32,000 nucleotides of DNA from Candidatus Nitrospira inopinata (GTDB lineage: Bacteria > Nitrospirota > Nitrospiria > Nitrospirales > Nitrospiraceae). The stretch spans positions 2,430,001 to 2,462,000 of the forward strand of contig NZ_LN885086.1 of assembly GCF_001458695.1 (NCBI RefSeq). The letters run 5' to 3'. Within the stretch, counting starts at the first letter, position 1; every line of letters begins with the position of its first letter. The notes below the pieces were generated by a model that made no database searches, was not told where the DNA came from, and saw only the letters and a program-made list of their open reading frames with translations. Positions 1-32,000 of the stretch are shown in pieces. The position numbers and the translations under genes are program-made.

Positions 1-521
1 TGACACAGGAACAAATGAGGACCCGCATCCGTGAGTTGGGTCGACAGATCAGCGCGGATTACGCCGGCAAAGACCTTGTCTTGATCGGCGTCTTGAAAGG
101 GGCGTATGCTTTCTACGCGGATTTGGCCAGGGCCATCCGCATTCCGATACGGGTCGACTTTCTTGTGGTGACCACGGAGAAGACAAAAGGTGGGGCGCCG
201 GGGAAAGCCAAGTTGATTTCGGATTTGACCGAAACCATCACGGGAAAAGACGTTCTGCTGGTTGAAGATATCGTCGATTCGGGGCTGACGGCTCAGCGGT
301 TGCTCGCAGCCCTTGCGAAGAAAAAGCCGCGCAGCCTGAACATCTGCGCACTTCTCAGTAAGCAGGACGACCGGGTTGTGGACGTTCATGTCGCATACGT
401 CGGATTTACGGTTCCCAATCAATACGTCGTGGGCTATGGGCTCGACTATCAGCAAAAATACCGAAACCTCCCCTATCTGGCGGTCCTCGATGAGAAGGAT
501 CTTGCGAAGAAAAGGAAGTAG
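1..521 (+). CDS. hpt: hypoxanthine phosphoribosyltransferase, 5'-truncated by the window edge
   Basis: The frame is open from base 3 (TQEQ precedes the first Met). PRPP-binding loop VLLVEDIVDSGLT and C-terminal VVGYGLDY are typical of HPRT. Confidence 0.85.
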   Translation, partial: TQEQMRTRIRELGRQISADYAGKDLVLIGVLKGAYAFYADLARAIRIPIRVDFLVVTTEKTKGGAPGKAKLISDLTETITGKDVLLVEDIVDSGLTAQRLLAALAKKKPRSLNICALLSKQDDRVVDVHVAYVGFTVPNQYVVGYGLDYQQKYRNLPYLAVLDEKDLAKKRK

Positions 522-536
522 GGATATGGGGCGTTG

Positions 537-566
537 TTGTCAAGCCGATCGTTGCTGTGTTAACAT
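537..566 (+). promoter_or_regulatory. candidate sigma70-type promoter upstream of ftsH
   Basis: TTGTCA (537-542), 18-nt spacer, TAACAT (561-566). GAAGGAG ribosome-binding site lies just before the ATG at 630. Motif match only. Confidence 0.3.
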
Positions 567-629
567 CACATCAGTTTTGATCGACGAACGGTCCCGTTCA
601 GTTGTCACGTTAGCACGAAGGAGATTCGG

Positions 630-2444
<1,815 letters not shown>

Positions 2445-2489
2445 TCTCCGTCGTTCTCAATATCTTTTCAAGGTGCTTAACTTGCCAGG

Positions 2490-2532
2490 GGAGGTTGTGG
2501 GACCCCGGATCTTCCACAACCTCCTGTTTTTT
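2490..2532 (+). terminator. Rho-independent terminator after ftsH
   Basis: Perfect 11-bp stem GGAGGTTGTGG (2490-2500) / CCACAACCTCC (2514-2524) with a 13-nt loop, followed directly by TGTTTTTT (2525-2532). Confidence 0.75.
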
Positions 2533-2643
2533 CCCCAACCTTGCCCTGTGCAACAACCTTCGCAATTCCCGATAAAGCGGTTCATTGTTCCTGTTTCGGA
2601 GCGATCCTTTTCTTACCGGTCGAGCCGATGGAGGTGAAGGGGC

Positions 2644-3531
2644 ATGGAGTCGTCGGAGCCCCTGTCTCCTCACGGTCGGCTTTGGGCCAGGGGGTGCCTT
2701 ATCGCATGCTGGGAACGGCCTTTGATCATGGGAGTGGTGAATGTCACCCCTGATTCGTTTTATGACGGAGGCCGGCATAGTGAGCCAGAACAGGCCGTCG
2801 CGCATGCGTTGGAGTTGGTAGAGCAGGGTGCCGATATTCTGGACGTCGGCGCTGAATCGACCAGGCCTGGTGCGGCGCCGGTCGGTGAAGAAGAAGAACG
2901 AACGCGCCTGCTTCCGGTGGTGACTGAATTGGCTCGTCGGGTTGCGGTTCCGATTTCGGTGGACACGACCAAAGCCGCGGTCGCGCAGGCCGCTCTGGAC
3001 GCCGGCGCTTCCATCGTCAATGACGTCAGTGCGCTGCGGTTCGACCCTCGAATGGCATCGGTCGTGGCGCGATCCGGCGCCGGGGTGGTCCTTATGCACA
3101 TGAAGGGCACTCCTCTCACGATGCAAGAGGACCCGTGCTACCGTGACGTTGTTGAGGACGTCGTTCAATTTCTGGAAGAACGCATGCGAGTCGCCATGGA
3201 AGCGGGAATCTCGAAACTCAACATCATGCTTGATCCGGGCATCGGTTTTGGTAAGCTGCTGGAACACAACCTTGAACTTCTGAACCGGTTGGGTGAGTTG
3301 ATGAAACTCGATCGCCCGCTCGTTGTGGGACCCTCGCGCAAATCGTTTATCGGCCGACTTATTGGTCGATCGGCTGAACATCGGGAGTGGGGCACGGCCG
3401 CGGCGGTCGCACTCGCCGTCGATCGGGGCGCTCGAATTCTTCGGGTCCATGATGTGGCGATGATGGCCGACGTCGTCAAGGTGGCGGCGGCCATCGCATC
3501 TCGGAAGGCTTCAAACCGGGCAGGTGCATGA
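2644..3531 (+). CDS. folP: dihydropteroate synthase
   Basis: 295 aa. [25 protein letters not shown] and IVNDVS motifs. The stop overlaps the glmM start (ATGA). The exact start is uncertain. Confidence 0.9.
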
Positions 3532-4880
3532 TGCGCAAATTGTTTGGAACCGACGGAGTTCGGGGGGTGGCCAATCTCCATCCGATGACCAGCGAAATGG
3601 CGATGCAGTTGGGCCGGGCGGCCGCCCATATTTTCATGAGGCGGGCGGGACGGCATCAAATCGTGATCGGCAAAGACACGCGGCTGTCCGGCTATATGCT
3701 CGAATCGGCTTTAACGTCCGGTATCTGTTCCATGGGAGTCGATGTGCTCTTGGTCGGACCGATGCCGACCCCGGCCATTGCGTTTCTCACGCGCAGCTTG
3801 CGAGCCGATGCGGGAGTCGTCATTTCCGCCTCGCACAACCCGTATCAAGATAACGGCATCAAATTTTTTTCGAGCGATGGATTGAAGTTGCCCGACGAAG
3901 TGGAGGCTCGAATCGAGCAGCTCATCGTCTCGGATGAGATTCGTCATCTCCGGCCGACCGCCGATCAGATCGGGAAGGCCTATCGCATCGACGACGCAGA
4001 CGGGCGATATATCGAGTTCGTCAAGCGGTCGGTTCCGCGCGATCTTGATTTTCAAGGCATCAAGCTGGTCGTGGATTGCGCCAACGGCGCCGCGTACAAG
4101 GTGGCGCCGACGGTGCTTAAGGAGTTGGGCGCCAAGGTCGAGGTGATCGGTAATCAACCCAACGGCATGAACATCAACGCGGAGTGCGGAGCTGTTCACC
4201 CTCAGACGCTCCAGAAGGCCGTGTTGGAGACTCGGGCGGATCTTGGCATTGCGCTGGACGGCGACGCGGATCGAGGGATCTTCGTTTCGGAACAGGGGCA
4301 AATCATCGACGGCGACCACGTCATGGCCGCCTTGGGGCTTGATCTCCATCGCCAAGGACTATTGGCCAAACGGACCGTCGTCGGCACGGTCATGAGCAAC
4401 TACGGGTTGGAACGTTCGCTGTCGAAAGCCGGCGTGACGCTGGTGCGCACTCCGGTGGGTGATCGCTATTTGTTGGAGCGGATGCAGGCGGACGGCTATA
4501 ATTTCGGCGGCGAGCAATCCGGCCATTTCATTTTTCTCGACCACAATACGACCGGAGACGGTTTGATTTCGGCGTTGCAAGTGCTGTCTCTTATGAAAAG
4601 AACGAAACAGCCCTTGTCGGAATTGGCCAGAGCGATGGAGCCGGTTCCGCAAATTCTTCGCAACGTCGAGGTGGCGAGGAAACCGGATCTTGAATCGATT
4701 CCCGAAATCCAGCAGACCATGCGAGAAAGCGAACGGCGGCTGAACGGTTGCGGGCGACTCCTGGTTCGGTATTCAGGAACCGAGCCGTTGCTGCGGATTA
4801 TGGTCGAGGGCGAGGAAGATGCTCTGATTCGGGAAATCGCCGAGGATCTGGCTCGCGTCGTACACAGACATCTCGCATAA
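3528..4880 (+). CDS. glmM: phosphoglucosamine mutase
   Basis: 450 aa. Phosphoserine loop [15 protein letters not shown] and metal-binding DGDADR. Confidence 0.95.
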
Positions 4881-4905
4881 GCCGTGGTTTTTTCGTGAGG
4901 GGCCC

Positions 4906-7449
4906 ATGCTGCCGTCCCTCGCCGTCGCGTTTCTTCTGGGGCTGGTCTGCGGATCGTACCTTCCATTTTTCCCCCTTTCGATTTGCCTCTTCCTGGTAGG
5001 GTTGGCCGTTGGAGCCGGTCTGCTCGAACGGGCCGGTTTGATCGAACCGCGACGCGCAACGGTCCTTTACGGTTCACTGCTTGCCGGGGTGTTGTATTGG
5101 GTCGCCGCGACTCCATTCTCTCAGTCTGAACCCTTGCCTCGCGACCCCCTGATCTCTCCTCGCACCATGGTCATCGGTCGAATCATGGCACCGGTCCAGC
5201 ACGGCCCAGGACGGCAGACCCTCCTTGTTCGCCTTGAGGAGCCGGAGTCAGGGGCCCGAATCGTGCGCCTGGTCTGGCGGGAACCGGGCGAGGCCGTGCG
5301 CTATGGCGATCTGATCTCGTTTCGGGCGAAGCTTCGCCGGCCGACGGGACTCTTGAATCCCGGCGGGTTCGACTACGCGGCCTATTTGAAACATCAGGGG
5401 ATCGACGTGACGGCGTCAGTCAACGGCGTGGAGGCCGTGCAGGTGCTGGAACCCGGAGCGGAGACGTGGCGCTGGTTTGCAGGCAATCGGATCGACCGAT
5501 GGAGATCGACGATCAGGCAAGCGGCGGTGACGTCCTTGGCTCAGCCGGCGCTCGGGATTTTTCTCGGCATTATCATCGGGGAGCGGGGCTACCTTGAGCA
5601 GGATCTTCAGGAATGGTTCATGACGACGGGCACGGTGCATCTCTTGTCGATTTCCGGGTCGCATTTGGGGCTGGTCGCGCTGGTCGTCTTTTGGGTCGTC
5701 AAACAGGGCGTGAAACGCCTTCCCTTGGCGCCGTTGCTTCACCTGTCCCGTGTCATCACTCCATCACGAACGGCGATTCTGGTCACATGGCCGATTGTGG
5801 CGCTCTACGCCTGGTTGGCCGGAGCCGAGCTGGCGACGATTCGCTCGCTGGTGATGATCACGCTGGGCATGATCGCCTTGTGGCTGGGATATGAACGCCG
5901 CCTGTATCACGCGGTGGCCGCCGCGGCCCTGCTGATCGTGCTGCACAACCCGCACGCGATCTACGACATCTCGTTTCAGCTCTCCTTCGCGTCGGTGTTG
6001 ATGATCGTTCAATTGCTGTCCTGGCTGGAGTCCAAACCGGAAAACGAAGCCGACGGTTCGCTGACCCTCATGCGTCAAGCCGTCCGCTACGGCCGCGATG
6101 CGTTGCTGACGAGCACGGCGGTGACTGTGGGAACGGCGCCGCTTGTCGCCCTGTATTTTAATCAGATCCCTTGGATGGGGATTGCGACCAATCTCGTGGC
6201 GGTTCCGTTTACGGGGGGGCTGTTGGTTCCGCTGGGATTGCTTGCCGCGGCATGGACGGTCGTCGCCGATGCCGGGGGGCTTGTCATGGGCACGGTGTTG
6301 GAACCGTTGCTGGACGGGCTGGCGCAGGCGCTCCGTTGGTGCGCCGGCATTCCCGGAGGAGCATGGCATATAGCCGCTCCCTCGATGGTGTCGATGATCG
6401 TTTTCTACGCCGCGCTCGCCTCGGCCGTTGCAAGGTCGATGTCCCGTTCTCTTCGATTCATGGCGGCGACCCTCGTGGTTCTTACGATTGGATGGTGGGG
6501 ATTGTCGCCTCGCCTGGGACTGGACGGAGATCGTTGGCGCGTGACGTTCCTCGACGTCGGCCAAGGAGACAGCGCCGTGATCGAATTGCCGGACGGACGG
6601 ACGGTCTTGATCGACGGCGGCGTCAGGTACGAGCGATTTGACATGGGGCGGGCCGTCGTGGCGCCGTTTCTCTGGAACAGAGGCATCGACCATATCGACC
6701 ACGTTGTGGCGACCCATCAACAGCTTGATCACGTCGGAGGACTGATTTGGGTGCTCCGCCATATGCCGGTCGGACGGTATTGGCACAATGGAACCGAGCG
6801 GTCGGAGCAATTTGTCGCCGACTTAACGGCCGTGTTGGACGCAAAACGAATTCCCAAATCCCTTGCGGCTCGCGGGCAAGACCTGGTGCGGTCCGGATCT
6901 TGTGCGTTGACGGCTCTTAACCCGAGTTATGCGACGCCGAATCATGGAGTGCAAGAGACCGGAACGATCCGGCGGGACGGGACGTTTTTGAACAACCAGT
7001 CCATCGTCTTGCGGTTAAAGTGCGGGGAGCAGTCGCTGTTGTTTGCCGCCGATCTTGAGAGGGCGGGTATTCGGCGATTGGGTGAAGAGGGACGACAGCC
7101 GGTGACGGTGGTGAAAGTGCCCCATCACGGGGCGCGCAGCTCGCTCGATCGGGACTGGATCAGGCAGATTCAACCCCGGTATGCCGTCATTTCGGCCGGT
7201 CGAGGCAATGTCTATGGCCATCCGGTGGCCGATGTCCTGCAAGCCTATGCCGACGTGCAGGCGTCGGTGTTGCGGACCGATCGGGATGGAGCCATCTGGA
7301 TCGAGGGCCGGCTGTCGTCATCCGACCTAACCGTGATCCGTATGCGAGATCGGCTGATCGAACCCCTGTCATGGCGCCATTGCCTGTTGGAATGTGAGCG
7401 AGAAAATTGGCGCCGCGCTTGGATGCAATGGCGAGACCGTTGGGACTGA
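4906..7449 (+). CDS. comEC: DNA internalization competence protein ComEC/Rec2
   Basis: 847 aa. Long polytopic membrane core followed by a C-terminal metallo-beta-lactamase-like domain (FLDVGQGDS, ATHQQLDHVGG, VPHHG). Confidence 0.85.
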   Translation: MLPSLAVAFLLGLVCGSYLPFFPLSICLFLVGLAVGAGLLERAGLIEPRRATVLYGSLLAGVLYWVAATPFSQSEPLPRDPLISPRTMVIGRIMAPVQHGPGRQTLLVRLEEPESGARIVRLVWREPGEAVRYGDLISFRAKLRRPTGLLNPGGFDYAAYLKHQGIDVTASVNGVEAVQVLEPGAETWRWFAGNRIDRWRSTIRQAAVTSLAQPALGIFLGIIIGERGYLEQDLQEWFMTTGTVHLLSISGSHLGLVALVVFWVVKQGVKRLPLAPLLHLSRVITPSRTAILVTWPIVALYAWLAGAELATIRSLVMITLGMIALWLGYERRLYHAVAAAALLIVLHNPHAIYDISFQLSFASVLMIVQLLSWLESKPENEADGSLTLMRQAVRYGRDALLTSTAVTVGTAPLVALYFNQIPWMGIATNLVAVPFTGGLLVPLGLLAAAWTVVADAGGLVMGTVLEPLLDGLAQALRWCAGIPGGAWHIAAPSMVSMIVFYAALASAVARSMSRSLRFMAATLVVLTIGWWGLSPRLGLDGDRWRVTFLDVGQGDSAVIELPDGRTVLIDGGVRYERFDMGRAVVAPFLWNRGIDHIDHVVATHQQLDHVGGLIWVLRHMPVGRYWHNGTERSEQFVADLTAVLDAKRIPKSLAARGQDLVRSGSCALTALNPSYATPNHGVQETGTIRRDGTFLNNQSIVLRLKCGEQSLLFAADLERAGIRRLGEEGRQPVTVVKVPHHGARSSLDRDWIRQIQPRYAVISAGRGNVYGHPVADVLQAYADVQASVLRTDRDGAIWIEGRLSSSDLTVIRMRDRLIEPLSWRHCLLECERENWRRAWMQWRDRWD

Positions 7450-7541
7450 TGGAGCCGGAGCGTTCATAACACGGAGGGAATTTCTCGGCTGGATGAGAAG
7501 GGGCTTGTACTCCCGCGTGATTCCGGTTAGAAGATCCATCC

Positions 7542-8624
7542 ATGGTTCGCACGGTTGAATGGTCGAACGGGATTGTCCGGCTGTTGGATCAGAGTCGGCT
7601 GCCGGAAACGGTCGAGTTCCTTGATTGCCGGGATTACCGCGAGGTCGCCGACTCGATCCGCAGCCTGAAGGTCCGCGGCGCTCCCGCCATCGGTGTGACG
7701 GCGGCATTGGGGATCGCCCAAGGGGCGCAGGCTGTGGAGGAGAGGGACTATGAATCGTTTGTCGGCGCAGTGAATCGCATTTGCGACTGTTTGGCCGCGA
7801 CGAGGCCGACCGCCGTGAATCTCTTTTGGGCGATCGATCGAATGAAGCGGACCATTCAATCGCTGAAGGGCCGACCGATCGCGGCGATCAAGCAAGCCTT
7901 GATTGATGAAGCGTTGGCGATTCTTGAGGAAGACGTTCAACTGTGCCGGGCGATGGGGCGGCATGGAGCGGAACTCATCCAAGACGGCCAAACCGTCTTG
8001 ACCCATTGCAACGCCGGGGCGCTCGCGACGGCCGGCTATGGGACCGCGCTGGGCGTGATCCGCGCGGCATGGGAACAGGGCAAGAAGATCGCCGTCGTTG
8101 CGGATGAAACCAGGCCGGTCCTCCAAGGAGCGCGGTTGACCGCGTGGGAATTGATGCAGGATCGGATTCCCGTGACCCTCATCACGGACAACATGGCCGG
8201 CGCCCTCATGAGACAGGGCAAGATCGACCTGTGCGTGGTGGGGGCGGACCGTATCGCGGCAAACGGCGATGTGGCCAACAAGATCGGGACCTATTCGGTC
8301 GCTGTGCTGGCCAAGGCCCATGGCATTCCCTTCTACGTGGCGGCTCCCTATTCGACCATCGACACGCGGACACGATCAGGGGCCGACATTCCGATCGAAC
8401 AGCGCGATCCACTCGAAGTCACCACTATCCACGGCAGCCGCTCCATCGCCCCGGAAGGAGTCTCGGTCTATAATCCAGCCTTCGACGTGACTCCCGCGGA
8501 CTTCATCACCGCGATCATCACCGAACGAGGCGTTTTCAAGCCGAACGAACTGGTCGATGCGCTTCGTCTGAGCCGGATGCAGTCTCACCTGCAGCGTGAA
8601 GACGACGATTCTCGGGGCCAATGA
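7542..8624 (+). CDS. mtnA: S-methyl-5-thioribose-1-phosphate isomerase
   Basis: 360 aa. N-terminal LLDQSRLP...VRGAPAIG and [18 protein letters not shown] motifs of the MtnA/eIF-2B-like family. Confidence 0.88.
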
Positions 8625-8655
8625 GAAAATCTTCACACCCCATACGTTGAATAAG

Positions 8656-8684
8656 TTGCAACCCCTCCGGTGTCCACTTATAAT
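8656..8684 (+). promoter_or_regulatory. candidate sigma70 promoter of ndk
   Basis: TTGCAA (8656-8661), exactly 17 nt, consensus TATAAT (8679-8684). AGGAG site at 8721-8725 precedes the ATG at 8736. Confidence 0.55.
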
Positions 8685-8735
8685 GCGCCGCGACGTCATT
8701 CGTTTTCTTTTATTTTCTGAAGGAGTTATCAAATA

Positions 8736-9155
8736 ATGCCAGAAAGAACGTTAGCGATCATCAAGCCGGATGCCGTGAGAAAAAACGTGATCGGGGACAT
8801 TATCAACCGTTATGAAAAAGCCGGCTTAACGCCGGTCGCGATGAAGATGATCCACATGTCGAAGCCGGCCGCGGAAGGATTTTACGCCGTGCATAAGGCG
8901 AGGCCGTTCTTTGACAGTCTCTGCACGTTCATGTCATCGGGGCCGGCGGTCGTGCTGGTGCTGCAAGGCGACAACGCAATCAAAAAAAATCGGGAGCTGA
9001 TGGGCGCAACGGACCCCGCCAAGGCCGAGCCCGGAACCATTCGGCATATCCACGGCACGAACATTGAGTTCAACGCCGTCCATGGATCGGATTCTCATGA
9101 AACGGCGAACTTCGAGATCGGGTATTTTTTCCCCGGCATGGAAATTTTTGGATAA
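8736..9155 (+). CDS. ndk: nucleoside diphosphate kinase
   Basis: 139 aa. [12 protein letters not shown] start and active-site NAVHGSDS. Confidence 0.96.
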
Positions 9156-9199
9156 CCCATCAAGAGACTCATTGACCTTCAAGTCGATCGCGCTCTTTC

Positions 9200-9229
9200 T
9201 TGACAAAGCCCGGCCGGTCCCACTACGAT
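9200..9229 (+). promoter_or_regulatory. candidate sigma70 promoter of gcvH-lpdA
   Basis: TTGACA (9200-9205), 18 nt, TACGAT (9224-9229). Motif match only. Confidence 0.3.
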
Positions 9230-9334
9230 CCGCGATCGTCACGGGCAAAAATTCGACTCACAGAGCTGGTGACCAGAAGAATCGCGCCGGCGACGTTCCG
9301 GCCGTTTATAACAACCGTTTCGCGTGGGGCATCC

Positions 9335-9724
9335 ATGATTCCATCGGATTTGCGATATCACACCGAGCATGAGTGGGTTCGCGTAGACGGCAAGCAGGCG
9401 ACCATTGGGATCAGCCATTTTGCCCAAGACGCCTTGGGCGACATTGTGTTCGTGGATTTGCCCAAGGTCGGTACCGCCGTCAAAAGCGGCCAACAGATCG
9501 GCGAAGTGGAATCAACGAAAACCACCAGCACCATTTACACGCCGGTGAGCGGAACGATCGTGCAAGTCAACAACGAACTCAAGGACCATCCTGAGCGGAT
9601 GAATTCCGATCCTTACGGCAAGGGGTGGATCACCGTCATTGAGCTGGCCGATCCGGGGGAAGTCGAACGATTGATGACGGCGCCGCAGTACGAAGCGTTT
9701 CTTGCCAGTCAAAAGACGGGTTAG
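9335..9724 (+). CDS. gcvH: glycine cleavage system protein H (lipoyl carrier)
   Basis: The track ORF opens at 9200. The family-typical N-terminus MIPSDLRYHTEHEWV starts at ATG 9335. Lipoyl-lysine motif GEVESTKT. Confidence 0.9.
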   Translation: MIPSDLRYHTEHEWVRVDGKQATIGISHFAQDALGDIVFVDLPKVGTAVKSGQQIGEVESTKTTSTIYTPVSGTIVQVNNELKDHPERMNSDPYGKGWITVIELADPGEVERLMTAPQYEAFLASQKTG

Positions 9725-9828
9725 GGTGAAGACGAACAAGAAAGGCACTGTACAACAGTCTTCATTCATAAGTCCGGAACCCTGACTCAGTCAGATTGAA
9801 AGCTGGGGCCCATCAGTCCCATCCCGCC

Positions 9829-11262
9829 ATGTCCGATCGCATTCACATTGCCATCCTCGGCGCCGGTCCAGGCGGCTATGTCGCCGCTATCCGCGCGGCT
9901 CAGCTTGGAGCCCGTGTGACAGTTATTGAACAACAAATTCTGGGCGGGGTGTGCCTCAATTGGGGCTGCATTCCCAGCAAGACGTTGCTGTCCATTATCG
10001 ATCTTGGCGACAAGCTGAAACAGGCGGGGGACCTCGGGATCATCCTGAACGACCAGCCGCGCTACGATCCAGCCAGGATGGTGGCCAGGAAAAACAAGGT
10101 CGTCTCAGGGTTGGTCAAGGGAATCGCGACGCTCTTCAAGGCATGGAACATCGACGTCGTTACGGGACGGGGGGAGTTGATCGACAATAAGACGATCGCC
10201 GTCATTGATGCCGCCGGCGCCACGACGCAGGTCCGGGCGGATGCGGTGGCGATCGCAACCGGTTCGTCCTGGCCGCAACTCCCACAGTTTCCCATCGACG
10301 GCAAGCGGATCATCACCAGCAGGGAGGCGCTGGACCTGGAAACGGTTCCCAAACGGATGGTCATTCTCGGCGCCGGTGTTGAAGGATGTGAATGTGCGAC
10401 ATTGTTTAGCGGGCTCGGCTCGGCGGTGACGTTGGTGGAGTTGCAGCCTCGCGCGCTTCCATTGGAGGATGACGACGTCTCGCTATTGATGGAGCGGGAG
10501 TTGAAAAAACGGTCGGTCGAAGTGAAGACCGGCACCACGATTCAAACAGTCGAACATCGGCCGGATGGATTGGCTGTGACGTTGGCCGATGGATCGACGG
10601 TCGAAGCCGACACGTTGTTGGTGTCCATTGGGCGGGGCTTTCGGTCGAAAGGAATCGGGCTGGACCGTGTCGGTGTGGCGCTGGGGCCACGGGGGGAAGT
10701 GCTGGTCAACGAGCGGATGGAGACCAACGTGCCTGGCGTCTATGCGATCGGCGACGTGGTCGGCAAGGCCATGTTGGCCCACGTGGCCTCGGCCCAAGGC
10801 AAGGTCGCGGTCGAAAATATTCTTGGCCGTGATTCCACCATGAATTACGATGTGATTCCAGCCGGCATCTTCACCTTGCCGGAGGTGGGCCGTGTCGGGT
10901 TGACGGAACGGCAGGCGCGAGAACGGGCTCAAGCGAGGGGGGACGATCCTGAGCGGGTCGTCAAGGTCGGGCGGTTTCGGTATGCCGCCTTGGGAAAAGC
11001 ACAGGCGACCGGAGAAACTGCCGGGCTGTTCAAGATCATCGCCGATGCCGCAACCGGCAAGATCCTAGGCGCGCATCTTGTCGGGAGCCACGCGGCGGAT
11101 TTGGTGCACGAAGTGGCGTTGGCCATGGAGGTCGGCGCGACCGCCGACCAGGTGGCTCGAATGATCCATGCCCATCCGACGTTGGCCGAAGGCATCATGG
11201 AGGCCTGCGAAGACCTCGAGGCCCTGGCCATTCACCAGGTGAGAAAAAGGAGCGGCGCATGA
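9829..11262 (+). CDS. lpdA: dihydrolipoyl dehydrogenase
   Basis: FAD fold ILGAGPGGYVAA directly after ATG 9829 (the ORF opens at TTG 9796). Redox disulfide GGVCLNWGCIPSK and C-terminal HAHPTLAE. Confidence 0.92.
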   Translation: MSDRIHIAILGAGPGGYVAAIRAAQLGARVTVIEQQILGGVCLNWGCIPSKTLLSIIDLGDKLKQAGDLGIILNDQPRYDPARMVARKNKVVSGLVKGIATLFKAWNIDVVTGRGELIDNKTIAVIDAAGATTQVRADAVAIATGSSWPQLPQFPIDGKRIITSREALDLETVPKRMVILGAGVEGCECATLFSGLGSAVTLVELQPRALPLEDDDVSLLMERELKKRSVEVKTGTTIQTVEHRPDGLAVTLADGSTVEADTLLVSIGRGFRSKGIGLDRVGVALGPRGEVLVNERMETNVPGVYAIGDVVGKAMLAHVASAQGKVAVENILGRDSTMNYDVIPAGIFTLPEVGRVGLTERQARERAQARGDDPERVVKVGRFRYAALGKAQATGETAGLFKIIADAATGKILGAHLVGSHAADLVHEVALAMEVGATADQVARMIHAHPTLAEGIMEACEDLEALAIHQVRKRSGA

Positions 11263-11768
11263 TTCGCTCATTGGCCATCAAGCTCGGCCTGCTGGCGGTC
11301 ACGATGGGTCTTGTCTGGTGGATGGCGTGGCAGGCTCCTGACGGCTTGGGTCCTGAGGCGCTCTCGCCGGACGAACCAGCGTCTGTCGCGGTTGAGGCTT
11401 CCGTCACAGAGCCACTACCCCCCAAGGAGCTTAAGGCGCAGGCTGGGGCGGCAGGTGCGCCAGCCGAGAACAACGTTCGAATCGAGCCGCGAACCAGCAA
11501 TCGCGCGGCTTCCCTTGTCCGATCCGGTTCGCTTGGACCTGTGGATCTCAATCGCGCCGACGTCAACGAGCTGGAATCGCTGCCCGGCATCGGAGCCGTG
11601 CTGGCGCGGCGTGTCATGGAGTATCGAGAATCGATCGGACGGTTTCAGACGATCGAGGATCTGCTAGCCGTCAAGGGGATCGGCCGTAAAACGCTTGAAC
11701 GGATCAGGCCGTTCGTGATGGTCTTGGAGCAGGAGCAAGCCGGCGGGGAGGGGAACAGACCCTCATGA
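11259..11768 (+). CDS. comEA: ComEA family DNA-binding competence protein (helix-hairpin-helix)
   Basis: 169 aa. N-terminal membrane anchor and C-terminal [25 protein letters not shown]...[11 protein letters not shown] HhH pair. 4-nt overlaps with lpdA and tyrS. Confidence 0.8.
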
Positions 11769-12994
11769 TCGACGTCAAAGAACAGTTGGAACTGATCGGG
11801 CGCGGCGCGGTGGAAATCATCCAGCCGGCGGAGTTGGAGGCCAAGCTGACCCGTTCGATTAAGGAAGGACGGCCTCTCCGGGTCAAGGCAGGCTTTGACC
11901 CCACCGCGCCGGATCTGCACCTGGGCCACACGGTGTTGATTCACAAACTCAAACACTTTCAAGACTTGGGCCATCAGGTCATCTTCTTAATCGGCGATTT
12001 CACCGGCATGATCGGCGATCCAACCGGCGTGTCGGAAACGCGAAAGGCGCTCACCAAGGAGCAGGTTCAGGAAAACGCCAAGACTTATCAACGGCAGATT
12101 TTCAAAATTCTCGATCCGGCAAAGACCCTGATCGAGTTCAACAGCCGCTGGATGGGGACGATGTCGGCCGAAGGGCTCATTCAACTGGCGGCCCACTATC
12201 GAGTGGCGCGCATGATGGAGCGGGATGATTTCCGCAAACGGTTCGAGGAGCAAAAGCCGATCAGCGTCCATGAGTTTCTCTATCCGCTCGTGCAGGGATA
12301 CGACTCCGTCGCCTTGAGAGCGGATGTGGAGTTGGGCGGGACCGACCAAAAGTTCAATCTTCTCGTGGGACGAGAACTCCAGCGGGACTATGGGCAGGAA
12401 TCGCAGGTGGTCATCACGATGCCGCTGCTTGAGGGAACCGACGGTGTCAAAAAAATGAGCAAGAGCGTCGGCAACTATATCGCGCTCGAAGACCAGCCGG
12501 GCGAGATGTTCGGCAAACTCATGTCGATCAGTGACGGACTGATGCTCCGCTACTACGAATTGCTCACCACCGAGGATCTCGATCGTGTGAAGTCCCTTCA
12601 TCCGATGGAGGCCAAGCAGTCATTGGCCGAATTGATCGTCGCTCGCTACCACGGCTTGGACGCAGGACGGGGGGCGAGGGCGGAGTTCCAGCAAAAGTTC
12701 CAAGCCCAAGAGTTCCCCGATCAGCCGGACAAGCATCTCATCCTGACGCCGGCCGACCTGCCGGAGCGGGATGCCGCCGGGACAAGCGGCATCAAGTTGG
12801 TGAAACTCATCGCTGCGACAGGATTGGTGGCCAGCGGCAGCGAGGCCAGGCGGTTGATCGTCCAGGGGGGGGTGGAAGTCGATGGTATGAAAGAGTCCAA
12901 TCCCGAGACGGTGATCGCGTTTCGCGAGGGACAGCAACGTCGCCTCAAGATCGGCAAGCGAAAGTTCGCGCTCGCCGAATGCAAAATGAACTAG
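11765..12994 (+). CDS. tyrS: tyrosine--tRNA ligase (type 2)
   Basis: 409 aa. HIGH-type motif DLHLGH, KMSKS loop, C-terminal S4-like domain [18 protein letters not shown]. Confidence 0.93.
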
Positions 12995-13099
12995 CAGGCC
13001 CCGGCCACCGTTCTCCCTTCTCCAACCGGCACAACAGTCTCCTCCGTGGCCTGCCGCACCCGTTCCCGTACGGCTTGACGCGAAAAGCTCCCGAAGTGA

Positions 13100-13128
13100 T
13101 TGACCCTTTCGGCTTCCTTCCGTATCCT
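13100..13128 (+). promoter_or_regulatory. candidate sigma70 promoter of the WYL regulator gene
   Basis: TTGACC (13100-13105), 17 nt, TATCCT (13123-13128). If real, the TTG at 13100 cannot be the start codon and GTG 13157 is favoured. Confidence 0.35.
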
Positions 13129-13156
13129 AGCGTCCGCCTGGATCGCGGGGTGGAGT

Positions 13157-14140
13157 GTGCCGCGCAACGATCAGATTACCCGCCAGTGGCATCTGCTGCG
13201 CCTGTTGGAGTCATCGGCCGGCGTCACGCTGGATGAGTTGAAGGCGCGACTGCCCGCCGACTACTCCCGCCATCTGAGAACCATCCGGCGCGATCTGGAG
13301 GCATTGGAGGCCTCGGGGTTTCCCCTCGTCAATGAGCGAGTCGACGGCCAGGTCCGATGGCGGCTTATGGACGGGGCCCGGCATGCACCGGCCTTGTCGT
13401 TTTCGCCGACCGAGCTGATGGCGCTGGTCATGAGCCGGGCGCTGCTCAAGCCCTTGGCCGGCACCCATATTCAAACGGCCTTGGATTCAGCCATGGCCAA
13501 AGCGTCGAGCCTGCTGCCCCCCGCGTCACTCGACTATGCGCAACAGCTTCAGAACCTGTTTGCCGTGGGATTGGGCCCCCACAAAACCTACAAGTCCCAT
13601 CGCGACACTATCGACCGGCTGACCCAGGCCATCGACCGGCAGCGTACAGTCCAAGTGCGCTACTTTTCCGCGTCGCGCGGCAGGATGACCCGGCGCGAGA
13701 TCGATCCCTATCGCCTCTGGTATGCCTCTGGGGGACTCTATTTAATTGGCTATTGCCATCTTCGCAAAGAACCACGCCTGTTCGCCGTCGAGCGCATCCG
13801 CTCCGTGACACTGACCGACCATCCCTATCAAATGCCGCTCGGTTTCGACTTGGAGGCGTTTGTGCAGGATTCACTCACGGTCATGCGGGGGCCTCGCATT
13901 GAAGTCGAGCTGGTGTTTGACAAAGCGACAGCAGCCTGGGCGAAGGATCGGATCTGGCATCCAAGCCAAAAATTCACGCCTCTTTCAAAGGGGCGACTTC
14001 GCATGGAACTCCAGGTGGCGGATACGAGGGAACTCATCGGGTGGATCTTAAGCTTTGGCAGTGGGGTGCGGGTGATCAGACCGGATCAGTTGAAGGCCGC
14101 CGTCCTGGCGGAGGCGAAGAAGATCCTTGCCGGCGAGTGA
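13157..14140 (+). CDS. HTH-WYL domain transcriptional regulator
   Basis: The ORF is open from 13100. N-terminal winged-helix-like segment (RQWHLLRLLESSAGVTLDELKARL...RTIRRDLEALEASGFPL). Central WYL domain (VQVRYFSASRGRMTRREIDPYRLWYASGGLYLIGYCHLRKEPRLFAVERI). Located immediately upstream of the cas locus. Start codon is uncertain. Confidence 0.8.
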   Translation: MPRNDQITRQWHLLRLLESSAGVTLDELKARLPADYSRHLRTIRRDLEALEASGFPLVNERVDGQVRWRLMDGARHAPALSFSPTELMALVMSRALLKPLAGTHIQTALDSAMAKASSLLPPASLDYAQQLQNLFAVGLGPHKTYKSHRDTIDRLTQAIDRQRTVQVRYFSASRGRMTRREIDPYRLWYASGGLYLIGYCHLRKEPRLFAVERIRSVTLTDHPYQMPLGFDLEAFVQDSLTVMRGPRIEVELVFDKATAAWAKDRIWHPSQKFTPLSKGRLRMELQVADTRELIGWILSFGSGVRVIRPDQLKAAVLAEAKKILAGE

Positions 14141-14326
14141 CCCTTGTTGTCACACGAACAGAGCAGCCGTAGGGGAATCGGTCGTTCTAAACTCCGAATG
14201 ACGCGCATGATTTCGCACCGTGAACGCACGGATGGCTCTGTGACCTTGGTTGTCACGGGCCCGTGCGACACTACAGCCCGATCGGAACCGTTTCGAGCCG
14301 TCTGGAAGGGAAGAAAGGAGGCGGTC

Positions 14327-14695
14327 ATGCGAACGAACACAGGATGGCGCGTCGCCTTGCTGGTCTGTTGCCTATGGCATTCAACGAGCCAAGCCGAGTG
14401 GGGGTTCGATCCGCGCTATCAGCGGGACTACAACATCTTTGCCCCCACTCAGCGGTATGCATCCGACAACCCGCTGAATCTAGTGAACCGGTATGATCCG
14501 GACAACCCCTTTAACCCGGTCAACCGCTATGACCCTGGCAATCCGCTCAACCCCATTCACCGCTACAATCCAAATAATCCCTTTAATCCTGTGAATCGGT
14601 ACCATCCGGACAATCCCTTGAATCCGGCGAACCAGTATAACGTCGATGTGCCCTTTGCACCGTTGAATGGAGGAAAGCCGTCGAGGACATGGTGA
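14327..14695 (+). CDS. small secreted protein with tandem NRYxPxNPxNPx repeats, function unknown
   Basis: AAGGAG site 6 nt before ATG 14327. Signal-peptide-like N-terminus (WRVALLVCCLWHSTSQA/EW). Six degenerate 12-residue repeats follow. The 61 codons upstream in the track ORF (from 14144) have no support. Confidence 0.65.
   Translation: MRTNTGWRVALLVCCLWHSTSQAEWGFDPRYQRDYNIFAPTQRYASDNPLNLVNRYDPDNPFNPVNRYDPGNPLNPIHRYNPNNPFNPVNRYHPDNPLNPANQYNVDVPFAPLNGGKPSRTW
14450..14665 (+). repeat. six degenerate 36-bp (12-codon) tandem repeats inside the NP-repeat gene
   Basis: Units QRYASDNPLNLV / NRYDPDNPFNPV / NRYDPGNPLNPI / HRYNPNNPFNPV / NRYHPDNPLNPA / NQYNVDVPFAPL, read directly from the translation. 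Confidence 0.8.
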
Positions 14696-14998
14696 GCAGA
14701 GAGGTGAAACGACAGAGGGGGCGATCGTCCGGTGATAAACAAGGACTGTATCCCCTCAGAGGTACCAGCACCGCCCCTATCAATCGTGTTGCTGTCACAG
14801 AAAGCTTTCAAAACCACAGGGGGACATGTGGCATCACCCCTCAGGGGCAGGCTTGTCTCAGAGCGGGCAAGGACTGGCGCGGAGAGAGACCGACTGAGAA
14901 CGTCACACCCTTTGCATGGCCTATGAAGGTGCCGGCAACGTTTCTCTTGTTGCGCTGAGGCGGGGAGACAGTTAAACAAGAAGTGTTTTCGCGAGGGT

Positions 14999-15265
14999 AT
15001 GACGATGAGTTGTGACCACAGGTTCATACAATGGTTTCAGCAAGCGACCGGCCATGCGCCCTTTCCGTTCCAAATCCGTTTCGCCTGCGATGAGGCCTTG
15101 CCCCAGCTAGTGCATGTGCCGACGGGCCTGGGCAAAACCGCGATGGTCGTACTGGGGTGGCTGTGGCGGCGACGATTTCATCCTAACGAGACAGTCCGCA
15201 GAGGTACCCCCCGGAGGCTGGTGTATTGCTTACCGATGCGGGTGCTGCAATCTAGTGGAATATGA
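14999..15265 (+). pseudogene. cas3: 5' remnant of a second, divergent cas3 helicase gene
   Basis: The 88-aa ORF carries a Cas3 N-terminal signature: PFPFQ, helicase motif I VPTGLGKTAMVV, then PRRLVYCLPMRVL. It stops 25 bp before the intact cas3, whose N-terminus has the same motif order (PFPWQ, VPTGLGKTSVIAV, PRRLVYVVNRRTV) but a clearly different sequence. Confidence 0.7.
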
Positions 15266-15289
15266 AGTCAGGGAAAGAGGGCAGGAAAC

Positions 15290-17947
15290 GTGAGCACAGC
15301 AAAGCCTCAGTTTGATCATTTATTTCATCATCTGACAGGAAACAAGCCGTTCCCATGGCAGAAAAAGCTCTACGACGAATTGGTTGGGAATCAATTCCGC
15401 ACCCAGTGCGACGTTCCGACGGGTCTCGGAAAGACATCGGTTATTGCTGTATGGCTTTTAGCCTTGGCCCATCATGCGCAGAACGGTTCACTGAAACAGT
15501 TTCCACGCCGTCTCGTTTATGTGGTGAATCGGAGAACTGTGGTAGATCAGGCAACCCGTGAAGCAGAACGTTTACGAAACGCACTGGCAGATACGCCGGA
15601 ACTTCGGGCTGTCGTTCTCAGCTTGAGAGCACTTGCCGTCGATTCAGAAGGTCCGCCTCTTGCGATCAGCACGTTGCGTGGTCAGTTTGCAGACAATGCT
15701 GAATGGCGCAATGATCCCGCAAGGCCTGCCGTGATCGTTGGCACGGTGGATATGGTGGGGAGCCGCCTGCTCTTCAACGGGTATGGATGCGGCTTTAAAA
15801 GCAAGCCGCTTCATGCAGGTTTTCTAGGGCAGGATGCTCTCGTCATCCATGATGAGGCCCACCTTGAACCGGCCTTCCAGGAGTTGATCTTGGCGGTCCG
15901 CAACGAGCAAGAACGTTGCAGGGAGTTCGGTGTCTTTCATGTGATGGAACTGACGGCAACGTCAAGAACAATGCGGTCAACTCGATGCCCCATCTTTACC
16001 GATGAGGATCTGCGCGACCCGATAGTTAGCAAACGATATAAAGCTAGCAAGAGTCTGAGTTTCCACACTGTTGACGACAAGACGAAGCTAGCCGGCAAAG
16101 TTGCGGAACTTGCGCTCACTCACAAGGAAAGCGGACAGGCCATCTTGGTCTTTCTGCGGGAGCTTGACCAGGTCAAGACAGTGTGTCGAGAACTGGACGA
16201 GGCCAAGCAACAGGTCCAGGTGCTCACGGGTACTCTTCGAGGAAAGGAGCGAGATGATCTGGCGAAGAAGGATCCGATCTTTGCCCGTTTCATGCCACGG
16301 CCCGAAGTCGATCCAGCTCAGGGCACAGTTTATCTGGTGTGCACCTCAGCCGGAGAGGTCGGGGTGGATATCTCTGCTGACCACATGGTCTGTGATCTCA
16401 CGCCATTCGATAGTATGGCTCAGCGCCTTGGTCGTGTGAATCGCTTTGGAGATGGCGCTGCCTCTATTGATGTTGTGCGCGTGGCATCCAAAAAAGATAA
16501 CGGCTCACAGGAGAAGAATGAGGAACGGTCGCCGCTCGAATTGGCCATAGAACGAACCCGATCACTACTGGCCAAGCTTCCGAGCCAAACCGACGGCTCG
16601 TTTGACGCCAGTCCGATGGCCCTGCGTGGCTTGCCGGCAGCCGAGTGGCTGGCTGCGTGTGCACCATCGCCGGTGATCTGTCCTGCGACCGACATTCTGT
16701 TCGACGCGTGGGCTCTGACATCGATGAATGAAAAGCTGCCCGGCAGACCACCAGTCGCCGATTGGCTGCACGGCGTGGCGGAGTGGGAGCCGCCTGAAAC
16801 CTATGTGGCCTGGCGCGAGGAGGTCGAAGTGATCCATGGAGATTTATTGACTCGATACAAGCCAGAGGATCTGCTCGAAGACTATCCGCTCAAGCCACAT
16901 GAACTGCTACGTGACCGTTCCGATCGAGTTCGCAAAGAGCTAGAGAAAATCGCTGCACGCGAACTGGATTGCTCGTGCTGGCTTCTTGATGCCAATGGTG
17001 AAATCCGCGTGCTGAGGACTGGTGAACTTATCCAGAAAGACAAGCAGAAGAAGCCGGTAATTGATCTAAAAGACTGCACCGTGATTCTGCCTCCCAAGGC
17101 CGGAGGGTTGAAGAAGGGTTTGTTAGAGGGGGATGAACCGTTTGATGAGGGTCAAGGAATTAGCTACGACGTGTCAGATCAGTGGTTCGACGACGATGGA
17201 CGGCCAAGGCGCGGTCGGGTCTGGGATGATACCAGGCCTCCATCAGGGATGCGGCTTGTGCGAACAATTGACACTTGGGTGGGCAGGCTGGAAGACATGG
17301 AAGAGGAGTACGAAGAAAGTGTGCAACGGTATTGGCGGTGGTACGTTCGACCACGATCGGCAGATGATGATGGTTCGCGAACCGCACGGCTGCCGCAAGA
17401 CTTGCAGGAGCATCTCAAAGCGGTTGAGGACATGGCGGGCAAGCTCACCGCCAAGCTTGGCTTACAGGAGTCTGAAGCTTCGGCAGTTAAAATGGCGGCT
17501 CGGTGGCATGATCTGGGGAAGAACCGCGCCATCTGGCAGCGATCGATCGGTAACCATGACTATCCACAACGCGTGCTGGCGAAATCTGGTGGCACCGCAA
17601 CACCCGTGGACCTCTCGCCCTATCGACATGAATTCGGCTCGTTGCTCGAAATACAGCGGTGTGATGAGTTTCAACAAGTTGACGGGCACATCCAAGATCT
17701 AGTTCTACACCTGGTGGCGGCGCACCACGGACGGGCTCGCCCCCACTTCCCTGTTAATGAAGCATTTGATCCTGACTATCCGGACGGCGAAGCTGTCCAA
17801 CTTGCTCGTGAAGTGCCGCGGCGATTTGCCCGCCTGCAGCGAAAGTACGGCCGCTGGGGACTCGCGTATCTCGAATCGTTGGTGCGGGCTGCCGACGCGT
17901 TAGCCTCGCAGGCGCTCGGTTCAAACGGGGCAATGGGACCGAATTAA
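15290..17947 (+). CDS. cas3: type I-G CRISPR-associated helicase/nuclease Cas3 (helicase N-terminal, HD domain C-terminal)
   Basis: 885 aa, GTG start. Motif I VPTGLGKT, DEAH box VIHDEAHL, motif VI QRLGRVNRFG. C-terminal HD motifs ARWHDLGK and LVAAHHGRARP, the order typical of the GSU0051-type Cas3. Confidence 0.9.
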   Translation: MSTAKPQFDHLFHHLTGNKPFPWQKKLYDELVGNQFRTQCDVPTGLGKTSVIAVWLLALAHHAQNGSLKQFPRRLVYVVNRRTVVDQATREAERLRNALADTPELRAVVLSLRALAVDSEGPPLAISTLRGQFADNAEWRNDPARPAVIVGTVDMVGSRLLFNGYGCGFKSKPLHAGFLGQDALVIHDEAHLEPAFQELILAVRNEQERCREFGVFHVMELTATSRTMRSTRCPIFTDEDLRDPIVSKRYKASKSLSFHTVDDKTKLAGKVAELALTHKESGQAILVFLRELDQVKTVCRELDEAKQQVQVLTGTLRGKERDDLAKKDPIFARFMPRPEVDPAQGTVYLVCTSAGEVGVDISADHMVCDLTPFDSMAQRLGRVNRFGDGAASIDVVRVASKKDNGSQEKNEERSPLELAIERTRSLLAKLPSQTDGSFDASPMALRGLPAAEWLAACAPSPVICPATDILFDAWALTSMNEKLPGRPPVADWLHGVAEWEPPETYVAWREEVEVIHGDLLTRYKPEDLLEDYPLKPHELLRDRSDRVRKELEKIAARELDCSCWLLDANGEIRVLRTGELIQKDKQKKPVIDLKDCTVILPPKAGGLKKGLLEGDEPFDEGQGISYDVSDQWFDDDGRPRRGRVWDDTRPPSGMRLVRTIDTWVGRLEDMEEEYEESVQRYWRWYVRPRSADDDGSRTARLPQDLQEHLKAVEDMAGKLTAKLGLQESEASAVKMAARWHDLGKNRAIWQRSIGNHDYPQRVLAKSGGTATPVDLSPYRHEFGSLLEIQRCDEFQQVDGHIQDLVLHLVAAHHGRARPHFPVNEAFDPDYPDGEAVQLAREVPRRFARLQRKYGRWGLAYLESLVRAADALASQALGSNGAMGPN

Positions 17948-17961
17948 AGCCGAGGGAGGAG

Positions 17962-18789
17962 TTGGCATTGGTGGACACAAATCCTAAGCCAGAGATCAGC
18001 GTCCATGTGGACCCAGCGAATCCCGGTCAATTCTTTGCATGCTGCGGGTTGCTGGAACTGGCCGATCGCCTGTGGGACGGGGCAGAGGGATGGTTTCAGG
18101 ACGACGTCTTCAAGGTCTTGACCAAAGGAACATTAGAGGAGCTGCTTAAAATGCTTGTAAAAGACTTGCCGGCGGAGGTGACCAGCCTTGAAAAAGGCTT
18201 GACCGTCAAGCCTCTTATTGCACCGCTGCGGTTGTCTTTGGGAGTAGGAGATCGAGATCGCCTTACGCTTGATGCCTGGATGGTGATCCGGACTGAAAAG
18301 CAAAAGTTGGTTGCCGCTGCGAATCCCCCGTGGAACTTCTGGTCAGGGCAGCAAACACCGCTGCGGATTTGGACTACACTGCGTGACGCGCTACGTCAGC
18401 AACTCGAAGAGTTAAAGCCATCTCAATACGACGATCTATTCAGTCTGTTGGTGCCCTTACCAGGGCGGTTTGGCTTTGATCCTGGTGCTGCTTGGAATGC
18501 CTTAGATGTCGGGTTCTCACCGAATGAGCAAGATATTCCCGTGTCCTCATCACCTGCGACAGAGTCGCTTGCCGCTATAGGGATTCAGCGCTTTCGGCCA
18601 TTGCTCTCGGATGACCGCATGACCTTTGAGTACTCGACATGGGGCCAGCCACTTCCTCCGTCGGTTGCTTCTGGAGCAGCATCGGGTATCGTCGAAGTTG
18701 GGCCGAGAGTGCGATTTCGTGGGCGTGTAATCAGTCGTGGTAGCTATGCGGCCCTTGGTTACTCCATCCAGATTGAAAGGAGCGAATGA
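17962..18789 (+). CDS. putative type I-G large-subunit-like protein (Cas8g2/Cas8u2, GSU0052-like)
   Basis: 275 aa. Called mainly by position between cas3 and cas7g, as in the Geobacter-type I-U/I-G operon. GAGGGAGGA site precedes the TTG start. 4-nt overlap with the next gene. Family assignment not verified. Confidence 0.55.
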   Translation: MALVDTNPKPEISVHVDPANPGQFFACCGLLELADRLWDGAEGWFQDDVFKVLTKGTLEELLKMLVKDLPAEVTSLEKGLTVKPLIAPLRLSLGVGDRDRLTLDAWMVIRTEKQKLVAAANPPWNFWSGQQTPLRIWTTLRDALRQQLEELKPSQYDDLFSLLVPLPGRFGFDPGAAWNALDVGFSPNEQDIPVSSSPATESLAAIGIQRFRPLLSDDRMTFEYSTWGQPLPPSVASGAASGIVEVGPRVRFRGRVISRGSYAALGYSIQIERSE

Positions 18790-19952
18790 TGAACGAACTA
18801 TTGGAAAAGTATGACTCGTGGCTTAAAGATGATAGCAATGTCGCAGCGGTGACGGTGCGGCAGTGGCTTGAACCGGTTGAAGGTAAAGACGCCATTATTT
18901 TCCCGCCTACCTACCCAATTGAAGGTAATGCTGGCTACTCGATCGACCGCATCGATGGGTTTACTGTTTGTCAAATCGATAGCGTGGGATCACAAGCAAA
19001 CCGTATCGAGCCCATTTTTTTGCGGGAGCAATATTGCGACCTTGTGCCGAAGGTGATCATTAGAGCGACGGTGGATGGCAGGGAGAGGTCTATTCATCTT
19101 CTTGAGGCTGGCCACCGTGCAGCGGATGCCATTGTCCGCTTTTCAACGCTCGGAGCGCGGATTCACGAGGCATTTCGGGCTATCCATGAGAACGGTGATG
19201 CAACTCTCTTGGCACGCATTGCGCCAACCTCCCTCGTCTTCGGTGTTTGGGATTCCCGAGCAACGCAAGTGAAACTTCCGAGAGTGCTTCGCTCAGTCAT
19301 CCGCGCATTTGACGTGTACGAGTTGCACCGTTCCGCTCAATATTCAACTCTTGCTGGAGAGCTCTTGGAGGGCCCAGATGTGGAAGTGACAACAAAGGGT
19401 GTGAAAGCGGAGCTAGGTCTAGCCCACGTACCCTCTGTTAAAACCCATGGTGGTATCAGGGTTAAAGGCGAAATTCGAAGGGATGCCGCCTTAAACGTTG
19501 TTGCAATTCGCTCTTTGGCATCAGGGCCTGACAACGAGATAGGCACTCTCTCACTGCGTCGTTACGTTCTTGGGTTGGCTCTGGTTGGACTCACATTCGA
19601 ACAAGACTTCTCACTTCGAGAAGGCTGCCAGCTCATACCAGACAAAGGACGTCCGCCTGAATGGAAAATTATTCTCCACGATGGCACACGCAAAGACATT
19701 GTGCTAACGCACAGGGAATCGATTGAGTACGCAAGGAAAGCCGCGGAACAGTTTGGTATCGGCCAAGATGCCACAGGCGAATTCGAAGCAATGCTTGCCC
19801 GCAAAATCCAGGAACTTCCGGAGAAAGATCGCAAGGCGTTGTTGCGCAAGGGGCCTGTGACAATGGAAGCAATAGAGGAGTTCTTGAAGAAGAGAAAAAC
19901 GAAAGGGAAAACCACGAAGGAACCTGACGCTTCCGAAGGAGGCGAGGAGTGA
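18786..19952 (+). CDS. csb1: type I-G Cas7 backbone protein (Csb1/GSU0053 family)
   Basis: 388 aa. Segments IIFPPTYP and IDSVGSQANRIEP match my recollection of the GSU0053 family. Translationally coupled on both sides (ATGA and GTGA overlaps). Confidence 0.75.
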   Translation: MMNELLEKYDSWLKDDSNVAAVTVRQWLEPVEGKDAIIFPPTYPIEGNAGYSIDRIDGFTVCQIDSVGSQANRIEPIFLREQYCDLVPKVIIRATVDGRERSIHLLEAGHRAADAIVRFSTLGARIHEAFRAIHENGDATLLARIAPTSLVFGVWDSRATQVKLPRVLRSVIRAFDVYELHRSAQYSTLAGELLEGPDVEVTTKGVKAELGLAHVPSVKTHGGIRVKGEIRRDAALNVVAIRSLASGPDNEIGTLSLRRYVLGLALVGLTFEQDFSLREGCQLIPDKGRPPEWKIILHDGTRKDIVLTHRESIEYARKAAEQFGIGQDATGEFEAMLARKIQELPEKDRKALLRKGPVTMEAIEEFLKKRKTKGKTTKEPDASEGGEE

Positions 19953-21517
19953 CAGTCCATCTTTGCATCTCAGTAACGTTTATTGATCCATTGTTTCATG
20001 GAAGAGGTGACCACGAAGAACCTGAGTGGCCGCCTTCGCCGTTACGGCTCTTTCAAGCCATGCTATCAGGAGCACGAATTGCGTCTGGCTGTCACGTTCC
20101 AGGCGATGACTTCAAAGCGTTCTTGTGGTTGGAAAAGCAGAATGCGCCGCAAATAGTTGCACCATTAGCGCGGGAAATGGCTGCTCGTCGCTACTATGTG
20201 CCTAATAACGATAGTGACAAGAAATTCGAGAGGCAGGATCGACTTGCCGAGAAAATATTCCAACCTCATCGAATGTGCGGCAACGATTCAACCACAGTTC
20301 ATTACGTTTGGGCTCTCCGTAGCTCTCTGTTGGGTGAGGAACCCACGCGCATCGAGATACTCAAAGGTGTTGCCCGTAAACTTGTTGCATTGGGTTGGGG
20401 CATCGACATGGCTGTCGGACATGCTGCAGTGCTGTCCGATGAAGAGGTCAAAGCCTTACCCGGTGAGCGGTGGGTACCAGGGAGAGAAGGCAGTGCAGGG
20501 GGGTTGCGTGTGCCGGTGCCCGGCGCGCTCAAGGCCCTTATTGCGCGGCATGAACGTTTTCTCAAACGGGTGCGAGAAGACGGCACATTTGATCCCACGC
20601 CGCCCTTGCAAGAGTCTGTGTATAAGCGAGTCGAATATCGCCGGGTCACTGATCCACCGCTGAGGTCTTTCGCGGCGTTTTCACTTCTGAAGCTCGATGC
20701 CAGCCGGTTCCAGCCATTTGATCCAGTGGGTAGAGGGCTAACCTTGGCAGGGATGTTGCGGCACACGGTGGCATGTGCTGCTCGTCGCGCGGGATGGCCT
20801 GAGTCGACAATCAACGCCTTCGTCCTTGGACACGGGGGATCGAAGAACGGGCATCACGTTCCTGTCGGTCCTCACCGGTTTGCCTATTTGCCGCTCCCGA
20901 GTCTCGAGGGACGCGGCGAGGGGAAATCGCGTGTTGTTGGAAATATCCGCCGAATCCTGCTCACGTCCTTTACAGAAGACTGTGAGGTTAAGGTCGGCTG
21001 GGCGCGCCGGGCTTTGTCGGGCTGTGATCTTATCGATGAGGAGCACAGGCGGTCCGTAGCGATGCTATCGCTTCTTCCCAATAATGAAAAGATCGTGCGT
21101 TGCTATGTCGAGCCTGCCGATACCTGGGCAACTGTCACACCCGTTGTCTTGCCTGGCTACGATGACCCGGCGCACTATCGAAGACGATTGAAGAAAGTGA
21201 CGACTGCCGACGAGCAAAGGCGGTTGCTTGAGCGGCTGGACGAGCGCATTGACCGCTTGCTGCGCAAGGCTATTGTCCAGGCGGGTTTTTCTCACGAGCT
21301 TGCCACCCATGCAGAACTGCAATGGCGGAAATCAGGATTCTGGCCGGGAACTGATCTCGCTGACCGTTATGGTGTGCCCGACCACTTGAAACGGTTTTCC
21401 CGGTGGCATGTGCAGTTGCGCTGGCGGGATGCACAGAGGCGGCTCATCGCGGTGTCAGGCCCTCTGTGCTTGGGGGGCGGCCGCCATTACGGCTTGGGGC
21501 TTTTTGCGGCGGTGTAG
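19949..21517 (+). CDS. csb2: type I-G Csb2 (Cas5-Cas6 fusion, GSU0054 family)
   Basis: 522 aa. N-terminal FHGRGDHEEPEWPPSPLRLFQAM signature and C-terminal glycine-rich RAMP loop LCLGGGRHYGLGLF. Confidence 0.8.
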   Translation: MTVHLCISVTFIDPLFHGRGDHEEPEWPPSPLRLFQAMLSGARIASGCHVPGDDFKAFLWLEKQNAPQIVAPLAREMAARRYYVPNNDSDKKFERQDRLAEKIFQPHRMCGNDSTTVHYVWALRSSLLGEEPTRIEILKGVARKLVALGWGIDMAVGHAAVLSDEEVKALPGERWVPGREGSAGGLRVPVPGALKALIARHERFLKRVREDGTFDPTPPLQESVYKRVEYRRVTDPPLRSFAAFSLLKLDASRFQPFDPVGRGLTLAGMLRHTVACAARRAGWPESTINAFVLGHGGSKNGHHVPVGPHRFAYLPLPSLEGRGEGKSRVVGNIRRILLTSFTEDCEVKVGWARRALSGCDLIDEEHRRSVAMLSLLPNNEKIVRCYVEPADTWATVTPVVLPGYDDPAHYRRRLKKVTTADEQRRLLERLDERIDRLLRKAIVQAGFSHELATHAELQWRKSGFWPGTDLADRYGVPDHLKRFSRWHVQLRWRDAQRRLIAVSGPLCLGGGRHYGLGLFAAV

Positions 21518-21557
21518 CATTCTTACTCTCGGTCATTCCGCCCACTTCGGGCTCGGC

Positions 21558-21578
21558 CAGTTCATGTCGGCGGGGGAG
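21558..21578. repeat. left copy of a 21-nt direct repeat bracketing the ATPase cassette
   Basis: CAGTTCATGTCGGCGGGGGAG. It matches 22402-22422 at 20 of 21 positions. Confidence 0.8.
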
Positions 21579-21699
21579 CAGCATGAGATGTGATGTGAGT
21601 GGTGGAGCGGGAGAGGAAAAACAGTGTGCTTCGCACATCTGAAGATGAGAGGGAGTCGTTGAATGTGCTGATGAGAGTTCATGGGGCGGTGGCGGTAAC

Positions 21700-22230
21700 G
21701 TGAGAGACTGGAAGGCCAAACGTCCCCGGTGCATTGTGATTGCCGGGCCAAACGGCGCGGGGAAGACAACGTTCGCGCGAGAGTTTCTCACTCGAGAGGC
21801 GGGCGTGATTCACTTTGTCAATGTTGATTTGATCGCGAGCGGACTCTCGCCCCTTCGCCCAGAACTGGCGGCGCGGCGGGCAGGACGGCTTGTATTGGCG
21901 GAACTCAACCGATTGGCAAGGGCCCGCAAGGATTTTGCCTTTGAGAGCACGTTGAGTGGGCGGACCTACCTCGGAATGCTCAGACGGTGGAAAACCGCCG
22001 GTTATCGAATCGAGATGGTGTTCCTGCTGTTGCCGTCGGTCGAACTGGCGCTCCGACGTATTGCAGTGCGAGTTCGACAAGGCGGGCACAACGTGCCACG
22101 GGGTGACGTCATCCGGCGTTTTGGCCGAAGTTGGAACAACTTTCGAACGCTCTATCGTCCCTTGGCAGATGTGTGGGTTGTGTATGACACTTCAGGAGAG
22201 ATCCCACAATTATTGGAGGAAGGTCCATGA
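21700..22230 (+). CDS. zeta-toxin-like P-loop ATPase/kinase (COG4185-like)
   Basis: 176 aa, GTG start. Walker A IVIAGPNGAGKTTFAREF, then FESTLSG and the QGGHNVPRGDVIRRFGRS segment typical of this small AAA/zeta-like family. Confidence 0.75.
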   Translation: MRDWKAKRPRCIVIAGPNGAGKTTFAREFLTREAGVIHFVNVDLIASGLSPLRPELAARRAGRLVLAELNRLARARKDFAFESTLSGRTYLGMLRRWKTAGYRIEMVFLLLPSVELALRRIAVRVRQGGHNVPRGDVIRRFGRSWNNFRTLYRPLADVWVVYDTSGEIPQLLEEGP

Positions 22231-22385
22231 GGCAGAAAAATGGTATGCCGGAGACCAAAGCATTCGTTCGGATGGTTCGTCGAGCGTTGCGACGCGCCTT
22301 CAAGATGGCTAGGAAAGCGGCGCAAGCGCACCACACACCCATTTATCTCTGGCGTAATGGCAAGGTTGTGGCGGAGAAACCATGA
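22227..22385 (+). CDS. 52-aa basic ORF translationally coupled to the ATPase (possible cognate antitoxin or partner)
   Basis: Not in the ORF track (under 60 aa). ATG 22227 overlaps the ATPase stop as ATGA. Translation: MRQKNGMPETKAFVRMVRRALRRAFKMARKAAQAHHTPIYLWRNGKVVAEKP. It ends 17 nt before the right 21-nt repeat copy. Confidence 0.45.
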   Translation: MRQKNGMPETKAFVRMVRRALRRAFKMARKAAQAHHTPIYLWRNGKVVAEKP

Positions 22386-22401
22386 AAGAGAAAACCTCTG
22401 G

Positions 22402-22422
22402 CAGTTCATGCCGGCGGGGGAG
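22402..22422. repeat. right copy of the 21-nt direct repeat bracketing the ATPase cassette
   Basis: CAGTTCATGCCGGCGGGGGAG. One transition relative to 21558-21578. Confidence 0.8.
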
Positions 22423-22508
22423 TCGGAGCGTTGTTGATGGCTCGTGCGAGGTGAAGCGCGTGGCGGCAAAGCGGTCAACGGCCGATCGCTGTGGGAAAGG
22501 AGGGCCCT

Positions 22509-22940
22509 ATGTGGTGGATGGTCATGATGATAGTGATGGTGTTCACCGGTCCGGGCTCTACCCGGGCGGAGTATCTCGGCGACTTGAGCGCCAATCCGTT
22601 CAACCCGAATTCCCTGGCGAATCCTTTCGGCGTCGGCTCGCCGTTTCTTTACAAGAGCCCAACGAACCCGTTTGGGCCCTATGGCAGTCCGTTCAGCAAT
22701 CGGTCGGCGACCAATCCCTTTGCGACGCAGGCCCCGCGACTCTATGACCGGGCAGGAAACTACCGAGGCCGGTTAAGCGCGAACCCGTATGATCCCGACT
22801 CCATCAGCAACCCCTTCGGGCGCTATGGCAATCCCTTCTCGCCCGACAGCGTGAACAATCCGTTCGGGGCGGGCAGTCCGTTCCGGTTCGACAGCCCCAA
22901 CAACCCCTACGGCTCGGGGTGGATCATCGTCGGGGAATGA
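22509..22940 (+). CDS. small secreted NPF/NPY-repeat protein, function unknown
   Basis: GGAAAGGAGGG site before ATG 22509 (the track ORF opens at GTG 22491). Hydrophobic signal-like N-terminus MWWMVMMIVMVFTGPGSTRA/EY. Nine NPF or NPY motifs follow (ANPFNP, ANPFGV, TNPFGP, TNPFAT, ANPYDP, SNPFGR, GNPFSP, NNPFGA, NNPYGS). Confidence 0.65.
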   Translation: MWWMVMMIVMVFTGPGSTRAEYLGDLSANPFNPNSLANPFGVGSPFLYKSPTNPFGPYGSPFSNRSATNPFATQAPRLYDRAGNYRGRLSANPYDPDSISNPFGRYGNPFSPDSVNNPFGAGSPFRFDSPNNPYGSGWIIVGE

Positions 22941-22977
22941 GATGCCCGTGGAGAAGGCACAAGAGACGGGCGATGCG

Positions 22978-23577
22978 CTACGGGAGCAAATCGGCGACGG
23001 CGATGGATGCGGTAGGGGCAGCGAGCAGCGAAATGGTGTCGGAGGGGCCGAGCTTGACGTGTGAACGGTACGACGCCGGTTGGCCGGAGGGTGTGACGGG
23101 ATCGCGGAAAACTTCCAGACACCGTTCCAAAAGGTTGATGATCCAGTATTCCGGGATGCCGGCTCGGGCGTAGAGCGGGGCTTTCCGGTCACGGTCGAGG
23201 GAAAGCGTTGTATCGGCGACCTCGACGACGAGCATCGCCGTGCGAGGATGCTCTTTTAAATATTCTTCTGGGTCGCCCGGCACCACCGCCAGGTCCGGTT
23301 CCGGCTCCGAGTCAGGATCAATCAAGAGGGGCATTTGTATGCGGACCCAGAACCCCTGTCCGAAGATGCGCTCGAGGACGCGCTGTGTTTTGCCGATGGT
23401 GACGGCATGCGGACTATTCCGCGGGGTCATCGCGATGATCTCTCCCTCAATCAATTGGATGTGCTCATTCGGATCAAGAATGCCCGATTCAGCCAAACGG
23501 TCATATTCCTGGCAGGTCCAGCGTTTGGTGTGGACGGTGGGAGCAGACATCGTCGGCCTCATATCATCAATTGTCAA
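22978..23577 (-). CDS. Uma2 family (DUF820) putative PD-(D/E)xK endonuclease
   Basis: Family-typical segments: WTCQEYDRLAESGIL, IQLIEGEII, EPEPDLAVV, LVVEVADTTLSLDRDRKAPLYARAGIPEYWIINL. The likely true start is ATG 23550, which has GAGG 6 nt upstream. The ORF opens at TTG 23577. Confidence 0.8.
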   Translation of the reverse strand: MTIDDMRPTMSAPTVHTKRWTCQEYDRLAESGILDPNEHIQLIEGEIIAMTPRNSPHAVTIGKTQRVLERIFGQGFWVRIQMPLLIDPDSEPEPDLAVVPGDPEEYLKEHPRTAMLVVEVADTTLSLDRDRKAPLYARAGIPEYWIINLLERCLEVFRDPVTPSGQPASYRSHVKLGPSDTISLLAAPTASIAVADLLP

Positions 23578-23615
23578 AAGTCTAGCAAACAGCCTGGCGG
23601 CTCACAAGCACAGGG

Positions 23616-23838
23616 TCCCGTTCTTTGACAACTGAATAGTTTCAGGCCCTCTGCCGATAAGAGAGGGTATGGAACGCGAAGCATTTGCCGATGGAGCAGG
23701 GAACGAGGCGATGCCCTTGCTCCCTGCTCGGATGGTCAACGAATTTGCCTATTGCCCGCGGCCCGCCTATTTCGAATGGGTAGATGGGGTCTTCGCCGAC
23801 AGTGCCGACACGGTGGAGGGCCGGTTTCCATACCGTTC
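23616..23838. repeat. copy 1 of a ~223-bp direct duplication (cas4-cas1 upstream region plus first ~56 codons)
   Basis: Offset to copy 2 is exactly 757 bp. There are 4 mismatches in the first 205 bp, and similarity decays over the last ~18 bp. Confidence 0.9.
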
Positions 23839-23881
23839 CCGCGGTATTTGGAGAAGAAAGGGAATGCCCAAAATTCTTTAG
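23669..23881 (+). pseudogene. cas4: truncated cas4-cas1 5' fragment
   Basis: MEREAFADGAGNEAMPLLPARMVNEFAYCPRPAYFEWVDGVFADSADTVEGRF is near-identical to the N-terminus of the intact gene at 24426. The reading frame then runs into unrelated sequence and stops. Confidence 0.85.
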
Positions 23882-24090
23882 AGCAGGTCTTTGAACCGTT
23901 CGAGAGAAATGTCGGCAGCGTCAAGGATGTGTTTCAGTGTCCCGGGCTTGATGACATGATGCCGGGGAATAATGACGATCTGTTTCTCGTTAGTCATCGA
24001 AATATGTTTGCCCTCGCGCAGGACAGAGAAGCCGGCTCGTTTCAGGGCTCTCACGACACGTTCATGAGAGACCTGCGGGAGCTTGCTCAT
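23878..24090 (-). CDS. hicA: HicA family mRNA-interferase toxin
   Basis: 70 aa. SHERVVRALKRAGFSVLREGKHISM...IIPRHHVIKPGTLKHIL is typical of HicA/YcfA. 4-nt overlap with hicB. Confidence 0.85.
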   Translation of the reverse strand: MSKLPQVSHERVVRALKRAGFSVLREGKHISMTNEKQIVIIPRHHVIKPGTLKHILDAADISLERFKDLL

Positions 24091-24290
24091 GCGCCGACTA
24101 CGACGGTTCTCAATTTCTTAAGTCGCTTCAAATCCTCGATGCTCTCGAGGTAGATCTTGATGGCATCCTTGATGTTTTCCAGGGCTTCTTCCTCGGTCTC
24201 GCCCTGCGAGACACAGCCCCTGAGCGTCGGGCAATACACCACGTACCCGCCGGCTTCCCGATCCTGCTCAACGATGACGGGATATTCCAT
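24087..24290 (-). CDS. hicB: HicB family antitoxin (UPF0150 fold)
   Basis: 67 aa. MEYPVIVEQDREAGGYVVYCPTLRGCVSQGETEEEALENIKDAIKIYLE is typical of the HicB N-terminal domain. Confidence 0.85.
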   Translation of the reverse strand: MEYPVIVEQDREAGGYVVYCPTLRGCVSQGETEEEALENIKDAIKIYLESIEDLKRLKKLRTVVVGA

Positions 24291-24320
24291 AGGTACCTCG
24301 TTAGTTGTGAGGACGAAACC

Positions 24321-24329
24321 ATTATAGCA
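24321..24329 (-). promoter_or_regulatory. candidate extended -10 promoter of hicBA
   Basis: The minus strand reads TGCTATAAT (TGn plus consensus TATAAT) about 30 nt upstream of the hicB ATG. GAGGT site precedes the start. Confidence 0.45.
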
Positions 24330-24372
24330 AAATGCGAAGGTTGTATGCGGCGGTGTGTGGGGTGAAGAAATA

Positions 24373-24595
24373 TCCCGTTCTTTGACAACTGAATAGTTTC
24401 AGGCCCTCTGCCGATAAGAGAGGGTATGGAACGCGAAGCATTTGCCGATGGAGCAGGGAGCGAGGCGATGCCCTTGCTCCCTGCTCGGATGGTCAACGAA
24501 TTTGCCTACTGCCCGCGGCTCGCCTATTTCGAATGGGTAGATGGGGTCTTTGCCGACAGTGCCGACACGGTGGAGGGTCGCTTCCATCACCGGCA
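24373..24595. repeat. copy 2 of the ~223-bp direct duplication (functional cas4-cas1 5' end)
   Basis: See copy 1. Both copies include the palindrome ACTGAATAGTTTCAG and the AGAGAGGG ribosome-binding site. Confidence 0.9.
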
Positions 24596-26150
24596 GGTGG
24601 ATCGCGAGCCGGTCAGGCCGACCCGACGAGCGGCAGATGGTGACGAGCAAGAGCCTGTATTGCACCAGCGGTCGGTCTGGCTGTCATCCGAACGGCTGGG
24701 CGTCACGGCCAAGATCGATCTGGTGGAAGGAGAGGTGCCGTCACCAGATGGCCAACCACAAGTTGTCACGCCCGTGGATTACAAACGTGGCAAACGTCCC
24801 CACACGGCCAAGGGTGCGTGGGAGCCGGAGCAAGTGCAGCTTTGCTTGCAAGGGTTGCTGCTCCGCGAGCAGGGCTATCGGTGCGACCGCGGAATCCTCT
24901 ATTTCGTCGGCTCCCGGGAACGAGTGCCCATCGAATTCGATGAGACCTTGATTGGGCGGACATTGGAGTTGGTGGAGGGTATGCGCGCCATGACCAGGCA
25001 GGCGGTTGCGCCACCGCCGTTGGTCGACAGCCCCAAATGTCCGCGCTGTTCGCTGGTGGGGCTGTGCCTGCCTGATGAAATCGGCTGGTTGCGTCAGGCT
25101 GGAGAAGGTGAGGCGCCGGCAGTTCGTCAATTGTTGCCGTCACGGGATGATGCCCTGCCGCTGCACGTCCAAACCCCCGGTGCCAGAATTGGCAAAGAGG
25201 GTGACTGTTTAGTGATCAAAGATCATGACGAGATCCTCGGCGAAGCTCGGTTGGTGGAAACCTCCCAGGTGGTGCTCTATGGTGCAGTTCAAGTGAGCAC
25301 GCAAGTGGTTCAGGAACTATGCAAGCGCGAGATTCCACTCATCTATTGTTCGAGCGGGGGCTGGTTCTATGGACTGACGACTGGTCTCCCGCACAAACAT
25401 GTCGAACTTCGACGACGCCAATATACAGCGGCGGCCGACCCGGTACAGTGCCTGCGACTGGCCAAACGGTTTGTCCAAGCCAAGATCGCCAATTGCCGCA
25501 CATTGATCCGTCGCAATCATCCCGATGTGCCGGATCTGCTGTTGCAGGAGCTCAAGGTGGATCAAGGCCAGGCCGGCGAAGCAGGGTCCCTGGAGTCGCT
25601 GCTCGGCGTCGAAGGCACAGCGGCCCGTCGGTACTTCGGTGCGTTTGGGGCTCTGGTGCGGGATGAAGCGATGCGGGCTCGGTTTGATGCCGAAGGACGC
25701 AATCGCCGTCCACCACGGGATCCAATCAATGCGCTCCTGTCGTTTGCCTATGCGATATTGGCGAGGGAATGGACGGTGGTGGTGCACAGTGTGGGGCTCG
25801 ATCCGTATCTGGGCTTTTATCACCAGCCGCGCTACGGGCGTCCGGCGTTGGCGCTCGACATGATGGAAGAGTTTCGGCCGTTGATTGCCGATTCGGTGGT
25901 GCTGACGGCCGTCAATAATGGCGAAGTACAGAGTGCCGATTTCATCCAGCGACTGGGGAGTGTCAGTCTCACACCGGAAGGGCGGCGGAAGTTTATCGCG
26001 ACCTACGAGCGTCGTATGAGTCAGGAGATCACGCATCCGGTTTTCGGCTATCAAGTCAGCTATCGTCGGGTGTTGGAGGTGCAGGCAAGATTGTTGGGCC
26101 GGTATCTGCTGGGGGAGATTCCAGAACTGCCGCCGATCATCACCCGGTAA
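24426..26150 (+). CDS. cas4/cas1: Cas4-Cas1 fusion (adaptation nuclease/integrase)
   Basis: 574 aa. Cas4 half: N-terminal YCPR cysteine, DLVEGE...VDYKRGK RecB-type motif, C-terminal CPRCSLVGLC cluster cysteines. Cas1 half: GVEGTAARRYF, NALLSFAYAIL, GLDPYLGFYHQPRYGRPALALDMMEEFRP. Confidence 0.93.
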   Translation: MEREAFADGAGSEAMPLLPARMVNEFAYCPRLAYFEWVDGVFADSADTVEGRFHHRQVDREPVRPTRRAADGDEQEPVLHQRSVWLSSERLGVTAKIDLVEGEVPSPDGQPQVVTPVDYKRGKRPHTAKGAWEPEQVQLCLQGLLLREQGYRCDRGILYFVGSRERVPIEFDETLIGRTLELVEGMRAMTRQAVAPPPLVDSPKCPRCSLVGLCLPDEIGWLRQAGEGEAPAVRQLLPSRDDALPLHVQTPGARIGKEGDCLVIKDHDEILGEARLVETSQVVLYGAVQVSTQVVQELCKREIPLIYCSSGGWFYGLTTGLPHKHVELRRRQYTAAADPVQCLRLAKRFVQAKIANCRTLIRRNHPDVPDLLLQELKVDQGQAGEAGSLESLLGVEGTAARRYFGAFGALVRDEAMRARFDAEGRNRRPPRDPINALLSFAYAILAREWTVVVHSVGLDPYLGFYHQPRYGRPALALDMMEEFRPLIADSVVLTAVNNGEVQSADFIQRLGSVSLTPEGRRKFIATYERRMSQEITHPVFGYQVSYRRVLEVQARLLGRYLLGEIPELPPIITR

Positions 26151-26218
26151 ACGGCGCATGGGCTGACGAGTGGATTATATGGGTAAGAGGGACTCACCTT
26201 GGCGGCGAGAGGGTACTC

Positions 26219-26509
26219 ATGCGGCGCTGCTATTTAGTGGCGTACGACATCGCCGATCCCAAGCGACTGCGTCGGGTGTATAAGACGATGAAAGGATACG
26301 GTGCGCATGTGCAATTGTCCGTCTTCCAGTGCGATCTGCCGGAGATGGACCTCATTCGGATGAAGGCAGCGCTGACGGAGATCATTCACCACAAAGAAGA
26401 TCAGGTGCTGATCATCGACTTAGGGCCGACTGACAGTCACCCCATCAAGCGATTTGAAGCCTTGGGCATGGCGATCGAGGTGGAGGAGCGACAGCCTCGC
26501 GTGATATAG
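26219..26509 (+). CDS. cas2: CRISPR-associated endoribonuclease Cas2
   Basis: 96 aa. YLVAYDIADPKRLRRVYKTMKGYGAHVQLSVFQCDL is typical of Cas2. Confidence 0.92.
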   Translation: MRRCYLVAYDIADPKRLRRVYKTMKGYGAHVQLSVFQCDLPEMDLIRMKAALTEIIHHKEDQVLIIDLGPTDSHPIKRFEALGMAIEVEERQPRVI

Positions 26510-26752
26510 ACGGTCTCGAGAGAAGATGCTCGTGCCGTGAGCAGCGCGAGCGGTGTGGTGATGAGCAAGCGATAAGCAGGCGCTCGCGTCACCGTATCGA
26601 GGGCAAGAGAAAGCAACGATTCATAATGGGCAAAAGAGAGATGTTGAAGGAGGTGAGTGCAGAGATATCTATGACAGGAGCATTGAAGGTGTTGGTATGT
26701 GCTCGCAACGTGCGAGTAGGAGAGCAAGAAAACAGGCACATAGCCAAGTGCC
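26510..26752 (+). promoter_or_regulatory. CRISPR leader
   Basis: 243 bp of non-coding, locally AT-richer sequence between the cas2 stop and the first repeat. Repeat degeneracy lies at the far end of the array, which supports this as the leader side. Confidence 0.6.
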
Positions 26753-29700
26753 ATTTCCGCGGCTGAAACGCCGCGGCCCCATTGAAGCTTCATCAACATG
26801 ACGTATGCGGAGCCCACAGAAGATTATTTCCGCGGCTGAAACGCCGCGGCCCCATTGAAGCGCACCGACTGTGGCGTCCGGCGTGGAGACGCTCACCAAC
26901 GATTTCCGCGGCTGAAACGCCGCGGCCCCATTGAAGCACGGCATTCCCAATGAGGCGCCACCGCTCTCGTTCGATTTCCGCGGCTGAAACGCCGCGGCCC
27001 CATTGAAGCGAGTTAAAGCAGTACGGATTTCAGTGGATTCCGTATATTTCCGCGGCTGAAACGCTGCGGCCCCATTGAAGCTGGACAGCTGGCATCATCC
27101 GAACTGCACGTGCTTCTATTTCCGCGGCTGAAACGCCGCGGCCCCATTGAAGCGATCCCTCGATCGATGCTCACGTCGGCGATGGCGAGAATTTCCGCGG
27201 CTGAAACGCCGCGGCCCCATTGAAGCGAATCGGAGGCCGGTGAATGTCACACGGGTGCCTTGATTTCCGCGGCTGAAACGCCGCGGCCCCATTGAAGCTC
27301 AGGAGTCTAGAGGTTGTAAGCCGCCAATACCTGATTTCCGCGGCTGAAACGCCGCGGCCCCATTGAAGCTTTTGCGTGGCGCGGGTGAAGATGCCCGCGC
27401 AATACGATTTCCGCGGCTGAAACGCCGCGGCCCCATTGAAGCGACACGTAGAAGTGCCGGTAACGACAGCAACCCCAAGATTTCCGCGGCTGAAACGCCG
27501 CGGCCCCATTGAAGCGCTAGCCATGTCTCCCGTTCTACGGGTTGCATCGCGATTTCCGCGGCTGAAACGCCGCGGCCCCATTGAAGCAGCGGTTGGCGTT
27601 TCGGTTCTTTTGCCGTGTACGCCCATTTCCGCGGCTGAAACGCCGCGGCCCCATTGAAGCACGAGCTTCAACTGATTTTTGAGCGCACTCTGAACCGATT
27701 TCCGCGGCTGAAACGCCGCGGCCCCATTGAAGCGGGTTCTCAAACAACAACGTATCCACGCCTTCGAGTGATTTCCGCGGCTGAAACGCCGCGGCCCCAT
27801 TGAAGCCCAGTGTCTTGGCGGTCGTATCGACGCTCCGATCCGCATTTCCGCGGCTGAAACGCCGCGGCCCCATTGAAGCGAAAAATGAAAACCGGAACGA
27901 TAAACGAGACATACGTTATTTCCGCGGCTGAAACGCCGCGGCCCCATTGAAGCGGGGATACAACCCCCGAAGATTTGGAAGCCGCCCTCGATTTCCGCGG
28001 CTGAAACGCCGCGGCCCCATTGAAGCCACGAACACGTCGGCCACGGTACATGTCCGGTGGGGCGATTTCCGCGGCTGAAACGCCGCGGCCCCATTGAAGC
28101 AAGACCGTAGGAATCGCGACGGGGACACGGTATGGCCATTTCCGCGGCTGAAACGCCGCGGCCCCATTGAAGCCCCAACACCCTCTGACACCCTCCGACA
28201 CACCAGCCGATTTCCGCGGCTGAAACGCCGCGGCCCCATTGAAGCGACCAAGCTGAAGAAATCCCTGGCGACCGTTGGCAGATTTCCGCGGCTGAAACGC
28301 CGCGGCCCCATTGAAGCCACGTTGAGTCTCCTTATAGCGCCCAGGCGGTTGACATTTCCGCGGCTGAAACGCCGCGGCCCCATTGAAGCCGACCCCGCCC
28401 CACGCATCACGGCCCACCCATCCGCATTTCCGCGGCTGAAACGCCGCGGCCCCATTGAAGCCCCCCAGACCCCCCTCCGCTTCCCCCTCCGGGCAGATTT
28501 CCGCGGCTGAAACGCCGCGGCCCCATTGAAGCAACATGAGTTGTCCGGCGGGGAATTCTCCGCTCGCGAGATTTCCGCGGCTGAAACGCCGCGGCCCCAT
28601 TGAAGCTACGCCAATTGTGTGCGTTTTTCGTCGAACGGGAGAAATTTCCGCGGCTGAAACGCCGCGGCCCCATTGAAGCCGGAACATCGGCTCACTCTCT
28701 GGTATCGTGACACATAATTTCCGCGGCTGAAACGCCGCGGCCCCATTGAAGCATCAGGAAAAGGGCGTATCTGACCTGTTTTTCTGTTATTTCCGCGGCT
28801 GAAACGCCGCGGCCCCATTGAAGCCTCATATTTGAATTGTGTGCGAATGAGGGGCATATGGCTATTTCCGCGGCTGAAACGCCGCGGCCCCATTGAAGCA
28901 GGCGACACAACCCCCGAAGATCTAGAAGCTGCGTTATTTCCGCGGCTGAAACGCCGCGGCCCCATTGAAGCGATGTGGACTGGCTTGTGGAGCTCGGTGT
29001 GTGTCGATTTCCGCGGCTGAAACGCCGCGGCCCCATTGAAGCCCCGGATCGGCGGGCGCGCCCGGTGCGGTGCCTTCATTTCCGCGGCTGAAACGCCGCG
29101 GCCCCATTGAAGCCACAATCTCCCGTCTTTTTTGCTATGACGCGGGTGTAATTTCCGCGGCTGAAACGCCGCGGCCCCATTGAAGCATCGTCCCCCAAGA
29201 CTTGGTCTTCGCGGCGGCGGCAGATTTCCGCGGCTGAAACGCCGCGGCCCCATTGAAGCATCGTCCCCCAAGACTTGGTCTTCGCGGCGGCGGCAGATTT
29301 CCGCGGCTGAAACGCCGCGGCCCCATTGAAGCCGAGAACGTGAAGAACACTAGGGGGAACTACATATGCGATTTCCGCGGCTGAAACGCCGCGGCCCCAT
29401 TGAAGCGCGGTCAAGTTAATCGTGGTGCCGTTGGCGCAGTTCATTTCCGCGGCTGAAACGCCGCGGCCCCATTGAAGCCGCCGCCTCATGCCGTCCCTCC
29501 GTCCCGCCCCGGTCCCCATTTCCGCGGCTGAAACGCCGCGGCCCCATTGAAGCATCCAGCAGTGAGTCCGTGACGAACATTCAGGTGCTGATTTCCGCGG
29601 CTGAAACGCCGCGGCCCCATTGAAGCTCGGAATCGCCGAGCACGGAGAACGCGATTCACATCATTTCCGCGGCTGAAACGCCGCGGCCCCATTGAAGCGA

Positions 29701-30281
29701 GTCATAGAAGAGGAACTGAAAAATAAGCAACAACCCATTTCCGCGGCTGAAACGCCGCGGCCCCATTGAAGCTGATCCGCGACCTGGCCGGCGTAGGCCC
29801 GTCTCCAGATTTCCGCGGCTGAAACGCCGCGGCCCCATTGAAGCGTGTCCGGACCCGCCCAAGCCACCCCCCCCTCCCCCCATTTCCGCGGCTGAAACGC
29901 CGCGGCCCCATTGAAGCTCTGCCCCCCAAGGGGGCATGGAGAGGAACCCTTAATTTCCGCGGCTGAAACGCCGCGGCCCCATTGAAGCACGTCCGATGGC
30001 ACTTTGCCATGCCGTTAAGGGGCTATTTCCGCGGCTGAAACGCCGCGGCCCCATTGAAGCTCATGGTGCGAGAGTGTCGCGAGGCTTCCGTCTAGAAATT
30101 TCCGTGGCTGAAACGCCGCGGCCCCATTGAAGCTCACAACACGCAGCGACCTCCTCGCTCGAACAGGACGCATTTCCGCGGCTGAAACGCCGCGGCCCCA
30201 TTGAAGCTGGACTCCAACGCAGGCGCGTCGGAATGGGCGCGCTGTATTTCCGCGGCTGAAACGCTGCGGCCCCATTGAAGC
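26753..30281 (+). CRISPR. CRISPR array, 49 repeats and 48 spacers
   Basis: 36-nt repeat ATTTCCGCGGCTGAAACGCCGCGGCCCCATTGAAGC, counted by hand. Internal 7-bp hairpin CCGCGGC/GCCGCGG with a TGAAAC loop. The ATTGAAGC 3' end resembles I-C/I-G repeats. Spacers are 35-40 nt. Variant repeats are at 27046, 30098 and 30246. Confidence 0.98.
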
Positions 30282-30382
30282 GGGGCCGAAGTTGTCTTTT
30301 TTGAGGAGGAGCCTCCGCAGGCAAAATCTGTTGAATTGGATATCTGACTTCATGGCAGATTACTGGAGGATGGGGAAGCCGA

Positions 30383-31162
30383 GTGAGTGCCAAGAGGGAA
30401 ACGGCGCGTTTCAAGATGGAGGACTGCTCGTCCATGGGTAGCATGGGTAGATTGACTGGTAGGGTGGTGATTGTGACCGGCAGCAGCAGCGGCATCGGCA
30501 AGGCCATCGCCTTCCGGTTTGGCGAAGAGGGAGCTACCGTGATCGTGACTGCGCGACGGCTTGGGCTTTGTCAGGCGACAGCGGATCAAATTGCGAGCAA
30601 GGGCGGAGTGGCCTGGGCGATTCAAACGGATGTGACCGACGAACAACAGGTCGAGCGGCTGTTTGATGAGACGGTCCGTCGCTATGGGCGTGTCGATATT
30701 TTGGTCAACAATGCGGGTGTCTTTGGAGGGAGCCGGCTGGCAGAGACATCCACACGCGAATTTGATGAGGTCATAAACGTGAATCTCCGCGGCACGTTCT
30801 TCTGCTGCCGCGCTGGCTTCCGTGTGATGCGGCAACAGGGCGGCGGGGTGATCCTCAACATGTCCAGCGTGGCCGCGGTGCAGGCCTGGGCGGGCACCGG
30901 CGTGTACAGCGCCTCAAAACATGGCATCATGGCCCTGACCAAGGCGTTGGCGGATGAGGGACGGCCGTATAACATCAAGGCCAGCGCCATCTGTCCGGCT
31001 GGAGTCGCCGATGAATTGGTTGATGCCTCTCCTGAGGAGCGCCTGCGCAGTGAAAAGATTGATCCCTTTGATGTGGCGGAGGCGGCGATCTTTTTGGCCA
31101 CGTTGGGCAAGCATGCGGTGGTGCACCAGCTTGTGATCGATCGGTTGGGCGCCGACTGGTAA
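30383..31162 (+). CDS. short-chain dehydrogenase/reductase (SDR) family oxidoreductase
   Basis: TGSSSGIGKAIA cofactor motif, NNAG, catalytic YSASK. The ORF opens at GTG 30383. ATG 30434 or 30443 (MGRLTGRVVIVTG) may be the true start. Confidence 0.85.
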   Translation: MSAKRETARFKMEDCSSMGSMGRLTGRVVIVTGSSSGIGKAIAFRFGEEGATVIVTARRLGLCQATADQIASKGGVAWAIQTDVTDEQQVERLFDETVRRYGRVDILVNNAGVFGGSRLAETSTREFDEVINVNLRGTFFCCRAGFRVMRQQGGGVILNMSSVAAVQAWAGTGVYSASKHGIMALTKALADEGRPYNIKASAICPAGVADELVDASPEERLRSEKIDPFDVAEAAIFLATLGKHAVVHQLVIDRLGADW

Positions 31163-31215
31163 AGGGAGATCTTGTTGGTTGCCTGATCTCGGGTAAGAAG
31201 GGGAGGAGACGGTCC

Positions 31216-32000
31216 ATGCCCTATCTTGGTACCAAAATCCAGGCGGGCTATCGATCCCTTTTGCGGAGTGGCATCCTGTATGAGCGGGTTGCGCTGGCCA
31301 AGCAGATGCTGGCCTCCTGCCGGGTCTGCCCCCGGCATTGCGCGGTGAACCGGCTGGCAGGTGAATTAGGAACCTGTTTGGTCGGCGGCAAGGCGCTGGT
31401 CGCGAGCGCGGGGCCTCATTTTGGTGAAGAATTTCCCATTCGCGGGTGGTATGGGTCCGGCACTGTTTTCTTTGCCGGGTGCAACCTCCGGTGTCTTTAC
31501 TGTCAAAATGCCGAGATCAGCCATCAGCCGAACGGTCAAGAGTTGGAATCGGAGGAATTGGCCGATCTCATGCTCAGCTTGCAAGAGCAGGGCTGTCACA
31601 ACGTCAATCTGGTGTCGCCGTCTCATCAGGTGCCGCAGATCCTCGAAGGGCTGTTGATGGCGGCTCAACGTGGATTGCGCCTGCCGCTTGTGTACAACAC
31701 CAGCGCCTATGACGATCTGGATATGCTGCGCCTGTTGGATGGCATCGTGGATATCTATATGCCGGACATGAAGTATGCAGATTCAGTGGTGGGGCGGCGG
31801 CTTTCCAAGGTGCCGGACTATCCGGCCGTTGCACAGGCGGCGATTAAGGAAATGCACCGGCAGGTCGGGGATCTGGTGCTAGATGACGAGGGACTGGCCA
31901 TCCGTGGTCTCTTGGTTCGCCATCTGGTGCTTCCCGGCAATCTAGCTGGAACGGCCGAGGTGATGAAATTTTTGGCCGACGAGATTTCCCGTGACACCTA
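31216..32000 (+). CDS. radical SAM protein (PflX/pyruvate-formate-lyase-activase-like), 3'-truncated by the window edge
   Basis: Not in the track because there is no stop within the window. GGAGGAG site before ATG 31216. My translation gives MPYLGTKIQAGYRSLL...FFAGCNLRCLYCQNAEIS with the CxxxCxxC cluster motif. The frame is open to base 32000. Confidence 0.8.
   Translation, partial: MPYLGTKIQAGYRSLLRSGILYERVALAKQMLASCRVCPRHCAVNRLAGELGTCLVGGKALVASAGPHFGEEFPIRGWYGSGTVFFAGCNLRCLYCQNAEISHQPNGQELESEELADLMLSLQEQGCHNVNLVSPSHQVPQILEGLLMAAQRGLRLPLVYNTSAYDDLDMLRLLDGIVDIYMPDMKYADSVVGRRLSKVPDYPAVAQAAIKEMHRQVGDLVLDDEGLAIRGLLVRHLVLPGNLAGTAEVMKFLADEISRDT

Follow-up and report, generated by a model that had tools for sequence, protein, structure and literature searches.

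In the stretch of the Candidatus Nitrospira inopinata genome analysed here (32,000 nucleotides, hereafter the window), a small two-gene cassette resembling a toxin-antitoxin (TA) pair has been found between the type I-G CRISPR gene csb2 and the next gene downstream. It is bounded on both sides by copies of a short element whose sequence is related to the 3' coding end of csb2. In related loci the same repeats enclose other cassettes, and the same design recurs at the ends of cas6b and guaA. The reading that we favour, with somewhat more confidence than doubt, is that the repeats are att-like and arose by tandem accretion at a gene 3' end, the TA pairs being deletion-resistant remnants comparable to cis-mobilizable elements (CIMEs). 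TA genes have often been noticed in CRISPR-cas loci, with the route of their arrival left unexplained, and in the present case the junctions can be resolved to the single base. Should this reading hold, the end of a Cas6-type gene would be an integration hot spot, and short gene-end relics would mark decayed mobile elements and exchangeable TA cassettes at sites from which the integrase has gone. The slot also offers a concrete test of whether TA pairs stabilise CRISPR-cas loci.

Housekeeping genes fill the first 15 kb of the window. The slot itself is preceded by a type I-G effector operon, of which csb2 is the last gene, and is followed by an NPF-repeat ORF, a Uma2 gene, hicAB, cas4/1, cas2 and a CRISPR array of 49 repeats. 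The csb2 gene (19949..21517, plus strand) encodes the type I-G Cas5-Cas6 fusion (Pfam Cas_GSU0054, E=2.5e-132; NCBIfam TIGR02165), and its real C-terminus, ending in CLGGGRHYGLGLFAAV before the stop codon (about 21470-21517, plus strand), is identified by the C-termini of its homologues. Beyond it, all on the plus strand, lie the primary copy of the element described below (E1, ~50 nt, 21528..21578), a purine-rich leader 5' of the ATPase gene (21579..21699), the gene of a 176-aa P-loop kinase assigned through Pfam to the zeta-toxin/AAA_33 group and presumed to be a toxin (21700..22230), a basic 52-aa ORF that overlaps the ATPase stop (ATGA) and is presumed to encode the antitoxin (22227..22385), a partial secondary copy of the element (E2, 22396..22422) and the NPF-repeat protein gene (22509..22940). 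This last gene is the next unit of the gap and is conserved in two related loci, L088 and L093. The leader is cassette-specific, with no counterpart in other loci: homology with L088 stops at 21574 and with L090, another related locus, at 21578, and homology with two loci carrying related ATPases (L024 and L107) begins only at the ATPase coding sequence. A terminator-like hairpin is present in the leader on the minus strand (21625-21637).

An earlier note on this DNA had reported a 21-nt direct repeat, identical at 20 positions, around a cassette consisting of the ATPase gene and the 52-aa ORF alone, with csb2 upstream, the NPF-repeat ORF downstream and no recombinase present, and had considered a chance origin of the repeat very unlikely. 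Each of these points has been borne out. Copy 1 (CAGTTCATGTCGGCGGGGGAG, 21558-21578, plus strand) forms the last 21 nt of E1 and copy 2 (CAGTTCATGCCGGCGGGGGAG, 22402-22422, plus strand) the last 21 nt of E2; they agree at 20/21 positions (consensus CAGTTCATG(T/C)CGGCGGGGGAG) and constitute both edges of the ATPase/52-aa cassette. Nothing other than the two genes is found between the copies, csb2 ends at 21517, the NPF-repeat ORF starts at 22509, and a pair of this kind arose in 0 of 100 dinucleotide shuffles. Neither the window nor any of the fetched loci yielded an integrase or another recombinase. The repeat can be extended leftward to 27 nt, with 24/27 identical (21552-21578 / 22396-22422), and no third copy of the 21-mer occurs in the 32-kb window with up to 3 mismatches allowed. 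The note had also suggested a search for the 21-mer and the cassette elsewhere: the cassette was recovered in many contexts, and a scan of 185,579 species-representative genomes with the 21-mer pattern gave a single chance match. This match is located in a coding sequence that we take, from a motif in its translation, to be the 2-oxoglutarate dehydrogenase E1 component, and the scan did not return the source assembly GCA_001458755.1, in which the pattern was expected twice. Matches to a profile of the longer element across 161 kb were confined to cas gaps and csb2 ends. The scattered, REP-like distribution that the note had named as its refutation was thus not encountered in the sequence covered (the 32-kb window, the 161 kb and the species-representative genomes), and the view that the repeats resemble att-type sites in their behaviour, and not REP elements, is partly supported.

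Across 21400-22520, sequence identity is 100% among all 22 contigs on which the window's own proteins occur. These contigs belong to the source strain, so that population evidence of mobility is absent, and the comparison was accordingly moved to the loci of Csb2 homologues that are 60-76% identical, several of which are named Nitrospira by NCBI. There, the 21-mer proves to be the right-hand part of a longer conserved element of ~50 nt, termed E. The primary copy lies 10-25 nt past the csb2 stop in seven of seven related loci (10 nt in the window) and scores 23-36 bits against the E profile in all seven, while the sequence flanking it is unalignable between loci. The further copies detected with the profile are weaker and mostly truncated at the 5' end; all are on the plus strand and lie behind the cassettes, whatever the orientation of the cassette. 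They have been located in the window (22396-22422), L088 (9590-9625), L090 (9563-9602), L093 (7765-7798), L097 (8213-8248 and 9508-9552) and L095 (about 8630-8669).

The relationship of E to csb2 becomes apparent when it is translated. In frame, E1 reads LGHSAHFGLGQFMSAGE, with a stop at 21591-21593, and E2 reads LWQFMPAGE, with a stop at 22435-22437; the orthologue of E2 in L088 (9590-9625) retains more of the element (HFGLGQFTPAGE). The in-frame consensus, (L)GHS[AS]HFGLGQF[MV]x[AV], agrees in both length and pattern with the true Csb2 C-terminus, LGGGR[FYH]YGLGLFAAx followed by the stop, and 7/12 residues are common to LGHSAHFGLGQF and LGGGRHYGLGLF, which are of equal length. The core motif, HFGLGQF in E and HYGLGLF at the end of csb2, corresponds to the glycine-rich loop of Cas6, the crRNA-processing RNase that makes up the C-terminal domain of Csb2 (PMC9638904). 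In a six-frame translation of 0.5 Mb, the pattern [FYH][FY]G[LIV]G[LQ]F was restricted to Csb2 ends and E copies, with the exception of viral contigs that had been picked for this set by the same peptide pattern; the six matches in viral contigs proved to be chance occurrences in unrelated sequence and were rejected as copies of E. Other matches of the E profile with E<1 in 161 kb were found exclusively at real csb2 3' ends. Together with the restriction of the peptide pattern, this identifies E as a diverged paralogue of the 3' end of the csb2 coding sequence. The C-termini of 120 Csb2 homologues are nearly all GGGR[FY]YGLGLFAAx before the stop, and none of the 120 has a C-terminus of the E type. 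A search of a representative library with the 31-aa E-frame peptide returned the self ORF alone; as for proteins ending in the E peptide, a word-index search with a chimeric query gave no candidates, and nothing was found by tblastn against plasmids.

Despite having no start codon, E diverges like coding sequence. Variable sites in the E core are distributed 3/4/9 over codon positions 1/2/3, with 11 sites of each position (p about 0.01); the synonymous share of codon differences is 40% in the E frame versus 13-24% in the other five frames, and leucine codons alternate between CTC, CTG and TTG. The two E copies of L088 encode the same HFGLGQF with different synonymous codons and are thus not recent duplicates of one another. 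This mode of divergence fits gene ends that were once functional, or ends carried on elements that must restore the gene. A small ORF or an extension of csb2 was considered and rejected, as the frame of E relative to csb2 varies (0, +1, +2) and three loci are without a start codon. A different view would assign E a regulatory role, as DNA or RNA (an operator, part of a promoter, a terminator or a processing site), reused before or after each transcription unit, so that the repeat would reflect function instead of mobility. E1 is indeed the best-conserved DNA of the gap, with 82-89% identity between loci compared with about 75% for the cassette genes and 72-77% for csb2, and its flanks are unalignable; two CA(C/G)TTC half-sites lie 15 nt apart, and weak E-like stretches occur just upstream of the ATPase gene (21677-21697) and of MNT genes. 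We nevertheless regard this view as quite unlikely, since substitutions patterned by codon (CTC/CTG/TTG) are not produced by a binding site, and since in L107 and L037, described below, the equivalents of E have clearly been copied from the coding ends of cas6b and guaA. Moreover, E has no conserved secondary structure or RNA fold, the covariation term being unfavourable, and no promoter- or terminator-like site was detected at it.

The exchangeable nature of the slot is seen most directly in L088, which is syntenic with the window (tyrS, WYL, cas3 ... NPF, Uma2, hicAB, cas4/1). The two are 95% identical up to 21574, and similarity of 93-95% restarts exactly at 22402; in between, L088 contains an MNT/HEPN pair in place of the ATPase pair, with both repeat copies present. 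The two-gene cassette proposed in the earlier note is both conserved and exchangeable. In L090, similarity to the window breaks off precisely at 21578, after which comes a PIN-MazE pair in inverted orientation; L089 carries an MNT-HEPN cassette, and L095 and L097 carry ParE with a Phd-like ORF, Rv0078B/AbiEii-like genes, MNT and HicB. The gap between csb2 and cas4/1 in Nitrospira-type I-G loci is thus an array of small cassettes, mostly TA pairs. The distant I-G loci L105 and L106 are compact, with csb2 immediately followed by cas2 and cas4/1, and contain neither E nor cassettes. Similarity between cassettes of different loci is limited to the coding regions, at about 75% identity, which indicates that the exchanges are old. 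The first slot of L093 has no TA cassette and consists of csb2, E, about 70 nt with a perfect REP-like hairpin, a partial E and the NPF gene. The earlier note had anticipated an empty site with a single repeat copy between csb2 and the NPF gene; none was seen for this slot, the nearest case being L093 with its two copies about 70 nt apart.

These comparisons bear on the suggestion, also made in the earlier note, that the repeat is an att-like or duplication scar of the cassette's insertion. Its att-like part has stood, the breakpoints being located at the repeats, but the repeats were not made by the insertion of this ATPase cassette. A target-site duplication or a one-off att scar would place direct repeats exactly at the cassette boundaries, as observed, and would agree with right halves that are more alike within a locus than between loci (ATG(T/C)CGGCGGGGGAG in the window, GTGGCGGTGGGGGAG in L090). 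Orthologous repeats, however, flank another cassette in L088 and the hairpin region of ~70 nt in L093, so that the copies either predate the ATPase cassette or are independent of it. The repeat length also varies between 27 and 45 nt among loci, 21-27 nt exceeds the range of duplications made by transposases, and the 25 longest inverted repeats of the window include none at the cassette ends. A scar of this single insertion is consequently improbable.

It may also be asked whether the cassettes were swapped between related CRISPR loci purely by homologous recombination of the RecA type. E would then be an inert leftover from a long-past duplication of the end of csb2, marking no more than the point at which conserved sequence stops. 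In favour of such exchange, the loci show mosaicism, since over its 5' 440 nt the csb2 of the window is unrelated to that of L088 and the remainder is 95% identical, and a recombinase was found neither in the window nor in the fetched loci. An inert relic, on the other hand, should not keep 82-89% identity and codon-like changes where Csb2 is only 60-76% identical, and recombination over long flanks leaves the presence of E between every cassette unexplained, together with the parallels at cas6b and guaA. We consider it unlikely that RecA-type exchange accounts for the slot by itself.

The module in the window has been characterised through its homologues. The ATPase matches the Pfam families Zeta_toxin (E=2e-10) and AAA_33 (E=2e-8), scoring 40.8 bits against PF06414 over residues 57-166 (cut-off 22.3), and its match in the PDB, to the Pnkp1 kinase domain, is weak. 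The Walker A sequence GPNGAGKTT and other residues are invariant among 20 homologues compared. At least 7,981 homologues exist, many of them 75-84% identical and from different phyla; versions of 141 aa and 164 aa reflect differences in gene calling and not mutations. For the 52-aa ORF, no Pfam, NCBIfam or PADLOC family was found, although a homologue lies directly 3' of the ATPase gene in L024 (69% identical), L026, L052, L025, L038, L032, L107 and others. Similarity of the window to L024 or L107 comprises only the two coding regions and stops at the stop codon of the small ORF, and no Pfam matches were obtained in the flanks of L024. By these sequence comparisons, the two genes constitute a module that is conserved and that behaves as a discrete, swappable unit. 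In 64 of 64 metagenome loci with ATPase homologues no cas genes were found nearby, so that the module travels widely and is not bound to CRISPR. The pair is most likely a predicted toxin, a P-loop kinase of the zeta/PNK type, with a small neutralising protein, and would stabilise the DNA that carries it. In zeta-type TA systems the epsilon or PezA antitoxin is encoded upstream, and the toxin phosphorylates UDP-GlcNAc. The present pair resembles epsilon/zeta and PezAT in combining a P-loop kinase that matches Zeta_toxin with a small co-transcribed protein. It differs in that the ATPase is much shorter (176 aa) and equally close to polynucleotide-kinase-like domains, and in that the partner gene is located downstream instead of upstream and has no similarity to epsilon or PezA.

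The same design has been found at the ends of two other genes. Among ATPase homologues on long contigs, the closest (83% identical) is that of L107, where the gene order is a type I-B operon ending in cas6b, a TA-like pair, the ATPase with a 51-aa partner, MNT-HEPN, a HicB-like gene and III-B cmr genes. The spacers between these cassettes carry copies of the cas6b 3' end, of which the one at 8813-8857 is 93% identical over 45 nt (E=3e-14), with FIGLGKSVSQGFGTV corresponding to the real LIGLGKSVSRGFGTV. Further copies are present at 9087-9123 and, in more diverged form, near 7837-7909 and 9948-10010. L037, which contains a more distant ATPase homologue, has no CRISPR context; its cassette is flanked by 60-nt direct repeats, 93% identical, that represent the 3' end of guaA and code for the GMP synthase C-terminus (Pfam GMP_synt_C, E=2e-14). 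The guaA 3' end is a classical integration site of genomic islands. As a null, the longest exact repeat common to both flanks in 19 ATPase loci had a mean of 7.7 nt and a maximum of 14. As the repeats derive from the ends of csb2, cas6b or guaA depending on the locus, the repeat type follows the host site and not the cassette.

L107 is also informative on whether E might be a degenerate CRISPR repeat, acting either in a guard RNA like that of CreTA or as a pseudo-repeat that was duplicated when Cas4/1-Cas2 took up the cassette next to it as an oversized spacer. The slot adjoins cas4/1-cas2, the duplicated stretches of 27-45 nt are near the repeat length of 36 nt, and the start of E, ATTCCGCC, can be set beside ATTTCCGCGG in the CRISPR repeat. 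Against this, the 16.5 kb fetched for L107 show this architecture too, and neither cas1 nor cas2 is among the genes called there. Local alignment of the CRISPR repeat with 21518-22508 remains at chance level, its score being reached by 46/300 shuffles; Rfam CRISPR models match only the true array, and compensating changes that would preserve the putative hairpin are not seen. Among the spacers none matches the region, the longest being chance matches of 12-13 nt elsewhere in the window. This explanation is highly improbable. CreTA guard modules are TA systems within CRISPR-cas loci (PMC9458426) that work through repeat-like RNAs and Cascade, and nothing alike has been found in the slot of the window.

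The pattern of an intact gene, copies of its 3' end in one orientation and varying cargo is that of tandem accretion, and for this reason the 21-mers are read as att-like. Under the accretion reading, E would be an att-like site at which mobile DNA was inserted repeatedly, at the end of a Cas6-type gene, by site-specific or homology-driven recombination. Each insertion would leave a duplicated gene end, and csb2 would stay intact because its end is duplicated. The larger elements would then have decayed until TA pairs alone remained, these surviving because deletions that remove a TA pair would be counter-selected. The remaining units would be flanked by repeats and devoid of an integrase, like cis-mobilizable elements after tandem accretion, and recombination between E copies may still excise cassettes or swap them between loci; no excision product was seen, and no intact E-flanked element was found, in the window and the fetched loci. 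The ATPase/52-aa pair would accordingly be the remnant of an element inserted at the end of csb2. The coding-like divergence of E without present translation could be explained if gene ends borne on elements must keep coding a working end. A weak point of the accretion reading is the position of E1 shortly after a functional csb2 end that belongs to another, canonical type, an arrangement not predicted by simple replacement of the gene end. A second weak point is that no csb2 with an end of the E type was found among the 120 homologues or in the peptide searches. A bolder proposal, which we hold to be rather unlikely, is that the 3' ends of the Cas6 family (csb2 in type I-G, cas6b in type I-B) serve as the attachment site of an undescribed system that captures TA cassettes, with E selected as a working site or as a reservoir of alternative functional Csb2 C-termini. 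If it were true, CRISPR-cas loci would carry self-renewing addiction modules that protect them against loss.

Several known systems resemble the slot in part. CIMEs have been defined as units that lack integration genes and have kept attL and attR, and accretion has been defined alongside them, with examples of the ICESt1 type (PMC5704250). In Dehalococcoides, tandem islands are bounded by 20-bp copies of the ssrA 3' end (PMC3146451). As in such arrays, the direct repeats described here reproduce a target gene's 3' end, in one orientation and downstream of the intact gene, the cargo between the same repeats differs among relatives, and the units are without integration genes. Unlike in these arrays, the target is a CRISPR gene, csb2 (cas6b in L107), the first repeat is located just past the end of the functional gene and differs from that end in sequence type, and the units measure 0.8-1 kb, contain little beyond a TA pair and have no known cognate integrase. 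The arrangement also recalls integron arrays, including those of chromosomal integrons with TA cassettes, in its small cassettes of one or two genes, recurring short sites and varying content. Integron cassettes are characterised by an IntI/attI platform and by attC sites, imperfect palindromes that fold as hairpins. The slot in the window differs from them, as IntI and attI are both absent, E is neither an imperfect palindrome nor conserved in its fold, the slot cassettes occur in both orientations, and the repeats derive from the coding end of a neighbouring gene.

Within type I-G itself, a figure legend on Thioalkalivibrio sulfidiphilus notes that the interval from Csb2 to Cas4-1 holds two TA systems (PMC9638904, Fig. 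1 legend). There, as in the window, TA modules lie between the effector and adaptation genes, a position that could make the locus hard to lose. Earlier reports of TA systems in CRISPR loci noted the genes, whereas here they occupy a repeat-bounded, exchangeable slot. Tandem accretion at gene ends and the presence of TA genes in cas loci are thus already known separately; their combination, in which copies of Cas6-type gene ends bound an exchangeable TA slot in two CRISPR types, appears to be new in the literature searched.

A second bracketed TA cassette is present further downstream in the window, where hicA (23878-24090, minus strand) and hicB (24087-24290, minus strand) lie within a unit spanning 23616..24592. 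Its flanking direct repeats (23616-23835 / 24373-24592) are 220 nt long and 95% identical, and duplicate the upstream region of cas4/1 together with its first ~55 codons. The segment duplicated around hicAB is single-copy in L089, L090, L095 and L097.

A second insertion of a toxin-antitoxin (TA) cassette accompanied by duplication of a cas gene end is indicated close to cas4/1, where hicA and hicB lie on the minus strand of the window, bracketed by a 220-nt direct repeat with 95% identical copies at 23616-23835 and 24373-24592. The repeat consists of the cas4/1 upstream region and the first ~55 cas4/1 codons, and its duplication has left a truncated cas4 N-terminal ORF at 23669-23881. The insertion is deduced from the same segment being single-copy in four related type I-G loci (L089, L090, L095, and L097), and the gene end duplicated here is the 5' end, that of cas4/1. 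For this strain, many contigs assembled from short reads (L002, L003, L005, L006, L008, L012, and L013) end ~95 nt past the Uma2 gene, where the first of the two 220-nt copies lies; the repeat has probably caused an assembly break at this point.

Gene-end copies also surround TA cassettes in two loci carrying homologues of the zeta-like ATPase. In L107, a type I-B/III-B locus, an array of cassettes (6507-10312) comprising an 87+107 aa pair, the ATPase with a 51 aa ORF, MNT-HEPN and a HicB-like protein is located after the type I-B effector operon, whose last gene is cas6b, and before the type III-B cmr genes. Copies of the cas6b 3' end, at least four in number and falling into two sequence subtypes, are interspersed in this array. 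In L037, a locus lacking CRISPR context, an ATPase/small-ORF cassette is flanked by 60-nt direct repeats (4727-4786 and 5762-5821) encoding the GuaA C-terminus. No intact guaA is found upstream of this cassette, and both copies are therefore relics.

In the related type I-G locus L093, the place taken elsewhere by a TA cassette, between the two copies of E (the ~50-nt paralogue of the csb2 end found 3' of csb2), is occupied by a perfect hairpin, CCCTCTCCCTTCGAGGGAGAGGG (7728-7750). In L095, a related motif, CACCCTGGCC(T/C)TCTCC, comes after the second copy of E, and the two may represent a REP/MITE-type element. In the window, the minus strand of the leader that separates E from the ATPase start carries a terminator-like hairpin (21625-21637) with a T run after it; this could terminate an antisense transcript or be the remnant of an earlier cassette. 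Directly 5' of the ATPase start codon lies GAGTTCATGGGGCGGTGGCGG (21677-21697), a weak match to the 21-mer forming the right-hand part of E (13 of 21 positions, with AGTTCATG and a G-rich tail in common); in L088 and L089, similar weak E-like stretches occur 5' of the MNT genes. The resemblance to the 21-mer is too slight for a firm assignment.

The csb2 gene itself is mosaic. Its first ~440 nt (19949-20390) are almost unrelated in DNA to L088 (7001-7502) and L090, whereas from 20391 on the identity to L088 is 95%, a pattern that points to a recombination breakpoint within the gene; the encoded protein has 522 aa, compared to 542 aa in most relatives. Gene order also differs, with csb2-cas2-cas4/1 separated by gaps of 3-8 nt in the distant type I-G loci L105 (5001-8784) and L106 (5001-8773), and csb2-(cassettes)-cas4/1-cas2 in the Nitrospira-type loci (window 19949-26509). 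On this basis, the effector and adaptation modules seem to have been joined anew in the Nitrospira-type lineage. The gene at 22509-22940, kept at the equivalent position in L088 and L093, encodes a protein of 143 aa that is hydrophobic at its N-terminus and contains many repeats of the NPF/NPY type; no family match to it was obtained in Pfam, NCBIfam or PADLOC.

Follow-up and report, generated by a model that had tools for sequence, protein, structure and literature searches.

We analysed a 32,000-nt stretch of the genome of Candidatus Nitrospira inopinata (GCF_001458695.1, NZ_LN885086.1:2430001–2462000), hereafter the window, which carries a complete type I-G CRISPR-Cas locus with Cas3g, Cas8g, Cas7g (Csb1), Csb2, a Cas4-Cas1 fusion, Cas2 and an adjoining array (Table 1). 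The gap between csb2 and the repeat described below holds four genes: one for a zeta-toxin-like P-loop protein, a 52-codon open reading frame (ORF), one for a repeat protein of 149 aa and one of the Uma2 family. The nearest species-level relatives of the locus belong to Nitrospira, with Cas4-Cas1 amino acid identities of 69–77%, and the closest Cas4-Cas1 (77.5%) is that of L016, a Nitrospira locus in which a Uma2 gene directly precedes cas4-cas1.

Table 1 Features of the type I-G locus and of the duplicated region (window coordinates)
Feature	Position	Strand	Evidence and remarks
Interference module cas3g, cas8g2, cas7g/csb1, csb2	15290–21517	+	NCBIfam TIGR02621, TIGR04106, TIGR02570 and TIGR02165, above cut-offs
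Uma2-family gene (putative restriction endonuclease)	22978–23550	-	Pfam PF05685, E=6e-30; 190 aa by gene callers
IG_U, Uma2-side intergenic spacer	23551–23615		Alignable with L016, L093, L025, L020/L027 (...AGTCTAGCAAAC...CACAAGC...)
Repeat copy A	23616–23838 (homology to 23835/8)	+	BoxA-like motif, ribosome-binding site, first ~56–60 cas4 codons; relic
BoxA-like motif GTTCTTTGACAACTGAATA, copy A	23620–23638	+	Motif comparison
70-aa ORF	23669–23881	+	cas4 codons 1–56 and 14 unrelated codons
Illegitimate joint	23829–23850		cas4 homology ends at 23828–23836; hicA-downstream homology from ~23850
hicA, predicted toxin gene	23878–24090	-	70 aa; Pfam PF07927 (HicA_toxin), E=2e-12
hicB, antitoxin gene	24087–24290	-	67 aa; Pfam PF15919 (HicB_lk_antitox), E=5e-11
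IG_H, hicB-side divergent spacer	24291–24372		Homologous in L015, L020, L022, L027
Repeat copy B	24373–24595 (homology to 24592/5)	+	Live 5' UTR and 5' end of cas4g/cas1g
BoxA-like motif, copy B	24377–24395	+	Motif comparison
cas4g/cas1g fusion	24426–26150	+	574 aa; NCBIfam NF049935, 795 bits (cut-off 560); Pfam Cas_Cas4 and Cas_Cas1
cas2	26219–26509	+	Domain models; closest to Cas2 of Uma2-type L016 (86.5%)
CRISPR leader	26510–26752		Without a boxA of its own
CRISPR array	26753–30281	+	49 repeats (ATTTCCGCGGCTGAAACGCCGCGGCCCCATTGAAGC); repeat search

Pairwise comparison confirmed the direct duplication reported in the initial annotation: copies A and B have a start-to-start spacing of 757 bp, and the 534 bp between them are hicB-hicA on the opposite strand, as also reported, both genes having Pfam matches. 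Within the first 205 nt the copies have exactly four mismatches, at 23703 (AAC/AGC, N/S), 23752 (TAT/TAC, silent, Tyr), 23763 (CCC/CTC, P/L) and 23794 (TTC/TTT, silent, Phe). Three further codons still encode GRF in both copies (GGC/GGT, CGG/CGC, TTT/TTC) before similarity is lost, so that the description given earlier agreed with ours site by site. The first 87 nt (23616–23702) are identical between the copies, and both share a lineage-specific 3-nt insertion. The 70-aa ORF that begins in copy A had no match in a Pfam domain search and is not kept as an ORF in L007 (GCA_024331025.1), a relative that is ~92% identical to the window over 22402–26509. Copy A of L007 contains a 16-nt tandem duplication directly after codon 2, which shifts the reading frame, and both changes found only in copy A of the window (2/2; N and P) are non-synonymous. 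Copy A is thus a decaying relic, and its ORF is probably non-functional.

The sequence comes from a draft genome derived from a metagenome, and the repeat is a breakpoint for several short-read contigs, both of which could indicate an expanded or misjoined repeat. The structure of repeat and hicBA recurs, however, in at least five independent assemblies, and a single Logan contig of 1039 bp runs across copy A and hicAB into the start of copy B. Contig CZJZ01000009.1 of GCA_001458755.1 matches the window at 100% identity, duplication included, and the same structure is found in the JGI metagenome assemblies 3300044940, 3300030317 and 3300045922. The two copies differ at fixed positions, and the diverged L007 shares the two copies, with both junctions agreeing to the base, and has private substitutions and the private 16-nt indel. 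Four short-read contigs end 30–53 nt into copy A, which fits a true repeat, where assemblers stop. We therefore rejected an assembly artefact, to which we assign practically no probability, and the duplication stands as real, as had been proposed. Since L007 shares both copies and identical junctions, the event predates the split between the window lineage and L007.

The reading frames of hicA and hicB overlap by 4 nt, and both proteins score above the Pfam cut-off of 27 bits (47.3 bits for PF07927, 43.4 bits for PF15919), which is the domain content and operon layout of HicAB systems. The predicted toxin HicA has a conserved G-K-H motif; the HicA encoded by L007 is identical, and the homologue at the same position in the Nitrospira locus L027 has 89% amino acid identity. 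HicB has 79–85% amino acid identity to the HicB proteins of seven Nitrospira loci, aligns only to positions 1–54 of the 123-position PF15919 profile and is without the C-terminal DNA-binding domain (RHH/HTH) that autoregulation of HicAB calls for. Short UPF0150-like HicB proteins exist, so the missing domain does not exclude membership in HicAB. In IG_H, TGCTATAAT lies on the minus strand at 24321–24329 and is conserved in related hicB loci. The promoter of its own that hicBA had been credited with is thus borne out as far as this element goes; a strict two-hexamer promoter scan called no promoter at this site.

We compared the locus with 15 related Nitrospira I-G loci and 65 I-G loci from outside Nitrospira. 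hicB, with or without hicA, is located directly upstream of cas4-cas1 in seven of the 15 Nitrospira loci (L015, L017, L018, L019, L020, L022, L027), which makes this the commonest arrangement. Here hicB is divergent and ~137 bp upstream of cas4-cas1, with an alignable spacer and a conserved -10 element, and the native order is hicB (and hicA), a spacer of ~80 nt, a conserved motif and cas4-cas1. hicA is intact only in L027 among the seven and is fragmentary or absent elsewhere; decay of hicA with retention of hicB and spacer was seen in six of eight related loci. Two of the 15 loci (L016, L025) instead have Uma2 directly upstream of cas4-cas1, in the same orientation and with a spacer that is alignable to the copy-A side of the window, and the metagenome contig L093 has the same order of Uma2, spacer and motif. 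None of the 65 non-Nitrospira loci has hicA, hicB or Uma2 nearby. MNT-HEPN and RelE-like pairs also occur between csb2 and cas4-cas1 in the relatives. The window therefore carries both native contexts, Uma2-type and hicBA-type, in tandem. As shown by its seven native occurrences, hicBA is a long-standing neighbour of the adaptation module and not a new invader, and the notion that an addiction module had lately been inserted here had to be given up. The hicB and Cas4-Cas1 phylogenies were also considered as proof of a recent cassette transfer into L022, which was dropped, as the contrast between them is weak (72–80% vs 66–70%).

An empty site, that is, a single copy without hicBA, had been suggested as a check on the duplication. 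Within the same species we found neither such an allele nor a donor allele: a metagenome pattern scan gave one match, L093, which has no cas4-cas1 altogether, and a look-up with the exact Uma2 sequence returned nothing other than this structure or contigs that end at the repeat. For this reason, the direction and route of the event are inferred. Any effect on transcription is putative.

Homology among all Nitrospira loci starts at the boxA-like 19-mer, and in the window each copy starts 4 nt ahead of this motif. Because all these loci become alignable at the 19-mer, the left edges of the repeat are natural module boundaries and not breakpoints. The sole novel joint is the right end of copy A, where cas4 codon ~57–60 is connected to a point ~30–45 nt past the hicA stop codon. 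At this position every cas4 reads CAYCAYCG and copy A reads CCATACCG; the ~30 nt that follow the hicA stop can be aligned among the window, L022 and L015. Approximately 14 nt (TTCCCGCGGTATTT) lie at the joint between the cas4 homology and the hicA-downstream homology; they are unaccounted for and were counted against the recombination scar proposed below. The joint is identical in L007. In L019, a 22-aa Uma2 remnant (E about 1e-6 vs five Uma2 proteins) is located just beyond the decayed hicA, and this locus holds a second, independent junction between Uma2 and hicBA with a different breakpoint.

Copies A and B of the window and of L007 were compared with each other, with outgroup loci for polarity. 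Five sites are concerted (the window pair has one state and the L007 pair another), all within 23642–23686, and the outgroups show that at these sites the two copies of each lineage carry derived states in common. Another three sites are orthologous, with A differing from B in the window and in L007 alike, and these fall within 23794–23827. The two classes differ in position (Fisher's exact p about 0.02, our calculation, with only these eight sites being informative). Across the stretch matching 23616–23702, the two L007 copies differ at five sites and by the 16-nt indel. Site 23639 is G in the Uma2-type L016 and in both A copies, and T in copy B of L007 and in all group-I hicB-type loci; copy B of the window has G, which suggests, with a diagnostic for Uma2-type and hicB-type alleles that consists of one or two sites, that relic sequence has replaced part of the live 5' UTR. 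The 98% identity between A and B thus does not simply reflect recency, as the event predates the split of the ~92% identical lineages and the 5' part was homogenised; it is maintained in part by gene conversion. Later conversion has also blurred the site patterns that bear on reciprocal donor/recipient hybrid repeats.

The cassette has a history that is partly separate from that of its surroundings. Over hicA, hicB and the spacer, the window and L007 have 99.2% identity (4 differences in 495 nt, none of them in the 82 nt of IG_H), as against 88–91% for cas4-cas1 and cas2 and 94% for Uma2. We take this as a sign of later gene flow at the hicBA cassette, and the locus is a recombination mosaic. 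Such gene flow, and the fact that hicB cassettes always abut the same motif, could be expected if hicBA were a self-mobilising or site-specific cassette, integron- or transposon-like, with the boxA region as its target and the 223-bp repeat as the resulting target duplication. We regard this as very unlikely. Target duplications made by transposases fall far short of 223 bp, and a transposon or insertion sequence was rejected against the usual 2–15 bp. A repeat search found no terminal inverted repeats bounding the hicBA insert, and a gene and Pfam survey of the neighbourhood found no integrase or transposase. The cassette was not found on known plasmids or phages, with a 67-nt HicB match as the only exception, and the right edge of copy A is inside coding sequence and not at a recognisable site. 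The small circular element invoked in the initial annotation meets the same difficulties, namely no integrase or transposase nearby and no plasmid or phage copies, and the left edges of the repeat are the shared start of homology.

We propose, with a probability of roughly 0.7, that the structure is a recombination scar from Uma2-type and hicBA-type alleles, formed by one homologous exchange and one illegitimate join and not by transposition. The proposal draws on the anatomy of the repeat, the shared junctions, the native status of both contexts, the patterns at informative sites and the decaying relic. Nitrospira I-G loci have alternative cassettes just upstream of the boxA-like motif that heads the unit of cas4-cas1, cas2 and array. 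Closely related hicBA-type DNA would have been joined into a Uma2-type locus in the common ancestor of the window lineage and GCA_024331025.1, with the homologous exchange inside the boxA/cas4 5' region or past it and the illegitimate join between cas4 codon ~57–60 and the sequence ~30–45 nt downstream of the hicA stop. Either a circularised fragment was integrated by a single crossover (Campbell-like), which inherently duplicates the homology, or homology-facilitated illegitimate recombination (HFIR) replaced the rest of the adaptation module and left the resident 5' end in place; both routes would yield the identical product. Campbell-type integration, or allelic replacement that leaves the old 5' end behind, had been suggested before, and as a class these events fit the anatomy: a stretch of 534 nt is enclosed by direct repeats of 223 nt, whose left edges lie where the contexts diverge, and the right edge is the illegitimate joint. 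The event would have left the resident Uma2, boxA and cas4(1–56) as a stub that decays as a pseudogene. Being a 200-nt direct repeat of the 5' end of the live gene, the stub would continue to exchange sequence with it by gene conversion over the 5' ~70–100 nt. That Cas2 and Cas4-Cas1 are both closest to the Uma2-type L016 mildly favours a Uma2-type recipient that retained its own adaptation genes. Counting against a scar of this kind, both contexts are found in both Cas4-Cas1 clades, which an older and more complex history would also fit.

One such history is a tandem of Uma2, boxA, cas4', hicAB, boxA and cas4-cas1 that was ancestral to many Nitrospira I-G loci and maintained by conversion, from which L016-type loci arose by deletion between the repeats and hicBA-only loci by loss of the left part. 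Besides the distribution over both clades, the arrangement of L016 is just what recombination between A and B would yield, the copies demonstrably undergo gene conversion, and Uma2 remnants adjoin hicA in L019. Yet two copies of the boxA/cas4 5' block were seen in no species-level relative (0 of 15). In its 3' part, copy A escaped conversion and is nevertheless far closer to copy B than to the cas4 of any other species, and this, together with the 3-nt insertion shared by A and B, dates the event within the lineage of the window and L007. We consider an ancestral tandem unlikely. Somewhat less likely again is an in-situ duplication, in which template switching or slippage placed a 223-bp copy of the cas4-cas1 5' end 534 bp upstream in a genome that already had the order Uma2, hicA, hicB and cas4-cas1. 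It needs one genome only, agrees with the 98% identity of the copies and has a parallel in L019, where Uma2 remnants lie beside hicA with no copy in between. However, the join of IG_U and boxA in copy A has homologues in L016, L093 and L025 and is thus a pre-existing native junction that was not made by ectopic insertion; moreover, copies A and B of L007 differ at sites that match the Uma2-type and hicB-type states of other species.

The proposed recombination scar is anchored on a motif that is itself conserved, with zero mismatches over the 19-mer in 13 of the 15 Nitrospira loci. The 19-mer contains TTGACA and was considered as a sigma-70 promoter, which was rejected as there is no properly spaced -10 element and the strict scan found no promoter. 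In group-II loci a Shine-Dalgarno sequence directly follows the motif, which must therefore be transcribed. In E. coli, the boxA of the rrn operons is GCTCTTTAACAA. The core of the Nitrospira motif, GTTCTTTGACAA, agrees with the boxA core consensus. A search of both strands of the 65 non-Nitrospira I-G loci (629 kb) with the relaxed core pattern [GT][TC]TCTTT[GA]A[CA]AA gave ten matches, all ten on the coding strand and 300–700 nt after cas4-cas1, in the leader zone, and none elsewhere. In 14 of the 15 Nitrospira loci, this relaxed core is confined to the cas4-cas1 5' UTR. The same core class, including canonical GCTCTTTAACAA, is thus restricted to the leader zone in other I-G loci. BoxA elements in CRISPR leaders were found by Stringer et al. 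2020, as described in PMC7862264, where the boxA of the Legionella Lens CRISPR is given as GTTCTTTAAAA. The Nitrospira motif differs from these in its location upstream of cas4-cas1, not between cas2 and array, and in its two copies here; no boxA-like motif was found in the window's own leader.

The exact 19-mer also occurs 72 times in viral contigs with 31–61% GC and unrelated flanks, for which we estimate a chance expectation of <1. The viral copies are often 10–25 nt downstream of -10-like boxes; one is located within the tRNA array of a phage, and in three cases a pemK RNA motif follows after ~150 nt. An rRNA operon as their neighbour was rejected, because no rRNA was present beside 20 sampled matches and the tRNA array or pemK-upstream positions were found instead. 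We interpret the 19-mer as a boxA-type element with a predicted role in antitermination through NusB-NusE. Nitrospira cas4-cas1, cas2 and array may thus be read as one antitermination-modified unit, whose signal was duplicated in the lineage of the window. Explicit pair counts gave modest support only for a hairpin at the cas4 5' end, which was not recovered by RNAalifold on the 5' region. That the duplicate is functional as well is a speculative extension, which we judge improbable. It would have the cas4-cas1, cas2 and array transcript as one boxA-modified, termination-resistant unit, the boxA of copy A, as a second and promoter-proximal one, launching an antitermination-proficient transcript antisense through hicA-hicB into cas4-cas1 and so coupling toxin-antitoxin (TA) expression to transcription of the adaptation module, and the boxA/cas4 5' block serving as homology anchor for swaps of upstream cassettes (hicBA, Uma2, others) between strains.

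Taken by itself, the feature is the work of known recombination processes on a modular defence locus, a fairly ordinary genome history that overturns nothing. The scar is a clear natural example of the module-by-module rebuilding of CRISPR-Cas loci, and indicates that, where a clean swap fails, a promoter-proximal gene stub can remain that still exchanges sequence with the live gene. It also reveals that the type I-G adaptation module of Nitrospira travels with a hicBA pair. The relocation of boxA and the linkage of hicB to cas4-cas1 in Nitrospira are the more interesting leads, the boxA by-product being probably of wider interest. A boxA-type signal ahead of cas4-cas1 and not in the leader predicts co-transcription of adaptation genes and array, and its placement offers a testable handle on how long arrays, such as the 49 repeats here, are fully transcribed in nitrifiers.

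Both candidate routes have precedents. Campbell-type integration and HFIR were documented experimentally (Amarir-Bouhram et al. 2011, PMC3240628), and earlier work (de Vries & Wackernagel 2002; Prudhomme et al. 2002) is cited in PMC5361080. As in those systems, the proposed scar combines one homologous anchor with one illegitimate joint, with non-homologous cargo captured beside the anchor; duplication of the anchor as direct repeats around the cargo is a further likeness to the Campbell route. The event in the window differs in being natural, ancient and deduced from comparative anatomy. As a TA system, hicBA resembles type II hicAB modules in its HicA and HicB domains, overlapping frames and promoter-like -10 element, and differs in its 67-aa HicB without DNA-binding domain; its toxicity and any link to CRISPR function are putative. 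TA genes are familiar from CRISPR and defence loci, and the slot in the cas locus is likewise TA-rich, with MNT-HEPN, RelE-like and zeta-like genes in the relatives and the window. An analogous displacement model has been put forward for the effector/immunity arrays of type VI secretion systems (T6SS; Kirchberger et al. 2017, PMC5361080). In T6SS modules and in the orphan 3' ends of Rhs and CDI loci, too, a conserved flank anchors the newcomer, and the resident is displaced and not deleted, with its remnant adjoining. There, however, the anchor lies upstream and the orphans downstream, whereas in the window the anchor (boxA and the cas4 5' end) follows the variable cassette on its downstream side, and what has been orphaned is the 5' stub of a gene, kept with no evident selective benefit.

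The cassette of hicA and hicB, a toxin-antitoxin gene pair, and its spacer (window 23878-24372) is 99.2% identical to its counterpart in the relative GCA_024331025.1 (L007), as compared with 88-91% for the flanking cas genes, and the 82-nt hicB spacer carries no change between the two. This excess of identity over the neighbouring cas genes, together with the unchanged spacer, suggests that the cassette later moved between the two lineages by gene flow. Over window 18096-20391, which comprises cas8g2, cas7g, and the 5' portion of csb2, blastn-level similarity to L007 was not detected, although the flanks to the left and right match at 95-99% identity. The two lineages appear to have exchanged their interference module. 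Two ORFs of the window, neither with a Pfam match, have low-complexity products in which NPF/NPY or DPDNP-type motifs are repeated; one of these ORFs, which is conserved in L007, lies within the cas locus, and tandem repeats (14453-14638) fall within the region of the ORF at 14144-14695.

Between csb2 and cas4-cas1, the window and its relatives have a variable slot occupied by genes of toxin-antitoxin type. Upstream of cas4-cas1, hicA is fragmentary or absent in six of the eight hicB-type loci (L015, L017-L020, and L022), all of which keep hicB together with the spacer and the -10 element of hicB. An orphan antitoxin appears to be maintained beside the adaptation module. Locus L019 encodes a second hicB with part of the hicB spacer (11809-12053) approximately 4 kb downstream of cas2, with 86% nucleotide identity to L019 5667-5929. 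Uma2 and its upstream spacer are found repeatedly beside remnants of another family of CRISPR repeats, both in Nitrospira loci L020 and L027 and on L093, a metagenome contig without cas4-cas1.

Features of the window and of related type I-G loci
Feature	Location	Context
Zeta-toxin-like P-loop protein and overlapping 52-codon ORF	window 21700-22385	csb2-cas4-cas1 gap
MNT-HEPN pairs	L007, L015, L016, L020, L027	csb2-cas4-cas1 gap
RelE-like pairs	L017, L018, L027	csb2-cas4-cas1 gap
Low-complexity ORFs	window 22491-22940; 14144-14695	
Lone CRISPR repeat GTAGCGCCCGTCCTTCGGGGCGGGCGAGGAGTGCAAT	L093 2483-2704	150 nt past boxA
Degenerate ...GGCGAGGATTGAAA remnants	L020 10392-10500; L027 11680-11790	beyond their arrays
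Candidate hairpin, 15-bp arms	window 23694-23729; 24451-24486	cas4 codons ~9-20
Putative boxA-like antitermination motif	window 23620-23638; 24377-24395	upstream of cas4-cas1
Putative boxA-like motif	L046, L056, L057, L062, L063, L068, L072, L078, L079, L085	leader zone

Within the 5' codons of cas4, conserved PLLPAR codons are paired with variable N-terminal codons in a candidate hairpin. Pairing was retained in 72% of cells versus ~50% in slid controls (18 sequences), with a few compensatory changes (A-U to G-C, G-C to C-G), and the hairpin may constitute an RNA element downstream of boxA. A putative boxA-like antitermination motif is located just 5' of cas4-cas1 in all surveyed Nitrospira type I-G loci (L013-L027), and 72 occurrences of the exact 19-mer were found in unrelated phage contigs. 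In type I-G loci of other phyla, the predicted motif is located in the CRISPR leader, 3' of cas2.

Follow-up and report, generated by a model that had tools for sequence, protein, structure and literature searches.

The type I-G CRISPR array of Ca. Nitrospira inopinata, an environmentally important comammox nitrifier whose viruses are, to our knowledge, essentially unknown, contains two spacers (numbers 17 and 30) that differ in nucleotide sequence and can both be read as one and the same peptide. This raises the question of what the array has recorded: a single capture and its altered copy, or two captures, and in that case from what sources. The array lies in a stretch of 32,000 nucleotides (contig NZ_LN885086.1, positions 2,430,001 to 2,462,000 of the forward strand), which is here called the window. 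The coordinates of the relevant features are collected in Table 1.

Table 1 Genes, array and spacers considered here, numbered from the first nucleotide of the window.
Feature	Position	Strand	Remarks
cas3g (type I-G helicase/nuclease)	15290..17947	+	TIGR02621, 669 bits
cas8g2	17962..18789	+	TIGR04106, 147 bits
cas7g / csb1	18786..19952	+	TIGR02570, 128 bits
csb2 (Cas5-Cas6-like)	19949..21517	+	TIGR02165, 345 bits
cas4g/cas1g fusion (adaptation, PAM selection)	24426..26150	+	NF049935, 795 bits; Cas4 and Cas1 domains
cas2	26219..26509	+	TIGR01573
Leader	26510..26752	+	From cas2 to first repeat; entry end for new spacers
CRISPR array	26753..30281	+	49 repeats of 36 nt, 48 spacers of 35-40 nt
Spacer 17	27954..27990	+	37 nt, GGGGATACAACCCCCGAAGATTTGGAAGCCGCCCTCG; frame for GDTTPEDLEAAL opens at base 1
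Spacer 18	28027..28064	+	Adjoins spacer 17; 34/38 to T7-like viral contig, L283 6719-6756, - strand
Spacer 30	28900..28935	+	36 nt, AGGCGACACAACCCCCGAAGATCTAGAAGCTGCGTT; older of the pair

The array belongs to a complete, standard type I-G operon, which lies directly upstream and on the same strand. The scores against TIGR02621, TIGR04106, TIGR02570 and TIGR02165 all exceed the curated cut-offs, and the Cas proteins are identical to Ca. Nitrospira inopinata CUQ67482.1 (the Cas4/Cas1 fusion) and CUQ67470.1. Several features that mark a locus as type I-G are present: the effector genes, a Cas4/Cas1 fusion and Cas2 beside the array, a spacer length near 36 nt, and a repeat that is palindromic and has a 3' end of the ATTGAAxC type. 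The repeat, ATTTCCGCGGCTGAAACGCCGCGGCCCCATTGAAGC, is 36 nt long and ends in ATTGAAGC. It has a hairpin of 7 bp (-14.7 kcal/mol), and on the + strand it scores 35.1 bits against Rfam CRISPR-DR16, for which the gathering score is 35. The spacer length mode is 36-37 nt among the 48 spacers. The remaining window is ordinary chromosome, with ftsH, folP, glmM, comEC, tyrS and other genes; the window as a whole corresponds to NCBI contig CZJZ01000009.1.

The polarity of the array can be read from its natural variants, three of which were recovered from metagenomes (JGI 3300044940, 3300045922 and 3300045912). Spacers 7-48 are common to all of them, the cas2-proximal spacers differ, and two extra internal spacers are the sole difference outside the cas2-proximal end. 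Since it is the cas2-proximal spacers that vary, new spacers enter at that end, and spacer 30 therefore predates spacer 17. All three further variants contain the two spacers with their order unchanged, and 12-14 other spacers lie between them. Duplication does occur within the array: spacers 34 and 35 do not differ at a single position.

When spacers 17 and 30 are aligned with an offset of 1 nt, they agree at 28 of 35 positions, including an exact run of 15 nt (ACAACCCCCGAAGAT). Relative to spacer 17, the start of spacer 30 lies 1 nt further upstream and its end falls 2 nt short. The second-best non-identical pair among the 48 spacers has 21/36 matches. In 30 shuffled spacer sets the best pair per set had 20-26 matches; the value of 26 was reached in one set only, and is caused by C-rich spacers.

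Translation in six frames gives the two spacers a common peptide, GDTTPEDLEAAL, in + frame 0 alone, the remaining five frames producing 2-6 residue differences or stops. Six of the seven nucleotide differences are certainly silent in this frame. The seventh (C/T) opens the final Leu codon (CTC versus TTn), and is silent only if the source of spacer 30 continued with a purine. In the array, spacer 30 is followed by A; every repeat invariably begins with this base, however, and it is not assignable to the protospacer. The 11 complete codons contain 6 synonymous differences at 8.3 synonymous sites, giving a pS of 0.72 and a dN of 0, in statistics that draw on just 12 codons. A simulation that placed 7 random substitutions in spacer 17 left the translation of one or more of the six frames unchanged in 0.04-0.12% of trials.

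The positions, sequences and 1-nt-offset alignment of the two spacers as described in the sequence-only reading are thus correct, as is the identical peptide in one frame of the + strand. Its statement that all seven differences are silent holds outright for six and conditionally for the last. It had further proposed that homologous sites in a protein-coding gene gave rise to both spacers, with the spacer (crRNA-sense) strand as the coding strand. Both proposals are supported by a silent-only pattern that is confined to one frame of six and has a P of about 1e-3.

Identification of the target gene was approached by sequence searches. A degenerate-codon pattern for GDTTPEDLEAAL had 0 matches in viral, metagenome and genome contigs, an absence that is weak evidence, given that the same scans missed the window's own array too, source records being absent or masked. 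When spacer 17 and the whole array were compared by blastn with 50,697 phage records there was no spacer-level match, and the same search of 72,556 plasmid records returned only repeat-like arrays and chance pieces. The more tolerant pattern [DE]TTP[DE][DE]x[DE]AA was found in 17 viral contigs. The seventeenth match is due to chance and the other 16 are all from one family, PF09979 (DUF2213; phrog_16985/1961/530), which is a phage head maturation protease/scaffold family. The motif directly follows the protease domain, and reads DTTPEDLEAA (10/12) in 15 IMG/VR contigs and DTTPEDMEAA in one.

This made the PF09979 head protease a candidate for the target, which on further analysis was downgraded. 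The best nucleotide matches of the spacers to PF09979 genes are 24-28/36, and none of these is the near-identical nucleotide match expected of a true protospacer. The full peptide GDTTPEDLEAAL is present in 0 of 270 PF09979 proteins (120 listed from 90% clusters and 150 from 50% representatives), and among the 150 representatives, which were scored for identity to the spacer peptide, the highest value is 9/12. At the position where spacer 30 has A as its first base, the invariant Asp codon of PF09979 (GAY) would have C or T. Unrelated cellular proteins carry the motif as well. In metagenomes and genomes the tolerant pattern had at least 120 matches in many unrelated cellular families, including HD-domain proteins (DTDTTPEELEAAFG), SDR, HAD and PheT-like proteins (WDTTPEDLEAAL, 11/12). 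A search of a 5.8-billion-protein collection using a motif-only profile with random flanks yielded 21 word-sharing candidates, none at E <= 10, with a word index that is too sparse for a 12-mer. The spacer peptide appears to be a generic motif of the TPE(D/E) type, which in our own reading may cap a helix. Its presence in unrelated cellular proteins means that the target gene is not established.

More direct information on the invaders comes from other spacers of the array. Viral contigs were scanned with IUPAC patterns, each uniting two spacers; two of the patterns found a match and the others none. In the array variant from 3300045922, the third most recent spacer has a 36/36 match to IMGVR_UViG_3300045912_000797. 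This 19.7-kb contig, from a sample in which the host is present too, belongs to a P22-like podovirus and carries genes for portal, major head and tail spike. The 5' flank of this perfect protospacer is TTG. In 13 phage contigs related to the P22-like phage by their portal protein, neither the motif nor another spacer match was present. Spacer 18, which is the neighbour of spacer 17, matches the T7-like contig IMGVR_UViG_3300025889_000925, to which GenBank phages are just ~25% identical. All four mismatches are synonymous in a viral ORF on the spacer-sense strand. Spacer 18 is thus a direct example, in the same array, of the silent divergence that is proposed for spacers 17 and 30. The flank of its protospacer is CTG, the C being the wobble base of an Asn codon, and AAT in place of AAC in that codon would turn CTG into TTG, so that a silent change of the PAM may have taken place. 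The data points on the PAM are two in number (n = 2), namely TTG at a perfect match and CTG at a diverged relative with 34/38 identities. For the I-U/I-G system of Geobacter sulfurreducens a TTN PAM has been shown experimentally, together with 36-bp spacers (PMC6547450). The site of spacers 17 and 30 is found in neither the P22-like contig, nor the T7-like contig (11.3 of 24.2 kb examined), nor the 13 portal-related contigs. The P22-like and T7-like contigs are in themselves leads for Nitrospira virology.

On the basis of these observations, we consider it likely that spacers 17 and 30 are two independent captures, both on the sense strand, of homologous coding sites from two diverged relatives of one invader. 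Cas4/Cas1-Cas2 would have captured the same short coding stretch twice, on separate occasions, from two diverged copies of a gene, taking spacer 30 and later spacer 17. The carriers of the gene copies would be related invaders, probably tailed phages. Both insertions would give a crRNA with the sense of the mRNA, which is irrelevant for a type I system that targets DNA. The peptide is presumably under strong purifying selection, and this would explain why the two sources differ at silent positions only. Whether the site is coding, its frame, the PAM and the kind of invader are here deduced from the spacers themselves rather than from protospacers, and are accordingly given as probable. In addition, given how common this type of peptide is in cellular families, the two sources could be homologous genes on quite different elements.

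The separate nature of the captures, already claimed in the sequence-only reading, is supported by the offset, the different lengths, the 12-14 intervening spacers and the greater age of spacer 30 in the array variants. The same reading spoke of variants of an evolving element. The two diverged sources stand, but the divergence was understated: a pS near saturation implies distinct relatives that share a conserved motif, and not a recent escape mutant. It had also deduced a shared PAM, and here the nearly identical register holds, but an identical PAM does not, as an offset of 1 nt means overlapping triplets. Combined with a TTN PAM, this offset allows both captures to be canonical only if the flank is TTT; otherwise one of them slipped. 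A run of T upstream (TTT-A, followed by GGN), providing two overlapping TTN PAMs, would be the simplest account. It would put Leu (TTA) before the Gly, and PF09979 proteins have Asp there.

The seeds of type I systems are a basis for expecting little cross-interference between variants. On the other variant, the crRNA of spacer 17 would have mismatches at positions 3, 6, 22, 24, 30, 33 and 34, and that of spacer 30 at positions 4, 7, 23, 25, 31, 34 and 35. The seed is thereby affected at position 3 for spacer 17 and at positions 4 and 7 for spacer 30, which suggests that each spacer probably guards against its own variant only, and that the pair widens the coverage.

Several other explanations can be weighed against two independent captures. 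The least probable, to the point of being negligible, is a chance resemblance between unrelated spacers. It draws on the one shuffled set in 30 that reached 26 matches, but 28/35 with a 15-nt run lies above all the shuffles, only about 1e-3 shared 15-mers are expected among 48 spacers, and the silent-only pattern comes in addition; chance was rejected on the silent-only statistics. Hardly more credible is the idea that spacer 30 was duplicated within the array and that the copy then drifted to become spacer 17. The identical spacers 34 and 35 offer a precedent for duplication, but that pair is without any difference, and drift in an array is blind to codon position, which leaves an all-silent outcome with a P of about 1e-3. 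Moreover, the register differs at both ends (by 1 nt at the 5' end and 2 nt at the 3' end) while the repeats are intact. Duplication followed by drift was rejected on these codon-aware substitutions and register shifts. A more serious competitor, though still an improbable one, is that the two sources belong to unrelated elements, as homologous genes or as genes that merely have the motif in common (one could, for instance, be a phage gene and the other a plasmid-borne or host-like cellular gene), or that they are paralogues in one element. The wide occurrence of the motif in cellular proteins, up to 11/12 in the PheT-like case, and the saturated synonymous divergence are both consistent with this. 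True homology is indicated, on the other hand, by 12 identical residues, the 15-nt run and a register within 1 nt, and 16 of the 17 viral matches to the motif come from a single phage family.

It is also conceivable, although we think it unlikely, that spacer 17 arose by priming: spacer 30 would have bound a diverged phage imperfectly, with seven mismatches of which two are in the seed, and the same site would have been taken again with a shift of one base. The mismatch number falls within the priming range of other type I systems, a range that Fineran and co-workers reportedly described in 2014. I-U/I-G systems do prime on mutated protospacers, and the primed spacers track PAM density without location bias (PMC6547450), so that hitting the same site is not favoured by priming. 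Spacer 18 is phage-derived as well, and spacers 17 and 18 could therefore share one episode; however, the 17/30 site is absent from the 11.3 kb examined of the T7-like contig, and 12-14 spacers separate spacer 30 from spacer 17. A particular form of primed re-capture, to which we give very little weight, is that the 1-nt shift put all six flipped-out positions of the Cas7 backbone (6, 12, ... 36) on wobble bases. In the register of spacer 17, three of the seven known silent differences are at flipped positions (6, 24 and 30), and in the register of spacer 30 none are. If this were true, those three differences would not count as mismatches, and spacer 17 would be tolerant of silent drift, in what is a single case. 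The survival of type I spacers under synonymous drift of their targets would then depend in part on their phase with respect to the reading frame. Independent capture from two diverged relatives is nevertheless the explanation that we prefer.

It remains to compare the pair with known systems. Slipped spacer acquisition, by one nucleotide in either direction, is known in type I-E and I-F systems. The Nitrospira pair resembles it in that the PAM-proximal end is shifted by 1 nt between captures of one site, and differs from it in that a TTT flank would make both captures canonical. The locus as a whole is similar to the I-U/I-G system of Geobacter sulfurreducens (Almendros et al., 2019; PMC6547450), with Cas3g, Cas8g2, Cas7g, Csb2, a Cas4/Cas1 fusion and Cas2, spacers of about 36 nt, and a PAM of the TTN type (TTG) at one perfect protospacer. 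Unlike that system, the Nitrospira array is a natural one known from sequence, its repeat is different, and its PAM is derived from two protospacers, of which one is perfect and the other (CTG) imperfect. That a protospacer can be captured again independently is documented for the type I-C system of Legionella pneumophila (PMC5071653). Those captures were from one identical plasmid under laboratory priming, whereas here the sources would be two natural copies that had diverged strongly, and the register differs by 1 nt. In Clostridium difficile, related phages differ from spacers by silent and non-silent changes in the protospacer and PAM (PMC4173771). Synonymous changes of this kind are seen directly for spacer 18 and the T7-like contig. 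Repeat capture, silent divergence and PAM drift are thus already known as phenomena, and no concept is changed. In contrast to C. difficile, however, both variants are recorded within one array and not in phage genomes, and the pair is a clean and statistically supported array record of diverged relatives of one invader gene, which were probably encountered on two occasions.

Two viral contigs carry matches to spacers of this array or its relatives. Spacer 18 (window 28027-28064) agrees at 34 of 38 positions with the T7-like viral contig IMGVR_UViG_3300025889_000925 (6719-6756 of its readable part L283, - strand). The match lies within a viral ORF (L283 6585-7067, - strand), and all four mismatches are synonymous, so that spacer and ORF both encode TNTSATVHVRWG. 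The 5′ flank of the match is CTG, in which the C corresponds to the wobble position of an Asn codon; were that codon AAT, the flank would again be a TTG PAM. The CTG may represent a silent escape from PAM recognition.

The second match is to the third-newest spacer, GAGATTCACTGCCGTGTCGCTGCCTTCCTTGGCCGC, of a sister array (L004 / L008, JGI 3300045922). It is identical at 36 of 36 positions to 12960-12995 of L269, the P22-like podovirus contig IMGVR_UViG_3300045912_000797, where the protospacer has a TTG PAM and the spacer is oriented antisense to a 1136-aa ORF. The sample that yielded this contig also contains the host array (variant L287). The podovirus is a candidate phage of Nitrospira inopinata.

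Spacers 7-48 are common to the window array and the metagenomic array variants L001, L004 and L287, and at the leader end the variants carry five to eight spacers that differ from those of the window (compared region: window 26789-27190). The variants also contain two internal spacers, between 24 and 25 and between 29 and 30, both of which are absent from the window. These differences together indicate turnover at the leader end, and loss of internal spacers in the lineage of the window. Spacers 34 and 35 (window 29187-29223 and 29260-29296) agree at all 37 positions, a spacer-repeat unit having been duplicated exactly in tandem, and L001 also carries this duplication. At a contig end of the variant from JGI 3300045922 (L004 14700-14992) the spacer order is 30-31-30, which is probably an artefact of assembly over repeats and not a true second copy of spacer 30. 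The Logan assemblies L009 and L010 contain spacer 48 only, probably through assembly collapse.

Five window spacers have at least 20 C in their 35–39 nt (listed below), and no spacer reaches 20 G. These extreme spacers are all C-rich on the same strand, and encode proline-rich peptides in some frames. They may come from a single Pro-rich coding region or from a strand-biased source. Over the spacers as a whole, the C-G skew is symmetric.

In the cas locus, non-cas genes separate csb2 from cas4/cas1 (window 21700-24290). Upstream of cas3g, a regulator gene is followed by a 183-aa ORF (the two spanning window 13100-14695) that contains five 12-residue tandem repeats resembling NRYDPDNPLNPV; TRF reports a period of 36 at 14453-14638, within this ORF, for which no family match was found.

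Window coordinates of the C-rich spacers and of non-cas genes in and around the cas locus
Feature	Position	Strand	Remark
C-rich spacer 20	28174-28209		
C-rich spacer 23	28390-28425		
C-rich spacer 24	28462-28496		
C-rich spacer 38	29479-29517		
C-rich spacer 43	29845-29881		
AAA_33/zeta-toxin-like kinase	21700-22230		
Uma2-family endonuclease	22978-23577	-	
HicA/HicB toxin-antitoxin pair	about 23878-24290	-	
WYL/WCX-domain regulator	13100-14140		upstream of cas3g

Of the 49 repeats, 46 are identical. The remainder carry C>T variants (window 27065, 30105 and 30265), alike in repeats 5 and 49 and at a different C in repeat 47. The 3′ ends of the spacers are enriched in G, and the base preceding each repeat (for example 27990 and 28935) is G in 21 cases, C in 12, T in 9 and A in 6. 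The spacer-repeat boundary is therefore uncertain by 1 nt, since this variable base falls at the first position of the Rfam model CRISPR-DR16, which is 37 nt long and begins with G.
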